In this document: positions 1-64,000 of the stretch, in pieces | Layout: each line of letters starts with the position of its first letter | Position numbering within the stretch: the stretch's first letter is position 1 | Sequence record: PZ295659.1 | Length of the DNA stretch: 64,000 bases | From: a phage | Reading direction: 5' to 3' (one strand) | Position numbers and translations under genes: made by a program | The notes under the pieces: generated by a model | Databases searched by the model: none | What the model saw: the letters and a program-made list of their open reading frames with translations, nothing else | What the model was told of the DNA's origin: nothing

Positions 1-780
1 TTCTTTAAATGGTACCACATCTAAATCTATTGAGCCGCCTGTAATAGCGATTGCATTGGGTATGAATAAACTATCAATAGGGCCTTCCATTACCCAGACG
101 TCTCCTTCCTTAACACGTTCAACACCATAAATTTTTGTTGCAGACTCAAACGCTTTAATAGTGATATATTTCTGAGGAGCATCTTTACGAAGTGCACGTC
201 CTTGGAATGACTCGGCCTTCCCATCTTTATTAAAAATAGGAATCACTAAACGTGGTTCTGGAATCTCTTTCTTATACGTACCAGGTTGAATCTTGTTGAC
301 CAATTTGGGCCATTCTAATGTGAACCATAATCTGTTCCATGATTCTTTAGGAATGCATCGAGACTTAACATATTTCACAATAGGATGCTCTTCAGGCAGC
401 TTGTCCAGACGAGAACAAGACGGCAAAGAATTTATAGTCTTTTTCTCCGGTTCTGGTTTATGTTCAGGAACCTTTTCAATCTTTGGTTCCATTCTAGCTT
501 TTTCTTTACGAACTTCCATTAGATATTCGCGGTAAAGCTCTTCATCATACTCTTTTAAGTATCCGGAAATTGTATTGTGGTATTGACAATTATAGCAATG
601 TACATTACCAGGAGTACCGCCATAATACCATCCACGAGCTTTCATTACATCTGTCTGGGAGTCGCCACAAACTGGACAACGAAATGTTAATTTAAATGTG
701 CTTGAATTATTGATTTGTCTAAAACGAGGTAGGTGAGAAAACGCACGATAAGCAAATTCATTATCTATCCATTCAGCCAT
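1..780 (-). CDS. 61: DNA primase gp61, N-terminal ~260 aa (rest of gene lies beyond window start)
   Basis: Minus-strand translation from ATG 780-778 gives MAEWIDNEFAYRAF...RQINNSSTFKLTFRCPVCGDS, matching T4 gp61 zinc-ribbon N-terminus; absent from ORF track because it runs off the edge. Confidence 0.85.
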   Translation of the reverse strand, partial: MAEWIDNEFAYRAFSHLPRFRQINNSSTFKLTFRCPVCGDSQTDVMKARGWYYGGTPGNVHCYNCQYHNTISGYLKEYDEELYREYLMEVRKEKARMEPKIEKVPEHKPEPEKKTINSLPSCSRLDKLPEEHPIVKYVKSRCIPKESWNRLWFTLEWPKLVNKIQPGTYKKEIPEPRLVIPIFNKDGKAESFQGRALRKDAPQKYITIKAFESATKIYGVERVKEGDVWVMEGPIDSLFIPNAIAITGGSIDLDVVPFKE

Positions 781-819
781 AGTATTCTCCAGAGGCCTTA
801 AATTAATAAGGCCATCATA

Positions 820-1314
820 TCACAACTTATTAATATTTACTTTAATTCGCTTTCTTTTCTTGGAAGGAATTTGTTCTGGACCTTTATTTACGACTGCACC
901 TGTAGTTGTTCCTGATGCAATAGCTTGAGGACTACCGCCTGAATCACCAGCAACCATATCCTCAAATAAAGGGAGTTCTTTAAATATTTCTTTCTGTTGT
1001 TCTTCCGTAATGTTATAGCGTGAAGCTACAGCACTCCAGGCAGACATCATTGAGGCCATTCCATTAAGACCTGGAACAGTGCTCATCATTCGCTTCATTG
1101 AACGAACTGAAGCATGAAAAGGTGTATAAGCCGCTTTCTCTTCGGGAGTAGAAGGACGTTTAAGAACACTTCCACGTTCATCGATGATTTTGGCTTCGTA
1201 TGCTTTCCATTCGGTAAAAGGTTTTTGCATTAGTCGAATAAACTTATATGCATAAACAGAATCTATTGCAGTGTTAATAATACCCATAGGTACCTCCTGA
1301 GTATATTTAATCAA
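820..1314 (-). CDS. hypothetical protein (61.x region)
   Basis: 164-aa ORF in track, same strand as flanking genes; start may be an internal Met. Confidence 0.5.
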   Translation of the reverse strand: MIKYTQEVPMGIINTAIDSVYAYKFIRLMQKPFTEWKAYEAKIIDERGSVLKRPSTPEEKAAYTPFHASVRSMKRMMSTVPGLNGMASMMSAWSAVASRYNITEEQQKEIFKELPLFEDMVAGDSGGSPQAIASGTTTGAVVNKGPEQIPSKKRKRIKVNINKL

Positions 1315-1504
1315 TTACAAAGATTGCTTTGTCACCATTTATATCTGTGACTTCATATGTAGTGCCTTCATACTGTGGAATATTCCAAATTACACCATCA
1401 TTAGCTTTTACGCTAATATGGTATTGGTGTTTTGAAACAACTTCATAATCTTCAAAACTTGTAAAAACACTAATTTTAGAACCAGTGCAAATTGCAGTAG
1501 TCAT
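1307..1504 (-). CDS. hypothetical small protein
   Basis: 65-aa ORF packed between neighbours on the minus strand. Confidence 0.45.
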   Translation of the reverse strand: MTTAICTGSKISVFTSFEDYEVVSKHQYHISVKANDGVIWNIPQYEGTTYEVTDINGDKAIFVID

Positions 1505-1505
1505 T

Positions 1506-2165
1506 TTAACCTCGATTCATAAATGCATTAAATATTTGGTCATCAACAGAAATTTCTAATTCGACTTCAATTGTTTCAGCCTTTTCTTCAGGTGGTAATT
1601 CGTATCCACACACTACAATTTTTTCATCGATATCAAAATACACAGAAGCAATACGATTAATGTTATTTTCGGTTAAGTCTAAATCAACATCAACATCTTT
1701 TTGACCTACACTTAAAGGATAACTAATACGGGTTATTTTATTATCTTTAACAAAGAGACCACCAACATACTCTGTACTACGTTTGAAGTTTACACGTTTC
1801 CGAAATGAAAGATATGATGCATCTTTACCGTGAGCTCGGCTCATAGGACATAATGAATAGCTAGAATAAGAGATGTCAAATCCTACACCTTCAATATGAG
1901 CCAACGCGTCATGATTAAACCAATTATAATCATATGCCAAATCCATTATATTGTAATATGTGAAAGGCACCGGATTAACATCATACGTTGTACCTTTAAA
2001 ATCTGCCCAGGCAACGATTTCGTTATCTTTAACAATTACAAAAATTACACCAATATGATATCCGTTATTATTTTCATTCGGCGTTATATTATAACATTGT
2101 GCATTAGGAAATTTACCATATTTAAACGGCGCATTTTTGTGCATATAATAAATCATATTATTCAC
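1506..2165 (-). CDS. hypothetical protein
   Basis: 219-aa ORF, no recognisable motifs. Confidence 0.55.
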   Translation of the reverse strand: MNNMIYYMHKNAPFKYGKFPNAQCYNITPNENNNGYHIGVIFVIVKDNEIVAWADFKGTTYDVNPVPFTYYNIMDLAYDYNWFNHDALAHIEGVGFDISYSSYSLCPMSRAHGKDASYLSFRKRVNFKRSTEYVGGLFVKDNKITRISYPLSVGQKDVDVDLDLTENNINRIASVYFDIDEKIVVCGYELPPEEKAETIEVELEISVDDQIFNAFMNRG

Positions 2166-2451
2166 CTGTGATTTCGGTTACGATATCTTTGTTATCGAAA
2201 TTAGGGTCACAATACAAGACATAATTGTACTGCATGATACCACCGGACTTAAGTTGTTCAACAACTTTATTAACCATATTAGGACGGTCTCGTTTAGTGA
2301 TGTTCATGATATCAGAGAAAATTTGTTGTTCAACATCTTCTTGATTTGCAGTCATTGACCACTCACAGAGGTCTTTATCATAACCTGCCGTAACTGGAGC
2401 CGGTGCACATGATACTGCAAGTAAGATTGCTGCCAATGATAACTTTTTCAT
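2158..2451 (-). CDS. sp: Spackle, periplasmic inhibitor of tail lysozyme (superinfection exclusion)
   Basis: 97 aa, signal peptide MKKLSLAAILLAVSCA, then GYDKDLCEWSMTA...LKSGGIMQYNYVLYCD as in T4 Sp; AAGGAG SD upstream. Confidence 0.85.
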   Translation of the reverse strand: MKKLSLAAILLAVSCAPAPVTAGYDKDLCEWSMTANQEDVEQQIFSDIMNITKRDRPNMVNKVVEQLKSGGIMQYNYVLYCDPNFDNKDIVTEITGE

Positions 2452-2470
2452 TTTAACTCCTTAGTTGATT

Positions 2471-2510
2471 TGATAGGACTACTATACTATAGTCCATCTA
2501 TAATGTAAAC
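2471..2510 (-). promoter_or_regulatory. early promoter with stem-loop (PeSL type) upstream of sp
   Basis: Minus strand GTTTAC -35 (plus gtaaac 2505-2510), ~18-bp spacer, TATAGT -10 inside inverted repeat gataggact/agtcc. Confidence 0.5.
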
Positions 2511-2514
2511 AAGT

Positions 2515-2763
2515 TTATTCTTTTTCGCGAATAATAATTACTTGTTGAGGCTGCTGAGCAGATTTCTTTTCGGCAACGATAGACCAAATTAAAGTTCCAA
2601 TCCAACCAACCATCGTCCAGTTAAAGAGTAAAGATACAAAGAAGATTGCTGTTGTGCTTTTTGTGCCACGAATAAGTGCGATTACCCAAGGCAACATGTA
2701 AATGATGATTGAACCAATACCTGCGATTAAAACCGCTACTGAACTAGCTACGAATAATTCCAT
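2515..2763 (-). CDS. small membrane protein, superinfection-immunity (Imm)-like
   Basis: 82 aa, two hydrophobic helices; LPWVIALIRG...NWTMVGWIGTLIWSI resembles the Imm_superinfect family signature. Confidence 0.55.
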   Translation of the reverse strand: MELFVASSVAVLIAGIGSIIIYMLPWVIALIRGTKSTTAIFFVSLLFNWTMVGWIGTLIWSIVAEKKSAQQPQQVIIIREKE

Positions 2764-2824
2764 GTTAATTTCCTCTTGATTTGTTATGTTTATAATATCT
2801 TATTTTAACTTTGGCGTAAACCAA

Positions 2825-3193
2825 TTAATTAAATTTGTTTAAACGTTCAATACACTGGACGTAGTTATTTGCGATTTGTTTCTGGGTAGGCTCTTTACCA
2901 GTTGTTTCAATATAGCGAATGAATGCGATTTCAGTAGCCTGTAAGCAATGTTCTTTAACGCGCTGTTCTTTTGACATAGCTACGGTATCAGAATCACGAT
3001 AACGTTGAGCATGAGCATCAGCTTGAATCATTCGATTACCTACAGTAACCGGGTCTTCCACTTCAACTTTAGGTTGGTCATACTGTTTAACATTCGGATT
3101 GTAAATCAGTTGGCCAACGTTATTAGGGATAAAGCCGTGGGCACCACATCCGGTTAATCCAAATACCATTGCTAAAGCGATTAATTTTTTCAT
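2825..3193 (-). CDS. putative lipoprotein
   Basis: 122 aa; MKKLIALAMVFGLTGC signal peptide with lipobox LTGC. Confidence 0.55.
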   Translation of the reverse strand: MKKLIALAMVFGLTGCGAHGFIPNNVGQLIYNPNVKQYDQPKVEVEDPVTVGNRMIQADAHAQRYRDSDTVAMSKEQRVKEHCLQATEIAFIRYIETTGKEPTQKQIANNYVQCIERLNKFN

Positions 3194-3210
3194 TTCAATT
3201 TCCTCTGTAG

Positions 3211-3251
3211 TTGATAGAAAGATAGTAACACAGTATGCGATGCTTGTAAAC
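3211..3251 (-). promoter_or_regulatory. early promoter (GTTTAC -35 type) for lipoprotein gene
   Basis: plus gtaaac at 3246-3251, stem-loop-like gatagaaagatagtaacac, GAGGA SD and ATG at 3193. Confidence 0.45.
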
Positions 3252-3253
3252 AG

Positions 3254-3466
3254 CTATTTTAAACTTTTGCGAAATTTGCGTTTTTCTTGACGAATCTGTC
3301 GTTTAGTCGGACGTACAGCAAATTTAACGAAGTCCACTTTACCGTGTGGAAACTTTTCAGATGCTTCACAGTCCATCATTAGTTCCCATCCTTCCAGAAT
3401 AAGAGCTTTCCATTGTGTAGTTGATGCAAATTCGTATGTTGATGGTTTAAACACAGTTGAATACAT
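3254..3466 (-). CDS. hypothetical small basic protein (VRPTKRQ motif family)
   Basis: ORF 3254..3511 in track; start placed at internal ATG 3466 with GAGGA SD; C-terminus FAVRPTKRQIRQEKRKFRKSLK; paralog at 31249..31446. Confidence 0.5.
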   Translation of the reverse strand: MYSTVFKPSTYEFASTTQWKALILEGWELMMDCEASEKFPHGKVDFVKFAVRPTKRQIRQEKRKFRKSLK

Positions 3467-3467
3467 A

Positions 3468-3659
3468 TTATCCTCTGAAATCAGCTTCGAAAACTTTCTC
3501 GTCATTAACAAACGCTTTAACTAATGCGTTGTTCACTTCAGCAAGTTGTACCGCAACCCACTCGATTTCTTCGCTATCACCTGATAACATGATATCTTTA
3601 GTGAACATCTCGCCGCTTTTAAACCAACCGATAAAAGTAACTTTAGTTAATTTGCTCAT
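3468..3659 (-). CDS. dmd: Dmd, antitoxin against host RnlA/LsoA RNases
   Basis: MSKLTKVTFIGWFKSGEMFTKD...YAEVNNALVKAFVNDEKV matches T4 Dmd (gene 61.5); ATG overlaps upstream stop (ATGA). Confidence 0.8.
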   Translation of the reverse strand: MSKLTKVTFIGWFKSGEMFTKDIMLSGDSEEIEWVAVQLAEVNNALVKAFVNDEKVFEADFRG

Positions 3660-3973
3660 ATTTCCTCGCAAAATGCCCATTCAGCGTGATAAACTGTAGC
3701 ACCTTTAGTATTATTCATTTGAACTACGTCTACCGGAGAAATTACTCGATAGAGACGTGGTTCACCTCCATAAGAGCGTGCTGCTCGTCCTGCATAAATC
3801 TTTGCTAAACCGATATCTTCAGTAAAGAATACACGATCCAAGTTTTTCTTACGTCCAGTTTCAGACAGAACTCCTGTTTCTTCAGGAGGACAAAGTATAT
3901 TTTCGATGTTAGCTGAACTACTTGAACCGTGATAAAAAATCTTAAATTCTGCTTTACAATCGATGGTTTTCAT
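3656..3973 (-). CDS. hypothetical protein with HGS...Y...E motif
   Basis: 105-aa ORF between 41 and dmd; FYHGSSSS, YAGRAARSY, YHAEW motifs noted. Confidence 0.5.
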   Translation of the reverse strand: MKTIDCKAEFKIFYHGSSSSANIENILCPPEETGVLSETGRKKNLDRVFFTEDIGLAKIYAGRAARSYGGEPRLYRVISPVDVVQMNNTKGATVYHAEWAFCEEI

Positions 3974-4039
3974 TTTGTTCTCCTCTTGGTTGGTGTAAGT
4001 ACATCATATCATGCCTAGAGGAAGATGTAAACCCCGAAA

Positions 4040-4061
4040 GGAGACCGAAGTCTCCTTTTTA
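4040..4061. terminator. GC hairpin immediately 3' of gene 41 stop (orientation ambiguous)
   Basis: ggagac-cgaa-gtctcc at 4040-4055; T-run follows on plus strand, weaker U-tract on minus strand. Confidence 0.35.
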
Positions 4062-5504
4062 TTAAAATTTTAACTCATTGGCTAAGCTATCTAGGTCAGC
4101 ACGTGTTGTTTTGGCTTTACCTACGCGTTCCGTACGATTCATCTCTGCCTGACGCATCTGAGCACCTGCGTTTTCATTTACTGTGTTAGGTGTGTTCATG
4201 CCTTCTTGCTCAATCTCAACCCATTTCTGGTTGCCTTTACGTACACCCATCAGGAATTTATTCCACTTATTCTTATCACCGTATCGTGATTTGATTTGTT
4301 TGATAAGTTGTTGTTCAGCTTGTGCAAGTTCTTCGGTTTCAATTACGGCCAACATGAAATCTGCCGTTGCTGGTAAACCTGCTGATTCTGCAATATCGCT
4401 CATGTTCATATCCGAAGCATCCCATGCTGCACGTCCTACTTGAGCTGCAGTCCATAGAACTGTTTCAGATTCTACTGCTAATGCACGAAGTTCTTCTGCG
4501 ATAGCTTTAACTAATGTGTAGCTATTTTCAGTGTAAACTCTGATACGACAAGACCCACAAATACCTAAGTAATCAACCATGATTACAGATGGCACAAAGT
4601 TCTTCTTGAGTTTCAATTCATTAAGCAATGCACGGAATGTATTAGCATTAGCTCCACCAGTAGGATACTGTTTAACTACTAAACGTCCTAATGTGGATTT
4701 TGAACGCCATTTTTCCATCTTGGCTTTATATTCAGCATAAGATACGTTACCATCATCGATATCATCAAGTGATACGTCAAGCATGTTTGCATCTATACGC
4801 TTAGCACAAACTTCTTCAGCCATTTCCATGGAAATATAAAGAACATTATGACCTGTTTGAAGATAATCTGCAGCAAGTGAACAAAGGCCTAAAGATTTAC
4901 CAACGTTAACACCGGCCATTAAAACATTCAGTGTACCGGTTTCAGCACCACCTTTAGTGATTTTATTCAGAATGTTTAATTTGAACGGGACCTTACGTGC
5001 TTTGTTCAGATAAGAAAGCCAGCGGGCTTCATAGTCTTCCATCCAGTCGTGTCCAACATAACTATCAAACGAAATTGAAAGTGCTTGACGCATAATATCA
5101 GGAATAGCTCCTACGTCAGGCATTTTCTTGTTACGTTGTTCTGGAGGTAGTTCAGCATTAGACTGAATCTCAATGATTTTGGATGTAGCATTATACATCG
5201 CTTTTTGCTGGACATATTTCTCAGTTTCTTTAACCAACCATTCGTGGTCTTCAGGAGTATCAGCCAATTTTTCAATTAGGTCTGAAGTTCCTTTATATTC
5301 GGCTTCAGTTAAAGAACTGTTATCTAAAGCCACCTTTAATGCGTTGATAGACGGCATTGCATTATATTCGTTAACGTGGCTCTTTATAATTTTAAAGACG
5401 TTTTTTGCCGGTCCACGCTCAAAATACTCAGAATCCATATAAGGCCAAACCTTAGAAAAATAAGCCTGGTCATATACTAGATGAGACAAAATAATTTCTA
5501 CCAC
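4062..5504 (-). CDS. 41: replicative DNA helicase gp41 (DnaB-like)
   Basis: 480 aa, near-colinear with T4 gp41 (MVEIILSHL...Walker A GVNVGKS...). Confidence 0.95.
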   Translation of the reverse strand: MVEIILSHLVYDQAYFSKVWPYMDSEYFERGPAKNVFKIIKSHVNEYNAMPSINALKVALDNSSLTEAEYKGTSDLIEKLADTPEDHEWLVKETEKYVQQKAMYNATSKIIEIQSNAELPPEQRNKKMPDVGAIPDIMRQALSISFDSYVGHDWMEDYEARWLSYLNKARKVPFKLNILNKITKGGAETGTLNVLMAGVNVGKSLGLCSLAADYLQTGHNVLYISMEMAEEVCAKRIDANMLDVSLDDIDDGNVSYAEYKAKMEKWRSKSTLGRLVVKQYPTGGANANTFRALLNELKLKKNFVPSVIMVDYLGICGSCRIRVYTENSYTLVKAIAEELRALAVESETVLWTAAQVGRAAWDASDMNMSDIAESAGLPATADFMLAVIETEELAQAEQQLIKQIKSRYGDKNKWNKFLMGVRKGNQKWVEIEQEGMNTPNTVNENAGAQMRQAEMNRTERVGKAKTTRADLDSLANELKF

Positions 5505-5513
5505 GATAACTCC

Positions 5514-5855
5514 TTAAAAGAATTTAAATTTTTTCTTGGTCCGTTCATTAAAAGCTTGTTGTACTTGCATTGTAACACATTTTTCAACATGTGGTGCAAG
5601 TTCTGCTTTTCTGTCCTGGTCAAGAACTGCAAAGTCCATTACGATTTTACCATCAACCCAGTCTAGTTTTGTAATATAGACTATATGATGAGAACCATCT
5701 TCAAGCGTAATCAGAATCTCTTGAATGACATTTTCCATTGCTGAACGGATAATTTTAAGAGATTCATTAAACACTCGTTCTTTGCGAATGTCTTCCCCTT
5801 CCGAAGAAGGGGATTCATCAACGATTTCTAGATTTAAATCATCGAGATTATTCAT
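5514..5855 (-). CDS. 40: gp40 head vertex assembly chaperone
   Basis: Syntenic small ORF between uvsX and 41; track ORF starts at a TTG, ATG at 5855 preferred. Confidence 0.6.
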   Translation of the reverse strand: MNNLDDLNLEIVDESPSSEGEDIRKERVFNESLKIIRSAMENVIQEILITLEDGSHHIVYITKLDWVDGKIVMDFAVLDQDRKAELAPHVEKCVTMQVQQAFNERTKKKFKFF

Positions 5856-7020
5856 CGAAATCTTCCATTTCGTCAAGGTCGTTTTCTATATCTGCTGCAG
5901 ACGGAGCATCAGAAGTTTTAACCGGAACTTTAGTTGTTGCTTTGCAATTAATAAGGTCGTTAACAGCGTCATCAACTTCTTTAATAGAAGAGATAGCACC
6001 TAGTTTATATTTAGTTTCAATTGCATCTCGGAAAGGTTTGTGTTTAAACAACGGTCCCCAGAATTCTACACAATCAGTAGCTTTAGCACGCCATGATTTT
6101 TCTTCACGAATCATTTCACCTGTTTCTTCGTCAAGGAATTCACGAGCATACCAACCAGCTTTAGGCTTAACTACAAAACCAATTTCAGTTGCCATTTCTA
6201 ACAAGCCACTGAATGGGTCAATACCACCATCAAAATTAACTGTGATCGGAAAAGTAGATTTCTCTTTAACCGTACGAGATTTTTCTGCTTTCAACGTGAA
6301 GTCATAACCGGTCAATTCTGTACCTTCTTTAACCTGACGTTTAGAGATAAAGAATACAGTGTTAGCAGAGTAAAGAATACCTGTACCACCACCCATAATC
6401 TCTTTAGGATACAATCCGCCAATTTCCATTGCGGTATGGTTAATTGCAACACACGGAATATCTTTAATAGTCAGATACGGGGTCACAATGCGGAACAGAG
6501 ATTTAAGTGCCTTAGCACGAGACATATCACCTACAACTTTCTCGTTCAATGCATCTTCGGTTTCTTTCTTAGATGCAGTATTACCGATTGAATCGATAAA
6601 GATAATAACTTTATCACCGCGTTCAATCGCGTCAAGCTGATTAGTCATATCAACTTTAAGTTGTTCGACAGATTGAATCGGAGTATGAACTACACGGTCT
6701 AAATCAACACCCATTGAACGAAAATAAGATTCTGAAGCACCAAATTCTGAATCATAGAACAAACAAATTGCATCTTTATATTTCTTCATATATGCTGCAA
6801 CCATGGTCAGACCAAACAACGTTTTAAAGTGTTTAGAAGGAGCAGCAAAAATAGTTAAGCCTGATTGCAACCCGGCATTCAGTGCACCACCTAATGCAAT
6901 ATTCAACATCGGAATACGAGTAGGGACTTCATCACGATTATTAAACAGCTTAGACTTAGTCAAGTCTGCAGTCATTTTAGAAGTAGAAGCTTTAATCAGA
7001 CGAGATTTTAAATCAGACAT
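5848..7020 (-). CDS. uvsX: UvsX RecA-like recombinase
   Basis: 390 aa, MSDLKSRLIKASTSK... RecA fold motifs, colinear with T4 UvsX. Confidence 0.95.
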   Translation of the reverse strand: MSDLKSRLIKASTSKMTADLTKSKLFNNRDEVPTRIPMLNIALGGALNAGLQSGLTIFAAPSKHFKTLFGLTMVAAYMKKYKDAICLFYDSEFGASESYFRSMGVDLDRVVHTPIQSVEQLKVDMTNQLDAIERGDKVIIFIDSIGNTASKKETEDALNEKVVGDMSRAKALKSLFRIVTPYLTIKDIPCVAINHTAMEIGGLYPKEIMGGGTGILYSANTVFFISKRQVKEGTELTGYDFTLKAEKSRTVKEKSTFPITVNFDGGIDPFSGLLEMATEIGFVVKPKAGWYAREFLDEETGEMIREEKSWRAKATDCVEFWGPLFKHKPFRDAIETKYKLGAISSIKEVDDAVNDLINCKATTKVPVKTSDAPSAADIENDLDEMEDFDE

Positions 7021-7120
7021 TGTATTTTTTCCATAGGCATCATTATATTTTACTCATGTTTAAAAGATAAGACGATTATATACTAAGGGTTATACAGCAT
7101 TTAAAACTTTAAACAGGCTC

Positions 7121-7669
7121 TTAACGAGCCCATTTGATAATTTCTGTAATCAAATTATTACGTTCGCTTGCATTAAATCCTATAACTTTGTTAGCACCAT
7201 CATGATTAAGTAATTGATACGTTTGGATTTCGTTATGAATTGCAAACTCTTCAAAATATGAAATGACTGTATTAAAACCGAACGAAGACAAAGTAATAAG
7301 GTCGTCTTCAAAACTTTCAGTCATTTCGTTACGTGTTAAAATAATTGTGAACACATCATGGTTTTGGCAAAGACGAACATAATCCTGTTCATAAACGTCA
7401 AGAACCGAGTCCGCATCTTGTCGAATACGTCCATAAACCCAGTTACTAATATATCCACGGTCTAACAGATAAATCTTAGTAGGGTCTAAATAATTCAACA
7501 TCGTTTCGAAACAGCCAACTTCATTTCGAGACTTAACATCGAAACGTCCATCAACTGTTCGTTTAGGGAAATCAATCTTTACATATCTTTCGCTAATTTC
7601 CATTATGTCATTAATGAAAGTTGTTTTACCAGCATTATCCGGGCCATCTACTAAAATAATTTTAGCCAT
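7121..7669 (-). CDS. P-loop nucleoside-monophosphate-kinase-like protein (Tmk-like)
   Basis: 182 aa; Walker A ILVDGPDNAGKTT and LLDRGYIS (DRY-like) motif of thymidylate-kinase-type kinases. Confidence 0.6.
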   Translation of the reverse strand: MAKIILVDGPDNAGKTTFINDIMEISERYVKIDFPKRTVDGRFDVKSRNEVGCFETMLNYLDPTKIYLLDRGYISNWVYGRIRQDADSVLDVYEQDYVRLCQNHDVFTIILTRNEMTESFEDDLITLSSFGFNTVISYFEEFAIHNEIQTYQLLNHDGANKVIGFNASERNNLITEIIKWAR

Positions 7670-7670
7670 T

Positions 7671-8570
7671 TTATTCCTCGATTACGACATCTTCATATTT
7701 AGGTATATTATACGGCGAAGAAATTAAAGCATTAAAGTAGATGAACTCACCAAGACCTGGATGGAATACTTCTTCAGGATTTTCGAAATATTGAATCTTC
7801 GGTCGTCCTTTAAGAATTTGATAGTACTCAGTTTTAGTTGGGTTAAAAATTCGAATCAGCGCTTCTTCAGGATACTTATTTCTGTCGAAGCTATTATTTG
7901 GATCGGTTATATAAAGCGGTTGGCCTAATTGAATTGCACATTCAACCACTTGTTCAAAACGATAACACGGGTCACTAATTCGAAATGGATGAAAAATACC
8001 ATCTAGATGAATAGGAGCCAAATCACCTACAAGACGCTGCATGATGGAAGGACGTATAACTTTCTGCGTTACGATAATCTTATTACCATCTGCACCTGCG
8101 TTAACCAGCACTTCTTTTTGACGTTCATTCAACACAGTAGTTTGAAGTGAACGATTAACCGACAACATGTCGGTTTTTAAGAATTCGTCAATATAAAAAC
8201 GTGGTTTATTAGGGTCCGCAGTGATATTGAAATTGAATTCCACATCAAAAGCGCCGTCATATCCAGTGATATCTGTGATTAGAAAATCACAATCATAATA
8301 AGCAATTAATGAATCAACCACAAATTCATTTTCAGACCAGAAATATTTACGAGTGTTATATGCGTTATCTTTATACCATAATGGAACAAACTTAAATTCT
8401 GGGAAAAGACGTTCACATTCTTTAATATCAGATGCATTACGTGGATATGTAATCACATCACCCGGATTAGCACGGTGCAAATGAAGTTGGAAGTTGCCAT
8501 CCTTAAGGATAGCATACTGTCCAGTTTCATAAGACCGCATACTCAAGATAGGTACGCGGAAAATAGCCAT
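7671..8570 (-). CDS. hypothetical protein; candidate DNA glycosyl(arabinosyl)transferase
   Basis: 299-aa ORF at the position T4 uses for beta-gt, no clear T4 bgt similarity; HPGLGEF region faintly GT-B-like. Confidence 0.5.
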   Translation of the reverse strand: MAIFRVPILSMRSYETGQYAILKDGNFQLHLHRANPGDVITYPRNASDIKECERLFPEFKFVPLWYKDNAYNTRKYFWSENEFVVDSLIAYYDCDFLITDITGYDGAFDVEFNFNITADPNKPRFYIDEFLKTDMLSVNRSLQTTVLNERQKEVLVNAGADGNKIIVTQKVIRPSIMQRLVGDLAPIHLDGIFHPFRISDPCYRFEQVVECAIQLGQPLYITDPNNSFDRNKYPEEALIRIFNPTKTEYYQILKGRPKIQYFENPEEVFHPGLGEFIYFNALISSPYNIPKYEDVVIEE

Positions 8571-9286
8571 TAGTCAAGGAATCCTTTAACATAATCAAAA
8601 TCACGTTCAAACACATGGGCACTTACCATGGTATGAGTATAATCACCAACTTCTACACCACATTCGTTAGCGATATAATGAAGTAATTTTCCTTGGAGAT
8701 AAAAATCCAACTGCATAACAACAGCACAGTTCTGAGAACGCATATGACAGTGGGTATAAAGCTTACCATCACGAATATAATAAGTCACTGAGTCAGTACA
8801 TGGATATTCAAGTGTTTCGTCCGAATCAAGCAAAGCCTGATCTGAACTTTCTAGAATTTGGAACACAACTCTTCGGGAGTTAGGCTTCTCTTTAAGTTCT
8901 TTTAGAAGAGCTGGTAATTGAGCCGCAATGCGAGGACCGTAGAAAGTGTTGAAGTTTGCAGGCAAAGCGTCTGATTTAGGTTTAGAAATAAATTTAGCGA
9001 CATTAGGATATGCCTTAAATGCTTCTTCTGCATCAGTACCACCAGAAATCATAAACTTCCAGAAGTCTTCGGCATATTCATAAGAGATGCGATTAATACG
9101 TGGATCGGTCATTTTGAATGATGAAGGGGTATCAACAACTACTGTCATAGACCCAATTTCATTACAACGTCCAATACGAGAATCAGTAACGAACTGTGGA
9201 TTTTCTAAAATTTCACGATTAACAGCTTTAAATGCGGATTGAAAATCTGCGGCTTTAATATATTTCATTGTGTTATGTTTTCCCAT
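8570..9286 (-). CDS. 42: deoxypyrimidine (dCMP) hydroxymethylase, thymidylate-synthase family
   Basis: NSRRVV, catalytic YPCTDSVTYYIRDGKL, MRSQNCAVVMQLDFY, ECGVEVGDYTHTMVSAHVFERDF align with TS/gp42 core; Asp rather than TS Asn in the pyrimidine-recognition position. Confidence 0.75.
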   Translation of the reverse strand: MGKHNTMKYIKAADFQSAFKAVNREILENPQFVTDSRIGRCNEIGSMTVVVDTPSSFKMTDPRINRISYEYAEDFWKFMISGGTDAEEAFKAYPNVAKFISKPKSDALPANFNTFYGPRIAAQLPALLKELKEKPNSRRVVFQILESSDQALLDSDETLEYPCTDSVTYYIRDGKLYTHCHMRSQNCAVVMQLDFYLQGKLLHYIANECGVEVGDYTHTMVSAHVFERDFDYVKGFLD

Positions 9287-9302
9287 GTTTACCTCAATAC
9301 AG

Positions 9303-9330
9303 TTATTATATACTCAATTCATAAAGCTTA
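9303..9330 (-). promoter_or_regulatory. possible MotA-dependent middle promoter upstream of gene 42
   Basis: Minus strand AAGCTTTA (MotA-box-like) followed ~12 bp later by TATAAT. Confidence 0.35.
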
Positions 9331-9406
9331 TTTGAATTTCTTAGCAATGTTGATATAACGTAAAGCTTCAGCATCGATACTTCCAAGAACACTATGAAGA
9401 AATGCA

Positions 9407-9568
9407 TCAGCGTAGTATTCTAGTTGAACAGGTTTCTTTAATCACTTTAGCCGCTTTAGTTTCAAACAGGCCCATAAGGGCCTTTTTAAGAATTTGTTCG
9501 TTGCTGTTAATTTTCGTAGTCAAAATCTCTTCATTAAGTTGGTGGTTAAAAGTTTTTCTAGAAATCAT
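9407..9568 (-). CDS. micro-ORF (53 aa) translationally coupled to upstream gene
   Basis: ATG overlaps stop of 386-aa gene (ATGA), GAGGT SD; MISRKTFNHQLNEEILTTKINSNEQILKKALMGLFETKAAKVIKETCSTRILR. Confidence 0.35.
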   Translation of the reverse strand: MISRKTFNHQLNEEILTTKINSNEQILKKALMGLFETKAAKVIKETCSTRILR

Positions 9569-10725
9569 TCCGGGTACCTCAAAGCGTCGTCAGAGTTAGT
9601 TATATCAATAATAGATATAGAGTTTTCTGCTAACCCATTTTTAGATAACTGACGTTTATAATATCTTTCACAATATGTACACGTCGTCCCGCAGATTTCA
9701 TTAGCACAATCGAAATCTGGATGTCTGAACCACCTTTTTTCTAAAAAGCCATCTAACAAAGAGGTTTCAATATTTACCGTATGTGAAAACTCGGTCTCAT
9801 TTTCAAGAGTGAAAATAGTCTCTAAAGGCTTCCACAATTCCAACAAATTACCTTCAAATTTTTCAGAAGCATAAGCTTCAAGAACTTTCAAAATGTAGTC
9901 TGTGCTACCTGTACGTCCTGAAACTTTGAATTGAGTGATACCAATATCATTATAAAGTTTCAAATCTTGAGGACGAACAAAACGAGTTCTCAACCAGTTA
10001 AATGGGTCTGTATCACGAGCTTTAATACAGTGTTGCATTGGATAGCCATTTAAGGATTTGGCATCATCTACTGTAACGTCGGTGCTATGGAAAATATAGC
10101 AAGAGTCACGATAGCTACAATGTGTTGTATACCCTTTACCAGCATTAGAACAGAACTCATTTACAAGAACTTCAAATATTATATTGTTCTTATTGCAAAA
10201 CTCTGCTGCACGCTTCAGGAAAGAAACTGAACGGTTCTTATGAATTCCACAGCAGACCTTTTTGATATTATATTGGTCATGCAAGTATTTGATTTGAGTT
10301 ACAGCATCGACATGTAGAATTGTTGAAACTTCAATCTCAATGTCTTTATTAACTTCACGAACAATTTCCATAACAACAGGGTTAGCGATAGTAATACGCC
10401 ATACGCCTATTGACCAAAGATACTGAACATAATCCTGAATAGCTTTCTTCTTCCACTCAACTAGTTCTCTTTTTGAACCAGGATTTATCGTGTTGAGTGT
10501 ATAGTTAAAGCAAATACCTAATTCGTTACAACGTTTAACATAATCTTCTAACATCTTTTTGTCAACGTCAGGAAGCCTAAAATCAGGTCTGGCTGCTACA
10601 AAAGCCATTTCTCTTGTAGAGCCGTATACTTCATTTATCAAGCTATTAGGATAAGTTTTATTGAGCTCTACGATTTTATCAAGAAGAGCTAAATCAAAAT
10701 TCGTTCCGATTTTAAAAGTATTCAT
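9565..10725 (-). CDS. Cys-rich enzyme of unknown function (U32-like layout, C-terminal CX4CX3CX2C cluster)
   Basis: 386 aa; N-terminal region resembles peptidase-U32-type TIM-barrel proteins; C-terminal CANEICGTTCTYC; several central Cys. Confidence 0.5.
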   Translation of the reverse strand: MNTFKIGTNFDLALLDKIVELNKTYPNSLINEVYGSTREMAFVAARPDFRLPDVDKKMLEDYVKRCNELGICFNYTLNTINPGSKRELVEWKKKAIQDYVQYLWSIGVWRITIANPVVMEIVREVNKDIEIEVSTILHVDAVTQIKYLHDQYNIKKVCCGIHKNRSVSFLKRAAEFCNKNNIIFEVLVNEFCSNAGKGYTTHCSYRDSCYIFHSTDVTVDDAKSLNGYPMQHCIKARDTDPFNWLRTRFVRPQDLKLYNDIGITQFKVSGRTGSTDYILKVLEAYASEKFEGNLLELWKPLETIFTLENETEFSHTVNIETSLLDGFLEKRWFRHPDFDCANEICGTTCTYCERYYKRQLSKNGLAENSISIIDITNSDDALRYPE

Positions 10726-10779
10726 TTTTACATCTCGCGTTAATTGATGCGATGGTTTTTGCAGGTCTTACTTAAATTA

Positions 10780-11181
10780 TTATAGATTCGGTTTATATGA
10801 TTTAAATGTTTCGAATTCGCCTTTATTCATAAGAGCTTTGAATTCGTCAGGACGCATAGCTTTGTCGTCGATAATCCAATCATATACTGGTTTATGTGTT
10901 AGCAAATTATGGTACTTCAAGCCAATGTTTGCCAAGTTCTGAATCAGACTTGGGAGAATGTCAATTGCTATACGACCAGGACCTACTGACTTCATACCGC
11001 GAGCAGTGTAAAGCGTTATTGTATGCCCTGCATCATACAGGGCATTAATGGCAGACACCATTTCGACGTCTGGTTTGAAGTTCACGTAATCACGATTGTT
11101 ATTCCACTCGGTTATACAATCATCGACATCAAAACAAAGATTAAGCATGTTTTCTACACGGTGCATTAGATTCGTTCCCAT
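10780..11181 (-). CDS. HAD-superfamily phosphatase-like protein
   Basis: 133 aa; motif I FDVDDCIT, motif II LYTAR, motif IV IIDDK. Confidence 0.6.
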   Translation of the reverse strand: MGTNLMHRVENMLNLCFDVDDCITEWNNNRDYVNFKPDVEMVSAINALYDAGHTITLYTARGMKSVGPGRIAIDILPSLIQNLANIGLKYHNLLTHKPVYDWIIDDKAMRPDEFKALMNKGEFETFKSYKPNL

Positions 11182-12851
11182 TGATGAGTGATATCGCCAC
11201 CGATTGGACGATAGGAAACACCAGTTTCTTTATCAGTTAGTACCCATTTACCAGGATTTTTTGTAATCAGAGTAGCCGTTACAGGTTCTGCTACGTCATA
11301 ACTAATAGAGCCGTCTTGAAGTACACGGCCCATGTTACGTAATTGCTTAGTCAGAAGTTCCATACCTTTATAATATGCGGCTACCGCTTTAAGTGGATTA
11401 TTCTTGAAATAACCACCTAATGCAATCCAGATAATTGCTACAGCCAAATGATGATACTCGTTAAACGAACTCATCTTTCCATATTTGTAAACTAATGGAT
11501 TGATGTTAATAGTCACATTACAAGTTGTTTCATCAATAGTAAACTGACCCCAGGTCGGATTAGCGTTGAATTCATCATAACCTGAAACAGCGTAAAGCAC
11601 TTTAGCTTCATCATACAATTTTGGCCCGTAAATCTTGGTTTCACCAAAATATCCACGAGGGTCGATAAACTTGACTTCACCATTATCAGTAATCATAGTA
11701 TTACTGAAGTTCGGGTCACCATGAATAACAGAGTACTGTCCCTGAGAACGGTTATGATAACGAATAAGGTGTTCTAAAGCTTGTTTCAACATTGGCTTCA
11801 GACGTCCAATCTTAGTGTAGTTCACATGTGTGATTTTACCAAATGAATCAATCAATGGTTGAATACTTTCACAACGATCAATAACTTTCGTATAGAATTC
11901 TTTAGTGAAATCACGACGAACAGTTTCAGGACTTACAAAATAAGTGTCTGTGCTGAATTTCAGTGCATCTAAAATTGCATCAACAATTTGTGGACGAGCA
12001 AGACTCGATTTGGATTTAATATATTCAAATGCCGGCTTACCTTTAATGCGTTCCATTTCAAAGTTATTTTCATTAACAGAAACTAACTGAGGAACTGAAT
12101 CTGATTTCACTTTAAGATACCATGAAATCTCATCTTTCTGAAGAGCTCGACCCTGTTCGGTTAATGCGAATTTAGTTACAGTTTCTTCACCAATTTCAAC
12201 TGCATTAAAACTACGATTAAGTTCACGAACTTCATGAGCTTTTTCAAGTTTAGGCATATCACCTAAATCAATTAGATTCATAAGCTCTGATTTATTGAAT
12301 GCGCTGCCGTAAAGGAATTCTACGAAATCACGCCCTTTGCAGTATTCATGAATTTCCTCATCAGTAGAACCCATATAGAATTCCCAGTCTTTGAACTGAT
12401 AAATTCCTACAACATTACCACCTGTTGAACCTACGTTAGTGATATTTTCACCGTCGAAATTATATCGACATTCGTCACCCTTAACATAGATTGCGTTAAC
12501 ATTCCAAGACCATGAACCAAAATCAGGAATAATATCGCACCAGTTAACAATTACATTATGGCTGTCTAAATCTTTGTGTAATTTAGCAAGAGCATAAGCA
12601 GAACCATACGCTTCATCAACTGTACGAATAGTCACATTGAACCCTTCTTGCTCACAATAAGCTCGAACAGTTTCAGCAAATTTTGAATGAACTACTACAA
12701 TAATTTCATCTGCGCCAAGGTCAGAATAAATTGTATACAAATTGCTCAGAATAGTGTCTTGTTTATAGTTAACAAGCACCTTAGGAATATGATGCGTTAT
12801 TGGATACAAACGAGTTGCCAGTCCAGCACCAAGAATAACAGCTTTTTTCAT
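11166..12851 (-). CDS. bifunctional sugar-1-phosphate nucleotidyltransferase / APH-family anomeric sugar kinase
   Basis: 561 aa; N-terminal VILGAGLATRLYPIT (G-x-G-T-R-L NTase motif); C-terminal VIHGDPNFSN...KFIDPRG (Brenner motif and DxG of choline/aminoglycoside kinase fold). Confidence 0.8.
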   Translation of the reverse strand: MKKAVILGAGLATRLYPITHHIPKVLVNYKQDTILSNLYTIYSDLGADEIIVVVHSKFAETVRAYCEQEGFNVTIRTVDEAYGSAYALAKLHKDLDSHNVIVNWCDIIPDFGSWSWNVNAIYVKGDECRYNFDGENITNVGSTGGNVVGIYQFKDWEFYMGSTDEEIHEYCKGRDFVEFLYGSAFNKSELMNLIDLGDMPKLEKAHEVRELNRSFNAVEIGEETVTKFALTEQGRALQKDEISWYLKVKSDSVPQLVSVNENNFEMERIKGKPAFEYIKSKSSLARPQIVDAILDALKFSTDTYFVSPETVRRDFTKEFYTKVIDRCESIQPLIDSFGKITHVNYTKIGRLKPMLKQALEHLIRYHNRSQGQYSVIHGDPNFSNTMITDNGEVKFIDPRGYFGETKIYGPKLYDEAKVLYAVSGYDEFNANPTWGQFTIDETTCNVTININPLVYKYGKMSSFNEYHHLAVAIIWIALGGYFKNNPLKAVAAYYKGMELLTKQLRNMGRVLQDGSISYDVAEPVTATLITKNPGKWVLTDKETGVSYRPIGGDITHQWERI

Positions 12852-12892
12852 GTTGTGGTCCTCATTGGTAAGTAGGAGTATTGTACACTATT

Positions 12893-13036
12893 CTAGTTAA
12901 AGCATTCATACTTTGCTTGTAGTCCAATCATAATCCATCCGATTACAAGTGTTGGAATCATTACTGGAGCCGTTAAGCTCCAGTAGATAGTCATGACAAG
13001 CATCAATAGTAAAAGTCCTATTGTTATTGCTTTCAT
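12893..13036 (-). CDS. micro-ORF encoding 47-aa hydrophobic peptide
   Basis: ATG overlaps stop of SIS gene (ATGA); MKAITIGLLLLMLVMTIYWSLTAPVMIPTLVIGWIMIGLQAKYECFN; followed by GAGGA SD of NTase/kinase gene. Confidence 0.4.
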   Translation of the reverse strand: MKAITIGLLLLMLVMTIYWSLTAPVMIPTLVIGWIMIGLQAKYECFN

Positions 13037-13668
13037 TGTTCGCCTCGTAACATGGCACCTAGTGCACCGCCAGGGTGGAACTTAAGGAAGTCATTAGAGG
13101 TAAATCCACGTTCAGACGAAAGGTTGATAGCAAACGTATCGATAAGCGCTAACAACAATGTAGTGGACATGGTCGGAGCCAGAGAATTCTCATCAACCTC
13201 TACTGCGATGCCTGTACAGAACGTATAATCAAAAAGAGCTTCATATTCTTGTGGAATGTCTGGGTTACAATGCAACAGAATCTGTTTGACGTTCGGACGA
13301 ATCATTTTAAGATGCTTAGCCACGCCTATCATTTCTTCAGTTTTACCAGAACGACTAATATGAATCAACACATCATTAGGCGCAATGAATCCTGCATCAC
13401 CGTGAGAATAATGCCCGGTGTTCAAGTACATACTAGGGATACCGAGTGAAGCAAATGTTTCAGAAGCTTTAGTTGCAATATTAGCATTCTTACCAACACC
13501 TGTAATAATTACTCGGCTTTCATAATTACTAAGCCCTGGGCGTCGAAGAGTTTCTAGAATAGCATTATAACGAGCAGGGTTTTGACTAATTACTTTGGCC
13601 ATAGCGGCCAAAGAAGAAGCTTGTTTTATGATTGCGTCAATAGCGATAGTAATAGGAGTAGTTTTCAT
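13033..13668 (-). CDS. D-arabinose-5-phosphate isomerase (KdsD/GutQ-like, SIS domain only)
   Basis: 211 aa; IITGVGKNANIATKASETFASLGIPSMYLNTGHYSHGDAG parallels KdsD GMGKSGHIG.K.AATFASTGTPSFF.HPGEASHGDLG. Confidence 0.8.
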   Translation of the reverse strand: MKTTPITIAIDAIIKQASSLAAMAKVISQNPARYNAILETLRRPGLSNYESRVIITGVGKNANIATKASETFASLGIPSMYLNTGHYSHGDAGFIAPNDVLIHISRSGKTEEMIGVAKHLKMIRPNVKQILLHCNPDIPQEYEALFDYTFCTGIAVEVDENSLAPTMSTTLLLALIDTFAINLSSERGFTSNDFLKFHPGGALGAMLRGEQ

Positions 13669-13708
13669 ATTTCTCTCATTTAATTAGTTTACCGTCCATG
13701 ACATTATA

Positions 13709-16420
13709 TCAAAAATCGAACATATCGAAAAGAGATGCTTTCTTCTCGTAATCGAGTTTCGCTGCTGATGTGAATCCTTCAAGTGGTTTAATAAATGTCT
13801 TCTCAAGGAGAACAGTGTAGTCCATCCAATGAAGTACGTCGTCTTTAATTAAATCTGTGATTTCAGTACCAGAAGGCCATGCGATACATTTATCACCGAA
13901 TGGGTTTCCTTCACGTAAAGGCAGAACATATACTTTTTCACCTTCTACAACTTGCGGTGCATCGATATTACCTTTGATGGCCCGGTTATATGTCAGAATT
14001 CCACGAATATGGAACGGACATTTAGGACCAGGGAATCCACCTACGTCATATTTAGCGATGTTATTCGCAGAAGATACCGACGCGATGCTAATATAATTCA
14101 ATTGACGGAATTCTTTTTCAAACTCTTTAAAATATTCTTGTAATGATTCTTCACCTTCTTGAAGCATACGACGAATACATTCTTTAAGAGCTTTCTGTAC
14201 GGCTTTAGGAGTCGAAGATTTCTGCGTCTCTAGACCCATGATTTTGAGTTTAGGCTCAGCGTAACGAGTACCTTCCATATCCCACACGTTTAATGCATAA
14301 CGTTTCTTACCAGTCCAGAATCCACCAATACCTTTAGAACCAAGTGGAGGCCCAGCGATAGCTTCTCGGTCCATGAACATTAAGTGTTGTTTATTGTTCA
14401 TGTATTCACACATTTCACGGAAACCTCTATCAATAGCTGGTTCCATACGTTCACGTGCAAACTTATCTAAGAAGTCTACCCAGTGGTTGGTATCACGGAA
14501 TTTAGATTCACCAACCTTATCGATAATTTTATCAGCAGATACGTAAATAGAGTCTGTATCACCATAAAGAACGAAAGCTTCACCTTCTGTACCACAAACT
14601 TCGTTCAGATATTCATTAACTTTACGTTCAATCCACTGTAAAGCCATTTGCCCAAATGTTGTGATTGCAGTAGCATTACGCAAATCATAATAACGGAACC
14701 AAACGTTGCCAAGTGCACCATAAAGTGAGTTGATAAGCAATTTACGGTTAATTTGAGCAGTCATACCTGCAACTTCGGTACGTTGAGCTCTAAACAACAT
14801 TTCATTAAGAGATTTAGCAGACAACTTTTTAATCTTTTCTTTAATCTCATCACTGAAGTCGAAACGATAATCAACATCTAATGGTTCGTCAACAGAAAGA
14901 TTAGGATTATGCAATGCCTCTTTAATTATTTCACCGTTACGTTGAGCTGCAAGCATGTAACCTTTATGTTCTTTACGTTGATTAAAGACCTTAGTGATTT
15001 CAGTTGGAACTACACCATCACGGTCTTTATAATACATCATGCCGTTAGGAGAGCAACTGTACACATCTGAAGGACGTTCAGCAACAGCGTTAATATAATC
15101 ATGCAATGGAGCTACTTTAAACGTTCCTGCTATTGTTTCCGGGCTAATATTCACTTGGCGAATAATACTTGGATACAGAGATGTAAGGTCGAAACTCATT
15201 ACATATTTGTATCGATTTGGAATAGGTTCCTTAACAAAAGCACCAGGATAAGGTTGAACCGGGTGAGAACGACCTTGTGGAATCACCTTGTTCTGCTCTT
15301 TAAGGCTATTAAAAATAATAGCATCCCATGTTTTAATTGGGCTAAACACAGATTGAATCTGTATCTTAGCATAATAACCCATGTCCAAACTCAAGTTGAT
15401 GAACTGACGCTTAGCATCAATTTGCAATACACGATACACGTCGATAATGTTATAAGAAATATATCGTTGGTGATTGCTTTCACGAAGCTTAGAAATAGGG
15501 CCGTCATATTTCAGTTTACCAACGTTCAATTCAAATTCTGAAATGTAATCCAGAGAATATGACGGCTGATTGGTAAAAGAGAATTTTTTGTAAAGGTCAA
15601 TGTAATCAAGAACAGAGATACCGAACAATGTAATGATTTCACGAGAACCATACATGTTTTCGATAACTTTAACACGAGTTTTACGATGTGGTGATAAACG
15701 TTTCGCAGTAGATTCGCCAAAAATATTCTTGATTCGGTTATACACATATGGAATATCAAATGACTCAACGTTCCATCCAGTCAAAATGACAGGAGTTTTC
15801 TGTTGCCAGAAGTTGAGATATTCCATCAACAATTCTTTTTCGTTATCGAACGGCATATAAATGATTTTATCGATAATTTCGGATGGAACTTCATCACCGC
15901 CTTGTTCTTGAAGCTTGGCCGCAATTTCGATAGACCATTCTTCTACATTACCATATGGAGAATTCAATAGATCAAATACGTAGAACCTGTCGTCAATTGA
16001 GTCATAATGGGTGATAGCATCAATCGGATGTTTTGCTTGTGACGGCTCAGGGAACCCATCCGGGGATGTTACTTCGATGTCGAAGTTAGCCACACGAATT
16101 TTTGTATGGTCGTATTTGATTTCATAGTTATAAGTGTCAGACAAATACGCCAATTTGAAATCGTCCATGCCAAGTGCTTCAAGTCCGATATCTTCCATGC
16201 GTTTAATCCATTGGGAGGCATCACGCATATTGGCGAACAACTTACGAGTACACGGCTTACCATAGATATCAAAATATTTCGTGGCCTGACTTTCAGGACA
16301 ATGTGCAAACAATGATGGTTTATACTCTACTTCACGAGTACGTTCACGGCCGTTAGAATCGATGTAACGTTCAAAAATTGAATCACCAATCTGTTCAACC
16401 GTTAAGTAAAATTCTTTCAT
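13709..16420 (-). CDS. 43: DNA polymerase gp43 (family B)
   Basis: 903 aa; exo motifs FDIE, YNIIDV; pol motifs SLYPSII, YGDTDS; matches RB69 gp43 as I recall it. Confidence 0.97.
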   Translation of the reverse strand: MKEFYLTVEQIGDSIFERYIDSNGRERTREVEYKPSLFAHCPESQATKYFDIYGKPCTRKLFANMRDASQWIKRMEDIGLEALGMDDFKLAYLSDTYNYEIKYDHTKIRVANFDIEVTSPDGFPEPSQAKHPIDAITHYDSIDDRFYVFDLLNSPYGNVEEWSIEIAAKLQEQGGDEVPSEIIDKIIYMPFDNEKELLMEYLNFWQQKTPVILTGWNVESFDIPYVYNRIKNIFGESTAKRLSPHRKTRVKVIENMYGSREIITLFGISVLDYIDLYKKFSFTNQPSYSLDYISEFELNVGKLKYDGPISKLRESNHQRYISYNIIDVYRVLQIDAKRQFINLSLDMGYYAKIQIQSVFSPIKTWDAIIFNSLKEQNKVIPQGRSHPVQPYPGAFVKEPIPNRYKYVMSFDLTSLYPSIIRQVNISPETIAGTFKVAPLHDYINAVAERPSDVYSCSPNGMMYYKDRDGVVPTEITKVFNQRKEHKGYMLAAQRNGEIIKEALHNPNLSVDEPLDVDYRFDFSDEIKEKIKKLSAKSLNEMLFRAQRTEVAGMTAQINRKLLINSLYGALGNVWFRYYDLRNATAITTFGQMALQWIERKVNEYLNEVCGTEGEAFVLYGDTDSIYVSADKIIDKVGESKFRDTNHWVDFLDKFARERMEPAIDRGFREMCEYMNNKQHLMFMDREAIAGPPLGSKGIGGFWTGKKRYALNVWDMEGTRYAEPKLKIMGLETQKSSTPKAVQKALKECIRRMLQEGEESLQEYFKEFEKEFRQLNYISIASVSSANNIAKYDVGGFPGPKCPFHIRGILTYNRAIKGNIDAPQVVEGEKVYVLPLREGNPFGDKCIAWPSGTEITDLIKDDVLHWMDYTVLLEKTFIKPLEGFTSAAKLDYEKKASLFDMFDF

Positions 16421-16447
16421 TTAATTTCCTTTAGACGAGTTATTGTC
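16421..16447 (-). promoter_or_regulatory. gene 43 translational operator-like hairpin plus SD
   Basis: Minus strand GAC-AAUAACUC-GUC hairpin followed by UAAAGGAAAUUAA AUG; loop resembles the T4/RB69 gp43 autoregulatory operator. Confidence 0.5.
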
Positions 16448-16501
16448 TTTTGTTTGTTGATGAACTTATTATACTCCAAATGGGACCGAAGTCCCATTGC
16501 T

Positions 16502-16870
16502 TTAATTACCAATTGTATATTTTGCTTTCAAAGTCCAGTCATCTTTCTGTTTAAAAGAGATAACTCGGAAGTTATTAGTCAGGCTAAATAGATCTTCACG
16601 AGCAGAGTCTTCAATAATAATCAATCCCCAGTCTTCAAGCAACTGAGCAATCGAATCACGTCGCTGATAGTCTTCACCATCAATATCAACCTGACGTCCG
16701 TCCATACGCAGCATTTCTTTAAAGTGGACGATATAGTACTTACCTTGCTTTTGGAGGATATGACAAGACTGGTAAAGGACTTTATCCTTGTTATTAGCGA
16801 TGCCCATACGGGTCAAAGTCTCTTTGACTTTCAGAAAATCTTCAGGGTTCTTCAATTTAATTTCAATCAT
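16502..16870 (-). CDS. regA: RegA translational repressor
   Basis: MIEIKLKNPEDFLKVKETLTRMGIANNKDKVLYQSCHILQK... matches T4 RegA; start at ATG 16870. Confidence 0.9.
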   Translation of the reverse strand: MIEIKLKNPEDFLKVKETLTRMGIANNKDKVLYQSCHILQKQGKYYIVHFKEMLRMDGRQVDIDGEDYQRRDSIAQLLEDWGLIIIEDSAREDLFSLTNNFRVISFKQKDDWTLKAKYTIGN

Positions 16871-16872
16871 TT

Positions 16873-17436
16873 TTACCATTCCAATGCTAATTTTTTAAAT
16901 TGTTTTTGTTCTTTCACATTTTTTGTAACTTCTTTGAGAAACTCATCGGTGACCATGGCCTTCAGTTCTTTAAGGACTATTGGCAACTTGTTATTTTTTT
17001 CAAGGAGCCGCTTATACTCAGTAGCATCATTCATGTTGATTGTGTAATGTTTCATCAACAGTTTGATAACTAGTAACTCTGAAGTGTCTTCGACTAGTTT
17101 AGCCCATTTAGAGAATCGACGACCACGTGGAATTGCCGCCATCATATAGTTGAAGTGCGCTTCATCACTTAATTCAGAACCGACTAAGTTCATCATGTAA
17201 ACAGCTGGCATACATTCTGGGAACTGGGATAATGAGTTCTCAACCATAAATTTTGAGTAGTCGACCTGAGCAATTGACATAGATTTCTTTTCATTAATAG
17301 CATTAATGATTTTAAAGAATTCATTCTCAGGTTTTTCTTTAAACATATCAGCACATTTTTGAATCGCATCAGCGTCATTAGACTTCCATGCAATTTGGTG
17401 CTCGTTAAGCCGGACGTCATCATCGAATAAGTTCAT
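16873..17436 (-). CDS. 62: clamp loader small subunit gp62
   Basis: 187 aa, syntenic and colinear with T4 gp62. Confidence 0.9.
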
Positions 17437-17437
17437 A

Positions 17438-18400
17438 TTATTTCCAAGTCAGTTCGCAGGTCAGTTGAAGAAGCATATACATAACATGTAATTCAATATT
17501 ACTTGCTAATCCATGAAACTTATTGTTTTCGCCTGCAATTTCATAAAGCGAAATAATACTTTTACCAGGTGCAACTTGGTCATAACATTCTGAAACTAAT
17601 TTATCGATGAACCATGAATAATCTGCGGCATATTTTGGAGCTAATGCACGAAGCTGTTTGATATCTTTGTTCTTCATTGCTTCGATAACATCAGAGACTG
17701 TGCCACGGTCATTAGTTACGATAGACAAAATACCCGCATCAAGAACACCTTTAGACGAGTACTGGTCTAATTGACCAATTGTACGACGAAAGTCCGGGAA
17801 GTTCTTTTTAACCAGAGCTGCAACAACTTTCATATCAGCGATTTCGATATTTTCGTTCTTACAGATTTCAACCATACGATGAATCATTTTCTTCATCATC
17901 GAGATTTTATCTTCTTCGGTTGGACGTCCGAATTCGATAACTCGACAACGACTACGTAACGGTTCGATAATTCCATCGATGTTGTTGGCAGTAATAATAA
18001 TAGAACAGTTACTAGAGAATTCTTCCATGAATGTACGAAGGTGTCGTTGTGATTCGGCAAGGCCACTACGGTCAAATTCATCAATAACAATAACTTTCGG
18101 CTTGCCTTCCATTGAGACTGAACGAGCAAATGCAGTTAACGGTCCACGTACAAAATCAATCTTACAATCAGAACCGTTGACGAACATCATTTCGGCATTG
18201 ATATCATTACATAATGCTTTTGCTACGGTTGTTTTACCTGTACCAGGAGAAGGAGAGTGCAAAATAATATGAGGAAGTTTTCCTTTAGATACTAAAGACT
18301 TGAATGTTTCATGGTCATACGCAGGCAGAATACATTCGTCAATGGAAGAAGGACGATATTTCTGTTCTAGAATGTGTTCTTTGGAATTGATAGTAATCAT
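17438..18400 (-). CDS. 44: clamp loader AAA+ subunit gp44
   Basis: 320 aa, Walker [11 protein letters not shown], colinear with T4 gp44. Confidence 0.95.
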
Positions 18401-18475
18401 GTAATTTTCCTCATTATCATTAAACTGGAGGATTTCTCCTCCATAATCGTATCACAATAAACGTAAAGCTTTGAC

Positions 18476-19162
18476 TTAGAAGTCGTGAGTAGAATCAGCT
18501 TCCATCGCAATAACATAACTTACTTGAGAGCTTTCAAACTTAGCTGCAACTTTATCACCAGCTCCCCACAACATTACTTTATAGTTACCTGGCTGGATTT
18601 TCATATTAGCCATATTGATTACGAAGTTAAAGTTATTAGAACCATCATAATCGGTAAGAGTCAAAGAATACTTAGGACGGGTTAGTCTAGAATCTTCAAC
18701 TTTATTATAGCCATTGATAACAATTTTACCATCTTTATTTGTAATAGCAATTGTATCAATCTGAAGACCACGTGAAACTCGAAGCAATTGTTGAAGGTCT
18801 TCAGCTTTAATTTCAGTAATCACAGAAGCCACTGGGAATTGAATTGGCTTATTAGGAAAAACAATGGTGCTCTTGTCAGCGGCAGGCCAATAAACCGTGG
18901 AACGTGTATCTGCAATTTTAATATTGCCATCAGTGTGCATTGAAATTTCAGCATCATCAGACACTAGACTCAAAATGCTTAAGAAGCTATTCAAATCATA
19001 AAGTGCTACGTCAAAATCAATTTCATCAGAGATATTTGCTTCTGCATAAGTGGTGCCATTAACTGCACGAGTCATAATAAATTTACCTTGACTCAGCAGA
19101 ATGCCGGAGTTAATAGAGGCAAAGTTTTTCAGAATAGCGATAGTATCTTTAGACAGTTTCAT
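18476..19162 (-). CDS. 45: sliding clamp gp45
   Basis: MKLSKDTIAILKNFASINSGI... matches T4 gp45; start at second Met of track ORF. Confidence 0.9.
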   Translation of the reverse strand: MKLSKDTIAILKNFASINSGILLSQGKFIMTRAVNGTTYAEANISDEIDFDVALYDLNSFLSILSLVSDDAEISMHTDGNIKIADTRSTVYWPAADKSTIVFPNKPIQFPVASVITEIKAEDLQQLLRVSRGLQIDTIAITNKDGKIVINGYNKVEDSRLTRPKYSLTLTDYDGSNNFNFVINMANMKIQPGNYKVMLWGAGDKVAAKFESSQVSYVIAMEADSTHDF

Positions 19163-19202
19163 TTTATTTCCTTTCAAGACAATTCAAAGTTTAACAAATT
19201 TA

Positions 19203-19619
19203 TTATGCAGCAGCCATTTGCTTTTTAATAGCTTCAGGCAGTGATTCAATATATTCTGGAATTTTAGAAGCAACAATTTCGCCAGCTGCAATTAGTTGTT
19301 CGTCGGCATCAACACAGTAGAAATCTTCCAGACGCTCAGAACCATCTTTATCAAGAACGATTTTTCCGCCGGCTTCAATAGAATCTTTATAGTGCTTACG
19401 CATCAGATGAATCCACATATCAGATACATCGTTATCAATAAAACCATAAATCATAAAACGAGTTTCTTGTGGCAAAGATTGGAGTTTTTTAGCACTTGCG
19501 TCATCACAATGCAGGACCCATGCTTTACGAACACGATTATGGTTATGTGGGTTAGCGTCAGTACGGATAGAAGTAACTTTCAGATCAGCAGCAGTGAAAC
19601 CTTTAGCAGTAGTAAACAT
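19203..19619 (-). CDS. rpbA: RNA polymerase binding protein RpbA
   Basis: 138-aa ORF at the T4 rpbA position between 45 and 46. Confidence 0.7.
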   Translation of the reverse strand: MFTTAKGFTAADLKVTSIRTDANPHNHNRVRKAWVLHCDDASAKKLQSLPQETRFMIYGFIDNDVSDMWIHLMRKHYKDSIEAGGKIVLDKDGSERLEDFYCVDADEQLIAAGEIVASKIPEYIESLPEAIKKQMAAA

Positions 19620-19631
19620 ATTATTTCTCTC

Positions 19632-19832
19632 TTATTCGTAGAAGTCGGTAACTGTCCATGCGGAATTGCGATTAGACATTATTTTATTATACTCATCTTT
19701 AAAAGCAGATTTGAGCATTTGTTCAGTAACAATATGTTCTTCACCTGAAAACGTATTGGTCAAAACATATTTTTTAATTTCAGGGACAACGAGAAGATGT
19801 TGGCCAGTTGAATACTCCATGTTGTTCTCCAT
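19632..19832 (-). CDS. hypothetical protein (45.2 position)
   Basis: 66-aa ORF. Confidence 0.5.
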   Translation of the reverse strand: MENNMEYSTGQHLLVVPEIKKYVLTNTFSGEEHIVTEQMLKSAFKDEYNKIMSNRNSAWTVTDFYE

Positions 19833-19874
19833 TTAATTTGATGTGGTCATTATAACCACATCGTGTTAAAGCAT

Positions 19875-21563
19875 TTATGAAACAGTCATTACAGTAAATC
19901 GTCCAACTTTGCTCATCTGAAGATGTTGTCCATAACGTTGAGGGTCATGGTCTCGATGAGAGATAATGAACACGTTAGTATTTTGTAAACTTCCAAGAAT
20001 GGTATCTATAGCCTTAACAGCCTCAGAATCGACAGCACCATCAAAAACCTCATCAAGAATCAGAGTGTTGATTTTAACACCAGAGACCTTTTCAGCAATA
20101 TCTCGCCATGTAAACAACAATGCGATATCGATACGTGCCTTTTCACCTTGACTAAATGAAGCATAACTGAAATCTTCACGGCCACGTGATTTTATAGATT
20201 CATTGAATTCTTCGTCAATAGAAAACACGTAATCAGCTTCCATGATTTTAAGATAATAGTTAATCTGCTTGTTGAACAGAGGCACATATTTTTTAATGAT
20301 AGCACCTTTAATACCAGAATCTTTTAACATATCTGTGATAATACCACGATGGTATTTTTCAAGAACGATATCCGATTTTGTTTTAATGATTTTATCAAGT
20401 TCTTTTTGAAGCAAAGCTATCTCATCGGCATGGTCGATAAATTCCGCCGAGGCTTGTTCTATTGCAGCTTTAACTTTCTTAGCTTTATCAATAGTGGCAA
20501 TCATTGCTTGTTTCTTGGTACGAATATCAGATGCAAGGTCCTGTTTAGTCTTAACATTAGCTCTATATTCGTCCACTAGGACACTCAGATTATCTCTGTG
20601 ACATGTAAGTTGCTCGAATGAGTGATTACATTCATGAAGCTTATCGGTAATCTTAGAGACAATAGGGTCACCCTGGTGCAACTGTGACGCACAAGTAGGA
20701 CATGTGCCACCGTCATGATACATCTTAATAACTTTGTTATATGAGTCGATTTTAGATTTAATCAAGAATGCTTCTTGTCCGATCTTGTTGAATGCCTCAG
20801 TAGGGTCTTCATCAAGAACGATATTAAGTAGTCGCTCATTAGCTTCTTCGATTTCTGCTTTTAATGAACGAGCTTCTTTGGCTAGGTCGTCATACATATT
20901 CTGTAGACGCGCTACATTATCACCAGATAATTTCTTTTGACGTTCGATATTCTCGTTATAAATCTTAATTTGTTGGATAATACCATCTTTCTTGGCATCG
21001 AGAACTTGTCCCTGGGAATTAAGTTCTCGAACTTGAGACTTATTGATTTTATCCATTTCAGCGAGTGTGCCGACTTCTAAAAGGTCTTCGACAAGTTTTC
21101 TACGAGCAGGGGTGCTAAGAGCCATGAAAGGGGTATACCCTGCCGTCCCAAGCACAACGATTTGTTTAAAAGACGCGTATGACATTCCGATGCTACGTTC
21201 AAATTCTTCTTGGAAGTCACGACTGCTGGCAGATTCATCAAGACGAACACCGTCAACGGAGATTTCGAAAATATTGGGCTTTTGGCCACGTTTAATGAAG
21301 TATTTTTTACCATCGAATTCCATCCAAAGCTCAACTAAGAGCTCTTTCTTGTTCGTGCTATTAATGATTTGCCCTTTCTTAACATCACGAAATGGTTTAC
21401 CGAAAAGTCCGAAAGTAATGGCTTCTAACATCGTAGATTTACCACCGCCGTTTTTACCAGTGATTAATGTCTTTTGGACTTTATCTAATTGGATGTCAAT
21501 AGGATTCCCACCTACCGACATGATGTTTTGATAACGAACACGATTTAATTTAAATGATTTCAT
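19875..21563 (-). CDS. 46: recombination endonuclease subunit gp46 (Rad50/SbcC-like)
   Basis: 562 aa, Walker A GKNGGGKST, coiled-coil middle, signature and D-loop; colinear with T4 gp46. Confidence 0.95.
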   Translation of the reverse strand: MKSFKLNRVRYQNIMSVGGNPIDIQLDKVQKTLITGKNGGGKSTMLEAITFGLFGKPFRDVKKGQIINSTNKKELLVELWMEFDGKKYFIKRGQKPNIFEISVDGVRLDESASSRDFQEEFERSIGMSYASFKQIVVLGTAGYTPFMALSTPARRKLVEDLLEVGTLAEMDKINKSQVRELNSQGQVLDAKKDGIIQQIKIYNENIERQKKLSGDNVARLQNMYDDLAKEARSLKAEIEEANERLLNIVLDEDPTEAFNKIGQEAFLIKSKIDSYNKVIKMYHDGGTCPTCASQLHQGDPIVSKITDKLHECNHSFEQLTCHRDNLSVLVDEYRANVKTKQDLASDIRTKKQAMIATIDKAKKVKAAIEQASAEFIDHADEIALLQKELDKIIKTKSDIVLEKYHRGIITDMLKDSGIKGAIIKKYVPLFNKQINYYLKIMEADYVFSIDEEFNESIKSRGREDFSYASFSQGEKARIDIALLFTWRDIAEKVSGVKINTLILDEVFDGAVDSEAVKAIDTILGSLQNTNVFIISHRDHDPQRYGQHLQMSKVGRFTVMTVS

Positions 21564-21814
21564 ATGTATTCTCTTCGAATGAAGTCCTCTACATATTTTA
21601 ACATGTTATCTCTATCAGCAAAATATTCATCTAGTTCTGCATACATAACAACACCTGGTGCGTACTCACAGGTAACATACATTGTTCCAAAGAAACGAGG
21701 AGTTGATTCCTCGTAATTCTCGGTCCATTCAACGATACCAATATAACCGTCACCAATACTAAATTCATGACGATGGATTTCATAATCAGTCTTCGTCATT
21801 ATACGCGTCCTCAA
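21560..21814 (-). CDS. hypothetical protein (46.1 position)
   Basis: 84-aa ORF overlapping stops/starts with neighbours. Confidence 0.5.
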   Translation of the reverse strand: MRTRIMTKTDYEIHRHEFSIGDGYIGIVEWTENYEESTPRFFGTMYVTCEYAPGVVMYAELDEYFADRDNMLKYVEDFIRREYI

Positions 21815-22043
21815 TACACGCTTCAGCCATTTTAAGAATAGAGCCAGGAGTATCGTTGTCCATTATATTAAAGCTAAATTCAATAGCCCAGTCTGTGCAG
21901 ACATGAACTGCTTTAACTTCATTGCCTTCAACGCGTAATGGCTCAATCCAATACTTGATAGTGTTCTCGAATCCATCATCATCTTTAACGTCCATTTCAA
22001 CTTCAAGCCCAAGCCCAGCATTGTTAAATTCATCTAAAGTCAT
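21786..22043 (-). CDS. hypothetical protein (46.2 position)
   Basis: 85-aa ORF. Confidence 0.5.
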   Translation of the reverse strand: MTLDEFNNAGLGLEVEMDVKDDDGFENTIKYWIEPLRVEGNEVKAVHVCTDWAIEFSFNIMDNDTPGSILKMAEACIEDAYNDED

Positions 22044-23059
22044 TGTGTTGCCTCAATATAAAGTTCATTGGAATATTTGACCAGCGCTTCTCTTTCTTCG
22101 TCTGAGATATCTGGAATCGCGTCAATATATTCTTTAATGATATCTTGAAGTGATTTAATCTCGATTTCCTGGTCATCATCAGATTCAACACTGTTATCAA
22201 CTTTAGAAACCATACGAAGAGAGTGAACTACTTTTTCAAGTTCAGATTCAAACTTAGTCAACTCTGAATCAATTTCTGATACTATAACACGTACGGCTAG
22301 ATTAGTATAATCAGAATAATTGATTTTGCCTTTAAACGGATAAGTGATTCGTCGATGCCATGTTGTTTCATTAGGAATAAATTCCATACGTTCAACATCA
22401 GTGTCAAATACCCAGAATCCGCGCGGGTCGTTCTCATCGCCTGCAGTAAGGGTCCATGGTGTCCCAATATATTTAACGTTAGCAGCTTCAGAGATTGTGT
22501 GGAAGTGGCCAGACCAGACTTGTTTATAGGTCTTTAAGAAATCAGGTTCAAGCCCATGAGACTTCATTCCTTTATAGAAATAAAAGCCATTCAGTTCCCA
22601 GTGACCAACACAATACGCCGCAGAAGAAGTCTTGATGTGCTCTAAGATTTCACCTGTATTTTCTTCACACATCCATGGAACGATATCAATAAGACATCCG
22701 TCAAAATCTACAGTAGTTGGATGTTCGTAAATAGTAAAGTTTTCAAATTGAGTTAACAATTCAGAAACAGTGTTAGGTGTTATTGTATTCTTAAACGCCA
22801 TGTCATGATTTCCTATCGTGACATGAACGTGAATGCCTGCTTTAGAAATCATATCAACGATTTCACGATTGAATTCCATTGTACGATGTGTTATTGCTTT
22901 ACGGACGTCAAACCAATCACCGTACTGAATCCAAGTTTTAATCCCGTGTTTCTTAGAGTATTCAATTGCTTGACGAATACCATCACGTTGAATATCTTGA
23001 ACCCATGGGTCGTCTTGTTTGACTCCGATATGGAAGTCGCCTAAGTGCAAAATTTTCAT
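22040..23059 (-). CDS. 47: recombination endonuclease subunit gp47 (Mre11/SbcD-like)
   Basis: 339 aa, phosphoesterase motifs GDFH, GNHD, GHFH; colinear with T4 gp47. Confidence 0.95.
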   Translation of the reverse strand: MKILHLGDFHIGVKQDDPWVQDIQRDGIRQAIEYSKKHGIKTWIQYGDWFDVRKAITHRTMEFNREIVDMISKAGIHVHVTIGNHDMAFKNTITPNTVSELLTQFENFTIYEHPTTVDFDGCLIDIVPWMCEENTGEILEHIKTSSAAYCVGHWELNGFYFYKGMKSHGLEPDFLKTYKQVWSGHFHTISEAANVKYIGTPWTLTAGDENDPRGFWVFDTDVERMEFIPNETTWHRRITYPFKGKINYSDYTNLAVRVIVSEIDSELTKFESELEKVVHSLRMVSKVDNSVESDDDQEIEIKSLQDIIKEYIDAIPDISDEEREALVKYSNELYIEATQ

Positions 23060-23100
23060 ATTATTTCCTCATTAGTTAATTCATTCTATCATCCGTTTAT

Positions 23101-23132
23101 AAAGCAAAAAAAAAGGAACTCCGAAGAGTTCC
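23101..23132 (-). terminator. rho-independent terminator
   Basis: Minus strand GGAACUC-UUCG-GAGUUCC followed by U9. Confidence 0.6.
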
Positions 23133-23290
23133 TATCCACATAGTACACCGTACAGAGGCTCACGGTTCGATTTGAACTTGATCGGCCTACGGGTAATAGT
23201 ACCTTCTGCTTTAGCTTTTTCATATGATGCGTTAAAACGCTTAATCATATTAGTTTTGCTTTCTCTAATCTTGTTGAAATCGATGTCCAT
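23132..23290 (-). CDS. small ORF (52 aa) ending in the terminator
   Basis: AAGGA SD, MDIDFNKIRESKTNMIKRFNASYEKAKAEGTITRRPIKFKSNREPLYGVLCG; below track length cutoff. Confidence 0.35.
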   Translation of the reverse strand: MDIDFNKIRESKTNMIKRFNASYEKAKAEGTITRRPIKFKSNREPLYGVLCG

Positions 23291-23344
23291 AGGAGTCCTT
23301 AGAAATCTGGATGTTCGTCATTCATTAACCAGCGGTCCATGTTA

Positions 23345-23560
23345 TCACCGTTGCCACCATTTTTTAAGTTGATGTGAATCTACCCACACCTTCGCTACAG
23401 GTTCAATCTGAAAAATACCATCAGACGTACGTCCAATCATTTTGTATTCGGTCTCAGATTGTTTGACACAAATATCACCGTAAGAGCGAAGTCTAAAAGC
23501 GGCTCCTACTAGAAGCCGTTTAAATGGTTTATTTACTAGCGCCATTAATGATGTCCTCAA
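23345..23560 (-). CDS. hypothetical protein
   Basis: 71-aa ORF. Confidence 0.45.
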   Translation of the reverse strand: MRTSLMALVNKPFKRLLVGAAFRLRSYGDICVKQSETEYKMIGRTSDGIFQIEPVAKVWVDSHQLKKWWQR

Positions 23561-23852
23561 TAGCCTGACGAGTAGTAACCCACTGAATTTTAATCAATTC
23601 GTCAGTGTAGGGTTGACGCAGAATATCACGAGATTTTTTAATAGCGTATTCGTAAGCTTCGAAGTTATTTTGAATTGCAGCTTCTTGCGCGTGAGCATAA
23701 AGACGATTAAGTTCGCTACGATTCTTTTTAAGAATCTTTTCGGCTTTCTTAACCGCTTCTGCTTCATTTTTCTTTTGAATTTCTTGTAGCATTTTAGCTA
23801 CTTTATCTTCGGCTTCTTTGTTTTCAGCTCTTTCAATAATCTCAGTATTCAT
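23529..23852 (-). CDS. hypothetical helical protein
   Basis: 107-aa ORF, Lys/Glu/Ala rich. Confidence 0.45.
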   Translation of the reverse strand: MNTEIIERAENKEAEDKVAKMLQEIQKKNEAEAVKKAEKILKKNRSELNRLYAHAQEAAIQNNFEAYEYAIKKSRDILRQPYTDELIKIQWVTTRQAIEDIINGASK

Positions 23853-23853
23853 A

Positions 23854-24147
23854 TTATCTCATTAAATTAAAATAAAAACGTCCGTCCTCTTCAATACAGA
23901 ACTCATACTCAACCGGAGTCCCATTTATCGAAAATGACACGTCATGTGGGTTCAAAGGGTCGATGTCAAAATTAATTTTAAATTCTCGACCCAACAGTTT
24001 TACCAAATAAGGGATTGCTTCGTCAAAAGGTTCTTCTAAGTAGTTAGAGATGTCAATTGTCATCCTCATATAAAAAATCCAAACTAGGCGAATCGCTAAC
24101 AACTTCCTTCTTTTCAGCCCCAGGAGCTTTATAAGCGGATTCTTCAT
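23854..24147 (-). CDS. hypothetical protein (start uncertain, overlaps 3' end of gene 55 in track)
   Basis: 97-aa track ORF; internal Met (MRMTIDIS) more likely start. Confidence 0.4.
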
Positions 24148-24610
24148 AATGCGTCATTTTATCGTAGATGTCTTGAATAAACGTTTCATCTACCAACGCT
24201 ACCATATCATCGTCATGACTGTCGTAGACATTATGAACGAAGTAACTATATTTCTTTGCAACTTCCTTACGTTCTTTTTTGATACGTTGGACAAAAGCAT
24301 TAAAACAAGCTCGAGTTATGTATGCATGTGGGTTATTGTACTTAGTTTCGTCGAAATTATGAAGTCCCTTAATAGAGGCTTCAATCCCATCTGCAATCAT
24401 CTCCTGCTTCCAAGACTGGGTATATCCTGAAAAGTTGAAACGTTTGGACAGGCCTTCGGCGATAAGCATAATTGCTAAACCGATGGTATCATTCTGACGA
24501 ATAATTTTGTTTGGGTCTTTATTATTTAAGAGCTCCTTTTTCCACTCGATTATAGCGGCGAGAAGCTCTTTATTATTCACATAGTTATTTTTAGGTTTTT
24601 GTTCAGTCAT
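24053..24610 (-). CDS. 55: late-transcription sigma factor gp55
   Basis: 185 aa; ...[27 protein letters not shown]...[31 protein letters not shown] colinear with T4 gp55. Confidence 0.95.
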
Positions 24611-24682
24611 AAGTACCTCTTAGCTCAATTCATAGGTCTATTATATCATAATATTTAGAGACCTATCTTAAAGCACGAGATA

Positions 24683-24952
24683 CTATCGGAGCAAACAATA
24701 AGCCTGAAACACTTTTTCCATTAAACGTTTGAACTCATGGATATCGATATAAAGCTCAGTAAGACCGGCATTATAAAGAAAATCTAAAAAGTTCTCATGT
24801 GTTTCATTATAGTCGCCTTCGTTTAATTGAGATACATGAGTTTCCCAAAAACCAACACCTTTAACAAATGGAAAATACGTGACTTTCATGTATTCGTCAA
24901 CATAAAATTCGCCCAGCTTTTCTTCAGTTATACTGATTCGAGTTAATTTCAT
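24683..24952 (-). CDS. hypothetical protein
   Basis: 89-aa ORF. Confidence 0.45.
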   Translation of the reverse strand: MKLTRISITEEKLGEFYVDEYMKVTYFPFVKGVGFWETHVSQLNEGDYNETHENFLDFLYNAGLTELYIDIHEFKRLMEKVFQAYCLLR

Positions 24953-25176
24953 TCTAGTTCCTTTGCTGCTTCAAGAGCAGCATCCAGCGAATCAAATTGG
25001 TCAACGAAATCAATATTCAACGCATCGTCAACCGTAGCATATAACCACCATTGTTTGAATTCATATTCTAGGATAAATCCAGGACCTTCAATCTGAGGAA
25101 GACCTAGGCTATTTGTACCAACTTCGTAACCAGCTAGACGCAGGTCGTTAATCAAAGTTTCTGTTAATACGCTCAT
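24949..25176 (-). CDS. hypothetical acidic protein
   Basis: 75-aa ORF. Confidence 0.45.
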   Translation of the reverse strand: MSVLTETLINDLRLAGYEVGTNSLGLPQIEGPGFILEYEFKQWWLYATVDDALNIDFVDQFDSLDAALEAAKELE

Positions 25177-25505
25177 TTTACCGCCTTAACAATTTTCAGG
25201 TCAACGAATTTTTTCTTACGTTGATTTTTCATACGACGGATAGTCTTTTCAGAGATTTCATGTTTCTGATAAGCTTTAGATTCAACACCAAATGCAGCAA
25301 CGTCAAATTCAGAAAGAATATATTGTACTAGAATTTCACGAATAGAATTACGTCCAATTTTCTGGTCGTGTTTTTGCATGATTTCATAAAGACGGAATTC
25401 CCACGCGTCAAGAACTTGAGGAGTAACAATATTGCCGGATTCCAGAAGAGCAACAACTTTATCGAAAGCGAAAGAATTAACTACGTTTTTGATTTTAGTA
25501 GACAT
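25173..25505 (-). CDS. hypothetical protein
   Basis: 110-aa ORF; preceded by promoter repeat 25536-25570. Confidence 0.5.
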   Translation of the reverse strand: MSTKIKNVVNSFAFDKVVALLESGNIVTPQVLDAWEFRLYEIMQKHDQKIGRNSIREILVQYILSEFDVAAFGVESKAYQKHEISEKTIRRMKNQRKKKFVDLKIVKAVK

Positions 25506-25535
25506 ATTATTTTCCTAGGTTATTTTATTATCCAA

Positions 25536-25570
25536 TGAGAGAATTATACTTTGCTCTCAAGAGTTTGTAT
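25536..25570 (-). promoter_or_regulatory. early promoter stem-loop (TTTACA-17-TATAAT), copy A
   Basis: ~45 nt about 90 percent identical to 55700-55748; inverted repeat gagagaa.../...ttgctctc brackets the -10. Confidence 0.45.
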
Positions 25571-25571
25571 A

Positions 25572-25811
25572 CTATTTTTTAAGCATGAAAAGTAAGTAAT
25601 TTGTATCACGTGGAGTAATATCAACACCCATATCAAAGATGCCTTTATAGATTGGGTATTTGTTTTCGGTTGTATCGAAGCTGAAACTATTTCCATCGCA
25701 TCTAACAGTAATAGCATCTGTTAAAATGTCATACTCAATCCTAACAATTGAATCCCCAATTTTAACGTCGAGGTGTTTTTTGAATTTGATAAAATCTAAT
25801 TCTTGGGCCAT
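25572..25811 (-). CDS. hypothetical protein
   Basis: 79-aa ORF. Confidence 0.45.
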   Translation of the reverse strand: MAQELDFIKFKKHLDVKIGDSIVRIEYDILTDAITVRCDGNSFSFDTTENKYPIYKGIFDMGVDITPRDTNYLLFMLKK

Positions 25812-25874
25812 GATATTTTCCTCGTTTTAAGACGATAGGAAGACATGTTATTATCTTCCTATCGTTGTACATTA

Positions 25875-26087
25875 TTAACCGAACTTTTTAGCGCCTTTCC
25901 AGCCTTCGTACATAACTGCACAAGTCAGTAGTACAGCGTGCTGGCATTCTTTGTATTTGTAAATCCAGAACCAGCGTAAGAAGTCTTCGTCCTCAACGCC
26001 GTTGAGTTTCATATTGGCAAAGAATTCGGCACGTTCTTCACGAAGTTGCCATGACACAATATTTTCAGGATTCATTTTGTGTTCCAC
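25875..26087 (-). CDS. hypothetical protein
   Basis: 70-aa ORF. Confidence 0.4.
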   Translation of the reverse strand: MEHKMNPENIVSWQLREERAEFFANMKLNGVEDEDFLRWFWIYKYKECQHAVLLTCAVMYEGWKGAKKFG

Positions 26088-26299
26088 GCCCCGTTTTCGT
26101 CGATGAACTTAATCCAGTCATTTACAGACCATTTAGTTGTATCATCCTTTGGATTAACATTTAAAGTATATAATCCCTGCTTAAAAAGCATTCGTTTGAT
26201 ATTCATAATTTCCTCAACTGTAACGATAACATTCGTTAGCTTTACGTTTGGCTTCAGTATGAGAAGTATTATAATCATAATCTTCTTTACTGTAAACAT
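26072..26299 (-). CDS. hypothetical protein
   Basis: 75-aa ORF. Confidence 0.4.
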   Translation of the reverse strand: MFTVKKIMIIILLILKPNVKLTNVIVTVEEIMNIKRMLFKQGLYTLNVNPKDDTTKWSVNDWIKFIDENGAWNTK

Positions 26300-26534
26300 C
26301 TTTTTTCAACTTACGAACTTCTTTGCGAAGTTGTCGATTCATTTCGTTCTTGACTTCAGAATCAACCCCGCTCATACGCTTCCATTTATCTGAGCGGAAT
26401 ATGTTTTCAACCATGTCTTTGTGGCTAACACCGTCAGGAGCTTTACGTTTACCAAAATAGTCGTAATCACGAACTTTCAAATCTTTACGACGATACGTTT
26501 TACCCATAAGTACCTCAGAGGTTGATTGATACAA
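26214..26534 (-). CDS. hypothetical basic protein
   Basis: 106-aa ORF, Lys/Arg rich. Confidence 0.4.
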   Translation of the reverse strand: MYQSTSEVLMGKTYRRKDLKVRDYDYFGKRKAPDGVSHKDMVENIFRSDKWKRMSGVDSEVKNEMNRQLRKEVRKLKKDVYSKEDYDYNTSHTEAKRKANECYRYS

Positions 26535-26763
26535 TGCGTTTGATAAAATTCACTTCACTTACTGAAAGGTCTTTGAGACCGATTGATTCTAAACGTTGAG
26601 TAAGCGTCAACATTGGGATATAGTCCCATTGTGTTTTAGACGTTTGATAAGTACGGACGCCATTAGCAATTTCAACATGCAAATCGGAAATGGTAACGAA
26701 TACTGGACGCTCATCATTAACTTTAAGGGTTAGAACAACTTTCTTTGAATCTAAACTAATCAT
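26515..26763 (-). CDS. hypothetical protein
   Basis: 82-aa ORF. Confidence 0.45.
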   Translation of the reverse strand: MISLDSKKVVLTLKVNDERPVFVTISDLHVEIANGVRTYQTSKTQWDYIPMLTLTQRLESIGLKDLSVSEVNFIKRIVSINL

Positions 26764-26942
26764 GGCTTAATTTCCTTTGCAATTGAACAGAAGATACCAC
26801 GGTCACAAAGCATTTCACCAATTTCTGGATATTTGATTGAACGGTACCAAACATCCAGGCTTGAAACTCTGGTTATCTGTACTGCATTACCGTTGACAGA
26901 ATAGTACTGGTCGACCTTAATTTCTTTATCTTCAATTGTCAT
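26760..26942 (-). CDS. hypothetical protein
   Basis: Track ORF 26760..27062 trimmed to ATG 26942 (GAGG SD) downstream of promoter. Confidence 0.45.
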   Translation of the reverse strand: MTIEDKEIKVDQYYSVNGNAVQITRVSSLDVWYRSIKYPEIGEMLCDRGIFCSIAKEIKP

Positions 26943-26955
26943 TTTATTTTCCTCT

Positions 26956-26999
26956 ATAGTAGATGGCTTAATCTTAACACATCTATTGAGGATGTAAAC
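26956..26999 (-). promoter_or_regulatory. early promoter (GTTTAC -35)
   Basis: plus gtaaac 26994-26999; -10-like TAAGAT; sits between terminator and next gene. Confidence 0.45.
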
Positions 27000-27070
27000 T
27001 GTTTTATGAAAATATTTTCGATTTGAGAGGGGCACAAGGAGATAGTGAAGTGAAGATTCCAATGGATTAT

Positions 27071-27109
27071 ATTAGAAATGAGATAAAGAAGACCAGGCGG
27101 CACCTGGTC
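27071..27109 (-). terminator. rho-independent terminator after nrdH
   Basis: Perfect hairpin gaccagg-cggca-cctggtc (27091-27109), then U-rich tract on minus strand. Confidence 0.6.
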
Positions 27110-27431
27110 AATCTTCTATAATATCAGAGTCATATCCTAATGAAATCAAGGACTTTTTAAACTCTGCAATATTCTTTTGTTTCTTATCATTTAAAAATAT
27201 GACAGGATAACGAATATTAAGTGAAGTGAATCCTGCACGTTTAGCAAGAGATACGATTAAAGGACGGTCATATTCAATCTTACCATTATTAGTGAGGACT
27301 TTATAAAATGTATAAGGAGCATTGAGCTCCTTTAAAAGTTTTGTAACAGTATAACATCCCGGACAACGTCCTACTTCTTCAGGGATGCCGTAAATTTCAA
27401 TCTTATTCTTTAAGTTCGAGTTTTGTTCCAC
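27108..27431 (-). CDS. nrdH: glutaredoxin-like protein NrdH
   Basis: ...IEIYGIPEEVGRCPGCYTVTKLL... CPGC redox motif; start set at GTG 27431 with AAGGAA SD (track ORF extends to 27560). Confidence 0.6.
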   Translation of the reverse strand: MEQNSNLKNKIEIYGIPEEVGRCPGCYTVTKLLKELNAPYTFYKVLTNNGKIEYDRPLIVSLAKRAGFTSLNIRYPVIFLNDKKQKNIAEFKKSLISLGYDSDIIED

Positions 27432-27714
27432 GAGAAATAATTCCTTGGTAAGCCCAATAAGGAGGATTAACAGAATCCTCGCCAGAGTTTTCTTCAGGAA
27501 AATAAACCTGGATAACAAATCCAGATTCATCAAAGGTAAAATAAACTGTAGGCAGTTCACCTAACAATTCGGCACGAGCATTAATTTCTTCGAGATCTCG
27601 TTCACGTCCAGCCCAAAAACTAGGATTTAGATTACATTCGTAAAAATAATAGTCATTACCGAACATATCAAAACCTTTCCAACTCTCTACCACATACCGC
27701 TCAAAACTAATCAT
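27403..27714 (-). CDS. hypothetical protein
   Basis: 103-aa ORF. Confidence 0.5.
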   Translation of the reverse strand: MISFERYVVESWKGFDMFGNDYYFYECNLNPSFWAGRERDLEEINARAELLGELPTVYFTFDESGFVIQVYFPEENSGEDSVNPPYWAYQGIISRGTKLELKE

Positions 27715-27716
27715 AA

Positions 27717-27932
27717 TTAAGCCTTTTTATCAAGAACAGAATTCAGTTTATTAGTAATTTTGTCCAAACGTTCATTGAATTCGCTGGAGGATAATCCCTT
27801 TTCCGGAGAAATTAAACTAATCACGAAAAATACACCAGTAAAAGGAATAAGAAAAATAGCTCCAACTGCCATAAACAAAAAGAATGTTACGGTTGTAAGA
27901 AAATCAGCTAAACCTTTACGAAATTTATACAT
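27717..27932 (-). CDS. small membrane protein
   Basis: Hydrophobic stretch FLTTVTFFLFMAVGAIFLIPFTGVFFVISLI; ATG 27932 with AAGGG SD. Confidence 0.5.
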   Translation of the reverse strand: MYKFRKGLADFLTTVTFFLFMAVGAIFLIPFTGVFFVISLISPEKGLSSSEFNERLDKITNKLNSVLDKKA

Positions 27933-28046
27933 ATTTACCCTTAATTGATTAACCAAGCATTGATAAGCACTAAACTATATTGCGAATAAAATTCTGGACC
28001 AAAATGAAAAATCATATCATTTATAGTATCCATAATATAATTCAAT

Positions 28047-28517
28047 TTAATCATGTTTCCACACCCCATCGGTATTTGACCAAAGTCGCTGATTATCTGA
28101 TCCTCGCCACAGTTTTTTGGTCGGAAGATTTTTCTCATACTTCCCATCAATAATAACATCAACATATTTAAGCATTTCTAGTTGTTTAATATCTTCAAAC
28201 TTATATCCTGTCCACAACCAAATGCTTTTATTGGGATAAAGATTTTTTACTGTTTGAACAATGCAATGAACAACATCTCGGTTATCAGGATAGAGAGGGT
28301 CTCCTCCAGTTATAGTTAATCCTTCTATATAATCATTATTCAAACATTCAATTAATTGTTCTAGCGTTTCACCAGTGAATGGAACGCCATTTCTAGCATT
28401 CCATGTTGATTTATTATAACACCCTTCGCATTTATGCAAACAACCGGTAACGAAAAGAACGACCCTGCAACCAGGGCCATTCACAAAATCACAGGGATAA
28501 AATCTATCATAATTCAT
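28047..28517 (-). CDS. nrdG: anaerobic ribonucleotide reductase activating protein NrdG (radical SAM)
   Basis: 156 aa; CX3CX2C-like GCRVVLFVTGCLHKCEGC; syntenic with nrdD. Confidence 0.9.
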   Translation of the reverse strand: MNYDRFYPCDFVNGPGCRVVLFVTGCLHKCEGCYNKSTWNARNGVPFTGETLEQLIECLNNDYIEGLTITGGDPLYPDNRDVVHCIVQTVKNLYPNKSIWLWTGYKFEDIKQLEMLKYVDVIIDGKYEKNLPTKKLWRGSDNQRLWSNTDGVWKHD

Positions 28518-30331
28518 TGGTGTTTAACCCTATGCATGATTTCTTTATTTTTGCCGAGATTAAATCCACGTTCGTTCGGATTTCCAAGATAACCGCATGT
28601 TCTTCTTATGGTGTTCATCTTTTTAGGATCAGTTTCTCCACAAATAGAACAAACAAATCCGTTTTCAGTAGGAGTCATTTCATGGGTACTTCCACACGTA
28701 AAACATTTATCTACTGGCATATTAACACCAAAATAATCTAAATGTTGCGCAGCATAATCCCATACAGCCTCAAGACCTTTTAGGTTATTTTTCATATCAG
28801 GAAGTTCAACATAAGAAATGTGACCGCCAGTCGCAATGAAATGATATGGGGCTTCGCGAGAAATCTTTTCAAACGGAGTAATATTTTCTTCTACTGAAAC
28901 ATGGAAACTATTAGTGTACCATCCTTTATCAGTAACATCTTTTACACTTCCATATTTTTCAGTATCGAGTTTACAGAAGCGATAGCACAGGTTTTCAGCA
29001 GGAGTAGAATACAAGCTAAAAGCAAAACCGGTTCTTTCAGTCCACTGCTTAAGACGAGCATTCATTTTAGTTAAAATTTCTTGTCCAATATCACGACCGA
29101 CAAGAATATTCAATTCGTGAATACCAATGTATCCTAGGGACACTGAACTTCTACCGTTTTTAAATAACTCAATTATGTCGTCGTCAGGTTTAAGACGAAC
29201 CCCGAATGCACCTTCTTGGTAAAGAATAGGAGCAACAGTCGCTTTAACTCCTTTTAAGGAACTAATTCTACACATCAAAGCTTCAAAACATAAATCCATT
29301 CGTTCATTGAACAATTCGGTAAATTTCTGTTCATTGAACTGTGTTCCAATATAAGAATCTAACGCAATACGAGGAAGATTCAGTGTTACAACACCAAGAT
29401 TATTACGTCCATCAAGAATTTCATTACCAGTCGAATCTTTCCATACACTCAAGAAACTACGACAACCCATTGGAGAAACAGGAATAGATGAACCGGTGAT
29501 AGCTTTATTATTCTTAACTGAAATAATATCAGGATACATTCTTTTGCTTGCACACTCTAGAGCAAGCTGCTTAATATCATAGTTCGGGTCGTCTTTATAA
29601 AGATTGACACCCTCTTCAACGAACATAACAAGTTTAGGGAAAATAGGAGTTATTCCATCACGACCAAGGCCTTTAATACGGTTTTTAAGAATTGCCTTCT
29701 GAATAATTCGTTCAGTCCAGTCAGTTCCAGTACCAAATGTAATTGTTACAAAAGGCGTTTGCCCGTTTGAACTAAAGAGAGTATTTACTTCGTATTCATA
29801 CGCTTGGAATGCATCGTATACGTCTTTTTCTGTTTTAGATTGGGCATAATTCAACGCATCAGCGATTTGCCATTTTTCTGCATCCTCAATATGTTTTGCA
29901 TAGGTGCGTTTAACATAAGGAGAAAGTACTTTATCTACATTCGCAAAAGTCGTTCCGCCATATTGATGGGAAGCAACCTGTGCAGTAATTTGTGCCATAA
30001 TTGCAGTAGCAACGCCGATTGATTTAGGAGTTTCAATCTGTGCATTACCTAGCTTAAATCCGTTTTCAAGCATTCCTTTTAAATCTACTAAACAGCAATT
30101 AGTAAATGGAAGAGCAGGGGAATAATCAATATCATGGAAATGGATAATTCCGCTTTCATGTGCTTTCATAATAAAAGACGGGACCATATTTTTGGCAATG
30201 TGCTTAGACACAATACCAGCCATAAGGTCCCGTTGAGTTGGAAAAACACGAGAATCTTTATTAGCATTCTCGTTCAAAAGATCTTTATTAGTTTTATGAA
30301 TTAATCCTTCAATTTCTTTTTCAATTTTCAT
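28514..30331 (-). CDS. nrdD: anaerobic ribonucleoside-triphosphate reductase NrdD
   Basis: 605 aa; C-terminal glycyl-radical motif RRTCGYLGNP; colinear with T4 NrdD. Confidence 0.95.
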   Translation of the reverse strand: MKIEKEIEGLIHKTNKDLLNENANKDSRVFPTQRDLMAGIVSKHIAKNMVPSFIMKAHESGIIHFHDIDYSPALPFTNCCLVDLKGMLENGFKLGNAQIETPKSIGVATAIMAQITAQVASHQYGGTTFANVDKVLSPYVKRTYAKHIEDAEKWQIADALNYAQSKTEKDVYDAFQAYEYEVNTLFSSNGQTPFVTITFGTGTDWTERIIQKAILKNRIKGLGRDGITPIFPKLVMFVEEGVNLYKDDPNYDIKQLALECASKRMYPDIISVKNNKAITGSSIPVSPMGCRSFLSVWKDSTGNEILDGRNNLGVVTLNLPRIALDSYIGTQFNEQKFTELFNERMDLCFEALMCRISSLKGVKATVAPILYQEGAFGVRLKPDDDIIELFKNGRSSVSLGYIGIHELNILVGRDIGQEILTKMNARLKQWTERTGFAFSLYSTPAENLCYRFCKLDTEKYGSVKDVTDKGWYTNSFHVSVEENITPFEKISREAPYHFIATGGHISYVELPDMKNNLKGLEAVWDYAAQHLDYFGVNMPVDKCFTCGSTHEMTPTENGFVCSICGETDPKKMNTIRRTCGYLGNPNERGFNLGKNKEIMHRVKHQ

Positions 30332-30801
30332 TTTAAACTCTTTCTAAGCTGCTTTTTGAATGAAGCTATTAATTGTGTTTTGGTATCAGATTCATTATAT
30401 TCAAATCCTCTTTGAAGCATCTCAGCCATCATTTCCTCTTTACCTAGTCTTGAGAACTCTTTAGTTTTGTCTGGAACAAAATTAGGATGGATATTATTAT
30501 CAGAATAATCTTGTTTCAAATAAGCAAGAAGAGCTTCAAGCCATTCGAGGTAGTCGACATCACGTCCTTTAAGACCGGAACGGTTGAACTTATGCTTCAT
30601 TTGACCTTCTGCTGCGTTGCACAGATTACAGAGTAACCCACGAACTCTACCTGCTTTTGGCCCGTTTAATTCGTGGTCGTGGTCAAGATGGTTACCTTGA
30701 ACATCAGGGTCTAATTCACGGTGGCAAATAGGACACTTACCATTCTGTGCATCATAAAATTTTTGTTTTTCTTCTTTATATTTTGTGCCTGATAATAACA
30801 T
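30328..30801 (-). CDS. 49: endonuclease VII (Holliday junction resolvase) gp49
   Basis: 157 aa; CPICHRELDPDVQGNHLDHDHELNGPKAGRVRGLLCNLCN as in T4 endo VII. Confidence 0.95.
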   Translation of the reverse strand: MLLSGTKYKEEKQKFYDAQNGKCPICHRELDPDVQGNHLDHDHELNGPKAGRVRGLLCNLCNAAEGQMKHKFNRSGLKGRDVDYLEWLEALLAYLKQDYSDNNIHPNFVPDKTKEFSRLGKEEMMAEMLQRGFEYNESDTKTQLIASFKKQLRKSLK

Positions 30802-30836
30802 GATAAACCCTTACCTTAAATAGATAAGGGTATTTA

Positions 30837-31247
30837 TTAACTTAAACGTCTTTCTAAATATTCAATGTATTCTGCGGCTGCTTGCATCAGGTTACCTTCA
30901 TAGCCGTCGTTATTTTCTTGTCCGGCTAATTTAGCTAATGCATAAGAAATTCGTTCACCTTCGAATTCACCAAGTTTACTGCCACAAACTACTTGATCAA
31001 TTTCTTCGAGTTCATCTATTGAATTGGATTCCCAGAAACACCAAAAACCAATATCACGGTCGTGAATGCAAAGTTTCTCGCCGGTAGACAACATCACTTC
31101 AACGATGCCGCCGTCAAGGTCAGCCGTTGTTGAAATACCAATTACCTTGATTATTGTTCCTTTCTTTAATTCAGGAAACTTGACTTGTAGTTCTTCATCT
31201 TCTTTAACAATCTTGAACCATTTACCGCGAGTTTCAGAAATATTCAT
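30837..31247 (-). CDS. hypothetical protein (syntenic with T4 pin region)
   Basis: Track ORF trimmed to ATG 31247 (MNISETRGKW...). Confidence 0.45.
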   Translation of the reverse strand: MNISETRGKWFKIVKEDEELQVKFPELKKGTIIKVIGISTTADLDGGIVEVMLSTGEKLCIHDRDIGFWCFWESNSIDELEEIDQVVCGSKLGEFEGERISYALAKLAGQENNDGYEGNLMQAAAEYIEYLERRLS

Positions 31248-31248
31248 A

Positions 31249-31446
31249 TCAATATTCTCTATAAAAGTTACGATGAGAACGTTTAGCTTTGCGAAGCTGA
31301 CGTTTAGTAGGACGAACTGTAAACGGTTGTCCAGAGAAAAAATTCGGATCGGTTTTAATAAGCAAATACCAATCATGCTTGCCATTTTTTAATAAACGGT
31401 ACAATAATTTAACTTGCATAATAATCTCTTCCCATTTCCATATCAA
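31249..31446 (-). CDS. hypothetical small basic protein (VRPTKRQ motif family)
   Basis: C-terminus FTVRPTKRQLRKAKRSHRNFYREY, paralogous to 3254..3466. Confidence 0.45.
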   Translation of the reverse strand: MIWKWEEIIMQVKLLYRLLKNGKHDWYLLIKTDPNFFSGQPFTVRPTKRQLRKAKRSHRNFYREY

Positions 31447-31547
31447 TTAATTCATTTATTGAAGGTTCATCATAACATGGTTCTTCGTAGTTGTAAACCG
31501 TTTCGACGTCTGGCTCGACAGTTTCCCATCGAGCCGAATACCATGGT

Positions 31548-31904
31548 TTAACCCCGGAGTTTATTGAGCTCTTCATAATCAATCCAGGATTCTAGCCCTG
31601 ATGGCAAATCAGATTCAACATCCCACAGAAGCTCTTCAATGGCTTGCAGGCGATTATATTCTTCAACGGTAATGGTAACCATTGGTGCAACCGGTTCCGC
31701 CTTTTTAACCATCATATCGTTCATCAGGACGTAAAGGTCATCACGAACGACAGTGTCGTTCCAACCCCATGATTTGGCTTCGTAAGCTAACGATGAAGGG
31801 AGCACATTTAAAACTTCAATAATAGTTGGAGCATCAGGACCAAGTTCATTGGCACAAACTTCGTATACATCTTGGAAATCTTTAAGATTTAATGAATATG
31901 TCAT
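31548..31904 (-). CDS. hypothetical protein
   Basis: 118-aa ORF. Confidence 0.5.
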   Translation of the reverse strand: MTYSLNLKDFQDVYEVCANELGPDAPTIIEVLNVLPSSLAYEAKSWGWNDTVVRDDLYVLMNDMMVKKAEPVAPMVTITVEEYNRLQAIEELLWDVESDLPSGLESWIDYEELNKLRG

Positions 31905-32164
31905 TTAAAATATTCTCGTAGTTGGTCAAATCCACCAATGTGACTTCCGTCAGGAGCAAACACTTGAGGCATAGTCAATCCGACTTGTGATTCACGTCCA
32001 AGCTTAACCAGAAGCTCAGCAATTTTCTCATCATCGAACACACCTTTTTCTGGCATAACATTAATGAATTCGAATGGCTGTTTCTTAACAGTCAGCAATC
32101 GTTTCGCATTATCGCAATAAATGCATTTATGAATAGTAGAGTCATACCCGTACACTTTAAACAT
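31901..32164 (-). CDS. nrdC: thioredoxin/glutaredoxin NrdC
   Basis: MFKVYGYDSTIHKCIYCDNAKRLL... CIYC redox motif, matches T4 NrdC. Confidence 0.9.
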   Translation of the reverse strand: MFKVYGYDSTIHKCIYCDNAKRLLTVKKQPFEFINVMPEKGVFDDEKIAELLVKLGRESQVGLTMPQVFAPDGSHIGGFDQLREYFK

Positions 32165-32570
32165 TATTTTTCCTTTCATCAATTAAATATGCAACGCCAA
32201 ATACAATACATGTAATAAAACCTGTGATACAGATAGAAACCAACAACACTGTACCAAAGAACCAAATCAAGTTATCTTTAGTAGTTTGTTTGATATCCAT
32301 CTCACGAATTTCTATAGCTATCGTATCACCTTTATTCAGAAGCGTATAAAACGATGGCGATACACGCCTGTCAAAAACTCGTCCTTGTTCATCTTTATAA
32401 ACTGCAATAAATTCCAATTTAGAATATTTTCCTGTAGATTGACCTGAAATTAACTCCACTACCTCCACAGGAATTACTTTAGTTTCCATGTAAGTATTCT
32501 GGCTGTTCCAAATGAATGGAATGATGGCAAAAACTAAAGCTGCAATAAAACAACGAAGGCTATATCTCAT
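32157..32570 (-). CDS. membrane protein
   Basis: 137 aa with N- and C-terminal TM helices. Confidence 0.5.
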   Translation of the reverse strand: MRYSLRCFIAALVFAIIPFIWNSQNTYMETKVIPVEVVELISGQSTGKYSKLEFIAVYKDEQGRVFDRRVSPSFYTLLNKGDTIAIEIREMDIKQTTKDNLIWFFGTVLLVSICITGFITCIVFGVAYLIDERKNNV

Positions 32571-32875
32571 TATAATGTTCTCTCAAATTTGTGGAAGCAT
32601 TTACGGCATTTCAATTTCAAGTTATCAGTTGTCCAGTTAACCAGTTGGACTTGGATAGTTCCACATTCCGGGCATGGATGTTTTGCTGCCGATTTGGCAG
32701 CATTTTCACGTCGTTCAACCATTTTCATTATTTCGTTCCATGCCGGAGGAACGAACTCTTCTTCACCGTGGATTTTATCTCGCTGAACAAATTCAATCTT
32801 TGAACTATCGTCAATAAACTTAACCAAGCTGTGATTAGTGCTCATGTCAATATCCTCTAAAAGACGTAGTTTCAT
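32570..32875 (-). CDS. zinc-ribbon protein
   Basis: 101 aa; CPECG...CRKC. Confidence 0.5.
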   Translation of the reverse strand: MKLRLLEDIDMSTNHSLVKFIDDSSKIEFVQRDKIHGEEEFVPPAWNEIMKMVERRENAAKSAAKHPCPECGTIQVQLVNWTTDNLKLKCRKCFHKFERTL

Positions 32876-33825
32876 TATAAAACCTCAATTGCATTTCGTA
32901 AACCATCCGCTTTTGCATTCAGAGCTTTTAACGATTTAGTTTGTTCTGCAATCTGGGCTTCGACTTCTTTCAGACGAGATTTGAGATATTCGCGTTCTTC
33001 TCTTAAGTTATCAACTTTTTCTGCTTTAGGCTCTTTAATAGGCTTAGGCTTATACTCGTTAGGGTTCTTCAACTTAATTTGAATGCGAGAACTGTATAAC
33101 ATTGAACCATTATCTTCGGTTTCATCATACATTTCTACCACGTCCATGATTCTTAACATCATGCGAAGTTTATAAGACAGCGAACGAATGGTTTTGTTGC
33201 GCTTATTAATTTCTTCGGCTTTCATGGTACCGAGATTACGTGAGTAGTAATAAGGAACCTGGATATCAATTGACAATGATGCGTTACCATTACCAGTTGG
33301 TTTGAATACTGCAGTAACCCAATCTTTAACATGAACTTTATTTGTACGACCATCACCGCCTGTGAATAATTTACGTGAATGTTTAAAAAGCATATTCACT
33401 TGGTTATTGAATTCACAAGCAAATTTATCAGCGAATTTAGTTTCAGGAATGGTAGATAACCAATCAGCCAAATGAGTCTTTTTAACATCGTTAATAATAG
33501 TAAATTCAACCAAATCAGTTTTAGATGTCACAGATTTAATAAAGCTCGGCTTCATAAAGTTTTTAATGTTATCACGAGCTACAGTAGAAGATAATAAACG
33601 AGAACGTTTAAACCATTGAAGCAGCGTCCCTAATGAATGAGAATACGCATTCTGAGTATCTTTACAGATATGATTTTCTTGGCCTGTGTATGTACCAAAA
33701 TCGCGAAGAATACCACTTACTACAACTCGGTGTGGAACATCAAATCCTAGTGCACCAGTAGCGCGCTGAGCATGAACGTTAGCGATAAGACCTGCAAAAT
33801 AATCAATGTAATGTGAACGTGTCAT
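32875..33825 (-). CDS. hypothetical protein with C-terminal coiled coil
   Basis: 316-aa ORF; own promoter 33850-33883. Confidence 0.55.
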   Translation of the reverse strand: MTRSHYIDYFAGLIANVHAQRATGALGFDVPHRVVVSGILRDFGTYTGQENHICKDTQNAYSHSLGTLLQWFKRSRLLSSTVARDNIKNFMKPSFIKSVTSKTDLVEFTIINDVKKTHLADWLSTIPETKFADKFACEFNNQVNMLFKHSRKLFTGGDGRTNKVHVKDWVTAVFKPTGNGNASLSIDIQVPYYYSRNLGTMKAEEINKRNKTIRSLSYKLRMMLRIMDVVEMYDETEDNGSMLYSSRIQIKLKNPNEYKPKPIKEPKAEKVDNLREEREYLKSRLKEVEAQIAEQTKSLKALNAKADGLRNAIEVL

Positions 33826-33849
33826 AATATTTTCCTCTCGTTAAGATAG

Positions 33850-33883
33850 ATTCATTATACTCCAACCATCCTTGGTTGTAAAC
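33850..33883 (-). promoter_or_regulatory. early promoter GTTTAC-18-TATAAT with internal inverted repeat
   Basis: minus CAGTTTACAACCAAGGATGGTTGGAGTATAATGAATC; similar element at 34845-34876. Confidence 0.5.
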
Positions 33884-33887
33884 TGAT

Positions 33888-34820
33888 TTATGATTTTAAT
33901 GCATTCATTGCGTTAAAAAGTTTAGAGTACTGCAACTGGAGCTTGGTAACTACTTGTTGAGCATCATGAAGCTTAGCTTGTGCTTTGTCAAGTTCAACAG
34001 ACAGTTGGTCCACAGTGGCTTTGATTTGATTATAATAGTAATCTTCTGCAGGAAGAAGACCGTTAGAGATTTCCAGTTTAGACGACGGTGTACCGTTAAA
34101 CATAACAGGTTGTGCTGAAGCTGAATTAATCTTACCGATAGTCGGGGCGACAATAATTGACGCTTCAAACGTTGCATTTTCCTTTTTAAGATTTTTATAA
34201 TATTCAGAGTCTTTGTGCCACCATGGCGCAGGAACCTTTTTACCAATAGATACACGAGCCTGGATAGCGATATGGCCCTTATTCTTGATAGGGTCGATAA
34301 TATTAAGCTCACGAGAATAAATTGCTTTAATCTGGTGGATATTATCACCTAACACTTCCAACGCTTGGTGGAATACACGAGCAACGTTATCATTCTTAGG
34401 TTTATACGTAAGAGTGAACTCGTTCTCACTGATAACCATGATTTCTAACTTATCGTAAGTATATTTCAAATGTTTCATGTTAATTGCTTGAGGACGAATA
34501 CGAGAAGCAATGGCCATCAGATTGTTAAGGTTATTCCGGAACTGCTTAGCGAAATATTGTCCTTCACCACCAATACAAAAATTACGAAGTTTCTGTTTGG
34601 CTAATAAACGGCTGAACTCACCATTTTTAATGAACTCTTTAACGGGTGTGTTAGTAACGCATTCAAATTGAGTAAACTTACGAGAAGTAATCCCATAATA
34701 TGAACAGATTTCCTCAATCTCTTCAGGAGTCTTTACAGGCATACGGATAGGATTAGGACCTGGGGTATATGCGTTAGAGGTAAATTCTTTGATAAGTTCT
34801 CTACGTGTAATAGAAGCCAT
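33888..34820 (-). CDS. hypothetical protein with C-terminal coiled coil
   Basis: 310-aa ORF. Confidence 0.55.
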   Translation of the reverse strand: MASITRRELIKEFTSNAYTPGPNPIRMPVKTPEEIEEICSYYGITSRKFTQFECVTNTPVKEFIKNGEFSRLLAKQKLRNFCIGGEGQYFAKQFRNNLNNLMAIASRIRPQAINMKHLKYTYDKLEIMVISENEFTLTYKPKNDNVARVFHQALEVLGDNIHQIKAIYSRELNIIDPIKNKGHIAIQARVSIGKKVPAPWWHKDSEYYKNLKKENATFEASIIVAPTIGKINSASAQPVMFNGTPSSKLEISNGLLPAEDYYYNQIKATVDQLSVELDKAQAKLHDAQQVVTKLQLQYSKLFNAMNALKS

Positions 34821-34844
34821 TTTATATTCCTCATGTTGAAAAAT

Positions 34845-34876
34845 TTATTATACTCCAACCATCCTTGGTTGTACAT
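34845..34876 (-). promoter_or_regulatory. early promoter, second copy of CCAAGGATGGTTGG type
   Basis: ttatactccaaccatccttggttgtaca shared with 33850-33883. Confidence 0.45.
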
Positions 34877-35871
34877 CATTCCTTAAGAAGTTTTACTACT
34901 TGAATAAGATTAGCTCGTTCTGTTTTATTTTTACCATTTAAGCCTGCTAATCGTGAGATTTCATCGTCAGTTTGTTGAATAGTTACATTAAGTTCGTTAA
35001 TCAAAGCTTCAAAGTATTTGATTTGCTCAGCATGTTTTGATTCAAATTTCTGAACCGGAATAACGTCTTGGTTTAGTTCATCAATAAGGTCTTTAAGAGC
35101 ATCTTCTTGGTTGATGTCATATTCAACTTCTTTTATTTCTTCAACGAGCTCGTCTTTATATCTAACGTCTTTTAGTCCTGGTGCTGGTCCTGAAATCTCT
35201 TCTTTAAGAGTACAAACATATCCAATACGATATCCAATGCCGTCTCGCTTGATAACAACTTCGTCAATAAATCCACAATGTTTAAGACCAGAGCCGATTA
35301 AGTCAAAATATCCTTGACGTCGTCCTTCAAACGTTACACGAACTACTAAGACAGTTTTACCTGCAACCTTTTGAAGCTCACATTTATAAAAGTCTGTTGA
35401 ACCTGAATAACGTGGATGAGTTTTAAAGTTCATCTGACGATCTAGGCCCATTTGTAAGCGTGCTGATACGGCCATAAAACGTGTTTGGTTCTCGTTAAGA
35501 TGAGCAACAATCCATTTCAAAGGCATTTTACCTTGTTCACGACCGAACAAATCAGTATATCCTAGATTACGCAGGATGTTGTTAGAGTTAATCATCGACA
35601 GAACGTTAAGTTTATTCAGCGCGCTGAAGATTCCATCAGCCATTGATTTTCCGTAACCTTTACACGCTTTAATAAGCGCTCGCGGTAGATTAGTATAGAT
35701 TTCAGACGGCATATGAAAATCAAATTTACTAGTCAGTAATTGATGGACTTGGATAGCAATTTGCTCATAATTAAGTGCTCTGCGATCATTATGGTCTTTA
35801 AACCACACTTTAATCTGTGAAGCACATAAACCGTTAATTTCATGTTTTACCGCATCAGATGTAATGCTCAT
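34876..35871 (-). CDS. hypothetical protein with C-terminal coiled coil
   Basis: 331-aa ORF. Confidence 0.55.
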   Translation of the reverse strand: MSITSDAVKHEINGLCASQIKVWFKDHNDRRALNYEQIAIQVHQLLTSKFDFHMPSEIYTNLPRALIKACKGYGKSMADGIFSALNKLNVLSMINSNNILRNLGYTDLFGREQGKMPLKWIVAHLNENQTRFMAVSARLQMGLDRQMNFKTHPRYSGSTDFYKCELQKVAGKTVLVVRVTFEGRRQGYFDLIGSGLKHCGFIDEVVIKRDGIGYRIGYVCTLKEEISGPAPGLKDVRYKDELVEEIKEVEYDINQEDALKDLIDELNQDVIPVQKFESKHAEQIKYFEALINELNVTIQQTDDEISRLAGLNGKNKTERANLIQVVKLLKE

Positions 35872-35933
35872 AACTATTTCCTCAGATTGAATTGGAACTC
35901 AAAACCATTATAACCCGTCCTTGGGTAAAGCGT

Positions 35934-36461
35934 TTATGCGTGAACCGTCTTTAAACGTTCTTCAAATTTCCGAAGAGTACTAATACGTTCTGCTTTCTGT
36001 TTTGTATAGTTTGCAATACGTTCTGAAGTGAGAGCGTATCGTTCGTTTACTGTTTCTTTCATGAAGTCAGGGATTTCACGAGAAGCTTTAATTTCATCAA
36101 ACTTATCGAGTACTGCCTGGTCTTCAGCGATTAAATTTTCATACATCTCGATATCTTTCTTGATAAACTCGATATCTTCCTGGGTTACTTTGGATAAACG
36201 AGATGCTTTATCCTTTTTGTACTGCTCGTTAGTTTCACGAGACCAGAATAATGTACGTTTTTTGTTAGTGTTTTTGTAGACTTCCACAATTCCAACTGAA
36301 TCGATGATAGCAATCCAATTCCAGCGAGATTTGAAAATCTGACCTCCGTCCACGGTAATCTCGTTACCATAAGCAATGTCATTAAAGAACTTGCTTTGTG
36401 CTTCAGATTTAAATTTACCGTCGTTATAATTTACCAGGTTGAAAATATCTTTAGCGTTCAT
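35934..36461 (-). CDS. hypothetical protein
   Basis: 175-aa ORF. Confidence 0.5.
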   Translation of the reverse strand: MNAKDIFNLVNYNDGKFKSEAQSKFFNDIAYGNEITVDGGQIFKSRWNWIAIIDSVGIVEVYKNTNKKRTLFWSRETNEQYKKDKASRLSKVTQEDIEFIKKDIEMYENLIAEDQAVLDKFDEIKASREIPDFMKETVNERYALTSERIANYTKQKAERISTLRKFEERLKTVHA

Positions 36462-36475
36462 GTTTTACCTCCAGT

Positions 36476-36517
36476 AGTTGATAGGTCTATAATAACATAA
36501 CCATAGACCTTGTAAAC
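36476..36517 (-). promoter_or_regulatory. early promoter stem-loop (PeSL)
   Basis: plus gtaaac 36512-36517; inverted repeat ataggtctat...atagacct around TATTAT -10; GGAGGT SD. Confidence 0.5.
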
Positions 36518-36519
36518 AA

Positions 36520-36807
36520 CTAAAAGAAACTTTTTTCGGTATTTTTTCCACTGAACCAAACCGATTTCGGAATTTTCTGTGATTTTTCAGATTTAAGTTT
36601 CTCTTCCTGTTCTTTCTTATATGCATCCTTGTCGTACTGGAACAACTCTAGGGCATTCTTTTGTAGACGGTCTAAGGTAATTAAGGCTTTAGTTTTTCCT
36701 TTCAAGGAAGAGTCCTGGCGAACCTCCTCGCTATATTGCATCGTAGAACTAACCATACGATGAGCATAGAGTTCTACTGCGGCTTTAATTTTTTGCATAA
36801 AATCCAT
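36520..36807 (-). CDS. hypothetical protein
   Basis: 95-aa ORF. Confidence 0.45.
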   Translation of the reverse strand: MDFMQKIKAAVELYAHRMVSSTMQYSEEVRQDSSLKGKTKALITLDRLQKNALELFQYDKDAYKKEQEEKLKSEKSQKIPKSVWFSGKNTEKSFF

Positions 36808-36945
36808 AACATATCCTCTTTGATTTGTACATCATTATTTTTAAATATTTCTATGCCCTCAGTAGGTTCCTGGTGTCCTTCTTTGAGGTAAGCCATATGA
36901 TTATTCATCTTTATGGCTTTTGTTACCTCAGAACTTCCTATAAGC

Positions 36946-37947
36946 TTATTTCAGTAAAGTAACTTCAGAGATTTCCTCCCAACCATCTTTATCAGTTGAA
37001 ATAAAATCTGCTACATAAAGAGCCGTACGTAATGATACATTGCGAAGACGAGATACGTTAGCCTTCATCCAGGACAATGCTTTATACGTTTCTGCATCTG
37101 TCAGACCACGTTTCTGCATCATGTCAGTAGATAATATTACATCTTCAACTCGAACCATAATCTCTTCATTAGAGTGTACTCCAAGGTCGAGATACACTGA
37201 ACGAGATACTAAAGCTTGAAGGTGTGGGGCAAGTTTCGAACCGCGTTCTAACTCTTTATCGATATCAACGTTTGTAATGAAAACGATAGTACCTTCAAAC
37301 TCAAATTCTTTATCAATACCCTTATCATCGAGATAAGATGACGCAGTGCTCCAGCAAACTTTGCGTTTATCTCCGGTATCTAATGCTGCTTTAAGAAGGT
37401 TCAAGATGTCCATATCTGAGAATACGTCAACGTCGTCGATTAAGAGAACGCTGTCTGCATCACGGTTGAGCCAAAGTTGTTCGTAAAGACCAATACCAGA
37501 GATTTTACCATTAATGCTTTTGTATTTGATGAAACCGTTATCATTAGCATTATTAAGCGCTTTATCCAGAGAATACGTCTTACCAATACCTGCTGCACCT
37601 GAAATAATGAGTGAACGAATTTTGCCATCGATAATGCCATTCGTCATCATGTTCATTACTTTAAAGCGTTTGTTGATACGAGTTTTCATATCTTCAGTGC
37701 TTTCAACAACTGCAACTGGTGATGTCTCAGCTCCTTCCATTATGATGTCTGATTTGAAGACCCATACTCCACGTTCAGAACCATCGATCATAACGAAAAT
37801 TTTACCGTCACCTAAGTGGGAACATTCAGGATTAAGCTTTGCCGGGAACCATGTCTTTGTGGCAACATAAGAACCAGAGATTTCGTTATTACGATAGATA
37901 CCTTTTTTGATTTGAACGTTGAACATTTTATTCTCCAATTTACTCAT
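36946..37947 (-). CDS. P-loop ATPase (AAA-like)
   Basis: 333 aa; Walker A ISGAAGIGKT, Walker B-like VLLIDDVD. Confidence 0.55.
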   Translation of the reverse strand: MSKLENKMFNVQIKKGIYRNNEISGSYVATKTWFPAKLNPECSHLGDGKIFVMIDGSERGVWVFKSDIIMEGAETSPVAVVESTEDMKTRINKRFKVMNMMTNGIIDGKIRSLIISGAAGIGKTYSLDKALNNANDNGFIKYKSINGKISGIGLYEQLWLNRDADSVLLIDDVDVFSDMDILNLLKAALDTGDKRKVCWSTASSYLDDKGIDKEFEFEGTIVFITNVDIDKELERGSKLAPHLQALVSRSVYLDLGVHSNEEIMVRVEDVILSTDMMQKRGLTDAETYKALSWMKANVSRLRNVSLRTALYVADFISTDKDGWEEISEVTLLK

Positions 37948-37954
37948 TTCGTTT

Positions 37955-37993
37955 CGATAGGTCTATAATAACATGTTTAAAGCAAAAGTAAAC
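37955..37993 (-). promoter_or_regulatory. early promoter stem-loop (PeSL)
   Basis: cgataggtctataataacat...gtaaac (37988-37993). Confidence 0.5.
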
Positions 37994-37995
37994 AA

Positions 37996-38214
37996 TTATT
38001 TGCGACGAGATTTTTTGGTAAGAGGTTGAAAGAACACTGCTTTACCTGCAGGAGTCAAAGTAACTCGTAATGCATTACCGATTCCCAAGGATGCTTTAAC
38101 AAGACCTTTAGATTTCAGTTCACCGAATGCTTGACGTTGGTCTGCATCACGAGTGTTAACCATAAGACCTTTATCACCAGCTTCACGAATCATTTCTAAC
38201 ATTTTGGTTTTCAT
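37996..38214 (-). CDS. hypothetical small protein
   Basis: Track ORF trimmed to ATG 38214 (GAGGAG SD) so it no longer overlaps its promoter. Confidence 0.45.
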   Translation of the reverse strand: MKTKMLEMIREAGDKGLMVNTRDADQRQAFGELKSKGLVKASLGIGNALRVTLTPAGKAVFFQPLTKKSRRK

Positions 38215-38230
38215 TTTGTTCTCCTCTTGT

Positions 38231-38271
38231 TTTGATAGGTCTATAATAACATATCCTAAAAGCATGTACAC
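38231..38271 (-). promoter_or_regulatory. early promoter stem-loop (PeSL)
   Basis: ttgataggtctataataacat with GTGTAC -35-like box. Confidence 0.45.
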
Positions 38272-38301
38272 TACTTTTTAAAAATATTTTGACCCCCTAA
38301 A

Positions 38302-38315
38302 GGGCCCGAAGGCCC
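38302..38315 (-). terminator. GC hairpin 3' of NTase-like gene (weak terminator)
   Basis: gggcc-cgaa-ggccc directly after stop codon; short U-tract only. Confidence 0.35.
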
Positions 38316-38318
38316 TTA

Positions 38319-39308
38319 TCATTTATAGTATGAATTGTGGTTTTCTAAGTAGACTTGCTCAAGGAAGTCATCCCAGAAACTCATATCTACTTTTTGCTGC
38401 ATACCATTCTTGGCAGCTTGTTCTGATGCTTGTTCAACTTGGTCAACGATATCTTCTAGGAATTCTTGTACAGTTTTAAATGTATGTTTACCAAGCTTAA
38501 CATCGAGAATAAATGGAGCATCCTGAAGTGGGTAAACCAGGTCGCCTGTTTTGTAAATTTCCAATAATTGAAGTCCACCACGACATGCATGACTCAATGC
38601 TTTCCAGTCAATACCTTCGTTAGCTTCTGCCTTACGAGCACGTTCACCATAGTTCTCTTCCAGTTTAACTAGGATGGCATTGAACTCTTTATTGGTTAAC
38701 GTGTCTTGGAATTTACGGTCTAACAGATTATAGAATGTTTGCTTACCTGTTTTCTCGTTTTCAGTTTCAACCCACGAAGCAAATTCACCTACAGGCAGAA
38801 CATTCTTCATATGTGATAAACGAATTACTGCACCATTATCAAAGTATTGTCCCCATTCGTTAGAACGTTTAAGGGCTTGACGAAGAACAGCCAGTCGAGA
38901 ACCCTTGACACCGTATTTAGAAGCTTGCTTACGGACATACCCTAAATAAGATTTCATGTTAGTAGTATAGAAACGAGACCTGTTATCTTGAATATACTTC
39001 CATACATCAGGCAAATCAGATTTAACTACTAAACTTGGTGGAGTGTGAAGCATATCTAATGCGACGGTTTCACCATCCGCAGCTAGTTTAAAGAAATATT
39101 TGAGACTATACAACTCATGGTCAACGTCGTCTTTTGTGTTCTTAGAAGATGTGTTATTCGTGTTCTTGCTCATGTGTTCTTTAACGTTACCGGTCAAGAT
39201 GTCACGAGCATGAGGGACATAAATTTCTTTAAAATCAACGTCAGATTCAGGAGTAGACGTTCCATAAAGGTGGCTACCAAAGTAGCCTTTCATAATTGTT
39301 TTCATCAT
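38319..39308 (-). CDS. Pol-beta-superfamily nucleotidyltransferase-fold protein
   Basis: 329 aa; N-terminal YFGSHLYGTSTPESDVDF (GS...DxD NTase motif). Confidence 0.55.
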   Translation of the reverse strand: MMKTIMKGYFGSHLYGTSTPESDVDFKEIYVPHARDILTGNVKEHMSKNTNNTSSKNTKDDVDHELYSLKYFFKLAADGETVALDMLHTPPSLVVKSDLPDVWKYIQDNRSRFYTTNMKSYLGYVRKQASKYGVKGSRLAVLRQALKRSNEWGQYFDNGAVIRLSHMKNVLPVGEFASWVETENEKTGKQTFYNLLDRKFQDTLTNKEFNAILVKLEENYGERARKAEANEGIDWKALSHACRGGLQLLEIYKTGDLVYPLQDAPFILDVKLGKHTFKTVQEFLEDIVDQVEQASEQAAKNGMQQKVDMSFWDDFLEQVYLENHNSYYK

Positions 39309-39778
39309 TTAGCCTTATATTCAAGAGTAGGACAGACTTTTTCTTTACGAGCTTTAAGGTATTCGCCTATTAATGATTTCTTACGTTCAATAGGCTCAAG
39401 TCCATTTTTAATTCGTTCTTGGTTTTGCGCAATGAGCTCAATTTCTTTATAATATTTTCTGTCGTTATATTTGTCTAACAACCAAGACGGACCAATTATC
39501 AACCCGGCAGAAATAAAAGCCATGACTGATACCATTAAAATGCCTACGCCAATTGAGGCTGGAACTAATGTCCATAGACTGCTAAAAACAAAGAATCTAG
39601 TTAAAATTTCCTGGCCAATGATTACGACTGCTGCTAAAATAGCAAATCCGATAATTGAAACAGACAATACCGGGATTAACGTTTTCCAAAAATAAGCACA
39701 CAACGTTTTAGGGCGATTCCATGTACTATTGAACGCGGCATAAATTTTAAAGTGCCAAGAGTTTTCATTGATAATCAT
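39305..39778 (-). CDS. polytopic membrane protein
   Basis: 157 aa, 3-4 predicted TM helices; stop overlaps NTase-like gene start. Confidence 0.55.
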   Translation of the reverse strand: MIINENSWHFKIYAAFNSTWNRPKTLCAYFWKTLIPVLSVSIIGFAILAAVVIIGQEILTRFFVFSSLWTLVPASIGVGILMVSVMAFISAGLIIGPSWLLDKYNDRKYYKEIELIAQNQERIKNGLEPIERKKSLIGEYLKARKEKVCPTLEYKAK

Positions 39779-39787
39779 AATAATTCC

Positions 39788-40330
39788 TTATTTCAAAGTC
39801 GGGATAATGGAATCAAGATAAGCTTTAAGAGCAACTGCTTCATCTTTGTCTAATGTAACGATATGTTGACGAAGGTCATCAATTTGACGAATAACTACGA
39901 CATCACCATCTTCATAAGAAGGATTAACGCCTAGGACTGTTGTATAGTCAGGGCGGTCCTGATTTGTAATAAAAGCATTACGGCATTTAGCCCATTGAAG
40001 TTTGGCCTTTTTGGCTGTTTCAGATTCCACGAATTCTTTCACCTTAGTGACGAATGTTTTCCAATTATTAATAGAAAAACATTCGTCTTCAGTTTCGATA
40101 TTAACCCCACTATAAAGTCCACGATAAAAACGAACTTGAAGGTCTTCGTCAATGTTAATTACAGATGCATGGCCCGGTGGATTGAGTTTCAAAATCTTGT
40201 CCAGTTCCATAGGAAGAATAGTAACCGCATCATCTTCTTGCGTCAGAACGTAAGCACAACCACGTTTTTCTATACATAAATCACCAAACAACTCAGTCGT
40301 TTCAATTACAGTTTTCATATTATTCACCAA
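39788..40330 (-). CDS. hypothetical protein
   Basis: 180-aa ORF. Confidence 0.5.
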   Translation of the reverse strand: MVNNMKTVIETTELFGDLCIEKRGCAYVLTQEDDAVTILPMELDKILKLNPPGHASVINIDEDLQVRFYRGLYSGVNIETEDECFSINNWKTFVTKVKEFVESETAKKAKLQWAKCRNAFITNQDRPDYTTVLGVNPSYEDGDVVVIRQIDDLRQHIVTLDKDEAVALKAYLDSIIPTLK

Positions 40331-40499
40331 TTAAAGTTTCAACAAAATTCACCAAAGCATTCTGGCAAGCATCAACCTGATTTTCATAAAAGTCTCCGTT
40401 ATCATTTACCGCATGATAAGCTACATCATTCAAATCTGAATCGGCTTCACGTAAGTCACGGATAAGGTCCATCAATTTATTAGCTTGTTCACGGGTCAT
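40320..40499 (-). CDS. small ORF (59 aa)
   Basis: MTREQANKLMDLIRDLREADSDLNDVAYHAVNDNGDFYENQVDACQNALVNFVETLIGE; just below track cutoff. Confidence 0.35.
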   Translation of the reverse strand: MTREQANKLMDLIRDLREADSDLNDVAYHAVNDNGDFYENQVDACQNALVNFVETLIGE

Positions 40500-40623
40500 T
40501 TTACCATACTCGTTTCAATAAGATTCACTATGCCGTTTACCATGTTATAAGTAAACATCGGATAATTGTATTGTACTACAACATAAGCGATAAGCAAAAG
40601 TTTCATTTTGTTCTCCATTTGTT

Positions 40624-40664
40624 TTGGTAGGATTACTATATCATAGTCCTACCAAGACGTAAAC
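40624..40664 (-). promoter_or_regulatory. early promoter stem-loop (PeSL)
   Basis: gtaggattactatatcatagtcctac inverted repeat with GTTTAC -35. Confidence 0.5.
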
Positions 40665-40879
40665 TACCGATTGTGTTTTAAAATACTATAAAGAGCTTCT
40701 ACTTGGCTTGCATCCAGGTAAATAACAACATCATCTTGCTCAATGGAAATTCCGCCAGTATTACCTTCAACGAAATTACATTCGCATACTTCAACGGTGC
40801 GATATACATCACCAACTGGATGCTCAGGCTCCAGAACAATCACACCATCTTCAGAACAACCGCTTGGGTCATATAACAT
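40664..40879 (-). CDS. small Cys-containing protein (MLYD family)
   Basis: MLYDPSGCSEDGVIVLEPEHP...; tandem paralog of 40971..41135. Confidence 0.45.
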   Translation of the reverse strand: MLYDPSGCSEDGVIVLEPEHPVGDVYRTVEVCECNFVEGNTGGISIEQDDVVIYLDASQVEALYSILKHNR

Positions 40880-40970
40880 TACAGTTTCCTCGCTAACCAT
40901 GAAAAGAATAAACCAATTAAAACAGGTCCTACAGCCATTGTTAACCAAGCCCAAGGTTCAAGATAATAAA

Positions 40971-41135
40971 TCATCTCATGCTCCTGTGCCAACAGTTTCT
41001 TGGTTCACGTTTAAAAATTTCATCATGCATTGATTGACAACCAACACAATATATCATCACCATATCATCTTCAGCGCTTTCAGGTAAAAGTTCAAGTACG
41101 CCGTCTTCAGATTTTCCAGTATAATCGTAAAGCAT
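40971..41135 (-). CDS. small Cys-containing protein (MLYD family)
   Basis: MLYDYTGKSEDGVLELLPESAEDD...CVGC. Confidence 0.45.
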   Translation of the reverse strand: MLYDYTGKSEDGVLELLPESAEDDMVMIYCVGCQSMHDEIFKREPRNCWHRSMR

Positions 41136-41142
41136 AATATCC

Positions 41143-41322
41143 TCACATAATCTCGTTAACATACATTTGCAATTCGGTGTGGGCTTCGGCCATCTTTTTC
41201 ATAGCTCTGTTAATGTCGATGTCTCCATCTTCGCAACCATGAGCATTTTCCCAATCAGACACCGCATTAGCATACTCTTCAATCAAAAACATTAACTTAG
41301 AAATTTTTTCTTTACGTGTCAT
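41143..41322 (-). CDS. small acidic helical protein
   Basis: MTRKEKISKLMFLIEEYANAV...; GAGGAG SD. Confidence 0.45.
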   Translation of the reverse strand: MTRKEKISKLMFLIEEYANAVSDWENAHGCEDGDIDINRAMKKMAEAHTELQMYVNEIM

Positions 41323-41337
41323 AACGTTCTCCTCTAG

Positions 41338-41378
41338 TAAGTAAAGACTACTATAACACAACCTGAGGAGAAGTAAAC
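41338..41378 (-). promoter_or_regulatory. early promoter stem-loop (PeSL)
   Basis: gtaaac 41373-41378; inverted repeat tcctc...gaggag around TATAGT. Confidence 0.5.
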
Positions 41379-41386
41379 TGCTAAAT

Positions 41387-41416
41387 GCAAAAAAGCCCCA
41401 ACCTTTCGGAAGGGGC
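41387..41416 (-). terminator. rho-independent terminator (copy 1 of a repeated hairpin)
   Basis: Minus strand GCCCCUUCCGAAAGGUUGGGGC then U6; same hairpin recurs at 57493-57521. Confidence 0.55.
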
Positions 41417-41423
41417 AGGTAAA

Positions 41424-41726
41424 TTAGATAGATTTAGGCTCTAATTTTATTTTCATGAACTCGGCAAATTGTCTGGCAGTTTTTATGCCTTGTTCATGAC
41501 ATTCAAATGCATCATCACAGGGGCTATTTTTGTAATGCTTTGCCATATACTTATAAAATTTTTCAGAATTCTCAACATTTTGAATTTCGAACAAAGTATA
41601 TACGTTTTTAATCCCTGATTCCATAAAGTTGTCAAAGTACGGGTCAACATATGCAGTGCCAACGATAGGAGTTGTTGCTGCAAAAAACCCCAGCATCGCC
41701 ACAATGGCTATCGCTCTTAAGGCCAT
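41424..41726 (-). CDS. secreted/periplasmic protein
   Basis: 100 aa with N-terminal signal-peptide-like hydrophobic segment. Confidence 0.5.
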   Translation of the reverse strand: MALRAIAIVAMLGFFAATTPIVGTAYVDPYFDNFMESGIKNVYTLFEIQNVENSEKFYKYMAKHYKNSPCDDAFECHEQGIKTARQFAEFMKIKLEPKSI

Positions 41727-41738
41727 ATAGGCCTCCTG

Positions 41739-41951
41739 TTAATTTTGGCCAGTATTTATTTTTCGCCTTTGGACGGCCTTAACATCTGCGAGGTATTTTT
41801 CCAGCTTGCGCTTGCGTGTATAATCTGCTTTAGAACCAGTTTGACGGATATCCTCGTTTAAATGAGAAATAGAATGTCCTAATTCTCTTCGGATTTCATC
41901 CAATTGGGTTACAGTAAGATTACGAAGTTGTTTTTCGTTTAATTGCTGCAT
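41739..41951 (-). CDS. hypothetical protein
   Basis: 70-aa ORF. Confidence 0.45.
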
Positions 41952-41978
41952 ATATACCTCTTGGTTAGATATTAGTAT

Positions 41979-42560
41979 TTATAACAACCCTGTCAAATCA
42001 TTCCAATGCTTCCGGCATAATGACACATATCTATCGGTGTCACCAATTTCAATTTGACTGCCATCTGTAATTGGAAGTCCGTCTTCCGTGACTCTAGCTA
42101 CCATTGTGGCCTTTTTACCACAATGACAGACACCTTTAAGTTCAACAAGCTTATCGGCAATAGCCATTAATGCTTGAGAACCTTCAAATAGATTACCTTT
42201 AAAATCTGTTCGTAGTCCATATGCCATTACCGGCACATTGTATACGTCAACAATACGACTAAGTTGATACACCTTTTCAGTAGTTAAGAATTGAGCTTCA
42301 TCAACAAATACACAATGAATATCCTTTTGTGCTGCAGCCCATTTATAGAATTCAAAGATATCCATGTCTTTTGTAATTATATTGGCGTCCTGACGAATAC
42401 CAATACGAGAGACTATTTCACCTTTTGAATCGCGAGTATCAATAGCCGGTTTAAGAACTAATACACTCATGCCACGTTCTTTATAGTTATGAGCGGCAGT
42501 AAGTAATGAAGCAGACTTACCAGCGTTCATAGCGGCATATGTAAAAATTAAACTAGCCAT
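41979..42560 (-). CDS. tk: thymidine kinase
   Basis: 193 aa; P-loop YAAMNAGKS, zinc-ligand Cys pairs CHCGKK...SLCRKH; colinear with T4 Tk. Confidence 0.95.
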   Translation of the reverse strand: MASLIFTYAAMNAGKSASLLTAAHNYKERGMSVLVLKPAIDTRDSKGEIVSRIGIRQDANIITKDMDIFEFYKWAAAQKDIHCVFVDEAQFLTTEKVYQLSRIVDVYNVPVMAYGLRTDFKGNLFEGSQALMAIADKLVELKGVCHCGKKATMVARVTEDGLPITDGSQIEIGDTDRYVSLCRKHWNDLTGLL

Positions 42561-42750
42561 AAGAGTCCTTAGTTAAATTTTCTAAATATGTTTCTAAATC
42601 ATTTTCAGCTTTATCGATAGATTTTACTAATTCGTAGTATGTTTCAGCATCTCCATAATCCGAAGCCAATTCAAAAGATAAATCTCGTTCTAAACTAATA
42701 ATTTCGCTGATTAAAAATCGTATTTCATTCTTTTGTTCGCGAGTAATCAT
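42553..42750 (-). CDS. hypothetical small acidic protein
   Basis: 65-aa ORF. Confidence 0.45.
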   Translation of the reverse strand: MITREQKNEIRFLISEIISLERDLSFELASDYGDAETYYELVKSIDKAENDLETYLENLTKDSYG

Positions 42751-42953
42751 AAGGAATTTATATAATCAATAAGTTCTTGTTCTTTATCGTCGAAATCTTT
42801 ACACAGTTCTTCGTATTCGTCGGTATTAAAAGGACCGCATTCATCGTAAACTTTTTCCAATTCACTATTTTTATCCATAACTTCGTGAATAAGAGAAAAT
42901 AGTCTGTCTTTTTGTTCTTTACTTAAACTCATAACCATGTAACCTTTAAGCAA
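42747..42953 (-). CDS. hypothetical small acidic protein
   Basis: 68-aa ORF. Confidence 0.45.
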   Translation of the reverse strand: MLKGYMVMSLSKEQKDRLFSLIHEVMDKNSELEKVYDECGPFNTDEYEELCKDFDDKEQELIDYINSL

Positions 42954-43141
42954 TATTCTTCTACATGTTGTTTACGACCTTTCTTATCAATAAAGGTATA
43001 TTCAACGAATGTTCCGATGTAGTCTTTATCTACGTCATGTGGACTATTAATTGGGCATTTAGTACGGCAAATGCGTTCCCATTGACGAATAATTACTGCC
43101 TTATTCTTTGGGTCATATGGATGTGGATAATGTATATTCAT
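42929..43141 (-). CDS. hypothetical protein
   Basis: Track ORF trimmed to ATG 43141 (MNIHYPHPY...). Confidence 0.45.
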   Translation of the reverse strand: MNIHYPHPYDPKNKAVIIRQWERICRTKCPINSPHDVDKDYIGTFVEYTFIDKKGRKQHVEEYCLKVTWL

Positions 43142-43635
43142 AATAATGGTTCCCAATCAACAATCACAATTTCTAGTTTAGTGGAATACGTATCTAAAAT
43201 CTCTTCGATGATATCCCAGTTTCCGCCACCGATACCTGCACCAATTCTTGGCATATAAATTACAGGCTTTGTTATCTTATTCTTTCCGAATTCATTTAAT
43301 TCTATTATACAATTCATTAAAGCAGAGTACTCAAAATTAGGTCCTGGCTCAAACTGTGTATAAAGATTAAAGCAATAAGCTTTATGTGTCTTAAAATATT
43401 TTTCATAAACCGAATAAGTCCCGAGTTTAGACTCGTCTCCGAATTCGGTTTGAAGTTTATCGGCTTCTAGAATTTTTGGATAAGCCTTTGCTAATTGTCC
43501 TGCCACACCAGCGCCCATTGTATGAAAACAATTACACCCATGAGCGATATTATTACCTTTAGAAAACAGGGCGACAATATCGCCCTTGATATAGTTTTTA
43601 ATCACTTGCTGCAAGTCCTCTAGTATAAGAGTCAA
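43138..43635 (-). CDS. macrodomain protein (ADP-ribose binding/hydrolase fold)
   Basis: 165 aa; IAHGCNCFHTMGAGVAGQL and MPRIGAGIGGGNWD glycine-rich macrodomain motifs. Confidence 0.75.
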   Translation of the reverse strand: MTLILEDLQQVIKNYIKGDIVALFSKGNNIAHGCNCFHTMGAGVAGQLAKAYPKILEADKLQTEFGDESKLGTYSVYEKYFKTHKAYCFNLYTQFEPGPNFEYSALMNCIIELNEFGKNKITKPVIYMPRIGAGIGGGNWDIIEEILDTYSTKLEIVIVDWEPLL

Positions 43636-43945
43636 CTAGACGGTCCACCATAGAATTGCATGCTGCCTTATCTTTAGGTTCCGCCACCGAGCATTCTAAT
43701 ATTTGCCATTTTTTATGATATCGTTTAATTAAGGTAGACGCCTTGAACCTACTAGACGCCCCATCTTTTTCTCCGTCTTTATACGCATATAACAATTTTT
43801 GTGAAAAATCTACTTTACACTCTTGACTTTTACCACAATAATCAGACGCCGTTCTGTTTGTATACTCCGTTACATCAGTATATGTAGTATTAGCAAGAGC
43901 GTTAAATGAAACCAAGCCAACTATTAAAGCCAACATTTTGGTCAT
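43598..43945 (-). CDS. secreted Cys-containing protein
   Basis: 115 aa; signal peptide MTKMLALIVGLVSFNALA. Confidence 0.5.
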   Translation of the reverse strand: MTKMLALIVGLVSFNALANTTYTDVTEYTNRTASDYCGKSQECKVDFSQKLLYAYKDGEKDGASSRFKASTLIKRYHKKWQILECSVAEPKDKAACNSMVDRLVDSYTRGLAASD

Positions 43946-44484
43946 TCTTTTATTTCCAGTAGTTTGTTTGATTTAAGGTAATTAGCCTTTTCTAGGACTT
44001 CAGAAGCATATTTACTTCCAGCACTTGTCTTCCATCCCGCATTATATGAGGATATAGCTTTTCTTATATCCCCGTTATGTATATTTAACCAATAAGAAAA
44101 TTCGATATAAGCCCATCTGGCTGAATTAGACCGCTTAGATAGCATTTTCTTAATTTGGGCATCAGACATATTATAACCAAGCTGGTTAATTCTTGCCCTC
44201 ATTGTTGGTAGATAATTTTGGAACATTCCATACGCATGGTGACCTTTCTTATCTTTAAGATTAATACCAGCAGATGATTCCTGCCATAGTATTGCGGCCA
44301 TTATGTATCCAAGTCCTTTCTTATGCATATTTTCATGCGTTTTAAATTTTCCATCCTTAGAAAACTGTTCCCCAAACTGATAAGCATAATTCAAGTTATC
44401 GAGTTGGACATTACTAAAAGTATGCTCGGAGCTATGTGCTGATAAAGAAAGAGCAAATAGACCAGCGAGTAGTGCTTTTCTCAT
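43942..44484 (-). CDS. secreted lytic-transglycosylase-like protein (SLT domain)
   Basis: 180 aa; signal peptide; WQESSAG...AYGMFQ resembles SLT catalytic Glu and AYGLMQ motif. Confidence 0.55.
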   Translation of the reverse strand: MRKALLAGLFALSLSAHSSEHTFSNVQLDNLNYAYQFGEQFSKDGKFKTHENMHKKGLGYIMAAILWQESSAGINLKDKKGHHAYGMFQNYLPTMRARINQLGYNMSDAQIKKMLSKRSNSARWAYIEFSYWLNIHNGDIRKAISSYNAGWKTSAGSKYASEVLEKANYLKSNKLLEIKE

Positions 44485-44492
44485 GTTTACCT

Positions 44493-44951
44493 CTAGATTT
44501 TAATCACTGCTTTAGAAGCTTTTCCTGGTAGTCGTTTACTGTTAATAATAGCCATTCTGCATTGAAGAGTCTTCATTTTGAATGCTGGATTTTCGCGACA
44601 AACTGTAAGTCCTAACCAAAGATTTCCATCAGTTATTTCTAAACGGCCTGGGCGATATTCGACGCCTTCGACAAAATCTTCATCAACATCTGGACGTGCC
44701 GGCATTGATAAAAATTCTGCAACTTCTTTAACATGATTTTTTACTTTACGAAATAATTCAAAAACGTAGTTCTCATCTATTTCCCTCTGGATGGCACGAT
44801 CTAAGAGATGTTGAGAATACTTGATATGAAAGCCTGGTAGTCCAAGAGACTTTGCAGCATCTTTTATACCGGCATTTATTTTGCGGAACTCCGTTTCAAA
44901 GATTCGACGGAGTTTATTACGGCGGATAAAAACGTCTGAATTGATAGTCAT
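44493..44951 (-). CDS. regB: RegB endoribonuclease
   Basis: MTINSDVFIRRNKLRR...KYSQHLLDRAIQREIDENYVFELF...GVEYRPGRLEITDGNLWLG colinear with T4 RegB. Confidence 0.9.
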   Translation of the reverse strand: MTINSDVFIRRNKLRRIFETEFRKINAGIKDAAKSLGLPGFHIKYSQHLLDRAIQREIDENYVFELFRKVKNHVKEVAEFLSMPARPDVDEDFVEGVEYRPGRLEITDGNLWLGLTVCRENPAFKMKTLQCRMAIINSKRLPGKASKAVIKI

Positions 44952-44960
44952 TTTGATTTC

Positions 44961-45008
44961 TCCTCTAGTTGACAGGTCTATAGTAACACAACTAGAGGAG
45001 AAGTAAAC
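44961..45008 (-). promoter_or_regulatory. early promoter stem-loop (PeSL) upstream of regB
   Basis: 12-bp inverted repeat ctcctctagttg/caactagaggag around TATAGT, gtaaac at 45003-45008. Confidence 0.5.
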
Positions 45009-45012
45009 TACT

Positions 45013-45228
45013 TTATTGATAAAATGGAGTTAAAGCCCAAGATTCTTTAGATACCATATCGGCGAAATGCCTCATCTCTTCGATTTGGCGACGACGCTGG
45101 TCAGCGTAGTCTTCTTCGCCTTCTTCCTTACAATCTTCAAGGTCTTCTTCAAGATACTTTAAGTATTCACTACAAATTTTGTTGACCTTTTCTTGAAAGT
45201 CTAATAACCCTGTAATAGTAGAAGCCAT
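45013..45228 (-). CDS. hypothetical acidic protein
   Basis: 71-aa ORF. Confidence 0.45.
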   Translation of the reverse strand: MASTITGLLDFQEKVNKICSEYLKYLEEDLEDCKEEGEEDYADQRRRQIEEMRHFADMVSKESWALTPFYQ

Positions 45229-45662
45229 TAGTATTTTTCCTCAGGTCGAAATACTGCACGACACGCCCACATGCTGGCTTCTTTTAGATGTTGCTTAGCA
45301 TACTTAAGAGCCTGCACTGCATCCATATCTTCTTTGGTTTGTTGCTCTGTTTCGTTTTCTTTCAAGATATATGCTTCTTCAATCAGAGCATCAAACATCA
45401 ATCCAAGACGGACTTCTGCATCTTTAATAGCATTCACTTTACTGATTTTATCGTCGGTATGCGGCTTGTAGCCTTTGATGTCTTCAATCGACATAAGGAA
45501 TTTCCTCATCGGTGGCAAGGTCATATTCGACCAATTGGATAGGCTCATTAATACCATATCCACGTACAGTGATATCGGTTGACGGATATTTTCCAGTAAT
45601 ATCACCCGTTCTAAATGATTCAATGAATGATTGCTCGCCTGAGCAACTAAACCAGGCGGCAA
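45228..45662 (-). CDS. hypothetical protein (start uncertain)
   Basis: 144-aa track ORF; an internal Met (MSIEDIKG) may be the true start. Confidence 0.4.
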   Translation of the reverse strand: MPPGLVAQASNHSLNHLERVILLENIRQPISLYVDMVLMSLSNWSNMTLPPMRKFLMSIEDIKGYKPHTDDKISKVNAIKDAEVRLGLMFDALIEEAYILKENETEQQTKEDMDAVQALKYAKQHLKEASMWACRAVFRPEEKY

Positions 45663-45708
45663 AACATTTTAAAACATCTTCAGACCCTTCTATAATCAAT
45701 TTAGCCAT
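45484..45708 (-). CDS. hypothetical protein
   Basis: 74-aa ORF. Confidence 0.4.
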   Translation of the reverse strand: MAKLIIEGSEDVLKCFAAWFSCSGEQSFIESFRTGDITGKYPSTDITVRGYGINEPIQLVEYDLATDEEIPYVD

Positions 45709-46070
45709 TATAGACTCTCAGTAAAGGTACGAGCGATAACGTCACGCTGCTGTTCCGGAGTCAGAGAGTTAAAGCGAACTGCATAACCGGATACACGGAT
45801 GGTCAGCTGCGGATATTTTTCAGGATGCTTAACTGCATCTTCCAGAGTTTCGCGACGCAGAACGTTAACGTTCAGGTGTTGACCACCTTCAATTTTAACT
45901 TTAGGTTGATGTTCAATTTCAATTTCACGAGCATTAAAACCGTAGAAAATTTCCGGGTCTACAATAGCGTCTTCTTTAAAAGTCTTAGAGACAATAATCC
46001 GGGCTTGAGTATCGTCTTCAAAATAAATAGTGCCTTTATGTGCACCTTCAAGAATTTGATATGCTTTCAT
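45708..46070 (-). CDS. grcA: autonomous glycyl-radical cofactor (GrcA/YfiD-like)
   Basis: C-terminal [59 protein letters not shown] carries the glycyl-radical motif RVSGYAV; 3' half visibly more GC-rich than phage average. Confidence 0.8.
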
Positions 46071-46076
46071 ATAACC

Positions 46077-46385
46077 TCAATTAGAAAATAAATTTATCCA
46101 AGATTTTTCTTTAATCAAAAATGGGTCGGAATTATACGCCATTAAACTTTGAGTGATTAATCCCTTAAATGGTCCATCAATAAATTCCATTTTGAAATGT
46201 GGAATACTAGTCATCAACCGTGCATTAGGAGCAGTACAAAGAACCTGCTGCCCTGCGAACGGACCTTTAGTCAAACGATATCGTTTAGGTTTAAAATGGT
46301 AAATCTCGTAATTTTCTACAAGAGCCCTTTTATTGCATACTGGGCTGTTATAACAATACTCAAAAACTTCAATAGTGGTCATCAT
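46077..46385 (-). CDS. hypothetical protein
   Basis: Track ORF trimmed to ATG 46385, which overlaps upstream stop. Confidence 0.45.
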   Translation of the reverse strand: MMTTIEVFEYCYNSPVCNKRALVENYEIYHFKPKRYRLTKGPFAGQQVLCTAPNARLMTSIPHFKMEFIDGPFKGLITQSLMAYNSDPFLIKEKSWINLFSN

Positions 46386-46921
46386 TGCATTCCAATCACA
46401 AAAAATTGAGGACGAGCAATACCGCCGATGCAATATTTGCTTTTGCAGCAGTGCTGTACTGATTTAATATGGACATTGTAAATCTTATCCATATCAGGAG
46501 CTTTAATAGGCTCGTCAATTATATACAGAATACGAGAAAGCATTAATCCACGGAATTTAGAACCTTCATTGCCAATAAAACTACGGACAGAATCAGTAAA
46601 TAAACGGAATCGAATATCATCGCTAGAATAACGAGAAAATTCTTTTTTAATGTTGCCAACAGAAATTTTAGCATAAGCTGAAGTATTAGAAAGAACAATA
46701 ACTGTTCCACCGTCGTACAGCCAATTAACCGCAAAATTAGTTACTGCGGTCGATTTACCTGATTGTCTGCCACCATCTAAACGAAGTGTACAGTACTGCT
46801 TGAGTACGTCTTCAAATGGCGGGGCATAACCGTTCTTACAAATTTCTTCTACTCTAGCATCAGAATGGTGTGTAAAAGCATTCATCAGGGATAGATAAGG
46901 TCCAGTTAAAAATGTTCTCAT
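46382..46921 (-). CDS. P-loop NTPase-like protein
   Basis: 179 aa; Walker A-like GGRQSGKST. Confidence 0.5.
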   Translation of the reverse strand: MRTFLTGPYLSLMNAFTHHSDARVEEICKNGYAPPFEDVLKQYCTLRLDGGRQSGKSTAVTNFAVNWLYDGGTVIVLSNTSAYAKISVGNIKKEFSRYSSDDIRFRLFTDSVRSFIGNEGSKFRGLMLSRILYIIDEPIKAPDMDKIYNVHIKSVQHCCKSKYCIGGIARPQFFVIGMQ

Positions 46922-47094
46922 TTAGTTTCTCTTAAGGTTGGGGGCCATTCCGTGGCACATGTTAGGTCCTTCGACTCGCTATGTAAACCCATTACCGCAT
47001 TGCGCTCGACCTTATTACAGGTTGGAAAAGGTACATCACTCAGAGGACTCGACGTTCATAAGGAGAGGTTGCGTTTCCCTTTATTAGGCAAGAA

Positions 47095-47424
47095 TTATAC
47101 TCTAGGCTTTTGAGCTTGTTTGGTATTGGATTCCCATGCGGCTTTGGTAATTTTGTTAGCGGCATAACCAAAGGCACTAGATAGAACACCTTTAGAGTTG
47201 AATACATCCAATCCAATAAGTACACCGGCTGTGTTAAATTTAGGAGCAAAGTACGCATTAGTTTTAGAAAGAGCTTTTTTCAATTCAGGGTCTTGAACCA
47301 AGCCATCAAAAACGCCTTTACTATTTACTTTATATGTTACTTTGGGATTTTTAGCTTCTTCGATAGCAGCTTTCTGTTCCGCAGATAATGTAACTTCAGT
47401 GATAAACTCTTGATATGTTTTCAT
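47095..47424 (-). CDS. internal-protein-like (Ip) with capsid targeting sequence
   Basis: N-terminus MKTYQEFITE matches T4 internal protein CTS (MKTYQEFIAEA) with LxE-type gp21 cleavage context. Confidence 0.65.
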   Translation of the reverse strand: MKTYQEFITEVTLSAEQKAAIEEAKNPKVTYKVNSKGVFDGLVQDPELKKALSKTNAYFAPKFNTAGVLIGLDVFNSKGVLSSAFGYAANKITKAAWESNTKQAQKPRV

Positions 47425-47465
47425 ATGTTTCCTTTAAATGTAAATAGGCCTAAGTATAGGCCTTA

Positions 47466-48044
47466 TTAATTACCACGGGCTGCATTAGCAACGGCATAAG
47501 CGTACTGAACATTAGCGTCTTTAAACGTACCTTTAGAGGTATCTATTTCTGCCTTAAAGCCGCCTTTAGCCATAACATCGGCAAATTCTTTACGGAAAGC
47601 CATTGCATCAAGACCTTTCCATGATGATTTGTGCTTGGCGAATTCAAGACCAGCGTAGTTGACAGCCTTAGCTAATTTATTATCAATAACCCATTTACCG
47701 GCTTTAGGCACAAACTTCGGGCCTTTTTGTTTAGAGAACAGTTTTAAATTCCAGCGACGAAGATCACTGTCGGCTTTAACAAAAGCTGCGTCTAAGTTAC
47801 TAGCAACAACATCTTCAATATGAGCAAATTTAAGTCCGTCAACTTCAATATTTAGATCGTTACGCCAGCGAAGTCCTTCCCAAGCGAAGGCTTTAAAATC
47901 AGAAGCTTTTGTGGCTAGATATCGTTCAATTGGAGCAGTTTTAGGGTCAAAGCCGTTTCCACCACGATAAGTCCACTCGTCCTTATTAATGCCTTGAGCT
48001 TTTCCTGCAAAGGCCTCGGCGATAAATTCTTTATACGTTTTCAT
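47466..48044 (-). CDS. internal-protein-like (Ip) with capsid targeting sequence
   Basis: N-terminus MKTYKEFIAEA; 192 aa. Confidence 0.65.
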   Translation of the reverse strand: MKTYKEFIAEAFAGKAQGINKDEWTYRGGNGFDPKTAPIERYLATKASDFKAFAWEGLRWRNDLNIEVDGLKFAHIEDVVASNLDAAFVKADSDLRRWNLKLFSKQKGPKFVPKAGKWVIDNKLAKAVNYAGLEFAKHKSSWKGLDAMAFRKEFADVMAKGGFKAEIDTSKGTFKDANVQYAYAVANAARGN

Positions 48045-48169
48045 TTTTGTTTCCTTGTTTGTTTTGATAGAGTAATTATACCATATTAATACTTAAGCGT
48101 AAACTGTTTAAGCTTTACCGCCGGAAATAATTCCGAAGTTGTTAAAATCGTATCCAATATCGTCAACAT

Positions 48170-48367
48170 CTACTTTAGGCTTGCTACAACATAAGCAATT
48201 TCACTACGTTTTGCATAGGTGTTGATTTCTTTACCATCGCCACCTAAGAAAAAATACCCATTACGTTTTAATGAGCCAAAGTCTTCCGCATCACCAATGA
48301 AAGCTTTAACTTTAAATTTAGGACCTTTGGCATCTGCTTCAGCGATAAATTCTTGATACATTTTCAT
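48170..48367 (-). CDS. internal-protein-like (Ip) with capsid targeting sequence
   Basis: N-terminus MKMYQEFIAEA; 65 aa. Confidence 0.55.
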   Translation of the reverse strand: MKMYQEFIAEADAKGPKFKVKAFIGDAEDFGSLKRNGYFFLGGDGKEINTYAKRSEIAYVVASLK

Positions 48368-48373
48368 TTTTCC

Positions 48374-48787
48374 TTAGTAAATTGATTTACCATAGTATTT
48401 GTACCAAGTAGGACGTTGAGCAATTTTTTCATCTAAGCGTGCTTGACTTATCGCAATGGACGCTTCTGACGGGACATAATTATTACGAAATTCGGCAGGG
48501 ATGTCAGAAATATCCTGAACAGTCGTGTCCTTGATTTTGAAACCACGTTTCAAGCATTCAGCGATTAGCTCGATTTGTCGTAAACGTAAAAATTCGAGTT
48601 TGTCGTAAAAGAATGTTACGTGACCTGTGCCTAAGATAAATGTTGGAGAGATTTTAAAATCCTTTACACGTTTACCGTTTTGAACATGTTTACGGACCGC
48701 ACCAAATACGCGTGGTAATTCACGATACTCAGCCATAAGATGTTGGTCGGTCAGTTCAGAAACAAGTGTTAAATTGATACGAGTCAT
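48374..48787 (-). CDS. denV: endonuclease V (pyrimidine dimer DNA glycosylase) DenV
   Basis: [35 protein letters not shown]... colinear with T4 DenV; start at ATG 48787. Confidence 0.9.
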
Positions 48788-48794
48788 AATTTCC

Positions 48795-48844
48795 TCCAAG
48801 TAGTTGATGAATGTATAGTATCAAAGTCCTTGGAGGAAGTAAAC
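48795..48844 (-). promoter_or_regulatory. early promoter stem-loop (PeSL) upstream of denV
   Basis: inverted repeat cctccaag.../...cttggagg, gtaaac at 48839-48844. Confidence 0.45.
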
Positions 48845-48845
48845 A

Positions 48846-49127
48846 CTATTTTTCTGAAGCGCCCGAAATATATTTTTCAAGACGTTGTTTCATCAGCGAA
48901 CCGTTCTTGGCGATTTCTTCCGGTTTATCACACATACGCAACAAGGCTTCAAGCTTAACGATATCACTGGTACGTTCAAATTTGCGAGTATCTATCTTAC
49001 TAGCAAGTTCAGAAATACGTGCTAATAGACTTTCAGCTTCAACCAAAGCTGCACCTAGCTTAGTTGCAAATGTGTCAGTAGCTTCGTTAAGAATAGATTC
49101 TGATAAAAATTCACTATATGTTTTCAT
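48846..49127 (-). CDS. internal-protein-like (Ip) with capsid targeting sequence
   Basis: [11 protein letters not shown]-terminus; ATG overlaps stop of lysozyme gene. Confidence 0.6.
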
Positions 49128-49612
49128 ATATACGCTTTCCAAGTTCCTGTTTTAAATGTTGAGATTACGCGTTTCGCACGATTAGGTGTCTGACGATACC
49201 ATTTAGATTGGGCTAGATTTACTGCCGCTTCGTCCCAACGTTTCTGTTGAAGCATACGAAGAGAATTAGTAAAACCAGCGACGCCTGCTACACCCATTTG
49301 GAAGACCATATTAACCAATGCACATCGACGAACTGCATCTAAAGAATCATATACCGGTTTAAGTTTAGCATTACCCAAGATTCCGCGAACGGCTTTATCA
49401 ACGTCTTCATTAAATAGCTTTTCGGCCTCATCAAGGGTAATTGTACCGTTGCATTTACGTCCGATCATTCTGTCAAGTTCAGCTTTAGCTACGGCTAAAG
49501 ACGGGTTCTTTGTTACTAAATGACCTATGCCAATCGTCCAAAAGCCTTCAGTGTCTTTGTATAAAGTCAGTCTAAGACCTTCGTCATTACGAAGCATTTC
49601 AAATATATTCAT
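49124..49612 (-). CDS. e: lysozyme (endolysin) E
   Basis: [32 protein letters not shown]... catalytic E11/D20/T26 context as T4 lysozyme. Confidence 0.95.
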
Positions 49613-49646
49613 AATACCTCCCACGTTTATAGGAGGTATTTATTAC

Positions 49647-50120
49647 TTATAGGATGGTAGTGAGCACCTTATATAATGATTTGCCCATTACATATTCCCA
49701 TTGAGAAGGTTTAATTAAAGCGAATGCATCAAATTCAGGAATCTGTCGTCCGTCTGGGAATGTATGATAGGAATTACAAACACTGTTTCTGAATTGCTCG
49801 TGCTCTACAGGGATGGTATATAGGAACAGATGAATATTCTTATTGTCTGAGTAATGATGTTCACCTAGGTCTTTCAGGAAGGCAGGGTCATATTGTGTAA
49901 ACCCAGTTTCTTCTTCGCATTCACGAATAGCGGCTTCGATAGGAGATTCACCGGGCTCGACACGACCTTTAGGAATATCCCACCGATGAGCTAAAGAACC
50001 TTTAGGACGAGAACCAGTTACACGCCCCATGAATAATTCTTTATCTTCGGTAAGGAAAATAATACCAGCTGATAGTTCTTTCACTTTATTTTTCTTACTC
50101 ATCATCTCAAATTCCTGCAT
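49647..50120 (-). CDS. nudE: Nudix hydrolase NudE
   Basis: Nudix box GRVEPGESPIEAAIRECEEETGF. Confidence 0.8.
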   Translation of the reverse strand: MQEFEMMSKKNKVKELSAGIIFLTEDKELFMGRVTGSRPKGSLAHRWDIPKGRVEPGESPIEAAIRECEEETGFTQYDPAFLKDLGEHHYSDNKNIHLFLYTIPVEHEQFRNSVCNSYHTFPDGRQIPEFDAFALIKPSQWEYVMGKSLYKVLTTIL

Positions 50121-50593
50121 TCGGTAATAAAACGTTCAACTTCATTATTCTTGGCCTTTATCTTGTCTTTATGTTCTTGTAAACTACTTTTAATAAGATT
50201 AATAATGATGGCGGCGGTACCGCCGCCAATGATGCCACCAACAACACTTATGATAATAGATACTAATAAGATAGCAATAATATCAACAAAACCGAAAGAA
50301 CTCACCTTAGTACTGAAAAACCATATAGATGGTACAAATATAATCCATCCTGTTATCCATTGGCACTTATTGAAAAACTTTTCAAGCTCAGCTTGAGTTG
50401 TTCGTATTACTTCATCAATAGGTTGATATCCATTAATGTATCTGTTCACGATAATACCTGCTGGCTGGTCGATTTTAAATTCTTGGCAAATACGTTTCAC
50501 TAAGTAGGATGGACAGGATGTCCAATCTACTGAATAGTATGAAATACCTTCATTGCCGTCGTCTATATTAGACCAATATGTTTTGTTAATCAT
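50102..50593 (-). CDS. membrane protein with C-terminal FITECR motif
   Basis: 163 aa, two TM helices, C-terminus ...ERFITECRNLR. Confidence 0.5.
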   Translation of the reverse strand: MINKTYWSNIDDGNEGISYYSVDWTSCPSYLVKRICQEFKIDQPAGIIVNRYINGYQPIDEVIRTTQAELEKFFNKCQWITGWIIFVPSIWFFSTKVSSFGFVDIIAILLVSIIISVVGGIIGGGTAAIIINLIKSSLQEHKDKIKAKNNEVERFITECRNLR

Positions 50594-51279
50594 TACCAGC
50601 CTTCCATAGGGAATTCCAGATAAACTTGAGCATTGACACGAATTTCATTGGTAATCTTTTTAACTCGGTCTGTATTACGAGATACACGTCCGAACCAACG
50701 CCATCCATTACTAATTGCACGAGAACCAGTGTGCCATGTTTGCCAATCAAACTGAAGAAGAGTACGATCTGGAGCTTCCCATTTCTCTAGTTCACCTTTT
50801 TCAATTTTTTCGAGGACTTCTTTGTGCCACTGACGATAGATAAGTTCGCCATCAGGAATCTGACTGAACTCTGCAGTTCCTGTTGCAAAATGAGTAGGAC
50901 ACACATCAGCGTTAACAAGACCAAGAATATGTTCAGACAAATAGCGAGGATTGTCATAATCAGGTTGTCCTGCAGTAATAAAGTGCTGACCAACTGGAAT
51001 ATCTGGGCGTGGTACGTCATCATGGTGATATCCAGGAATAGCAGGATACCAACCAGGCATCAGCATGTGGACTCGTGAATCAAATACTACATCCGAGTCT
51101 TTCCAATTATCAGGAAGATTTTGGATAAAGCTACGAGTAATTGGGCCGCCATTATCAAAAGCAAAATTCAAATCACAGTTAAAGAACATAGGCTCGTTTT
51201 TAATCTGGTCGTTTTTAATCGCATGAGCAAAACCACCTACTGCACGAGCTTGGCTATTAAACACTTTAGAACTATTCAT
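50593..51279 (-). CDS. hypothetical protein
   Basis: 228-aa ORF. Confidence 0.5.
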   Translation of the reverse strand: MNSSKVFNSQARAVGGFAHAIKNDQIKNEPMFFNCDLNFAFDNGGPITRSFIQNLPDNWKDSDVVFDSRVHMLMPGWYPAIPGYHHDDVPRPDIPVGQHFITAGQPDYDNPRYLSEHILGLVNADVCPTHFATGTAEFSQIPDGELIYRQWHKEVLEKIEKGELEKWEAPDRTLLQFDWQTWHTGSRAISNGWRWFGRVSRNTDRVKKITNEIRVNAQVYLEFPMEGW

Positions 51280-51280
51280 A

Positions 51281-51586
51281 TTATTTTCCTCGACATTCTT
51301 TAATGAAATTTTCTAGATTGGTAGATTCAATAGCTTTTTTACGAGCTTCTGCGTGTTCTTCTTCAGACAATTTACATTTATAATTGACCCAGACATTATG
51401 GTCGAAACTAGTCGTGGCATATAATAACAATGCTCCGACGAATAATAAAAACGGTGATAAGAATACAAAACCGGGAACACCATCCATATCGTAAGCCTTT
51501 TGTAATACTGCAACAGAAAGGGCTGCGTAAAAAGGTGATGCAAATATTGTTAAAAGACCAATTCGGTTGGTTTCGCCTAATTTCAT
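51281..51586 (-). CDS. membrane protein with C-terminal FIKECR motif
   Basis: 101 aa, two TM helices, C-terminus ...ENFIKECRGK whose codons contain the SD of the next gene. Confidence 0.5.
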   Translation of the reverse strand: MKLGETNRIGLLTIFASPFYAALSVAVLQKAYDMDGVPGFVFLSPFLLFVGALLLYATTSFDHNVWVNYKCKLSEEEHAEARKKAIESTNLENFIKECRGK

Positions 51587-51605
51587 AATATTCTCCTCAT
51601 GTTTT

Positions 51606-51644
51606 AATAGGACTACTATAACATAATCCTATAATTGTGTAAAC
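51606..51644 (-). promoter_or_regulatory. early promoter stem-loop (PeSL)
   Basis: ataggactactataacataatcctat with gtaaac at 51639-51644. Confidence 0.5.
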
Positions 51645-51656
51645 AGTTTTGTGAAG

Positions 51657-52613
51657 TTATTTGAAAGGTTTCACCATATGAAAATTTTCTTTAAACCGTT
51701 TGATGTAATCATCATGTCCTAAGCTTTGGTACATACTTACTACTTTGCTGTAGTTTTCCCAGGCGTATTCACGGAACCAACCGGAGGTGATGCTTGTACA
51801 GACTTTTTCCAATGCCATCATGAAACTGGCTTCAGGATTAATTTTAAAGTCATTAGGAATCTGAGAACGTTCTAATGCTAGTACACATGATTCTTCATAT
51901 ACACCGGCCAATTTGACCATTTCTGGTAAAGATTCGAACTTCTCGCGTGAGGTCATGACTTCAGAACCGTCTTTCATATAAAATGTATATGCTGGACGGT
52001 CTGTTAGTGCAATGGCTTCATGAATAGTATCATGGTCATATGTATAGATGTCATCTTTAAAGAACGCACTTTTAGAAGTGTCAAGAACTGGGTGAGCATA
52101 GTTCAAGGTTTCTTTCTGGCGTTTCAGCATAATTTCAGTAAGTTCATCGTTCAGTGTAACACCTTTACCACGAAGATACTGAATATGGTTCATAGTCTTT
52201 AAAAAGAATGGATTATTTTTCTTGAAACGATGAGACATCTTAATTGCAAGACATATCTCAGGAGTTGCCCAGTAAAACCCGTTCAAACGGTCTTTAGTCA
52301 AATTTTTCTTGGCGTATTTTAAAAGGTCATAAGAAGACGTGAAATCTTCAGGAGTGAGTTCACCGACTAATTCACGGACATTAGTGATTGCCGGAACAAT
52401 ATATGCTTCAAAATGAGTTTCGCGTCCATTATGGAAGCATTTGAAAACTTGGACATCAGGGTTATCTTGATGAACATATACACCCATCATTTGATTTTTG
52501 AACACATTCCAAGAACATTGGTCCGCAATAAAGTCCCAATCACTATTTTTGATAGCACTAGAATCAATAAGACCGTGATAGTGAAGTGCACGAGAACCAA
52601 TAACTAACATCAT
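51657..52613 (-). CDS. nucleotidyltransferase-fold-like protein
   Basis: 318 aa; N-terminal MMLVIGSRALHYHGLIDSSAIKNSDWDF resembles the GS...DxD start of 38319..39308. Confidence 0.45.
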   Translation of the reverse strand: MMLVIGSRALHYHGLIDSSAIKNSDWDFIADQCSWNVFKNQMMGVYVHQDNPDVQVFKCFHNGRETHFEAYIVPAITNVRELVGELTPEDFTSSYDLLKYAKKNLTKDRLNGFYWATPEICLAIKMSHRFKKNNPFFLKTMNHIQYLRGKGVTLNDELTEIMLKRQKETLNYAHPVLDTSKSAFFKDDIYTYDHDTIHEAIALTDRPAYTFYMKDGSEVMTSREKFESLPEMVKLAGVYEESCVLALERSQIPNDFKINPEASFMMALEKVCTSITSGWFREYAWENYSKVVSMYQSLGHDDYIKRFKENFHMVKPFK

Positions 52614-52641
52614 AATATTTTCCTCGGATTAATTCATTAAC

Positions 52642-52893
52642 TTAAATTTCACGACATGCGGTATCATATTCATCCCAGAGGTCATCGTGTGAAGCCTCTA
52701 CCAATGGAACGATTGTACCATTTATATCTTCATTATAAGGACAAATTGTACAATGTGCATCTTCGAATCGGATGCCTTTGTGTTCAGATTTTTTATAACG
52801 CATATCGAATATCTTTGCAAACTTTTCACGAGTAATGGTTTTAGCAACCACTTCGGTTCTAATACTTTCGTAATAAATCATTGTGGGCTCCAT
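52642..52893 (-). CDS. hypothetical protein
   Basis: 83-aa ORF. Confidence 0.45.
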   Translation of the reverse strand: MEPTMIYYESIRTEVVAKTITREKFAKIFDMRYKKSEHKGIRFEDAHCTICPYNEDINGTIVPLVEASHDDLWDEYDTACREI

Positions 52894-52898
52894 TTAAT

Positions 52899-52939
52899 TT
52901 GATAGGACTACTATAACATAGCCCTATCTTGTTGTAAAC
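52899..52939 (-). promoter_or_regulatory. early promoter stem-loop (PeSL)
   Basis: gataggactactataacatagccctatc with gtaaac at 52934-52939. Confidence 0.5.
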
Positions 52940-52944
52940 TGTTT

Positions 52945-53142
52945 TTAGCAAGAATAACTAGATGATACCCAGCCTTGAACAGTAATACTATTATTTGATA
53001 CCGAGATTGCGTTCTGGAGATTCAGACCTGCGTTATCTTCAATCCATAATGTAACTTCTTCGCGTTCTTCTGTTGCAATTTGGAACAGGTTTTCCAGGGC
53101 AGCTACTGCCGTACGTACAGCACAATCTAATTCACGAGACAT
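52945..53142 (-). CDS. small protein, C-terminal WxSSxxC family (member 1)
   Basis: 65 aa ending QGWVSSSYSC. Confidence 0.45.
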   Translation of the reverse strand: MSRELDCAVRTAVAALENLFQIATEEREEVTLWIEDNAGLNLQNAISVSNNSITVQGWVSSSYSC

Positions 53143-53151
53143 ATGATTTCC

Positions 53152-53424
53152 TTAACAAGTGTGAGAAGATGCAATCCAACCACCGGTTTCGAGGCTTAGG
53201 TTGTAGTCGTATTGGTAAACGTCAGCCCATTCAGCATAGCCGTTTTTTGTACAACGTTCAAGGTCGGCTTTAAGCTGTCCGGGTGAATGATAGGTTCCAC
53301 CCATACCATAAGCTGGATACAAGTCGAATGTTGTGTTTTGTTTATCAGCAATTTCTTTGGCGGCCTCAATAGCTGCATAGATTTTTGCTACAGCTTCAGC
53401 CAGTTCGGTTTGTTCTTTAGACAT
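53152..53424 (-). CDS. small protein, C-terminal WxSSxxC family (member 2)
   Basis: 90 aa ending GGWIASSHTC. Confidence 0.45.
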   Translation of the reverse strand: MSKEQTELAEAVAKIYAAIEAAKEIADKQNTTFDLYPAYGMGGTYHSPGQLKADLERCTKNGYAEWADVYQYDYNLSLETGGWIASSHTC

Positions 53425-53433
53425 AGTGATTCC

Positions 53434-53739
53434 TTAGCACAACGCAGAAGACGAAACCCAAGCACCTTCAGTAATAACGTAACCATTACCTTCACGCTTA
53501 ACATCGCCACCATTATTTTCAATTTCATTTTTCATCCACTGGGATACGATTTCACCCTTAGGATAATAAGTACGACCGCTACCATAATCACCTACAGAAA
53601 ATGATACGGCATATTGGTCTGCGATCTTTGTTGCTTCTTCTTCGATACGTTCAGCTTGATTCAGAAGTTTATAAATTGCATCTGAAGCGGATTTGGCATC
53701 ATTAAACTCTGGTACTTTAATTTCAATAATCTTACTCAT
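53434..53739 (-). CDS. small protein, C-terminal WxSSxxC family (member 3)
   Basis: 101 aa ending GAWVSSSALC; internal similarity to member 2. Confidence 0.45.
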   Translation of the reverse strand: MSKIIEIKVPEFNDAKSASDAIYKLLNQAERIEEEATKIADQYAVSFSVGDYGSGRTYYPKGEIVSQWMKNEIENNGGDVKREGNGYVITEGAWVSSSALC

Positions 53740-54095
53740 TTTCTACATTCCTTAATAAAGTTTTTGATTGTTTCATTTTCACGTCTAGATAAGAGTTCAT
53801 TATAACTAATCATTTGAGAAGCGTAAACCTTTTTATTTTTCTTGTTATGGTTTATAAAATCGTAGTAAAAATAGACTACAGTACAAAATGATGCGATGGA
53901 TGCAAAGGCTTGGGTATACCGTAAGTCCTGCCATTGGTCTGTGAATCCACCAGTGTTCCCTATAAATCCTAACACAACGCCGTCAATAAGAAATCCAACT
54001 AATCCAAAGGCAAATCCCATGCCAATACTCATAATAAAAATTAGAATGTTCTCACCAAGAGAAGGCCATACGGTTAAGAGTTCAGGCTTTTGCAT
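53736..54095 (-). CDS. membrane protein with C-terminal FIKECR motif
   Basis: 119 aa, TM helices, ends NFIKECRK. Confidence 0.5.
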   Translation of the reverse strand: MQKPELLTVWPSLGENILIFIMSIGMGFAFGLVGFLIDGVVLGFIGNTGGFTDQWQDLRYTQAFASIASFCTVVYFYYDFINHNKKNKKVYASQMISYNELLSRRENETIKNFIKECRK

Positions 54096-54469
54096 CTTAT
54101 CTCCTTAACGAATTCCATGGCTTCTTCATATTCATACTTTTTAACAGCTTCATCATACTGAGCTTGGGCTTTTGCGCACTGAACTTTCCATTCTCTTAAT
54201 CGGGCTCTGTGATGACGGCCTTGGTACCAATATCCCACCCAGTTAATAGGCATTAATAAAAACGGTACAATAAGTGGTGCGACGAACATTAATGAAAATG
54301 CTGCATCAGACGATATAACTTCACTAGAATCTAAAACAGCTCCTATAATCATAAAGATTAAAAATGCTAAAGCTAAAATAGGGCCAAATAGTACTTCGTT
54401 TGGGATTAATTTACGTTTGTATTCATACGCCCAGGGCTTAATTGGCATGTATAGGGTTGGCTTTGACAT
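54074..54469 (-). CDS. membrane protein with C-terminal FVKEIR motif
   Basis: Track ORF trimmed to ATG 54469 (MSKPTLYMP...); ends ...EFVKEIRCKSLNS. Confidence 0.5.
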   Translation of the reverse strand: MSKPTLYMPIKPWAYEYKRKLIPNEVLFGPILALAFLIFMIIGAVLDSSEVISSDAAFSLMFVAPLIVPFLLMPINWVGYWYQGRHHRARLREWKVQCAKAQAQYDEAVKKYEYEEAMEFVKEIRCKSLNS

Positions 54470-55034
54470 ATTCTCTACATTCCATAATAAATTGCTCAAG
54501 GATTAAATTGTTAGTGAAATTAGGACTAACAACCATGGTTTCATAAAGCGCATCAATAGCACTTAAAGCATCAACTCTTTTAAGCAAAGGCTTGCCTTCA
54601 TACATAGTTTCAGAATCGACGATTAACGTAAAGTAATATTTTTTATTATTGACCAGAACTTCTGTATCAATATAAAACATGTTAGATCTTAAAAGCTTGT
54701 CTCTAAAACCATAATAATCTTCAGAGCGTTCGCTGATATATTCCCATTCAGTGTTTAAACAACAAACAGACCACGTAGGAGCAACGAAATCAGTGAATCT
54801 AATATCATGGTCTGCAACTAGTTTAGCAATAGCTCCGATATCATGAATCATAATACCTGGGGCTAATAAAGATTTTCGGTTATTTGCATATTCAGTTGTC
54901 TCATAAGAAGACGACCAGTACCATTTACGTCCAGTTGCAACATATCGTAATGAATCAACTAAAGACGTAGGTGGATTTACCTTATTTCGGAACTCTTCGA
55001 ACATTGAGTCAATATCATTATTTTGGTTTCGCAT
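54438..55034 (-). CDS. hypothetical protein with C-terminal FIMECR motif
   Basis: Track ORF starts at TTG; ATG 55034 with AAGGA SD preferred. Confidence 0.5.
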   Translation of the reverse strand: MRNQNNDIDSMFEEFRNKVNPPTSLVDSLRYVATGRKWYWSSSYETTEYANNRKSLLAPGIMIHDIGAIAKLVADHDIRFTDFVAPTWSVCCLNTEWEYISERSEDYYGFRDKLLRSNMFYIDTEVLVNNKKYYFTLIVDSETMYEGKPLLKRVDALSAIDALYETMVVSPNFTNNLILEQFIMECREYVKANPIHAN

Positions 55035-55051
55035 GTTAACTCCTTTATTAT

Positions 55052-55075
55052 CCAAAAGGAGGACCGGAGTCCTCC
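55052..55075 (-). terminator. hairpin terminator
   Basis: ggaggac-cgga-gtcctcc; U4 follows on minus strand. Confidence 0.45.
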
Positions 55076-55083
55076 GTATTATT

Positions 55084-55677
55084 TTATTTCAAAGAGTTAA
55101 TATATTCTTGTACATCAGCAGAAGTGGTTTCGACACCAGCTGGAGTGCCATTGAACGTTTCAACACGAGTCAGAGTGTCTTCGATATCAACCTTAGTTAG
55201 TGCAGCGATTTCAATTACATCATCAGCCGTAGAGATACCAAGGGCATTGGCTGCTCGAGTTTCACGAATGTATTCGAGTTTGATTGCCAGATTCTGACGA
55301 GCATCGTCAAGTTCAACCACCTTACGAGCAATTTCAATTCGCATAGCGGCATACCCGTCAGCTTTTGTATTAAGTTGTTCGGCAGTTCGACGATACAGAA
55401 GACCAAGCTTAGCATGCATGGTAACATCTTGTCCTTCAGCCAGGAGCTTACGAATTTCACGTTCCTTAGAAGCGGCTTGCTTATTCTTTTCAATAACAAG
55501 TTCGCGAATACGTTTTTCTTCATTAATAGATTTAACAGAAGCCGTTTTTAGTTCTTTGATTTGGGTAATCAACTTATCTGCAGCTGCGTTATACTGTTCT
55601 TCAACAGTCAGATTTTTAGCCATAGCAGTACCCAGTTTAGTGCGGATGAATTCAACAAGTTTCTTCAGTGTGTTCAT
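55084..55677 (-). CDS. coiled-coil protein (possible PspA/IM30-like)
   Basis: ~197 aa, almost entirely helical heptad-like sequence; ATG 55677 with AAGG SD. Confidence 0.45.
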
Positions 55678-55711
55678 ATTATTACCTTTCAATTGGTGGT
55701 TTATTATCCAA

Positions 55712-55748
55712 TGAGAGCATTATACTCTGCTCTCAAGAGTTTGTAAAT
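55712..55748 (-). promoter_or_regulatory. early promoter stem-loop (TTTACA-17-TATAAT), copy B
   Basis: Near-identical to 25536-25570. Confidence 0.45.
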
Positions 55749-55975
55749 TATTTTTTAATCAAATTGACATAAAACTTGGCGTCTTCCGGATGCATGCCTT
55801 CACAGTATTCTTCAACCATGAACTTCTTAACGGCTTCATAAGGACCACTCAGATTAAGCTCAGTTGTCCAGAACTTGGAATCTTGGACTGAATCGATACG
55901 AACTTCAGGGTGACGGTTGCGAATAACTTCTTCAGTGTATTCATAATCAACGACATCAATACTAACTGTAGCCAT
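55748..55975 (-). CDS. hypothetical protein
   Basis: 75-aa ORF. Confidence 0.45.
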   Translation of the reverse strand: MATVSIDVVDYEYTEEVIRNRHPEVRIDSVQDSKFWTTELNLSGPYEAVKKFMVEEYCEGMHPEDAKFYVNLIKK

Positions 55976-55989
55976 TTTGTTTCTCCTCT

Positions 55990-56034
55990 GTAGTTGATAA
56001 GTCTATAGTATCACCATCCTTGGTGCTTGTACAT
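55990..56034 (-). promoter_or_regulatory. early promoter with CACCAAGGATGGTG inverted repeat
   Basis: Hybrid of PeSL and CCAAGGATGG promoter types. Confidence 0.4.
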
Positions 56035-56042
56035 CATTATTT

Positions 56043-56348
56043 TTAATTTTTCCAACTTAACAACTTGTAGTGCCCTTCATTCGTACGAGGTTTATCCCAA
56101 GAAATACTAATATATGATTCACTGTCAATAGAAGTCGCCGGGTTTTTCTCTACCGTAAGACCTTCACTTTCCAGCCATTCAATAGTATTTGCGCATAAAT
56201 CAGAAGAACACCTCATCGGAAACCTGCAAGATTTTTCACCTTTAGCTGCAGTGTTATACATCTTTTCTAAAATACGCTTTTGCACGTTTTTAAAAATAGT
56301 TTCAGCGGATTCTTCAGATTTTTTATTCAGTTCAGTATAAAGACTCAT
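56043..56348 (-). CDS. hypothetical protein
   Basis: Track ORF trimmed to ATG 56348. Confidence 0.45.
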   Translation of the reverse strand: MSLYTELNKKSEESAETIFKNVQKRILEKMYNTAAKGEKSCRFPMRCSSDLCANTIEWLESEGLTVEKNPATSIDSESYISISWDKPRTNEGHYKLLSWKN

Positions 56349-56405
56349 AACATTCTTCTCATTAATAGGGCTCATAATATCTCAATCATAAGCCCATGTA
56401 AACAA

Positions 56406-56669
56406 TTATTTCATATTATTGAAATAATCTTCCGCATCAAAATCGTTATCATGGTAAACTTTGGTAGACGATTTGGCGTAGCCTTCAGCCGAGAACATAT
56501 TAATCACAACTTTAATTGTATACCACTGTCCGTCTTCATTACCCATTACTGCATAGGTTTCATACACAGGGTGTTCAGGACCGATAACTTTAATATCATT
56601 CACCGTACGTCCGAAATCTTCTGGAACGCATTTCATAAAGAAGTTGAACAGTTCACCGTAATTATCCAT
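56406..56669 (-). CDS. hypothetical protein
   Basis: Track ORF trimmed to ATG 56669 (GGAG SD) so it no longer overlaps its promoter. Confidence 0.45.
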   Translation of the reverse strand: MDNYGELFNFFMKCVPEDFGRTVNDIKVIGPEHPVYETYAVMGNEDGQWYTIKVVINMFSAEGYAKSSTKVYHDNDFDAEDYFNNMK

Positions 56670-56699
56670 TTCATTCTCCAAGTTTTTCTGTATCGGTAG

Positions 56700-56740
56700 T
56701 TGATAGTTGTATAGTACCACAGAAGAACAGGGATGTAAAC
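56700..56740 (-). promoter_or_regulatory. early promoter stem-loop (PeSL)
   Basis: gtaaac at 56735-56740. Confidence 0.45.
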
Positions 56741-56840
56741 AGTTTTGTGAAAAAATTTTTAAAAAGTTTTGTGGAATTCTAGGACATGGAGAGGAAAGGC
56801 CTAGATACCAAAAAGCCCTATCTAAATGATAGGGCTAAAA

Positions 56841-57404
56841 TTATTTACCTAGTTTAGTTATTATAGCTTCGGCAGCAGCTTTTAGCTTAGATGCAGTGTT
56901 AATACGATTTTTAATTTCAGTATACGCATCGCCAAGAACATCAAGGCTATCAGAATAAACACTTACACTATTGCGTTCGCTATTTGAAATAGAACCTTTA
57001 GTTTTACGATCAAAATCAGTGTACACGTCTTGAAGATCACGGGCTGCCTTCTTTGCATCATCCAATGCATCAAGAGCTTTATTCAAAGCATTGACATATT
57101 TTTTAGTGTCAAACATATTCTTAGAAATTTTAACAGGTGCACGTTCAGGAGTAGCTAAGGCGGATTTAGGAACCTGCGTGCCAGATGCCAGTTTCTTAGA
57201 AATTTTGAAAAACGCTTTATTGAAACTATTTTCTTGACTCATCGTAAAAGAACTAGTATCGATGTTATACATTTCAATAGCTTTAGCTTTCCACTTAAGA
57301 AAATCGCCACGGTCTTTTGGATCCAAGTGGAAGAATACTTTAGTAAGATCTGCTTCAGATGGTAATTTTGCTGCTTCTGTTAAAAATTCGGCATAGGTTT
57401 TCAT
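56841..57404 (-). CDS. internal-protein-like (Ip) with capsid targeting sequence
   Basis: N-terminus MKTYAEFLTEA; 187 aa. Confidence 0.6.
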   Translation of the reverse strand: MKTYAEFLTEAAKLPSEADLTKVFFHLDPKDRGDFLKWKAKAIEMYNIDTSSFTMSQENSFNKAFFKISKKLASGTQVPKSALATPERAPVKISKNMFDTKKYVNALNKALDALDDAKKAARDLQDVYTDFDRKTKGSISNSERNSVSVYSDSLDVLGDAYTEIKNRINTASKLKAAAEAIITKLGK

Positions 57405-57492
57405 TTAAAATCCTTGAAATAATTTATCGGTTTGTTATTAATTATTTATTACTTTGGTATTATTAGTAACAGCATTCTCTGAGTGATTCAAA

Positions 57493-57521
57493 CTAAAAAG
57501 CCCCAACCTTTCGGAAGGGGC
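57493..57521 (-). terminator. rho-independent terminator (copy 2 of repeated hairpin)
   Basis: Same GCCCCUUCCGAAAGGUUGGGGC + U-tract as 41387-41416. Confidence 0.55.
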
Positions 57522-57833
57522 TAAGCCTTGCGGCAACCTTGTCGGGGTTCCACCTGCTAAGGCAAGTGTTTGTACGAAACGCCGGGATTCGAACCCGGTT
57601 ATTAAGCAGTTGACGCTACTCAATATTTTTAAAAGGCCATATCTCGACCATATCCGAACGTTCCGTCAAAAACGCTACTCGGCTTACGGCAAAGATATTT
57701 CCTCGAATCGATAATTCTGTGCGCCGTTTCTGCTGTGATGTAAGGGGATATTAACAAATCATAAAGATTTATTAAGACCAGTCCTTACGCAGGGAACATC
57801 AGTCCGACGACTTACCGGTAGCGACCCGGCTTC
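57522..57833 (-). ncRNA. possible small stable RNA / degenerate tRNA region
   Basis: ~310 nt without convincing ORF, relatively GC-rich, canonical T-arm CCGGG-TTCGAAT-CCCGG (plus 57582-57598) but no full cloverleaf found; ends at a terminator. Confidence 0.25.
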
Positions 57834-58178
57834 TTATTTTGGCATATCATCAATTTGCTCTCGACGCCGACGCCATAGATTAATCGCTTCATTAGCACAT
57901 TCGGCGTTTGGTATATGGCGGCAATAATATAATGATTCGCGTTTCTGGAACCGATGTTGCAACGGGATTTCGTTTAAAAGGTCTTTACGGTCAAAGTATT
58001 CAAAACTAGTTAACCCGGAACGATTTTTAAGGAACTTCCAATGGCCGAATTCATTTTGAACATAGATGTAATCTGCATGTTGGTATAACAAATTAATCAA
58101 TCGGTCTGAAATAACTGTATCATATTCGTTAAAATAAAACGTTAAATCATGAACTACCAGATAAATATTGCCTTTCAT
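57834..58178 (-). CDS. hypothetical protein
   Basis: Track ORF trimmed to ATG 58178 to avoid overlapping tRNA. Confidence 0.45.
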   Translation of the reverse strand: MKGNIYLVVHDLTFYFNEYDTVISDRLINLLYQHADYIYVQNEFGHWKFLKNRSGLTSFEYFDRKDLLNEIPLQHRFQKRESLYYCRHIPNAECANEAINLWRRRREQIDDMPK

Positions 58179-58196
58179 ATTTTCCTCACTTAAAGT

Positions 58197-58273
<77 letters not shown>

Positions 58274-58279
58274 AATATA

Positions 58280-58353
58280 TGACCCAGACCAGATTCGAAC
58301 TGGTAACCTTTCCCTTATGAGGGGACTGCTGCTAACCGTTGAGCTACAGGGCC
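58280..58353 (-). tRNA. tRNA with anticodon CAU (Ile2 or Met)
   Basis: Acceptor GGCCCTG/CTGGGTC (one U-U mismatch), T-arm ACCAG-TTCGAAT-CTGGT, anticodon loop CTCATAA; D-stem weak. Confidence 0.5.
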
Positions 58354-58432
58354 TAAATAACTTTCTATTATTAAAGGCACTTTAGAGCACCTTTGGTAAT
58401 AGAGGGTATGAATTAATAATAACACATAATTC

Positions 58433-58948
58433 TTAAAGCAAATCAATCATTTTAACGGTTGGCAAAACGATTTCTTCTTCAATATAAGCAAATTCGACAC
58501 GTTCAACTACACGCAAGAAATCATAATCATAATATTCAGAAGCATAGCCAAGAATATCAGTGAGACCTTCTGATACCAAATATCCATTCTCACGGAACAG
58601 GTCAAATACACGTGATTCGTCTTCTTCAGATTTATTACCGAGGTCGACTTCAATATCAAAGACCTTTTTAATGAATTCTGGATAAAGCTGGTCTGAGAAC
58701 AGTCCTTCAACCAAGTATTCATAGATTAAAAGCGAGCAATCACTGAATAGTGTATTACCACAGTAACGTTCAACTTTAGTACTAGAATGACGACTCTTAA
58801 ATTTCTTCAAGAGATATTTAAACTGTTGGAGCTCATGCTCTTCTACACCAAATAATGTTTTGGTTTTATAGTTGTCGCCGTCATTTTCCCAAGTAGTGAC
58901 ATCAATTACATAACCTTTAGGAATTGTACTGCCTAAACAAATATTCAT
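58433..58948 (-). CDS. hypothetical protein
   Basis: 171-aa ORF. Confidence 0.5.
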   Translation of the reverse strand: MNICLGSTIPKGYVIDVTTWENDGDNYKTKTLFGVEEHELQQFKYLLKKFKSRHSSTKVERYCGNTLFSDCSLLIYEYLVEGLFSDQLYPEFIKKVFDIEVDLGNKSEEDESRVFDLFRENGYLVSEGLTDILGYASEYYDYDFLRVVERVEFAYIEEEIVLPTVKMIDLL

Positions 58949-58952
58949 TTAA

Positions 58953-59243
58953 TCACCGTACCATATTAATGTAGTTATATTCAATGCAACGTAATTTCAA
59001 AGGGTTCTTGAAAATATCATATTCAAGAGGGCCTGATTCAGTTTCAATAAAGAAATCAAAGTTAACTGTGTTAAATTTATCATCTTCACAGAGTAATTTA
59101 ACCTGTGAAGACGAACGGTCGATGTAAACCTTTTCAACTTCAAAACATGTTAAAATGCCATAATCATCAATCAAGGCTTTAGCTGCTTCTTGATCATATT
59201 TATATCCATTTTCAATGGATGATACTTTCGCATAAAGAATCAT
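58953..59243 (-). CDS. hypothetical protein
   Basis: 96-aa ORF. Confidence 0.45.
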   Translation of the reverse strand: MILYAKVSSIENGYKYDQEAAKALIDDYGILTCFEVEKVYIDRSSSQVKLLCEDDKFNTVNFDFFIETESGPLEYDIFKNPLKLRCIEYNYINMVR

Positions 59244-59245
59244 TA

Positions 59246-59620
59246 TTAACCTTTATCAACAATAGTATGTGTATGGGCATTTACGATTTGCCACCAGTCA
59301 AAACTATCGCCAAATCGTTTTGATTTATTGTCTTCAATAATTTGGCGTAATTCATCTTCAGTAGCGGCTTTCGCGATTAAATCAGCATATCCACCACGAG
59401 GATAATAATTATCACCTGCAAAAAGTAAAAAGTTTGGTTTAATATTATTAAACTCTTCAAGAGTAATAACTGTTCCACCAGGTTGAACAATATCTACATA
59501 ACTATATCCTAATTTTTGAGCAGCATCTACTGCTTCAAGCAGGGTATCATGAGCCCATCCAATTTGGCAATCTGGCTTTTCAGATGGATTAGCCTGATAA
59601 TCCGCGTACACTTTATACAT
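59246..59620 (-). CDS. hypothetical protein
   Basis: Track ORF trimmed to ATG 59620. Confidence 0.45.
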   Translation of the reverse strand: MYKVYADYQANPSEKPDCQIGWAHDTLLEAVDAAQKLGYSYVDIVQPGGTVITLEEFNNIKPNFLLFAGDNYYPRGGYADLIAKAATEDELRQIIEDNKSKRFGDSFDWWQIVNAHTHTIVDKG

Positions 59621-59621
59621 T

Positions 59622-59828
59622 CTATTCACCTTTTGCAATTTTATCCATAACGATAGCGATTAAGCCGATTAGAAATGCTACTACCAATGAGATAGAATTT
59701 TCTGTTGTTGTCAGTAGTCCGCAAATGAATCCTACAAACATCGAAAAACTAAAAGCCATTGAAGCAATTACTACAGCAACATTACGAATCAGTTCAGCGC
59801 GTTTCATTTTATTTCTCCATTTACTCAT
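59622..59828 (-). CDS. small membrane protein
   Basis: 68 aa, two hydrophobic helices. Confidence 0.5.
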   Translation of the reverse strand: MSKWRNKMKRAELIRNVAVVIASMAFSFSMFVGFICGLLTTTENSISLVVAFLIGLIAIVMDKIAKGE

Positions 59829-59834
59829 TTGATT

Positions 59835-59874
59835 TGATAGGACTACTATAACATAGTCCTATCAGCATGTAAAC
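59835..59874 (-). promoter_or_regulatory. early promoter stem-loop (PeSL)
   Basis: 10-bp inverted repeat gataggacta/tagtcctatc around TGTTATAG, gtaaac at 59869-59874. Confidence 0.55.
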
Positions 59875-59877
59875 TAC

Positions 59878-60165
59878 TTACAGAAGAGTTTTTGCAATAA
59901 TTTTAAGCTGAGCTACAGAAATATGCTTAGCTTTAAACAGTGCAGTCTCTTCAGCCGGAGAGATAACAATAGTAGCGCCATCTTTCTTAGCAGACCATCC
60001 ATCCCCTAAGTAAACAGTACCTTTTACTTCTTCGCCGTCAACCAGACTAATCATTGGTTTACCCTCGCGTCCTTTATTTGCTTTAATAACTTCAGAAGTA
60101 AGGGTTGCTTCGGTCAGAGTAGAAACGTTAGCAACAGGTGATATAAATTCTTTAAATGTTTTCAT
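59878..60165 (-). CDS. internal-protein-like (Ip) at the ipI locus next to 57B
   Basis: N-terminus MKTFKEFISP...LTEA; sits where T4 carries ipI. Confidence 0.55.
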   Translation of the reverse strand: MKTFKEFISPVANVSTLTEATLTSEVIKANKGREGKPMISLVDGEEVKGTVYLGDGWSAKKDGATIVISPAEETALFKAKHISVAQLKIIAKTLL

Positions 60166-60189
60166 TTTATTTCCTTGAGGTCGTTTATT

Positions 60190-60229
60190 TGATAGGATGA
60201 TAGTAACACACCATCATCCTTATGTAAAC
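60190..60229 (-). promoter_or_regulatory. early promoter stem-loop (PeSL)
   Basis: gataggatgatagtaacacaccatcatcc, gtaaac at 60224-60229. Confidence 0.5.
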
Positions 60230-60242
60230 TGTTTTGTGAAAA

Positions 60243-60928
<686 letters not shown>

Positions 60929-60932
60929 TTTA

Positions 60933-61667
60933 TTACCTTAAGATTTTTTCAATTTTAGAATAAAGCTCTTCTAAAGAGCCGTCGTTTGTAATAACTAAGT
61001 CGCCTTCTTCAATAGGCAACCCAGCTTCTGTAATATGTTTATCAGTGGATTCAGTACCAGAGCGAACCACATGAATAACTGTAGCACCCATCGCTCTAGC
61101 GGTTTCCATTTCATGGACTTGGCGTGTATCGGTCACAACGTAGTAATCGAAATCACTTCCAATATAATCCATATAGTTTAATGCAAAAAGCTTAACCCAA
61201 TACATACGGTCAAATAAATTAACGACAACATCCGTACCGAGGGCTTGCATAAGACGGCGGATTGACCACGTGTCGTTGATATTATTTATAGCTTCACGCA
61301 GGGCTTCATACGGTTTAATATCTAGATATGAATATCCACCTTCTAGTGATGATAATACGTTAACACCATTAATTGGCAGGTATTGTCGCTGTAAATAAAT
61401 TAGCGTTTCTTCCATTAATTCAATAACATCCAATTTATTGAGATTTAATGGTGTTTCACGGTCGTATCCAATGCCTTCAAAGTATTCATATTTCAACTCG
61501 GTGAATACATCAGGGTTTTCGGCATGTTTACGCTCCCAAGCTATTGCTAGAGCGTCTTTAATTGGATATGCTAATTGATATTTTATGGATTTAAAGTTTG
61601 AATTGATGTAATCAGCAGTAGTGTCTTTACCACTACGTTTGATGCCGCTTAAAAAGATTAGCTCCAT
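60933..61667 (-). CDS. 1: deoxynucleoside monophosphate kinase gp1
   Basis: MELIFLSGIKRSGKDTTADYINS...DRMYWVKLFALNY...AMGATVIHVVR colinear with T4 gp1. Confidence 0.95.
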   Translation of the reverse strand: MELIFLSGIKRSGKDTTADYINSNFKSIKYQLAYPIKDALAIAWERKHAENPDVFTELKYEYFEGIGYDRETPLNLNKLDVIELMEETLIYLQRQYLPINGVNVLSSLEGGYSYLDIKPYEALREAINNINDTWSIRRLMQALGTDVVVNLFDRMYWVKLFALNYMDYIGSDFDYYVVTDTRQVHEMETARAMGATVIHVVRSGTESTDKHITEAGLPIEEGDLVITNDGSLEELYSKIEKILR

Positions 61668-61721
61668 AGGTTTTTCCTCATATAATTTATGAACGATTAT
61701 AACATATGGAGCTAGAAGCGA

Positions 61722-62312
61722 TTAACGCAAGGAAGGGTGTCTAGAAATGGATTTAGATTCGACCGCTTGACGTGGCTGTTGAGATACAATGACTTCGCCA
61801 TCCTTTTCTATCGTCATATACGCGTAGTGAATAGTTGCTACGCACGTAACGGCAGGGTCAGAGTCTTCGGTGTAACTAAATTCAATTTCACTCAAATCAG
61901 AAATCCATGGTTTATAGAAATTTGCCGTCAAAACTACTTCGGTCTTATTGTTGTTTAAAATGTGCAAAGTAACAAACTCAGGACCATCTGAGTGGGCCGT
62001 ATTATGTCCGGTTATATAGTTATTAGTGCTGAGCATCCATTTATACATGTTCATCCAGGACGTCATGTCTTCATCAACTATAAATCGTACAACAAAAGGG
62101 TCATATTCAAATGTGGTGCCTGCACGCATTGCACGTCCTAACCCCATTGTGCCTGTCACAGTTTCAACAACAGGAATTCTCACACCTGGTAATGGAGCCG
62201 TTTGGGCATTGAGCACAAAACCTGAAGTTCGTGTACTATCTGGGATATCCACAACAAAGTTTGTTATATTTGTTTGGTTAAAAATCTGTCTCGTTGGACG
62301 AGTCATAAGCAC
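61722..62312 (-). CDS. 3: tail completion / sheath stabiliser gp3
   Basis: 196-aa ORF at the T4 gene 3 position between 1 and 2. Confidence 0.65.
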   Translation of the reverse strand: MLMTRPTRQIFNQTNITNFVVDIPDSTRTSGFVLNAQTAPLPGVRIPVVETVTGTMGLGRAMRAGTTFEYDPFVVRFIVDEDMTSWMNMYKWMLSTNNYITGHNTAHSDGPEFVTLHILNNNKTEVVLTANFYKPWISDLSEIEFSYTEDSDPAVTCVATIHYAYMTIEKDGEVIVSQQPRQAVESKSISRHPSLR

Positions 62313-62408
62313 CTCAAAAACGCTTTAATAAAAATGCAGTATAATGGTTTTAGGTCTCTTCCATTAATCTGGTTCAACAGAATATCAGAAGAACGGAAGA
62401 GAATAGAA

Positions 62409-63230
62409 TTAAGATTTCCAAACAGTATTCGCAGAGAAACGTTTTCCTTTTGACATAAACTGCTGAGTAGGTAACATGATTATGTTAGCCCAGTCTTTGG
62501 GAGCTATTTCTGTTATTGTTCCTCTAATGTGGCCTGGCAGGTATGCTTTAATCATTTTGTCAGCACCTTGAAATCCTTTCACCTTGCTCCAGTCTATCTT
62601 CAACTTTGTGTTATTAGTAATAGTAGTTGTGCTAGCATATTGCTTCAGCAATTCTTCAAGAAACTGTTGACGTGCTTTAGGTGGGATATAGTGCAAGTTT
62701 AGCCCATACATCAAATTATGTTTACCTAATCCTAAATAAATAATCAAAGGATATCGGTCCCAGTATGGCAGAGTATCTTTATGTTTAGCATCATACACGT
62801 AAGTATAAATTTTGCCTGGCGTAGGCTTGACTACTTTATGACCTTTTACACTTTTCTTAATTGTTTCAACGAACCACTTGGATGATTTGTTGTTTACTGC
62901 TGCGCCTTCATTTCTAATCTTTTCTCGTATTGAACTGCGAAACGAGTTTATCATCAGAAGCTGGCGTTCTTGCTTATTGAGTTTATTTTTAGGTTTAGAT
63001 TCAAGCGTTTCAATTTTCTGTGCAGTCTTAATAGATGATGCGTATCTAGACATTGCAGATGTAAACGACGAGTATTTTATTCCTTTTGATTCTGCAAATG
63101 CTTTTGCAGTGATTCCTTTCTCTTTAGCTTTCTTGTATTCTAATCCTATCTCAATCCATTTTCTTTCATTCATAGACTGAGTAATCTTAGGGGCTTGTAC
63201 GCCTTCAGATATAATTTGGAATATGCTCAT
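62409..63230 (-). CDS. 2: DNA end protector gp2
   Basis: 273-aa ORF at the T4 gene 2 position. Confidence 0.75.
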
Positions 63231-63232
63231 AA

Positions 63233-63682
63233 TTACCCCTTGTATCCGAGTTTCCTAAGCCCGTCTTCGGTTAGAACTCGAAATTTTATATTTCTCTTTT
63301 CTGCGACAGCAGAAGCAGCTTTCCATTTGTCACAGTTCACAGACCAGGTATATATTTCATTCATATAACGTTTCTTTGCTGCAGTCGTAAGATTTACAGG
63401 CTTAATAGGCGGCTGAGTTTCTTTCTTTGGTTTTATTTCTACAAAGAACTCTTGACCTGATGCATCTTTCATCCATATATCCATAAAGTATCGACGTTTT
63501 TTACCTTCTGCGTTACAGAAATATGGAATTACTGCTGTTTCGCTGCCCCACGCAATAATTTCTGGATTTTTATCTAACCATTCGAAAAAGAATTTTTCCC
63601 AGTTTGAACGATACGTTATTTTGGTATGGTCTCCACGGTATTTTTTTAAATTTTTCGGGACCCATTTACCAGAGTAGGCCAT
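63233..63682 (-). CDS. 4: head completion protein gp4
   Basis: [42 protein letters not shown]...; ATG 63682 downstream of late promoter. Confidence 0.8.
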
Positions 63683-63693
63683 GTTGTCCTCCT

Positions 63694-63701
63694 TATAAAT
63701 A
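63694..63701 (+). promoter_or_regulatory. late promoter TATAAATA for gene 53
   Basis: Exact T4 late-promoter octamer on plus strand ~40 nt upstream of gp53 start. Confidence 0.6.
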
Positions 63702-63708
63702 GTATTAT

Positions 63709-63716
63709 TATTTATA
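63709..63716 (-). promoter_or_regulatory. late promoter TATAAATA for gene 4
   Basis: plus tatttata = minus TATAAATA, ~27 nt upstream of gp4 ATG; divergent from the gene 53 promoter. Confidence 0.6.
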
Positions 63717-63742
63717 CCAATTTCATATTGGAAGGAGACTAT

Positions 63743-64000
63743 CTTGTTATTTACATTCTTCGACCCAATAGGATATAGTGCTAAAACAGTTAATAAGAAC
63801 GCACCTACTATTCCTATGACAGACATATTTCGTAACTATAAAGAGTACTTTAAGCGTGTTGCTGCCAATTATAGATTACGTTCTTATTATATTAAAGGCT
63901 CTCCACGTCCTGAAGAACTAGCAAACATAATTTATGGCAACCCTCAATTATACTGGGTCCTTTTGATGTGTAATGATAACTATGATCCGTATTATGGTTG
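63743..64000 (+). CDS. 53: baseplate wedge protein gp53, N-terminal part (continues beyond window end)
   Basis: Only plus-strand gene; AAGGAGA SD then TTG 63743 (or ATG 63815); ...MTDIFRNYKEYFKRVAANYRLRSYYIKGSPRPEELANIIYGNPQLYWVLLMCNDNYDPYYG. Confidence 0.6.

What the first reader, a model, noticed from the sequence alone, without database searches (positions are those of the whole stretch)
7121..7669. Extra Tmk-like P-loop kinase next to the hydroxymethylase, in addition to gp1
The phage already encodes dNMP kinase gp1 (60933-61667). A second small kinase with thymidylate-kinase-like Walker A and DRY-like motifs sits in the modification operon. It could phosphorylate the hydroxymethyl-dNMP, or act on hydroxymethyl groups in DNA as described for thymidine hypermodification systems, or serve as the sugar kinase.
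Basis: inference. Interest (0 to 1): 0.5.

Follow-up and report, generated by a model that had tools for sequence, protein, structure and literature searches.

The report
Extra Tmk-like kinase in 5-hydroxycytosine cluster
The gene is real and is a thymidylate-kinase-like enzyme that always travels with the phage genes that make sugar-coated 5-hydroxycytosine DNA, but its substrate has never been tested; it most likely phosphorylates the modified dC nucleotide.

Summary
The window is an RB69-like Mosigvirus. The minus-strand ORF at 7121-7669 (182 aa) is 99% identical to RB69 ORF045c, and gp1 is present at 60933-61667.

Two details of the finding are wrong. The direct neighbour is the first arabinosyltransferase. 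The ThyA homologue beyond it is a flavin-dependent 5-hydroxy-dCMP synthase, not a hydroxymethylase (Lee et al., NAR 2026).

In unrelated metagenomic phages the same kinase is fused to an MBD4-type DNA glycosylase domain, inside clusters that carry the same synthase signature.

Best reading: a pathway-dedicated dNMP kinase for 5hodCMP that overlaps with gp1. This is inferred, not shown. A sugar-kinase role and a 5-hmU-type DNA kinase role are poorly supported.

An open and more novel possibility is that it phosphorylates an already arabinosylated mononucleotide. Published work could not show GT1 activity on 5hoC DNA. Two key papers (He 2026, Mahler 2025) were not readable here.

The parts
7121..7669 (-). 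182-aa Tmk-fold P-loop kinase. Orthologue of RB69 ORF045c/RB69p045, DLP3 gp78 and bas46_0140.
7622..7645 (-). P-loop G9-P-D11-N-A-G14-K15-T16, with the Tmk-typical acidic residue at position 3.
   Evidence: G9, G14 and K15 are invariant and D/E11 is present in 34/34 family members, fusions included. The motif aligns to the P-loops of vaccinia, yeast, human and M. tuberculosis Tmk.
7556..7570 (-). F34-P35-K36-R37-T38, equivalent to the FP(E/Q/R)R segment of Tmk.
   Evidence: HMM alignment to vaccinia and yeast Tmk and hhalign to human and Mtb Tmk. FPK is conserved in the stand-alone members but not in the MBD4 fusions.
7433..7462 (-). D70-R71-x3-S75-N76-x2-Y79, with the same spacing as the Tmk DRYxxS(N)xxY dNMP-site motif.
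   Evidence: D70, R71 and Y79 are invariant in 34/34 members, and S/T75 is present in 34/34. The motif aligns to Mtb Tmk ILDRYVASNAAY and yeast DRYVYSGVAY.
7295..7333 (-). R113 plus the family-specific acidic motif F120-E-D122-D123-L-I125, in the lid region.
   Evidence: D122 is present in 34/34 members, D123 in 30/34 and R113 in 30/34. No Tmk counterpart was found; canonical lids carry Arg (from memory).
7676..7679 (-). GAGG ribosome-binding site for the kinase, inside the last codons of GT1. One nucleotide separates the GT1 stop (7671-7673) from the kinase ATG (7667-7669).
   Evidence: Read directly from the sequence. The same tight coupling or overlap is seen in DLP3, L009, L011 and L012.
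7116..7130 (-). Hairpin GGCTC-GTTAA-GAGCC spanning the kinase stop codon, followed by a T-rich run. Possible weak terminator before uvsX.
   Evidence: Read from the sequence. It was not picked up by the consensus scan. A 'terminator' is annotated under the homologous gene in OL960577 (H32).
7671..8570 (-). GT1, the putative first (alpha) arabinosyltransferase. Equivalent to RB69 gp46:47 and DLP3 gp79.
   Evidence: PHROG 3891 matches at E=1.5e-155. Assignment follows PMC13326640 Table 1. It is an intact single ORF here, whereas the RB69 record splits it.
8570..9286 (-). 5-hydroxy-dCMP synthase, a ThyA homologue with the RSQN (D169N) and LD (N177D) signature.
   Evidence: Pfam Thymidylat_synt. 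It is 99.2% identical to RB69 gp48. PDB 9iqc/9ir2/9iqu match at E=6e-163. The signature is visible in alignment A3. Function from PMC13326640.
9565..10725 (-). Peptidase-U32-family protein (RB69 gp50), a cluster member of unknown role.
   Evidence: Pfam PF01136 at E=6e-11 and NCBIfam UbiU at E=5e-4.
10780..11181 (-). HAD phosphatase (AfhF/RB69 gp51 homologue).
   Evidence: TIGR01689 at E=4e-13. Role from PMC13326640 section 27.
11166..12851 (-). Bifunctional sugar-1-P nucleotidyltransferase plus APH-like kinase (AfhE/RB69 gp52:53 homologue). This is the sugar kinase of the pathway.
   Evidence: Pfam NTP_transferase, plus weak APH and fructosamine-kinase hits at residues 344-409. Role.
13033..13668 (-). 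Arabinose-5-phosphate isomerase homologue (RB69 gp55).
   Evidence: ORF. Its position is syntenic with bas46_0148 and RB69ORF055c.
60933..61667 (-). gp1 dNMP kinase (RB69 gp159 homologue), the other kinase.
   Evidence: E=2.5e-91 to 1dek. RB69 gp159 converts 5hodCMP to 5hodCDP.

Best explanation
The ORF encodes a divergent deoxynucleoside-monophosphate kinase with a thymidylate-kinase fold. It is an integral part of the 5-hydroxycytosine (5hoC) DNA-modification module.

Proposed mechanism:
- The dCTPase and the ThyA-like synthase make 5-hydroxy-dCMP.
- This kinase binds the deoxynucleotide in a Tmk-type acceptor site. D11 contacts the 3'-OH, R71 the 5'-phosphate, S75/N76 the pyrimidine edge, and Y79 the 2' position.
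- It transfers the gamma-phosphate of ATP (K15/T16, D70) to give the diphosphate. Host Ndk then makes the triphosphate for the phage polymerase.

It overlaps functionally with gp1. It is probably the native kinase of a mobile synthase-GT1-kinase cassette that was acquired by T4-like phages already carrying gp1.

Shown: the gene, the fold, the motifs, the synteny and the co-occurrence. Inferred: the substrate and the direction of flux.
For: - **Motifs.** The P-loop carries an acidic third residue. FPK(R) corresponds to FPER/FPQR/FPR. DRxxxSNxxY corresponds to DRYxxSNxxY of Tmk with identical spacing. G9, D/E11, G14, K15, D70, R71 and Y79 are conserved in 34/34 members.
- **Co-occurrence.** The kinase is found in 344 phage records and the synthase in 376. 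Per-genus counts are identical or nearly so: Escherichia 177/177, Acinetobacter 57/57, Shigella 15/15, Serratia 9/9, Proteus 7/7, Yersinia 6/6, Klebsiella 25/26.
- **Rarity.** Only 45 representative clusters reach E<=1e-10 among 1.84 billion proteins.
- **Gene order.** The order synthase-GT1-kinase recurs in RB69-likes, DLP3 and four divergent metagenomic T4-like contigs. Three further non-T4 contigs, L006 to L008, also carry synthases with the 5hodCMP signature. L007/L008 show no arabinose-pathway genes in the flanks read, which ties the kinase to the base branch rather than the sugar branch. L006 does carry SIS and a 624-aa gene.
- **Charge.** The stand-alone members are all acidic (pI 4.65-5.83), like gp1 (4.75) and unlike the DNA kinase M6 gp54 (8.66).
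- **Literature.** Lee et al. list RB69p045, DLP3_078 and RL38J1_214 as 'nucleotide kinase'. Their 2025 preprint called gp45 and gp78 the 'cognate dNMP kinases'.
Against: - No assay of this protein was found in the literature I could read. The final NAR paper states that the co-expressed and assayed dNMP kinase was gp159/gp169, the gp1 homologue, which already converts 5hodCMP to 5hodCDP. A plain 5hodCMP kinase would therefore be redundant.
- Both Straboviridae and Pootjesviridae keep a separate dNMP kinase as well as the cluster kinase. This hints at a non-redundant task.
- The family fails the curated Tmk thresholds: TIGR00041 scores 15.6 bits against a cut-off of 83, and the window protein has no PF02223 hit.
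- It lacks both the P-loop Arg and the Arg-rich lid of Tmks and has an invariant Asp-Asp there instead.
- The FPK segment is not conserved in the MBD4 fusions. Fusion to a DNA glycosylase domain could point to a DNA-level role.
Confidence: 0.45

Rival explanations
1. Kinase for a glycosylated mononucleotide (pre-replicative first glycosylation). GT1 arabinosylates 5hodCMP rather than DNA. This kinase, encoded immediately downstream of GT1, converts the bulky Araf-O5-dCMP to the diphosphate, which gp1 cannot handle. The polymerase then incorporates the already mono-arabinosylated dCTP, and later arabinoses are added on DNA.
For: - The gene order synthase, GT1, kinase matches this reaction order. 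The GT1-kinase junction is coupled or overlapping in the window (1-nt gap, SD inside GT1), DLP3 (13-nt overlap), L009, L011 and L012.
- It would explain why a second dNMP kinase is retained beside gp1 in two phage families.
- Lee et al. saw no activity of individual GTs on 5hoC DNA with UDP-Araf or UDP-Arap. [quoted passage not shown]
- GT1 proteins of the T4-likes are very acidic (pI 4.7-5.1), whereas T4 beta-GT has pI 9.05 and the DNA-acting DLP3 gp76 has pI 7.2.
- The invariant Asp-Asp motif could bind sugar hydroxyls (inference).
Against: - All known phage DNA glycosylation is post-replicative (the T4 paradigm; established knowledge).
- The synthase plus gp1 alone put unglycosylated 5hodC into DNA in E. 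coli.
- The charge argument is weak and not uniform: L010 GT has pI 8.3 and DLP3 gp77 has pI 5.7.
- JS10 and the Klebsiella phages place the kinase away from GT1.
- He et al. 2026 may have reconstituted GT1 on DNA; I could not read it.
Confidence: 0.15
2. DNA-level role. The protein is an ATP-using partner of GT1, or a nucleobase kinase, that acts on 5hoC in duplex DNA. This would be analogous to 5-HMUDK, or it would act as an ATP-driven accessory that presents the base.
For: - Eight metagenomic representatives are fusions of this kinase to a complete MBD4-type HhH-GPD domain. The profile matches MBD4 at E=4e-20, and the catalytic Asp of GKYxxDSY is invariant.
- For the three fusion contigs whose context was read (L006-L008, carrying P0059 and P0069), the fusion sits inside a cluster with a 5hoC-signature synthase.
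- MBD4 flips pyrimidines opposite G, which is the context of 5hoC.
- GT1 alone was inactive on 5hoC DNA in vitro.
- hhalign to the validated DNA kinase M6 gp54 gives probability 81% over 82 columns.
Against: - The stand-alone proteins have no DNA-binding domain and are uniformly acidic.
- No homologue of the MBD4-like domain is present in the window.
- Similarity to 5-HMUDK is no better than to Tmks, and M6 gp54 lacks the DR motif.
- Phosphorylating an aromatic 5-OH gives no useful leaving group for O-glycosylation (chemical reasoning).
- No phosphorylated base is reported in virion DNA.
- The fusion may simply join two neighbouring genes, a nucleotide kinase and a 5hoU:G or U:G repair glycosylase.
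Confidence: 0.12
3. Ordinary thymidylate kinase, or a kinase for canonical dNMPs or deoxynucleosides, that simply boosts precursor pools and has no specific link to the modification.
For: - Database annotations read 'thymidylate kinase'.
- The best fold matches are Tmks.
- Auxiliary Tmk genes are common in phages and can be dispensable (PCH45 gp50).
Against: - It co-occurs almost one to one with the 5hoC synthase and always lies inside the modification cluster. No Tequatrovirus was among the listed kinase hits or named genera.
- It fails the Tmk family thresholds.
- The residue that reads thymine O4 in Tmk (Arg74 in Mtb; from memory) has no counterpart. The aligned position is Leu58.
- gp1 and host Tmk already cover dTMP.
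Confidence: 0.12
4. Sugar-branch kinase or UDP recycling. The protein would phosphorylate an arabinose phosphate, or convert UDP or UMP back toward UTP for UDP-Araf synthesis.
For: - In JS10 and the Klebsiella phages the gene sits directly after the HAD phosphatase of the sugar branch.
- The GT reaction releases UDP (general knowledge).
Against: - The A5P kinase activity is assigned experimentally to AfhE, the homologue of 11166-12851.
- In L007/L008 the kinase family accompanies the synthase and GT with no SIS, NTP-transferase or HAD genes in the roughly 6-10 kb of flank read.
- A distant homologue follows the GT in Pootjesviridae, which use galactose and glucose.
- The Tmk-type deoxyribose and phosphate site motifs are conserved.
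Confidence: 0.06

Closest known systems
RB69 ORF045c (RB69p045, NP_861735) and DLP3 gp78, listed as 'nucleotide kinase' in the arabinosyl-5hoC clusters (Lee et al., NAR 2026, PMC13326640)
   Different: Nothing differs. The published assignment is by fold only. The activity is untested, and the preprint and the final paper disagree on whether this kinase or gp1 was the one co-expressed.
Thymidylate kinase (Tmk; PF02223/TIGR00041), especially the type I/mycobacterial-like motif set (vaccinia A48R, yeast, human, M. tuberculosis)
   Different: It scores far below the family thresholds. It has no P-loop Arg and no Arg-rich lid, with an invariant Asp-Asp instead. It lacks the thymine-O4-reading Arg. 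Its genomic association is with a cytosine-modification pathway, not with dTTP synthesis.
T4 gp1 dNMP kinase (1dek), the kinase that phosphorylates hm-dCMP in T4 and 5hodCMP in RB69
   Same: The role proposed here is the same step, modified dCMP to dCDP. It is also acidic and phage-encoded.
5-hydroxymethyluracil DNA kinase (5-HMUDK; M6 gp54, ViI gp67) of thymidine hypermodification (PMC8989533)
   Same: It is a small P-loop kinase encoded in a pyrimidine-hypermodification cluster near a ThyA homologue. Some members of both groups are fused or adjacent to HhH/glycosylase-fold proteins.
   Different: Homology is limited to the N-terminal half (probability 81%), and the DR motif is absent from gp54. 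No aGPT-Pplase/AADT is present, there is no hydroxymethyl substrate, and the net charge is opposite. The fused domain is MBD4-like, not a Pfam aGPT-Pplase.
RL38J1_214 / RHph_N34 gp137, the post-GT kinase of Pootjesviridae hexosyl-5hoC clusters
   Same: Same position (synthase, GT, kinase). It shares GxDxxGK and FPK(Q)T motifs and is acidic. A separate dNMP kinase is also present.
   Different: It is only a distant homologue: hhalign probability 74%, HMM E=0.005, and AR in place of DR. It has a different best PDB match, dCK 4jlm.

Membership tests
Thymidylate kinase (PF02223 / TIGR00041) | Score above the curated family cut-off | tested here: not met
   TIGR00041 scores 15.6 bits against a cut-off of 83.25, covering the P-loop only. 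The window protein has no PF02223 hit. Among 20 family members, 13 give sub-threshold hits, the best at E=2e-4.
Thymidylate kinase (PF02223 / TIGR00041) | NMP-kinase/Tmk three-dimensional fold | tested here: met
Thymidylate kinase (PF02223 / TIGR00041) | P-loop GxxxxGK(T/S) with an acidic residue that contacts the 3'-OH, plus the DR(Y/H/F)xxSxxxY motif | tested here: met
   G9-P-D11-N-A-G-K15-T16 and D70-R71-G-Y-I-S75-N76-W-V-Y79. The spacing is identical to Mtb, yeast and E. coli Tmk. The core residues are conserved in 34/34 members. The third residue of DRY is Gly here.
Thymidylate kinase (PF02223 / TIGR00041) | Catalytic Arg in the P-loop (type I) or an Arg-rich lid (type II) | tested here: not met
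   The P-loop position is N12. The lid region reads TRNEMTESFEDDLI, with only R113 (30/34) and an invariant D122.
Thymidylate kinase (PF02223 / TIGR00041) | ATP:dTMP phosphotransferase activity | not testable with these tools
   This needs an enzyme assay.
T4 gp1-type dNMP kinase | Sequence or structure homology to 1dek | tested here: not met
5-HMUDK nucleobase DNA kinase | Full-length homology to validated 5-HMUDKs (M6 gp54) | tested here: inconclusive
   hhalign gives probability 81% and E=1e-5, but only over 82 N-terminal columns. The DR motif is replaced by EG in gp54. Similar scores are obtained against Tmks.
5-HMUDK nucleobase DNA kinase | Co-occurrence with aGPT-Pplase/AADT and a dUMP hydroxymethylase, with a 5-hmU DNA substrate | tested here: not met
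   The cluster holds a dCMP-type 5-hydroxylase (RSQN/LD signature), GTs and sugar genes. The window has no match to the fusions' C-terminal MBD4/HhH-GPD profile, and no aGPT-Pplase hit appeared among the six cluster ORFs scanned against Pfam. The DNA carries 5hoC, not 5-hmU.
Arabinosyl-5-hydroxycytosine (RB69 gp45-gp55 / Afh) gene cluster | Orthology and synteny with the published cluster, and co-occurrence with the 5hodCMP synthase | tested here: met
   The 6-kb region is 97.9-98.6% identical to RB69, HY126, Bas46 and PHB12. The kinase is 99% identical to RB69 ORF045c. There are 344 records with the kinase and 376 with the synthase, with matching per-genus counts.
Arabinosyl-5-hydroxycytosine (RB69 gp45-gp55 / Afh) gene cluster | Demonstrated requirement of this gene for the modification | not testable with these tools
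   No deletion or assay data appear in the papers I could read. He 2026 and Mahler 2025 are not held.

The most novel reading that the evidence does not exclude
The kinase is the missing enzyme of a pre-replicative glycosylation route. GT1 arabinosylates the free nucleotide 5hodCMP. This Tmk-like kinase, made from the same translationally coupled message, specifically phosphorylates the sugar-bearing dCMP. The phage polymerase then incorporates a ready-glycosylated dCTP.

The MBD4-type glycosylase fused to the kinase in other phages would then police DNA for unglycosylated 5hoC or 5hoU opposite G.

Nothing I found excludes this. Published work explicitly leaves open whether the first arabinose is added to the mononucleotide or to DNA.
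Probability: 0.15. Interest if true: 0.8.

Novelty: new variant of a known kind. Interest (0 to 1): 0.42.

Why it matters
The arabinosyl-5-hydroxycytosine pathway was worked out only in 2025-2026, and this is its one universally conserved component with no tested function.

If it is merely a second 5hodCMP kinase, it documents how a mobile synthase-GT-kinase cassette was grafted onto T4-like genomes that already had gp1.

If it acts on a glycosylated nucleotide or on DNA, it would change the accepted order of events in phage DNA glycosylation, which is currently held to be always post-replicative. It would also supply a useful enzyme for making sugar-modified dNTPs.

The kinase::MBD4-glycosylase fusions found here suggest that 5hoC phages also need a dedicated base-excision activity.

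Tried and rejected
**Literature**
- He et al. 2026 (Nat Chem Biol) and Mahler et al. 2025 (Cell Host Microbe) are not held, by DOI or by PMID.
- Searches for Afh gene names and for 5hodCMP found only the NAR and AEM papers.
- The phage Tn-seq preprint gives no essentiality data for Bas46 or LC53 genes.
- No supplements are held for the NAR paper.

**Context of the fusion proteins**
- Two scans of IMG/VR viral contigs found nothing.
- No isolated phage record covers a fusion full-length.
- Context was obtained instead by exact look-up.

**Other searches that led nowhere**
- An HMM of the MBD4-like domain against all six frames of the window gave no hit.
- Sequence searches of the PDB with the single protein hit only generic P-loop matches, and no solved structure of this family or of GT1 exists.
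- The afdb50 fold library was unavailable.
- The consensus terminator scan did not flag the hairpin at the 3' end.
- Tenacibaculum PTm1 ORF-170 was tested as a candidate kinase and rejected at probability 0.2%.

**Ideas considered and dropped**
- A riboflavin/FMN kinase role was dropped. The fold is Tmk-like and the host supplies FMN.
- The isoelectric point of GT1 was considered as evidence for a nucleotide-level acceptor. I keep it only as weak support, because it is not uniform.
Full report
**What is there.**
- The region 7000-13000 is 97.9-98.6% identical at the DNA level to Mosigvirus phages PHB12, F2, RB69, HY126 and Bas46/ChristianSchoenbein.
- The finding's coordinates hold a minus-strand ATG ORF of 182 aa.
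- A GAGG ribosome-binding site lies 6 nt upstream, and only one nucleotide separates the ORF from the stop codon of the preceding gene.
- The protein is 180/182 identical to RB69 ORF045c and 46% identical to DLP3 gp78.
- It is annotated elsewhere as 'hypothetical protein' or 'putative thymidylate kinase'.
- The Walker A motif (GPDNAGKT) and a DR motif (LLDRGYISNWVY) are present.
- gp1 is confirmed at 60933-61667 (E=2.5e-91 to T4 dNMP kinase 1dek).

**Corrections to the finding.**
- The immediate upstream neighbour (7671-8570) is the 299-aa glycosyltransferase equivalent to RB69 gp46:47.
- The ThyA homologue (8570-9286) comes next.
- That ThyA homologue is not a hydroxymethylase. It is 99% identical to RB69 gp48 and near-identical to the solved HY126 enzyme (9iqc, 9ir2, 9iqu).
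- Lee et al. (NAR 2026, PMC13326640) showed that this enzyme makes 5-hydroxy-dCMP with a flavin and O2. They also showed that RB69 DNA carries mono- and di-arabinosylated 5-hydroxycytosine linked through an ether bond. The AEM 2026 Durham paper says the earlier arabinosyl-hmC assignment was erroneous.
- The rest of the operon matches the published cluster: the U32-family protein, the HAD phosphatase (AfhF-like), the bifunctional nucleotidyltransferase/kinase (AfhE-like) and the arabinose-5-P isomerase.

**What kind of protein it is.**
- Curated libraries do not recognise it. Pfam gives only sub-threshold AAA hits. TIGR00041 (dTMP kinase) scores 15.6 bits against a cut-off of 83, on the P-loop alone. 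Only PHROG 761 matches well.
- An AlphaFold2 model built on a 20-sequence alignment is confident (pLDDT 88, pTM 0.84).
- Among predicted viral structures, only a family member (Pseudomonas phage PspYZU05) is close (TM 0.91). The next matches are Tmks at TM about 0.6.
- Profile alignments pick out three Tmk landmarks:
  - the P-loop with an acidic third residue;
  - FPK(R), corresponding to FPER, FPQR or FPR;
  - DRxxxSNxxY, with exactly the spacing of M. tuberculosis DRYVASNAAY.
- From memory of the Tmk literature, these residues contact the 3'-OH, the 5'-phosphate, the pyrimidine edge and the 2' position of the acceptor deoxynucleotide.
- In a 34-sequence family alignment, G9, D/E11, G14, K15, D70, R71 and Y79 are conserved in every member and D122 is invariant. 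The Arg of the type I P-loop and the Arg-rich lid of type II Tmks are both missing, replaced by a family-specific xDD(L/K)I motif.
- So it works like a Tmk-type dNMP kinase but is not a member of the curated Tmk family.

**Distribution and context.**
- An exhaustive profile search of 1.84 billion representative proteins found only 45 clusters at E<=1e-10.
- In isolated phages the kinase occurs in 344 records and the 5hodCMP-synthase type of ThyA homologue in 376. Per-genus counts are identical or nearly so: Escherichia 177/177, Acinetobacter 57/57, Shigella 15/15, Enterobacter 9/9, Serratia 9/9, Proteus 7/7, Yersinia 6/6, Klebsiella 25/26. The main excess in the synthase count is 22 Rhizobium phages.
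- The gene is always inside the modification cluster, but not at a fixed place.
  - In RB69-likes, DLP3 and four divergent metagenomic T4-like contigs the order is synthase, GT1, kinase. The kinase start is coupled to or overlaps the GT1 stop.
  - In Dhakavirus JS10 and in Klebsiella phages it follows the HAD phosphatase.
- Pootjesviridae make hexosylated 5hoC. They have the order dNMP kinase, dCTPase, synthase, GT and then a 212-aa protein. That protein is a distant homologue of this family: hhalign probability 74%, HMM E=0.005, with GLDRTGKDT and FPKQT motifs. The gene annotated as dNMP kinase there is unrelated.
- Two phage families therefore keep both a general dNMP kinase and a cluster kinase placed after the first GT.

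**A new observation: fusions to a DNA glycosylase domain.**
- Eight metagenomic representatives of 314-357 aa carry the kinase at the N-terminus and a second domain at the C-terminus.
- A profile of that second domain matches the glycosylase domain of MBD4 end to end (E=4e-20). The catalytic Asp of GKYxxDSY is invariant.
- The genes sit in non-T4 phage contigs:
  - L006: dCMP deaminase, dUTPase/DCD, ThyA homologue, fusion, FMN reductase, SIS isomerase, 624-aa protein.
  - L007 and L008: ThyA homologue, 199-aa ORF, fusion, GT4 glycosyltransferase, radical-SAM protein, PolA, dCMP deaminase, ThyX.
- Their ThyA homologues carry the published 5hodCMP-synthase signature (MRSNN for D169N, YD for N177D). 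M6 dUMP hydroxymethylase does not.
- The kinase family therefore follows the 5hoC synthase and a GT across unrelated phage lineages. In L007/L008 it does so with no arabinose-synthesis genes in the roughly 6-10 kb of flank read.
- No homologue of the MBD4-like domain is present in the window.

**How it most likely works.**
- The best-supported reading is a pathway-dedicated dNMP kinase for the 5-hydroxy-dC nucleotide. It would be the native kinase of a synthase-GT-kinase cassette that entered T4-like genomes already possessing gp1.
- Supporting this: the Tmk-type acceptor-site motifs; the strict association with the base branch rather than the sugar branch; and the uniformly acidic character of the stand-alone proteins (pI 4.65-5.83), like gp1 (4.75) and unlike the validated DNA kinase M6 gp54 (8.66).
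- The main weakness is redundancy. The final NAR paper shows that RB69 gp159 (gp1) converts 5hodCMP to 5hodCDP, and that synthase plus gp1 suffices to put 5hodC into E. coli DNA.
- The June 2025 preprint of the same work named gp45 and gp78 as the co-expressed 'cognate dNMP kinases'. The published version replaced them with gp159 and gp169 and leaves RB69p045 only as 'nucleotide kinase' in a fold-match table.
- No experiment on this protein was found in the papers I could read.

**Rivals.**
1. *Glycosylated mononucleotide as substrate.* Lee et al. found no activity of individual GTs on 5hoC DNA. They state that their data do not distinguish arabinosylation of the mononucleotide from arabinosylation of DNA. 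The order synthase, GT1, kinase, the translational coupling and the retention of a second kinase beside gp1 would all be explained if GT1 glycosylates 5hodCMP and this kinase handles the bulky product. I give this 0.15.
2. *DNA-level role.* The MBD4 fusions and the inactivity of GT1 alone are compatible with this. Against it are the acidity, the absence of any DNA-binding module in the stand-alone proteins, the nucleotide-site motifs and the chemistry (0.12).
3. *Ordinary Tmk or pool booster.* This is contradicted by the co-occurrence pattern and by the missing thymine-reading Arg (0.12).
4. *Sugar kinase or UDP recycling.* This is contradicted by the AfhE assignment and by clusters with no arabinose genes in the flanks read (0.06).

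- hhalign of the family against M6 gp54 gives probability 81%, but only over the N-terminal 82 columns. gp54 has EG where this family has its invariant DR.
- Human Tmk gives 93%, E. coli Tmk 79% and M. tuberculosis Tmk 70%, the last including the DR-SN-Y block.
- There is no aGPT-Pplase/AADT, no dUMP hydroxymethylase and no hydroxymethyl group. Membership is not supported.

**Verdict.**
The sugar-kinase and DNA-hm-kinase options are unlikely.
- The gene is already listed in the 2026 literature as a putative nucleotide kinase. Its existence is therefore not new, but its function is untested.
- The synteny and co-occurrence statistics, the distant Pootjesviridae homologue and the MBD4-glycosylase fusions add new constraints.
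- Interest is moderate. It would be high only if the glycosylated-nucleotide or DNA-level readings prove true.

Noticed in passing
L006 10001-11074; L007 6205-7173; L008 2233-3201 (proteins P0059, P0069; also P0060, P0065, P0067, P0074, P0076, P0116): In non-T4 metagenomic phage contigs the same kinase family is fused to a complete MBD4-type HhH-GPD DNA glycosylase domain (E=4e-20 to MBD4, catalytic Asp conserved). The fusion sits inside clusters whose ThyA homologues carry the 5hodCMP-synthase signature. I found no description of this in the papers I could read.
   Followed up: partly
window 9565-10725 (-): The cluster's 386-aa protein is a peptidase-U32 family member (Pfam E=6e-11; weak UbiU hit). 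From memory, U32 proteins RlhA, TrhP and UbiU/V are O2-independent hydroxylases that make 5-hydroxycytidine or 5-hydroxyuridine in rRNA and tRNA, or hydroxylate ubiquinone precursors. This gene could therefore be an anaerobic route to 5-hydroxycytosine. The NAR paper calls it a 'sugar or heterocycle reductase'. It is absent from the JS10 cluster (L003).
   Followed up: no
window 9329-9568 (-): The small ORF between the U32 gene and the synthase (RB69ORF049c / bas46_0143, 79 aa) is out of frame here. It is near-identical to Bas46 (one substitution) up to residue 45 ('VIKE'), then reads 8 different residues and stops at 53 aa. This is either a real indel or a sequencing error.
   Followed up: partly
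window 7671-8570 and 11166-12851 (-): GT1 (299 aa) and the AfhE-like bifunctional enzyme (561 aa) are single intact ORFs here. The original RB69 record splits each into two (ORF046c/047c and ORF052c/053c). This supports the published view that the RB69 splits are sequencing errors.
   Followed up: yes
L006 11068-11613: An FMN-reductase-family gene lies immediately after the kinase::MBD4 fusion and two genes downstream of the ThyA homologue. This fits a need for reduced flavin by the 5hodCMP synthase.
   Followed up: no
Literature: bioRxiv 10.1101/2025.06.16.659550 versus PMC13326640: The preprint's Figure 3 legend names RB69 gp45 and DLP3 gp78 (this kinase family) as the 'cognate dNMP kinases' co-expressed with the synthase. 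The published paper names gp159 and gp169 (gp1 homologues) in both the legend and the methods. Which protein was used in the original experiment is unclear from the text.
   Followed up: partly
L011 6217-6915; L010 8877-11743: One divergent T4-like contig has a faint T4 endonuclease IV (denB)-like gene between the synthase and GT1. Another has a faint intein-splicing hit in a 307-aa gene (8877-9800) two genes upstream of a short 207-aa gene that matches only the UvsX C-terminal domain.
   Followed up: no
L014 (Tenacibaculum phage PTm1) 6977-7654: This 225-kb non-T4 phage has a ThyA homologue with the 5hodCMP-synthase signature (HMRSNN...LDMY), next to a guanylyltransferase and a histidine phosphatase. 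No member of the kinase family and no obvious GT lies within 7 kb.
   Followed up: partly

Follow-up and report, generated by a model that had tools for sequence, protein, structure and literature searches.

An intact GT-B-fold protein encoded beside the thymidylate synthase homolog of an RB69-group phage is a candidate first arabinosyltransferase of 5-hydroxycytosine hypermodification

The window analysed here is a stretch of 64,000 nucleotides (sequence record PZ295659.1) from a T4-like phage of the RB69 group (Mosigvirus), and its positions 7000-13000 are 98-98.6% identical to the corresponding DNA of phages PHB12, F2, JS09 and many others. All genes in this region lie on the minus strand. 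We focused on a 299-aa open reading frame (7671..8570, minus strand) that begins with ATG and represents a real gene rather than a chance ORF. Immediately upstream of it lies a thymidylate synthase (TS) homolog of 238 aa (8570..9286, minus strand), which matches Pfam Thymidylat_synt (E 2.4e-15), shares 236 of its 238 residues with RB69 gp48 and is near-identical to the protein in the HY126 structures 9iqc and 9ir2. The stop codon of the TS homolog overlaps the start codon of the 299-aa gene in a TAATG (8568..8572, minus strand, read from the sequence as gacTAATGgct), which bears out the first-pass annotation of this DNA, where the protein was described as lying directly downstream of this gene and start-stop coupled to it. 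At the other end of the 299-aa frame, its TAA is followed by a single base and then by the ATG of a thymidylate-kinase-like P-loop protein of 182 aa (7121..7669, minus strand), with the sequence GAGGAA just upstream of that ATG. This protein matches phrog_761 (E 5e-45) and is the ortholog of RB69 gp45, with which it shares 180 of 182 residues. Farther downstream lies uvsX (5848..7020, minus strand), and thus the 299-aa gene does occupy the slot between the TS homolog and uvsX to which it had been assigned, but it is not the sole occupant, since the 182-aa kinase-like gene lies there as well. In the run from the TS homolog through the transferase candidate to the kinase-like gene, sigma-70 promoter-like and intrinsic terminator-like sites did not exceed the chance level, so co-transcription of the three genes is plausible.

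Upstream of the TS homolog, the window encodes proteins with assigned roles in making an activated arabinose. A SIS-domain protein of 211 aa (13033..13668, minus strand; Pfam SIS, E 1.7e-10) is the ortholog of RB69 gp55 and is taken to be an arabinose-5-phosphate isomerase from the RB69 annotation at the syntenic position. A bifunctional sugar-1-phosphate nucleotidyltransferase and kinase of 561 aa (11166..12851, minus strand), which combines a Pfam NTP_transferase match (E 7e-10) with kinase-like matches in its C-terminal part, corresponds to RB69 gp52:53 and is the analog of AfhE, which makes the UDP-arabinose donor (PMC13326640). A HAD phosphatase of 133 aa (10780..11181, minus strand; NCBIfam capsule biosynthesis phosphatase, E 4e-13) corresponds to RB69 gp51 and to HY126 AfhF, and its role in UDP-arabinofuranose supply follows the same study (PMC13326640). 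Parts of this UDP-arabinose pathway have been demonstrated in published work. No other glycosyltransferase (GT) homologs were found within the 64-kb window.

The same cluster contains a U32-family protein of 386 aa (9565..10725, minus strand), the ortholog of RB69 gp50, with a match to Pfam Peptidase_U32 (E 6e-11) and a weak match to UbiU. Within the U32 family, RlhA, TrhP and UbiU/V hydroxylate their substrates without O2; the product of RlhA is 5-hydroxycytidine in rRNA. By analogy, the 386-aa protein could give an anaerobic route to a 5-hydroxy base, beside the O2- and flavin-dependent TS homolog. Elsewhere, in locus L012 (8179-9276), a U32-like gene is found two genes downstream from a natural kinase-GT fusion.

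The 299-aa protein is a member of phrog_3891 (E 1.5e-155). Full-length homologs, at 45-100% identity, were found in 349 records from phages of Escherichia, Acinetobacter, Klebsiella, Shigella, Serratia, Enterobacter, Proteus, Yersinia and Shewanella, and the database label of these homologs is "hypothetical protein" (for example, bas47_0146). The family is small; a set of 1.84 billion representatives contains 228 clusters of it at 50% identity. The first-pass annotation called the protein an orphan, which is apt insofar as the gene is unannotated and sequence searches returned no match: hmmscan found no Pfam family at E<=1, no NCBIfam family was hit, and a profile of 77 homologs recovered nothing at E<0.3 from all PDB sequences. 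On the other hand, the protein is not novel, since about 350 phages carry a member of its family, which earlier publications have already discussed.

In RB69 itself, the counterpart of the window gene is ORF047c plus ORF046c, to which it is 98.6% identical at the nucleotide level with few residue differences. The split into ORF047c and ORF046c stems from a single additional T, at gene position 545, in the RB69 reference genome (NC_004928; locus L007, 2598-3498); the 299-aa frame is uninterrupted in the window and in about 340 further phages. Lee et al. (NAR 2026, PMC13326640) likewise describe RB69 genes 46 and 47 as a single ORF divided by a sequencing error, and on the basis of a structure-based prediction they named RB69 gp46:47 and DLP3 gp79 "arabinosyltransferase 1." Over its full length, the 299-aa protein is 45.6% identical to DLP3_079 (gp79) and 47% identical to Thanatos TH1_063, and we found it to be orthologous to these members of the group (RB69 gp46:47, DLP3 gp79 and TH1_063). 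As expected of an arabinosyltransferase 1, it is encoded beside a TS homolog of the 5-hydroxy-dCMP (5hodCMP) synthase type and co-occurs with UDP-arabinose genes, and in Thanatos and DLP3, as well as in distant metagenomic contigs, the TS homolog and the transferase gene are again neighbors. There is no substantive difference between the published arabinosyltransferase 1 (phrog_3891) and the intact copy in the window. The role considered here is already published as a prediction for the same gene, RB69 gp46:47 (PMC13326640), and the locus does not represent a new kind of system.

A divergent relative was found in Serratia phage PS2, an hmC-glucosylating Muldoonvirus. Its FF83_gp042 (locus L002, 4001-4927; 308 aa) is a true homolog of the family (hhalign probability 99.3%, E 2.8e-20) and is encoded directly after gene 42 and before ba-gt and b-gt. 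FF83_gp042 has lost almost all of the family-invariant residues, with the MRS, KDGN, PFRISD, TDPN and HPG motifs each replaced, so that it has either decayed into a relic or changed its function.

Comparing a predicted structure with GT-B folds had been suggested in the first-pass annotation, and the AlphaFold model of the 299-aa protein (pLDDT 95.7, pTM 0.90) does have a GT-B fold, with two Rossmann-like beta/alpha/beta domains and a cleft between them. A Foldseek search of the PDB placed the model in the GT-B fold class with UDP-GlcNAc 2-epimerases (E 1.5e-6) and MshA on top, and a search of viral models recovered the protein's own family first and viral glycosyltransferases after it. Since epimerases are the best PDB matches, the protein might be a GT-B enzyme that acts on a UDP-sugar without transferring it, for example in an epimerase- or mutase-like step of donor synthesis; we consider this highly unlikely.

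In GT-B enzymes, the nucleotide-sugar is bound where the strands of the C-domain end on their C-terminal side. In the 299-aa protein, these strand ends carry the invariant residues F193-x-P-F-R197-x-S-D200, T222-D-P-N225, K246, H270-P-G272 and E/D275, and their positions in the alignment and model suggest indirectly that an NDP-sugar donor may be bound in the C-terminal domain. A second invariant cluster lies in the first loop of the N-domain (M11-R-S13, K23-D-G-N26, R33 and R74). The mark of GT4 enzymes on the donor-binding helix is an EX7E motif. We did not find EX7E in the family alignment, where the acidic positions 263 and 275 (each E/D in 100% of sequences) have a spacing of 11 and position 267, which the motif would need, is mostly K or T. 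Retaining GT-B enzymes of the GT4 type, such as sucrose-phosphate synthase (6kih), BshA, PimA and MshA, share only 7-12% sequence identity with the 299-aa protein and are longer (340-400 aa), whereas the protein studied here has no match to Pfam Glycos_transf_1 (PF00534) or Glyco_trans_4, lacks the canonical EX7E and has a nucleobase hydroxyl as its proposed acceptor. [quoted passage not shown] The 299-aa protein thus resembles a GT-B transferase, yet its sequence does not place it demonstrably within GT4 or the T4 transferase families.

The position of the gene initially pointed to an arabinosyltransferase acting on hydroxymethylcytosine (hmC) in the manner of the T4 beta-glucosyltransferase, since T4 b-gt occupies the matching slot between gene 42 and uvsX (PMC6024577). 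The same study found arabinose in RB69 DNA, described the base as ara-hmC and proposed ORF003c as the transferase (Thomas et al. 2018, PMC6024577). However, NMR and MS have since revealed that RB69 DNA carries beta-D-Araf-(1-3)-alpha-D-Araf in ether linkage to the C5-O of 5-hydroxycytosine (5hoC), not hmC (PMC13326640), and the same ether linkage to 5-hydroxycytosine was confirmed in the Mosigvirus NP (PMC13390438). Moreover, the upstream gene, which the first-pass annotation read as a hydroxymethylase, encodes a protein that is 236/238 identical to gp48, and RB69 gp48 was shown by experiment to make 5-hydroxy-dCMP with flavin and O2 (PMC13326640). Together with the lack of profile similarity to the b-gt homolog, these findings leave an hmC-directed transferase hardly credible. 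The suggestion of an arabinosyltransferase acting on a modified cytosine fared better, as it is supported by fold, synteny, phyletic pattern and the published prediction, but the cytosine in question would be 5-hydroxycytosine. The predicted substrates accordingly differ from those of the T4 enzymes, which use UDP-glucose as the donor and hmC as the acceptor, whereas the 299-aa protein is predicted to use UDP-arabinofuranose and 5-hydroxycytosine.

We examined how the candidate transferase is distributed relative to the other genes of the pathway. Among phage records, 349 carry it, 5 of them apparently in the divergent Muldoonvirus form, while 344 carry the kinase-like gene and 377 the AfhE-like gene. 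Counts by genus for the transferase, the kinase-like gene and the AfhE-like gene were near-identical, at 177/177/177 in Escherichia, 57/57/57 in Acinetobacter and 15/15/15 in Shigella phages. The order SIS isomerase, AfhE-like protein, HAD phosphatase, TS homolog, transferase and kinase-like protein is kept in metagenomic contigs of 217-356 kb in which the transferase is about 37% identical, and the adjacency of TS homolog and transferase persists in relatives of 37% identity or less, a still more distant member among them. A different arrangement is seen in the lineage of Escherichia phage MX01 (NC_031934.1; 22522-23412 and 24137-24634), JS10 and AnYang, where the kinase-like gene lies about 0.7 kb upstream of the transferase instead of immediately downstream. 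In this lineage the AfhE-like protein is about 42% and the transferase about 67% identical, and the gene order and identity pattern show that the cluster has been rearranged or partly replaced there.

The ORF003c-type transferase, on the other hand, was found in only 212 records, with one copy in Mosigvirus and two in Acinetobacter phages, and had no match in the phages of Serratia, Klebsiella, Enterobacter, Proteus, Yersinia and Shewanella (including Thanatos) that carry the 299-aa type. This group, which comprises RB69 ORF003c (locus L006, 2520-3620), the HY126 GT (PDB 9iqz and 9ir0) and DLP3 gp76 and gp77, is a family independent of the 299-aa protein (hhalign probability 0.1%) and is encoded elsewhere in the genome, outside the window. 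Published sugar chain lengths are three in DLP3 and one in Thanatos (PMC13326640), and two in RB69 (PMC13326640), Bas46 and NP (PMC13390438); LC53 was reported to be mono-arabinosylated in a transposon-mutagenesis preprint. We found that 0, 1 and 2 copies of ORF003c track chain lengths of 1, 2 and 3, such that the ORF003c type occurs only in phages with at least two arabinoses. Since it is absent from mono-arabinosylated phages, the 299-aa type is the sole GT-like gene common to all such phages, which fits a base-proximal, first transferase step.

The reverse assignment, in which an ORF003c-type enzyme adds the first arabinose and the 299-aa protein extends the chain with the second, has the original proposal of ORF003c as the arabinosyltransferase in its favor (Thomas et al. 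2018, PMC6024577). In addition, it was the HY126 ortholog of ORF003c that was crystallized with UDP; HY126 entries in the PDB cover the TS homolog and this transferase, with none for the 299-aa protein or the kinase. Such an assignment is hard to reconcile with the absence of the ORF003c type from some 130-odd phage genomes that have the 299-aa gene and the UDP-arabinose genes, mono-arabinosylated Thanatos among them, or with the agreement between ORF003c copy number and chain length. Furthermore, DLP3 gp76 and gp77, both of the ORF003c type, add the third arabinose on DNA, which is a demonstrated DNA-level activity (PMC13326640). We thus consider it unlikely that the 299-aa protein is the chain extender.

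Based on fold, orthology to the published arabinosyltransferase 1, synteny and co-occurrence, we propose that the 299-aa protein is a candidate first (base-proximal) arabinofuranosyltransferase of 5-hydroxycytosine hypermodification, a reading to which we assign a probability of roughly 0.7. In the proposed pathway, the TS homolog encoded upstream would make the acceptor base as 5-hydroxy-dCMP, with the transferase gene translationally coupled to it, and the nearby isomerase, kinase/uridylyltransferase and phosphatase genes would supply UDP-arabinofuranose. The compact two-domain GT-B enzyme would then add the first D-arabinofuranose, probably in alpha linkage, onto the 5-hydroxyl of 5-hydroxycytosine, and the ORF003c-type transferase encoded outside the window would extend the chain to the di-arabinoside of RB69-type virions. 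The published linkages of the two sugars are opposite, alpha for the first and beta for the second, and presumably both come from one UDP-Araf donor. Since both candidate enzymes resemble retaining GT4 enzymes, at least one of the two must invert.

Transferase activity has not been reported for any member of the family in the accessible literature. When the purified DLP3 glycosyltransferases, including the homolog gp79, were assayed singly, none arabinosylated 5hoC-DNA with UDP-Araf or UDP-Arap (PMC13326640). Thanatos TH1_063 also showed no transfer in vitro, in assays where the acceptors were unhydroxylated only and the donor was UDP-xylose only (PMC12838424). For TH1_063, which is 47% identical to the window protein, a different role was claimed, namely that of a UDP-pentose pyrophosphorylase making the activated sugar: when the His-tagged protein was incubated with xylose-1-phosphate and UTP, LC-MS/MS detected a UDP-xylose peak, which a no-enzyme control did not show (PMC12838424). 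The 299-aa protein has neither the NTP_transferase fold nor the N-terminal Gly-rich signature of sugar-1-phosphate nucleotidyltransferases, and we regard it as improbable that it acts as a pyrophosphorylase.

If the 299-aa protein is the first arabinosyltransferase, its acceptor could be either 5-hydroxycytosine in replicated DNA or the free nucleotide. By analogy with the T4 paradigm, we consider replicated DNA the somewhat more likely acceptor; the T4 enzymes act on DNA, whereas action at the DNA level is a candidate activity for the 299-aa protein. We also considered a pre-replicative route, in which the 299-aa enzyme would arabinosylate 5-hydroxy-dCMP, the TMP-kinase-like protein would phosphorylate the product and the polymerase would incorporate it, with later sugars added on DNA. 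In support of this route, the TS homolog, the transferase and the kinase-like protein form a translationally coupled triad, the kinase and the transferase, each in about 344 phage records, agree almost exactly in their counts by genus, and the family is acidic, with a median pI of 5.2. A kinase/GT/TS triad is also listed for the unrelated galactosylating phage RL38J1. Furthermore, 5hodCMP is already accepted by a separate, canonical dNMP kinase of the phage, and Lee et al., who found the DLP3 gp79 homolog inactive on 5hoC-DNA, leave it undecided whether the sugar is added at the nucleotide or the DNA level (PMC13326640). On the other hand, the T4 precedent is one of post-replicative glucosylation, and when gp48 and the dNMP kinase were expressed, unglycosylated 5hodC nucleotides were incorporated into DNA (PMC13326640). 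We therefore view a pre-replicative first sugar as possible and put it forward tentatively.

Natural fusions between transferase and kinase, which occur in both domain orders, also favor the pre-replicative route. Among distant, metagenomic members of the family, P0233, P0234, P0256, P0258, P0228, P0240 and P0212 have a 190-aa domain after the transferase, and in P0232 the 190-aa domain precedes it. This domain contains a Walker A motif and a (D/T)R-x-(Y/F)-(I/V)-S-(N/D)-x-V-Y motif, as does the 182-aa kinase-like protein of the window, and an hhalign comparison of standalone kinases with the fused extension gave a probability of 94% (E 9e-8, 154 columns). One fused member has a weak Pfam Thymidylate_kin match. 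However, P0140, P0149, P0150, P0181 and P0169 pair the transferase with a KdsC-like HAD phosphatase, and since such HAD-GT fusions exist, fusion may indicate no more than a shared pathway. The HAD extension matched KdsC-like phosphatases of distant contigs, weakly, rather than the Mosigvirus HAD protein, and BLAST searches of the window kinase and HAD proteins against the fusion extensions gave no match. The genomic context of P0233 and P0140 was uninformative, as their contigs span 1.8-2.5 kb.

Arabinosylated 5-hydroxycytosine shields many T4-like phages from restriction enzymes, the Brig1 glycosylase and some CRISPR systems, and the shielded phages include therapy candidates against E. coli, Klebsiella and Acinetobacter. 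The enzyme that adds the first sugar catalyzes the committed step of this shield, which is also the sole step without reconstitution in the accessible literature. Our analysis re-identifies, as the probable gene for this step, one that is labeled "hypothetical protein" in databases and is halved in the RB69 reference genome. If the first sugar is indeed added before replication, this would depart from the sixty-year-old paradigm of the T-even phages and would offer an enzymatic route to glycosylated dNTPs.

Follow-up and report, generated by a model that had tools for sequence, protein, structure and literature searches.

The Cys-rich 386-aa protein encoded inside the DNA modification module of phage sequence PZ295659.1 is a member of the Peptidase U32 superfamily (PF01136), and the reading that we favour, with somewhat better than even confidence, is that it would act as an O2-independent, prephenate-dependent C5 hydroxylase making 5-hydroxy-dCMP. 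We infer the hydroxylase activity, its substrate and its role under anoxia, and the mechanism proposed below is built by analogy with RlhA (YdcP, the E. coli 23S rRNA 5-hydroxycytidine C2501 synthase), TrhP (YegQ, a prephenate-dependent tRNA ho5U34 factor) and UbiU-UbiV. The window analysed here is the whole stretch of 64,000 nucleotides.

RB69-type DNA carries arabinosyl-5-hydroxycytosine, and gp48 is the only known hydroxylase of this pathway. It was shown experimentally to be a 5-hydroxy-dCMP synthase that binds flavin, depends on O2 and takes its oxygen from 18O2, and hydroxylation in the known pathway of the phage occurs at the level of dCMP (PMC13326640). The published pathway thus relies on an O2- and flavin-dependent hydroxylase, yet these phages have gut Enterobacterales as hosts and encode an anaerobic ribonucleotide reductase. 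Because the phage dCTPase removes dCTP (PMC13326640, Table 1), no usable cytosine nucleotide would be available under anoxia without an O2-independent hydroxylase, and the U32 gene is the obvious candidate to fill this gap. The only published label of the RB69 ortholog, gp50, is "sugar or heterocycle reductase" (PMC13326640, Table 1; Lee et al. 2026). In a full-text literature search of incomplete coverage, no link of a phage U32 protein or chorismate mutase to 5hoC, prephenate or anaerobiosis was found, and the descriptions of Thanatos and of the Durham collection leave the family of the U32 gene unmentioned.

Gene neighbourhood

The features of the window that bear on the analysis are as follows.

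7121-7669, minus strand: thymidylate-kinase-like nucleotide kinase (RB69 gp45; phrog_761; PMC13326640, Table 1)
7671-8570, minus strand: DNA arabinosyltransferase candidate (RB69 gp46:47), one ORF here (phrog_3891; PMC13326640)
8570-9286, minus strand: thymidylate synthase (TS) homolog, RB69 gp48 ortholog and proposed aerobic counterpart (Pfam Thymidylat_synt; 99.2% identical to RB69 ORF048c)
9407-9568, minus strand: small ORF overlapping the U32 stop, homolog of RB69 ORF049c, 53 aa here
9565-10725, minus strand: U32-family putative Fe-S protein, 386 aa (ortholog of RB69 ORF050c / gp50), hydroxylase role proposed
9670-9708, minus strand: C-terminal CX4CX3CX2C (C340, C345, C349, C352; CANEICGTTCTYC), proposed second cluster or Zn site (translation, conservation)
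9868-10446, minus strand: Peptidase_U32 Pfam domain, residues 94-286, TIM-barrel core (Pfam; coordinates checked by translation)
10027-10152, minus strand: barrel metal site C192-X10-C203-X5-C209-X23-C233, proposed [4Fe-4S] (alignment, conservation, translation)
10780-11181, minus strand: HAD-type phosphatase (RB69 gp51 / AfhF-like), arabinose-phosphate processing (phrog_1238; PMC13326640)
11166-12851, minus strand: bifunctional nucleotidyltransferase / kinase (RB69 gp52:53, AfhE-like), UDP-arabinose synthesis (Pfam NTP_transferase and weak kinase-family matches; PMC13326640)
13033-13668, minus strand: SIS-domain arabinose-5-phosphate isomerase (RB69 gp55; Pfam SIS, phrog_5670; PMC13326640)
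28047-30331, minus strand: anaerobic ribonucleotide reductase NrdD (28514-30331) and activase NrdG (28047-28517) (Pfam)

The presence of a Cys-rich 386-aa reading frame within the modification module, as described in the first-pass annotation, was confirmed. The gene is flanked by the sugar-activation genes and the TS homolog, separated from the latter by one small ORF which a +1 A insertion shortens to 53 aa. A promoter and terminator scan returned counts at shuffle level. With NrdD (Pfam NRDD at 569.6 bits, and Gly_radical) and NrdG (Fer4_12 and Radical_SAM), the phage is equipped for O2-free dNTP synthesis, which is taken here as context only.

Family assignment and fold

In a Pfam scan, the 386-aa protein matched PF01136 over residues 94-286 with 42.4 bits against a gathering score of 22.4, and the ortholog from Entb_45 scored 43.6 bits. 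The protein has a U32-type TIM barrel, as both the Pfam domain and the fold matches bear out, in agreement with the layout suspected from the sequence at first pass. The only solved U32 structure, Mk0906 (PDB 5D88), was found by fold searches only, and a sequence search of the PDB with the phage protein returned nothing at E <= 1. Mk0906 is 14% identical to the phage protein over 247 residues, does not contain the region of the phage C-terminal Cys motif, and gives a TM of 0.47 normalised to the query; because its function is unknown, 5D88 is uninformative on the activity of the phage protein. The accessory domains DUF3656 and U32_C were absent from the phage protein in the Pfam scan.

The single NCBIfam match of the phage protein was UbiU, which scored 19.4 bits where the cut-off is 440. 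A profile of the phage clade recovered 1,717 of 1.84 billion proteins at E <= 1e-3, with the RlhA, TrhP, UbiU and UbiV families outside. Since the clade profile stops short of the canonical subfamilies at this threshold and the NCBIfam score lies below its cut-off, the sequence comparisons place the phage U32 clade apart from the RlhA, TrhP, UbiU and UbiV subfamilies and not as an ortholog of any of them. Aligned by hhalign against E. coli proteins, the phage-clade profile gave 85% over 207 columns for RlhA, 19% for TrhP and 6% for UbiU; the templates were single E. coli sequences and shallow, and the preference for RlhA is taken as a hint, not as phylogeny. Identity of the U32 protein is at least 80% across sister phage genera and was higher than that of the TS homolog in five of five pairwise comparisons, and the gene is under strong purifying selection.

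Cysteine sites

Alignment places phage E185, C203 and C209 in the columns of RlhA E161, C169 and C176, with C203 and C209 also sharing columns with UbiU C169 and C176. The three RlhA residues are essential for 5-hydroxycytidine formation (PMC5727448), and UbiU C169/C176 have been validated as cluster ligands (PMC6747719). The phage segment GYPMQHC233 further resembles GYPTLC232 of UbiU. The spacing of the barrel site is its own, with CX5C for C203/C209 versus CX6CX15CX3/4C in the canonical arrangement or CX6CX16CX38C in UbiU; C192 lies upstream of the C203/C209 pair, not downstream, and both C192 and C233 fall outside the canonical register. Among 82 clade members with identities down to ~25%, C192, C203 and C233 were present in 82/82, and position 209 was Cys in 56 and His in 25. 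The C-terminal motif was equally conserved (C340, C345 and C352 in 82/82, C349 in 81/82, or 99%), and the invariant residues of the clade are metal-ligand types plus Arg/Lys.

We propose that C340, C345, C349 and C352 form a second, fully Cys-ligated cluster or a Zn site. An "Fe-S dependent step" had been one of several options in the first-pass annotation, and it is supported by the ligand columns shared with UbiU and RlhA and by the two clade-wide putative four-ligand sites, from which the protein is predicted to contain Fe-S. The same annotation had read C345/C349/C352 as a radical-SAM-like triad, and here the data point the other way. With the invariant fourth Cys, C340, the CX4CX3CX2C motif would be fully ligated and therefore not a three-Cys, site-differentiated SAM cluster. 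The motif at residues 340-352 also follows the barrel and does not lie in its first strand, and the phage protein did not match PF04055 at E <= 0.1, in contrast to NrdG, a true radical-SAM protein in the window, which does. A radical-SAM enzyme was rejected on these grounds.

Chorismate mutase in sister phages

Chorismate mutase (CM) makes prephenate, the oxygen donor of U32 hydroxylases, and a Pfam-significant AroQ CM gene was found just downstream of U32 in six other phage genera. The two genes are immediate neighbours in Entb_45, Serratia CHI14 and Thanatos-2; a single small ORF comes between them in Pectobacterium PM2, Yersinia TG1 and Proteus Pm5461. In Thanatos the U32-CM pair is kept together despite rearrangement of the rest of the cluster. 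The phage CMs retain the EcCM catalytic positions R11, R28, K39, E52, S84 and Q88, which indicates that they are catalytically intact. This CM is present in at least 54 phage records, all of them T4-like phages. Wherever its flanks are informatively named they are "peptidase" and TS homolog, and in no host genus does the number of CMs exceed that of U32 genes. By analogy with the known U32 hydroxylases, and with indirect support from the CM genes of sister phages, the phage U32 protein may likewise use prephenate.

No chorismate mutase was found in the window, as in all Mosigviruses, and this counts against the hydroxylase reading; Marfa-like Klebsiella phages are also without one. The small ORF in the window occupies the slot held by CM in sister genera. 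It was considered as a divergent chorismate mutase and rejected, as this RB69 ORF049c homolog had no Pfam or NCBIfam match, CM_2 included, and reached 0.1% in hhalign against the phage CM profile.

Distribution across phages and hosts

The genes have a nested distribution in phage records, with the TS homolog in 374, U32 in 222 and CM in at least 54. Among sequenced phages, U32 occurs only in genomes with a gp48-type (TS homolog) gene. Inspection of nine loci that carry it placed it no further than two genes from the TS homolog every time. Matches were confined to genomes with a 5hoC-type cluster, and none fell in hmC phages such as T4. The listed hosts of U32-carrying phages are Escherichia, Shigella, Klebsiella, Serratia, Proteus, Yersinia, Enterobacter, Erwinia, Edwardsiella, Providencia, Pectobacterium, Kosakonia and Shewanella, genera of facultative anaerobes. 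At most one in total of the 57 Acinetobacter and 20 Rhizobium TS-homolog records could carry U32, and the gene was absent on inspection from Maestro, Acj9 and Pseudomonas phage PspYZU05. JS98-type Dhakaviruses, which have E. coli hosts, possess the arabinosyl-5hoC cluster without U32. Phages of a facultative anaerobe can thus do without the gene, and a strict host rule placing U32 in every such phage was rejected.

More distant clade members, at 50-58% identity, adjoin genes for dCMP deaminase, thymidylate kinase, dUTPase, NT5C and dNK, as well as nucleoside deoxyribosyltransferase and the replicative Pol III alpha, and no sugar genes were found near them. Several metagenomic homologs directly follow a dCMP deaminase gene; Pfam scans of unannotated 248-326-aa ORFs beside metagenomic homologs gave no significant match. 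The first-pass annotation had offered a second transferase or a sugar-tailoring enzyme as possible roles. Neither is supported: homologs at 50-58% identity occur in phage genomes without sugar genes and beside nucleotide genes, and the conserved partner in sister phages is chorismate mutase. Nor did Pfam or the fold assignment as a U32 TIM barrel reveal a GT-A/GT-B fold or a Rossmann-type NAD(P)/NDP-sugar domain in the phage protein. On the reading that we favour, phage U32 is neither a radical-SAM enzyme nor a transferase nor a sugar-tailoring enzyme. O2-independent pyrimidine C5 hydroxylases had been named at first pass as members of the family, with no commitment to that role, and it is there that the evidence now points.

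Proposed mechanism

RlhA produces 5-hydroxycytidine and requires prephenate and Fe-S biogenesis, and prephenate is the proven O donor for UbiU-V. Sakai and co-workers reportedly paired TrhP with the O2-dependent TrhO in 2019. Hydroxylation in vitro is yet to be shown for any U32 protein; ribosome precursors, tRNAs and polyprenyl lipids are the substrates of these hydroxylases, which is why none has ever been reconstituted (PMC10990095).

By analogy with these systems, a single-subunit Fe-S U32 enzyme would place the hydroxyl on C5 of 5-hydroxycytosine with no need for O2. A pyrimidine deoxynucleotide would bind in the TIM-barrel active site, most likely dCMP, which is the substrate of the neighbouring TS homolog. 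The [4Fe-4S] cluster (C192, C203, C209, C233) and the C-terminal cluster (C340, C345, C349, C352) would take two electrons off the pyrimidine, and prephenate would be decarboxylated and aromatised to phenylpyruvate as its hydroxyl goes to C5. The 5-hydroxy-dCMP so formed would then enter the known route by way of the dNMP kinase, the polymerase and arabinosylation on DNA. Under anoxia the U32 protein would stand in for the 5hodCMP synthase that needs flavin and O2 (the gp48 homolog at 8570-9286), and the phage pair would mirror the host pairs UbiI/H/F versus UbiU/V and TrhO versus TrhP. Prephenate would be supplied by the adjacent phage CM in most sister genera and by host PheA/TyrA for the CM-less Mosigvirus studied here. 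Demand counts against this scheme: in bulk DNA synthesis each cytosine would cost one prephenate, by a rough estimate ~1e7 per burst, far above the need of any known U32 reaction. Our confidence falls a little short of even for the wider claim, in which the phage enzyme would be the first U32 hydroxylase from a virus and also the first that acts on a free soluble deoxynucleotide (dCMP to 5-hydroxy-dCMP), with both Fe-S clusters in one polypeptide and its own CM in most lineages.

Alternative explanations

The same prephenate-dependent C5 chemistry might act at another level than dCMP, on cytosine in DNA after replication, on dUMP or on dCDP/dCTP. RlhA and TrhP, the U32 hydroxylases of nucleic acids that have been characterised, do work on RNA polymers, and the dCMP deaminase directly preceding several metagenomic homologs would supply dUMP. 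We nevertheless regard a different level as unlikely, given that the pathway of the phage itself hydroxylates dCMP and that homolog contexts are rich in mononucleotide enzymes; a polymer substrate is further disfavoured by a bare barrel and Cys knuckle lacking the extra C-terminal domains of RlhA and TrhP (DUF3656 in RlhA). An RNA substrate could also mean a TrhP- or RlhA-like enzyme that hydroxylates phage or host tRNA or rRNA (ho5U34 or ho5C) and tunes translation, unrelated to DNA modification. T4-like phages encode tRNAs, and homology to TrhP and to RlhA, the latter being the best match in E. coli, speaks for such a role. It is made quite improbable by the occurrence of U32 only alongside the 5hodCMP-synthase homolog and 5hoC-type cluster and not in T4, by the deoxynucleotide and replication genes that accompany homologs elsewhere, and by the lack of any detected RNA-binding accessory domain.

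Reduction of a sugar or heterocycle, or another sugar-tailoring step in the arabinose branch, would fit the published label, the position of the gene with sugar-activation genes on one side and the TS homolog on the other, and the frequency of TIM barrels among sugar enzymes. The label, however, is based solely on the fold match to 5D88 and is neither discussed nor tested in its source, where the proposed UDP-arabinofuranose route is already complete without gp50 (PMC13326640). As U32 is missing from DLP3, Maestro, JS98 and PspYZU05, which make or encode the same pathway, clade members occur with no sugar genes nearby, and Pfam detects no nucleotide-sugar or NAD(P) binding domain, we judge this role very unlikely. 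Least credible, to the point of being barely worth entertaining, is the true peptidase or collagenase implied by the family name and by most GenBank annotations ("peptidase", "collagenase-like protease", "putative protease"). Some U32 proteins have been reported as collagenolytic, but the catalytic mechanism of U32 proteolysis is not known, the characterised family members are Fe-S hydroxylation factors, the clade-invariant residues are putative metal ligands and Arg/Lys with no protease triad, and the genomic context is nucleotide metabolism.

Implications

If the C5 hydroxylase reading is correct, it would account for the presence of a "peptidase" among the cluster's most conserved genes. 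These phages would own a complete O2-independent route to hypermodified DNA and could make sugar-coated DNA in the oxygen-free gut, where the O2-requiring hydroxylase fails, and the phage chorismate mutase would become an auxiliary metabolic gene whose purpose is defined. Studies of phage therapy and of defence systems that rely only on aerated culture may then misjudge the modification state of such phages in the gut. The clade of ~490 clusters from uncultured phages, in which dCMP deaminase is often the neighbour, would be a sign of widespread unrecognised 5-hydroxypyrimidine DNA modifications in anoxic habitats, and the wider U32 clade could serve as a genomic marker for new modifications of this kind in phages of anaerobes. 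Prephenate-dependent hydroxylation would also gain a long-sought tractable in vitro model, an enzyme of one subunit whose soluble substrate is sold commercially.

Comparison with known systems

RlhA and the phage protein have the U32 barrel in common, and the RlhA reaction, C5 hydroxylation of a cytosine ring, is of the type proposed here. RlhA is a 653-aa protein with DUF3656 that acts on a ribosome assembly intermediate, whereas the phage protein has 386 aa, no accessory domain and a deoxynucleotide as its predicted substrate. Overall identity is ~20%, with CX6C in RlhA against CX5C in the phage protein, and two of the putative phage ligands come from other positions (C192, C233). RlhA also has an essential C-terminal Cys group (PMC5727448), with which the invariant C340-C352 group is better compared than with radical-SAM motifs. 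TrhP likewise combines a U32 barrel with pyrimidine C5 hydroxylation and is half of an aerobic/anaerobic pair, but its substrate is tRNA, it carries U32_C at its C-terminus, and its profile similarity to the phage clade is weak (19%).

UbiU and UbiV are U32 proteins holding one [4Fe-4S] each, in which UbiU C169, C176 and C232 correspond to phage C203, C209 and C233 and the GYP(T/M) motif is common to both. They function as a heterodimer on a polyprenyl phenol substrate and need the lipid carrier UbiT, whereas a single phage chain appears to hold two metal sites. UbiU-UbiV provide an anaerobic backup to flavin- and O2-dependent hydroxylases, the relation that we propose between phage U32 and gp48. 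In contrast to the inferred role of the U32 protein, that of the gp48-type synthase is established, with an unrelated fold, that of thymidylate synthase, flavin as cofactor and oxygen taken from O2. The product of this synthase, represented by RB69 gp48, DLP3 gp80 and the HY126 TS-homolog 5hodCMP synthase, is 5-hydroxy-dCMP, the same as that proposed for the U32 protein.

Gene and locus

The window derives from an RB69-like Mosigvirus; over 7000-13800, identity is 98.6% to Escherichia phage PHB12 and 97.8% to RB69. The 386-aa open reading frame (ORF) called in the first-pass annotation at 9565-10725 was confirmed on the minus strand with an ATG start; stops are abundant on the plus strand. Its product, here the U32 protein, is orthologous to that of RB69 ORF050c (gp50, 99.2% identity), and the gene lies within a co-directional minus-strand block flanked by DNA polymerase gp43 and UvsX.

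Genes of the block, in minus-strand order
13033-13668, minus: SIS arabinose-5-phosphate isomerase
11166-12851, minus: nucleotidyltransferase/kinase
10780-11181, minus: HAD phosphatase
9565-10725, minus: U32 gene
9407-9568, minus: small ORF, homolog of RB69 ORF049c (L001:3829-4068, 79 aa), truncated in the window
8570-9286, minus: thymidylate synthase (TS) homolog
7671-8570, minus: glycosyltransferase
7121-7669, minus: thymidylate-kinase-like protein

The ORFs at 7671-8570 and 11166-12851 are single and intact on the minus strand of the window (299 aa and 561 aa). The same genes are split in the RB69 GenBank record (ORF046c/047c and ORF052c/053c), and Lee et al. attribute the splits to sequencing errors (PMC13326640), in agreement with the intact ORFs. 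In the Winklervirus CHI14 the HAD phosphatase and U32 genes are separated by an inserted segB-like homing endonuclease gene (L017:1852-2490), which marks this junction as a place of gene flux.

According to Lee et al. (NAR 2026, PMC13326640), the modified base in RB69 DNA is arabinosylated 5-hydroxycytosine and not hydroxymethylcytosine. The TS homolog gp48 introduces the 5-hydroxyl at the level of dCMP; it has flavin bound and takes the oxygen atom from 18O2. The UDP-arabinose branch is accounted for by gp55, gp52:53 and gp51 (PMC13326640). He et al. 2026, in the portion recounted in PMC13326640, are in agreement on gp48. No statement connecting a phage U32 protein or chorismate mutase (CM) with 5-hydroxycytosine was found in the searchable literature.

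Family and fold

The U32-type fold suggested in the first-pass annotation was borne out by a Pfam Peptidase_U32 match (42.4 bits; gathering cut-off 22.4) and by an AF2 model that is confident (pLDDT 93.7, pTM 0.92; alignment of 109 sequences). A PDB sequence search returned no match at E <= 1, and the sole NCBIfam match was a partial one to UbiU (19 bits). An exhaustive search of 1.84 billion proteins with a clade-profile HMM gave 493 representative clusters at E <= 1e-30; relaxing the threshold to E <= 1e-3 raised the number to only 1,717, still without reaching the canonical, abundant U32 subfamilies. When the profile was compared by hhalign with single E. coli sequences, RlhA came first, with a probability of 85% over 207 columns that take in the Cys motif, ahead of TrhP (19%) and UbiU (6%); being a single-sequence comparison, this is only suggestive of RlhA as the nearest E. 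coli match. The protein is a member of the U32 superfamily, yet no ortholog of RlhA, TrhP, UbiU or UbiV, and its clade is distinct and mostly phage-borne.

Conserved residues and putative metal sites

Ligands were mapped by aligning E. coli UbiU, UbiV, RlhA and TrhP with the phage clade. The columns of phage C203/C209 are shared with UbiU C169/C176, RlhA C169/C176, TrhP C170/C177 and UbiV C180. The UbiU and UbiV residues in these columns are biochemically assigned [4Fe-4S] ligands (PMC6747719), and C169, C176 and E161 of RlhA are needed for formation of 5-hydroxycytidine (ho5C) (PMC5727448); E161 aligns with phage E185. The phage 'GYPMQHC233' matches 'GYPTLC232' of UbiU, which holds the fourth UbiU ligand.

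Conservation among 82 clade members, identity down to about 25%
C192, C203, C233: 82/82
Position 209: Cys in 56, His in 25
C340, C345, C352: 82/82
C349: 81/82
C158, C177: not conserved

Cys/His exchange is typical of a metal ligand, and the swap at position 209 together with the invariant cysteines points to two four-ligand sites: a putative barrel site, CX10CX5(C/H)X23C, and a putative C-terminal site, CX4CX3CX2C, within the CANEICGTTCTYC motif (residues 340-352). The ligand register of the barrel site differs from that of the canonical U32 motif, and the C-terminal site has its parallel in the C-terminal cysteines that are essential in RlhA. R46, R165, K267 and R271 are also invariant or nearly so and could accommodate negatively charged ligands, for instance the phosphate of a nucleotide and the carboxylates of prephenate. 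The Fe-S-dependent step raised in the earlier annotation gains support from the retained UbiU/RlhA columns and the two predicted sites. The radical-SAM-like 'CX3CX2C' triad of that annotation was rejected: the motif lies beyond the barrel, includes a fourth Cys that is likewise invariant, and returns no Radical_SAM match.

A chorismate mutase partner

The U32 stop codon of Enterobacter phage Entb_45 is overlapped by a gene annotated as chorismate mutase, the enzyme that produces prephenate. RlhA-dependent ho5C requires prephenate, and in UbiU-V prephenate is the proven oxygen donor.

CM_2 matches downstream of the U32 gene (Pfam cut-off 27 bits)
Enterobacter Entb_45: 40.9 bits, very next gene
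Serratia CHI14: 44.6 bits, very next gene
Shewanella Thanatos-2: 32.8 bits, very next gene
Pectobacterium PM2: 38.3 bits, one small ORF between
Yersinia TG1: 36.0 bits, one small ORF between
Proteus Pm5461: 46.8 bits, one small ORF between

The Thanatos cluster is rearranged (TS, GT, kinase, U32, CM, uvsX), yet the U32-CM pair is kept. Aligned with the CM domains of E. coli PheA/TyrA, the phage CMs retain R11, R28, K39, E52, S84 and Q88, which make up the EcCM catalytic set. By tblastn, CM was found in at least 54 phage records, all T4-like, and its flanks, where informatively named, are 'peptidase' and the TS homolog. It is present in Morganella phage Rgz1.

The CM slot of the window and other Mosigviruses is occupied by the small ORF, which is unrelated to CM (hhalign comparison with the CM profile, 0.1%). 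This ORF was disrupted three times independently, all within five codons: by a +1 A insertion in the window, CAA>TAA in ST0 and PNJ-9, and GAA>TAA in F2. Either the C-terminal part is undergoing decay, over about half the ORF, or selection favours a product of ~47-53 aa. Marfa-like Klebsiella phages have nothing in this slot.

Distribution across phages

The three genes are nested in distribution (TS > U32 > CM). The TS-type 5-hydroxy-dCMP synthase occurs in 374 phage records, including 57 Acinetobacter and 20 Rhizobium phages, of which, by arithmetic from the counts, at most one could have U32. U32 occurs in 222 records, each at least 80% identical to the window protein, and the CM count does not exceed the U32 count in any host genus. 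Hosts of U32 phages are Escherichia, Shigella, Klebsiella, Serratia, Proteus, Yersinia, Enterobacter, Erwinia, Edwardsiella, Providencia, Pectobacterium, Kosakonia and Shewanella, all facultative anaerobes. The clusters of Maestro and Acj9 (Acinetobacter) and PspYZU05 (Pseudomonas) have sugar genes and the TS homolog without U32 and CM, as does DLP3 per Lee et al. (PMC13326640). E. coli Dhakavirus JS98 is an exception in lacking both, and at least some E. coli phages can thus do without the U32 gene.

In each of the pairs compared, conservation was higher for U32 than for the TS homolog (82.1 vs 71.7% identity in Thanatos-2, 85.5 vs 78.1% in Klebsiella R3_1, 82.3 vs 76.2% in Proteus phages). 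The less conserved TS homolog is the experimentally essential hydroxylase.

The window also encodes an anaerobic ribonucleotide reductase, placing anoxic replication within the repertoire of the phage.

28047-30331, minus: NrdD (605 aa, 569.6 bits) and radical-SAM activase NrdG (156 aa)
30328-30801, after NrdD/NrdG: endonuclease VII

Genomic contexts of distant relatives

Clade members of 50-58% identity lie in other surroundings. On 466-kb and 60-kb contigs, thymidylate kinase, UDG-(fused) Pol III alpha and dCMP deaminase genes precede U32. A phage with holin and amidase has dUTPase, thymidylate kinase, an ORF without assignment, U32, Pol III alpha and RecA; another locus has radical SAM/SPASM, an ORF without assignment, U32 and Pol III alpha; and another has U32, NT5C, a PnuC-like transporter, dNK, radical SAM, a second U32-like gene and nucleoside deoxyribosyltransferase. 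One small phage contig carries U32 and a portal gene. No sugar-activation genes were found near U32 in the distant-clade loci inspected, which with the nucleotide and replication neighbours ties the clade to replication and the metabolism of deoxypyrimidine nucleotides rather than to glycosylation. Of the earlier interpretation as a whole, the U32 fold and Fe-S step are supported; the radical-SAM, transferase and sugar-tailoring roles are not.

An unannotated ORF of 248-326 aa repeatedly abuts or overlaps the U32-clade gene in uncultured phages. These ORFs have no significant Pfam match and could encode a conserved partner protein.

Flanking ORFs in uncultured-phage loci
L003:9175-9939
L006:9080-9826
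L004:7185-7982
L021:6085-7008
L022:6016-6996

Radical SAM/SPASM genes recur near metagenomic U32-clade genes (L003:1-249, L004:12160-14360, L022:4972-6000); in L004, radical SAM is followed by a U32-like gene of high divergence (21.7 bits, slightly below cut-off) and a nucleoside 2-deoxyribosyltransferase-like gene. Such loci may belong to further nucleotide modification pathways. On two large phage contigs dCMP deaminase is directly upstream of the U32-clade gene (L003:7447-8004, L006:7504-7929), and a UDG domain is either adjacent to Pol III alpha or fused with it. The arrangement is a hint that the hydroxylation substrate of some clade members could be dUMP instead of dCMP (5-hydroxyuracil DNA?).

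Proposed function of gp50

The fold, the retained functional residues, the nested distribution, the CM pairing, the nucleotide-metabolism contexts and the anaerobic ribonucleotide reductase of the window incline us, by a little, to the view that gp50 is an O2-independent, prephenate-dependent counterpart of gp48 making 5-hydroxy-dCMP, which explains them most simply. Its two sites would hold Fe-S clusters. A prephenate-dependent hydroxylation directed at DNA, dUMP or dCTP is rather unlikely; of these substrates, dUMP would be supplied by the dCMP deaminase seen in some contexts. We regard an RNA hydroxylase as quite improbable, with RlhA as best single-sequence match in its favour and the deoxynucleotide-metabolism neighbours of the distant genes against it. 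Less probable still is the 'sugar or heterocycle reductase' of Table 1 in PMC13326640, the only place where gp50 appears there, with no discussion or experiment; that label derives from a 5D88 fold match, and the distant loci are free of sugar-activation genes. A protease, as the family name implies, is scarcely credible beside invariant residues that are putative metal ligands plus Arg/Lys and form no protease triad. The RNA hydroxylase, reductase and protease readings are all weaker. In vitro reconstitution has been reported for no U32 enzyme (PMC10990095).

As the proposed counterpart of gp48, gp50 would make 5-hydroxy-dCMP at low oxygen, with gp48 as the O2-dependent route. Bulk DNA synthesis with stoichiometric use of prephenate is a heavy demand on prephenate, which the phage-borne CM of most lineages may answer; phages without CM (Mosigviruses, Marfa-like) would draw prephenate from host PheA/TyrA. 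If true, a viral single-chain U32 O2-independent hydroxylase with two metal sites and a probable deoxynucleotide substrate would be new, as would its dedicated CM partner in sister lineages. The pairing of gp48 with gp50 would follow the same logic as the host pairs UbiI/H/F and UbiU/V, and TrhO and TrhP.
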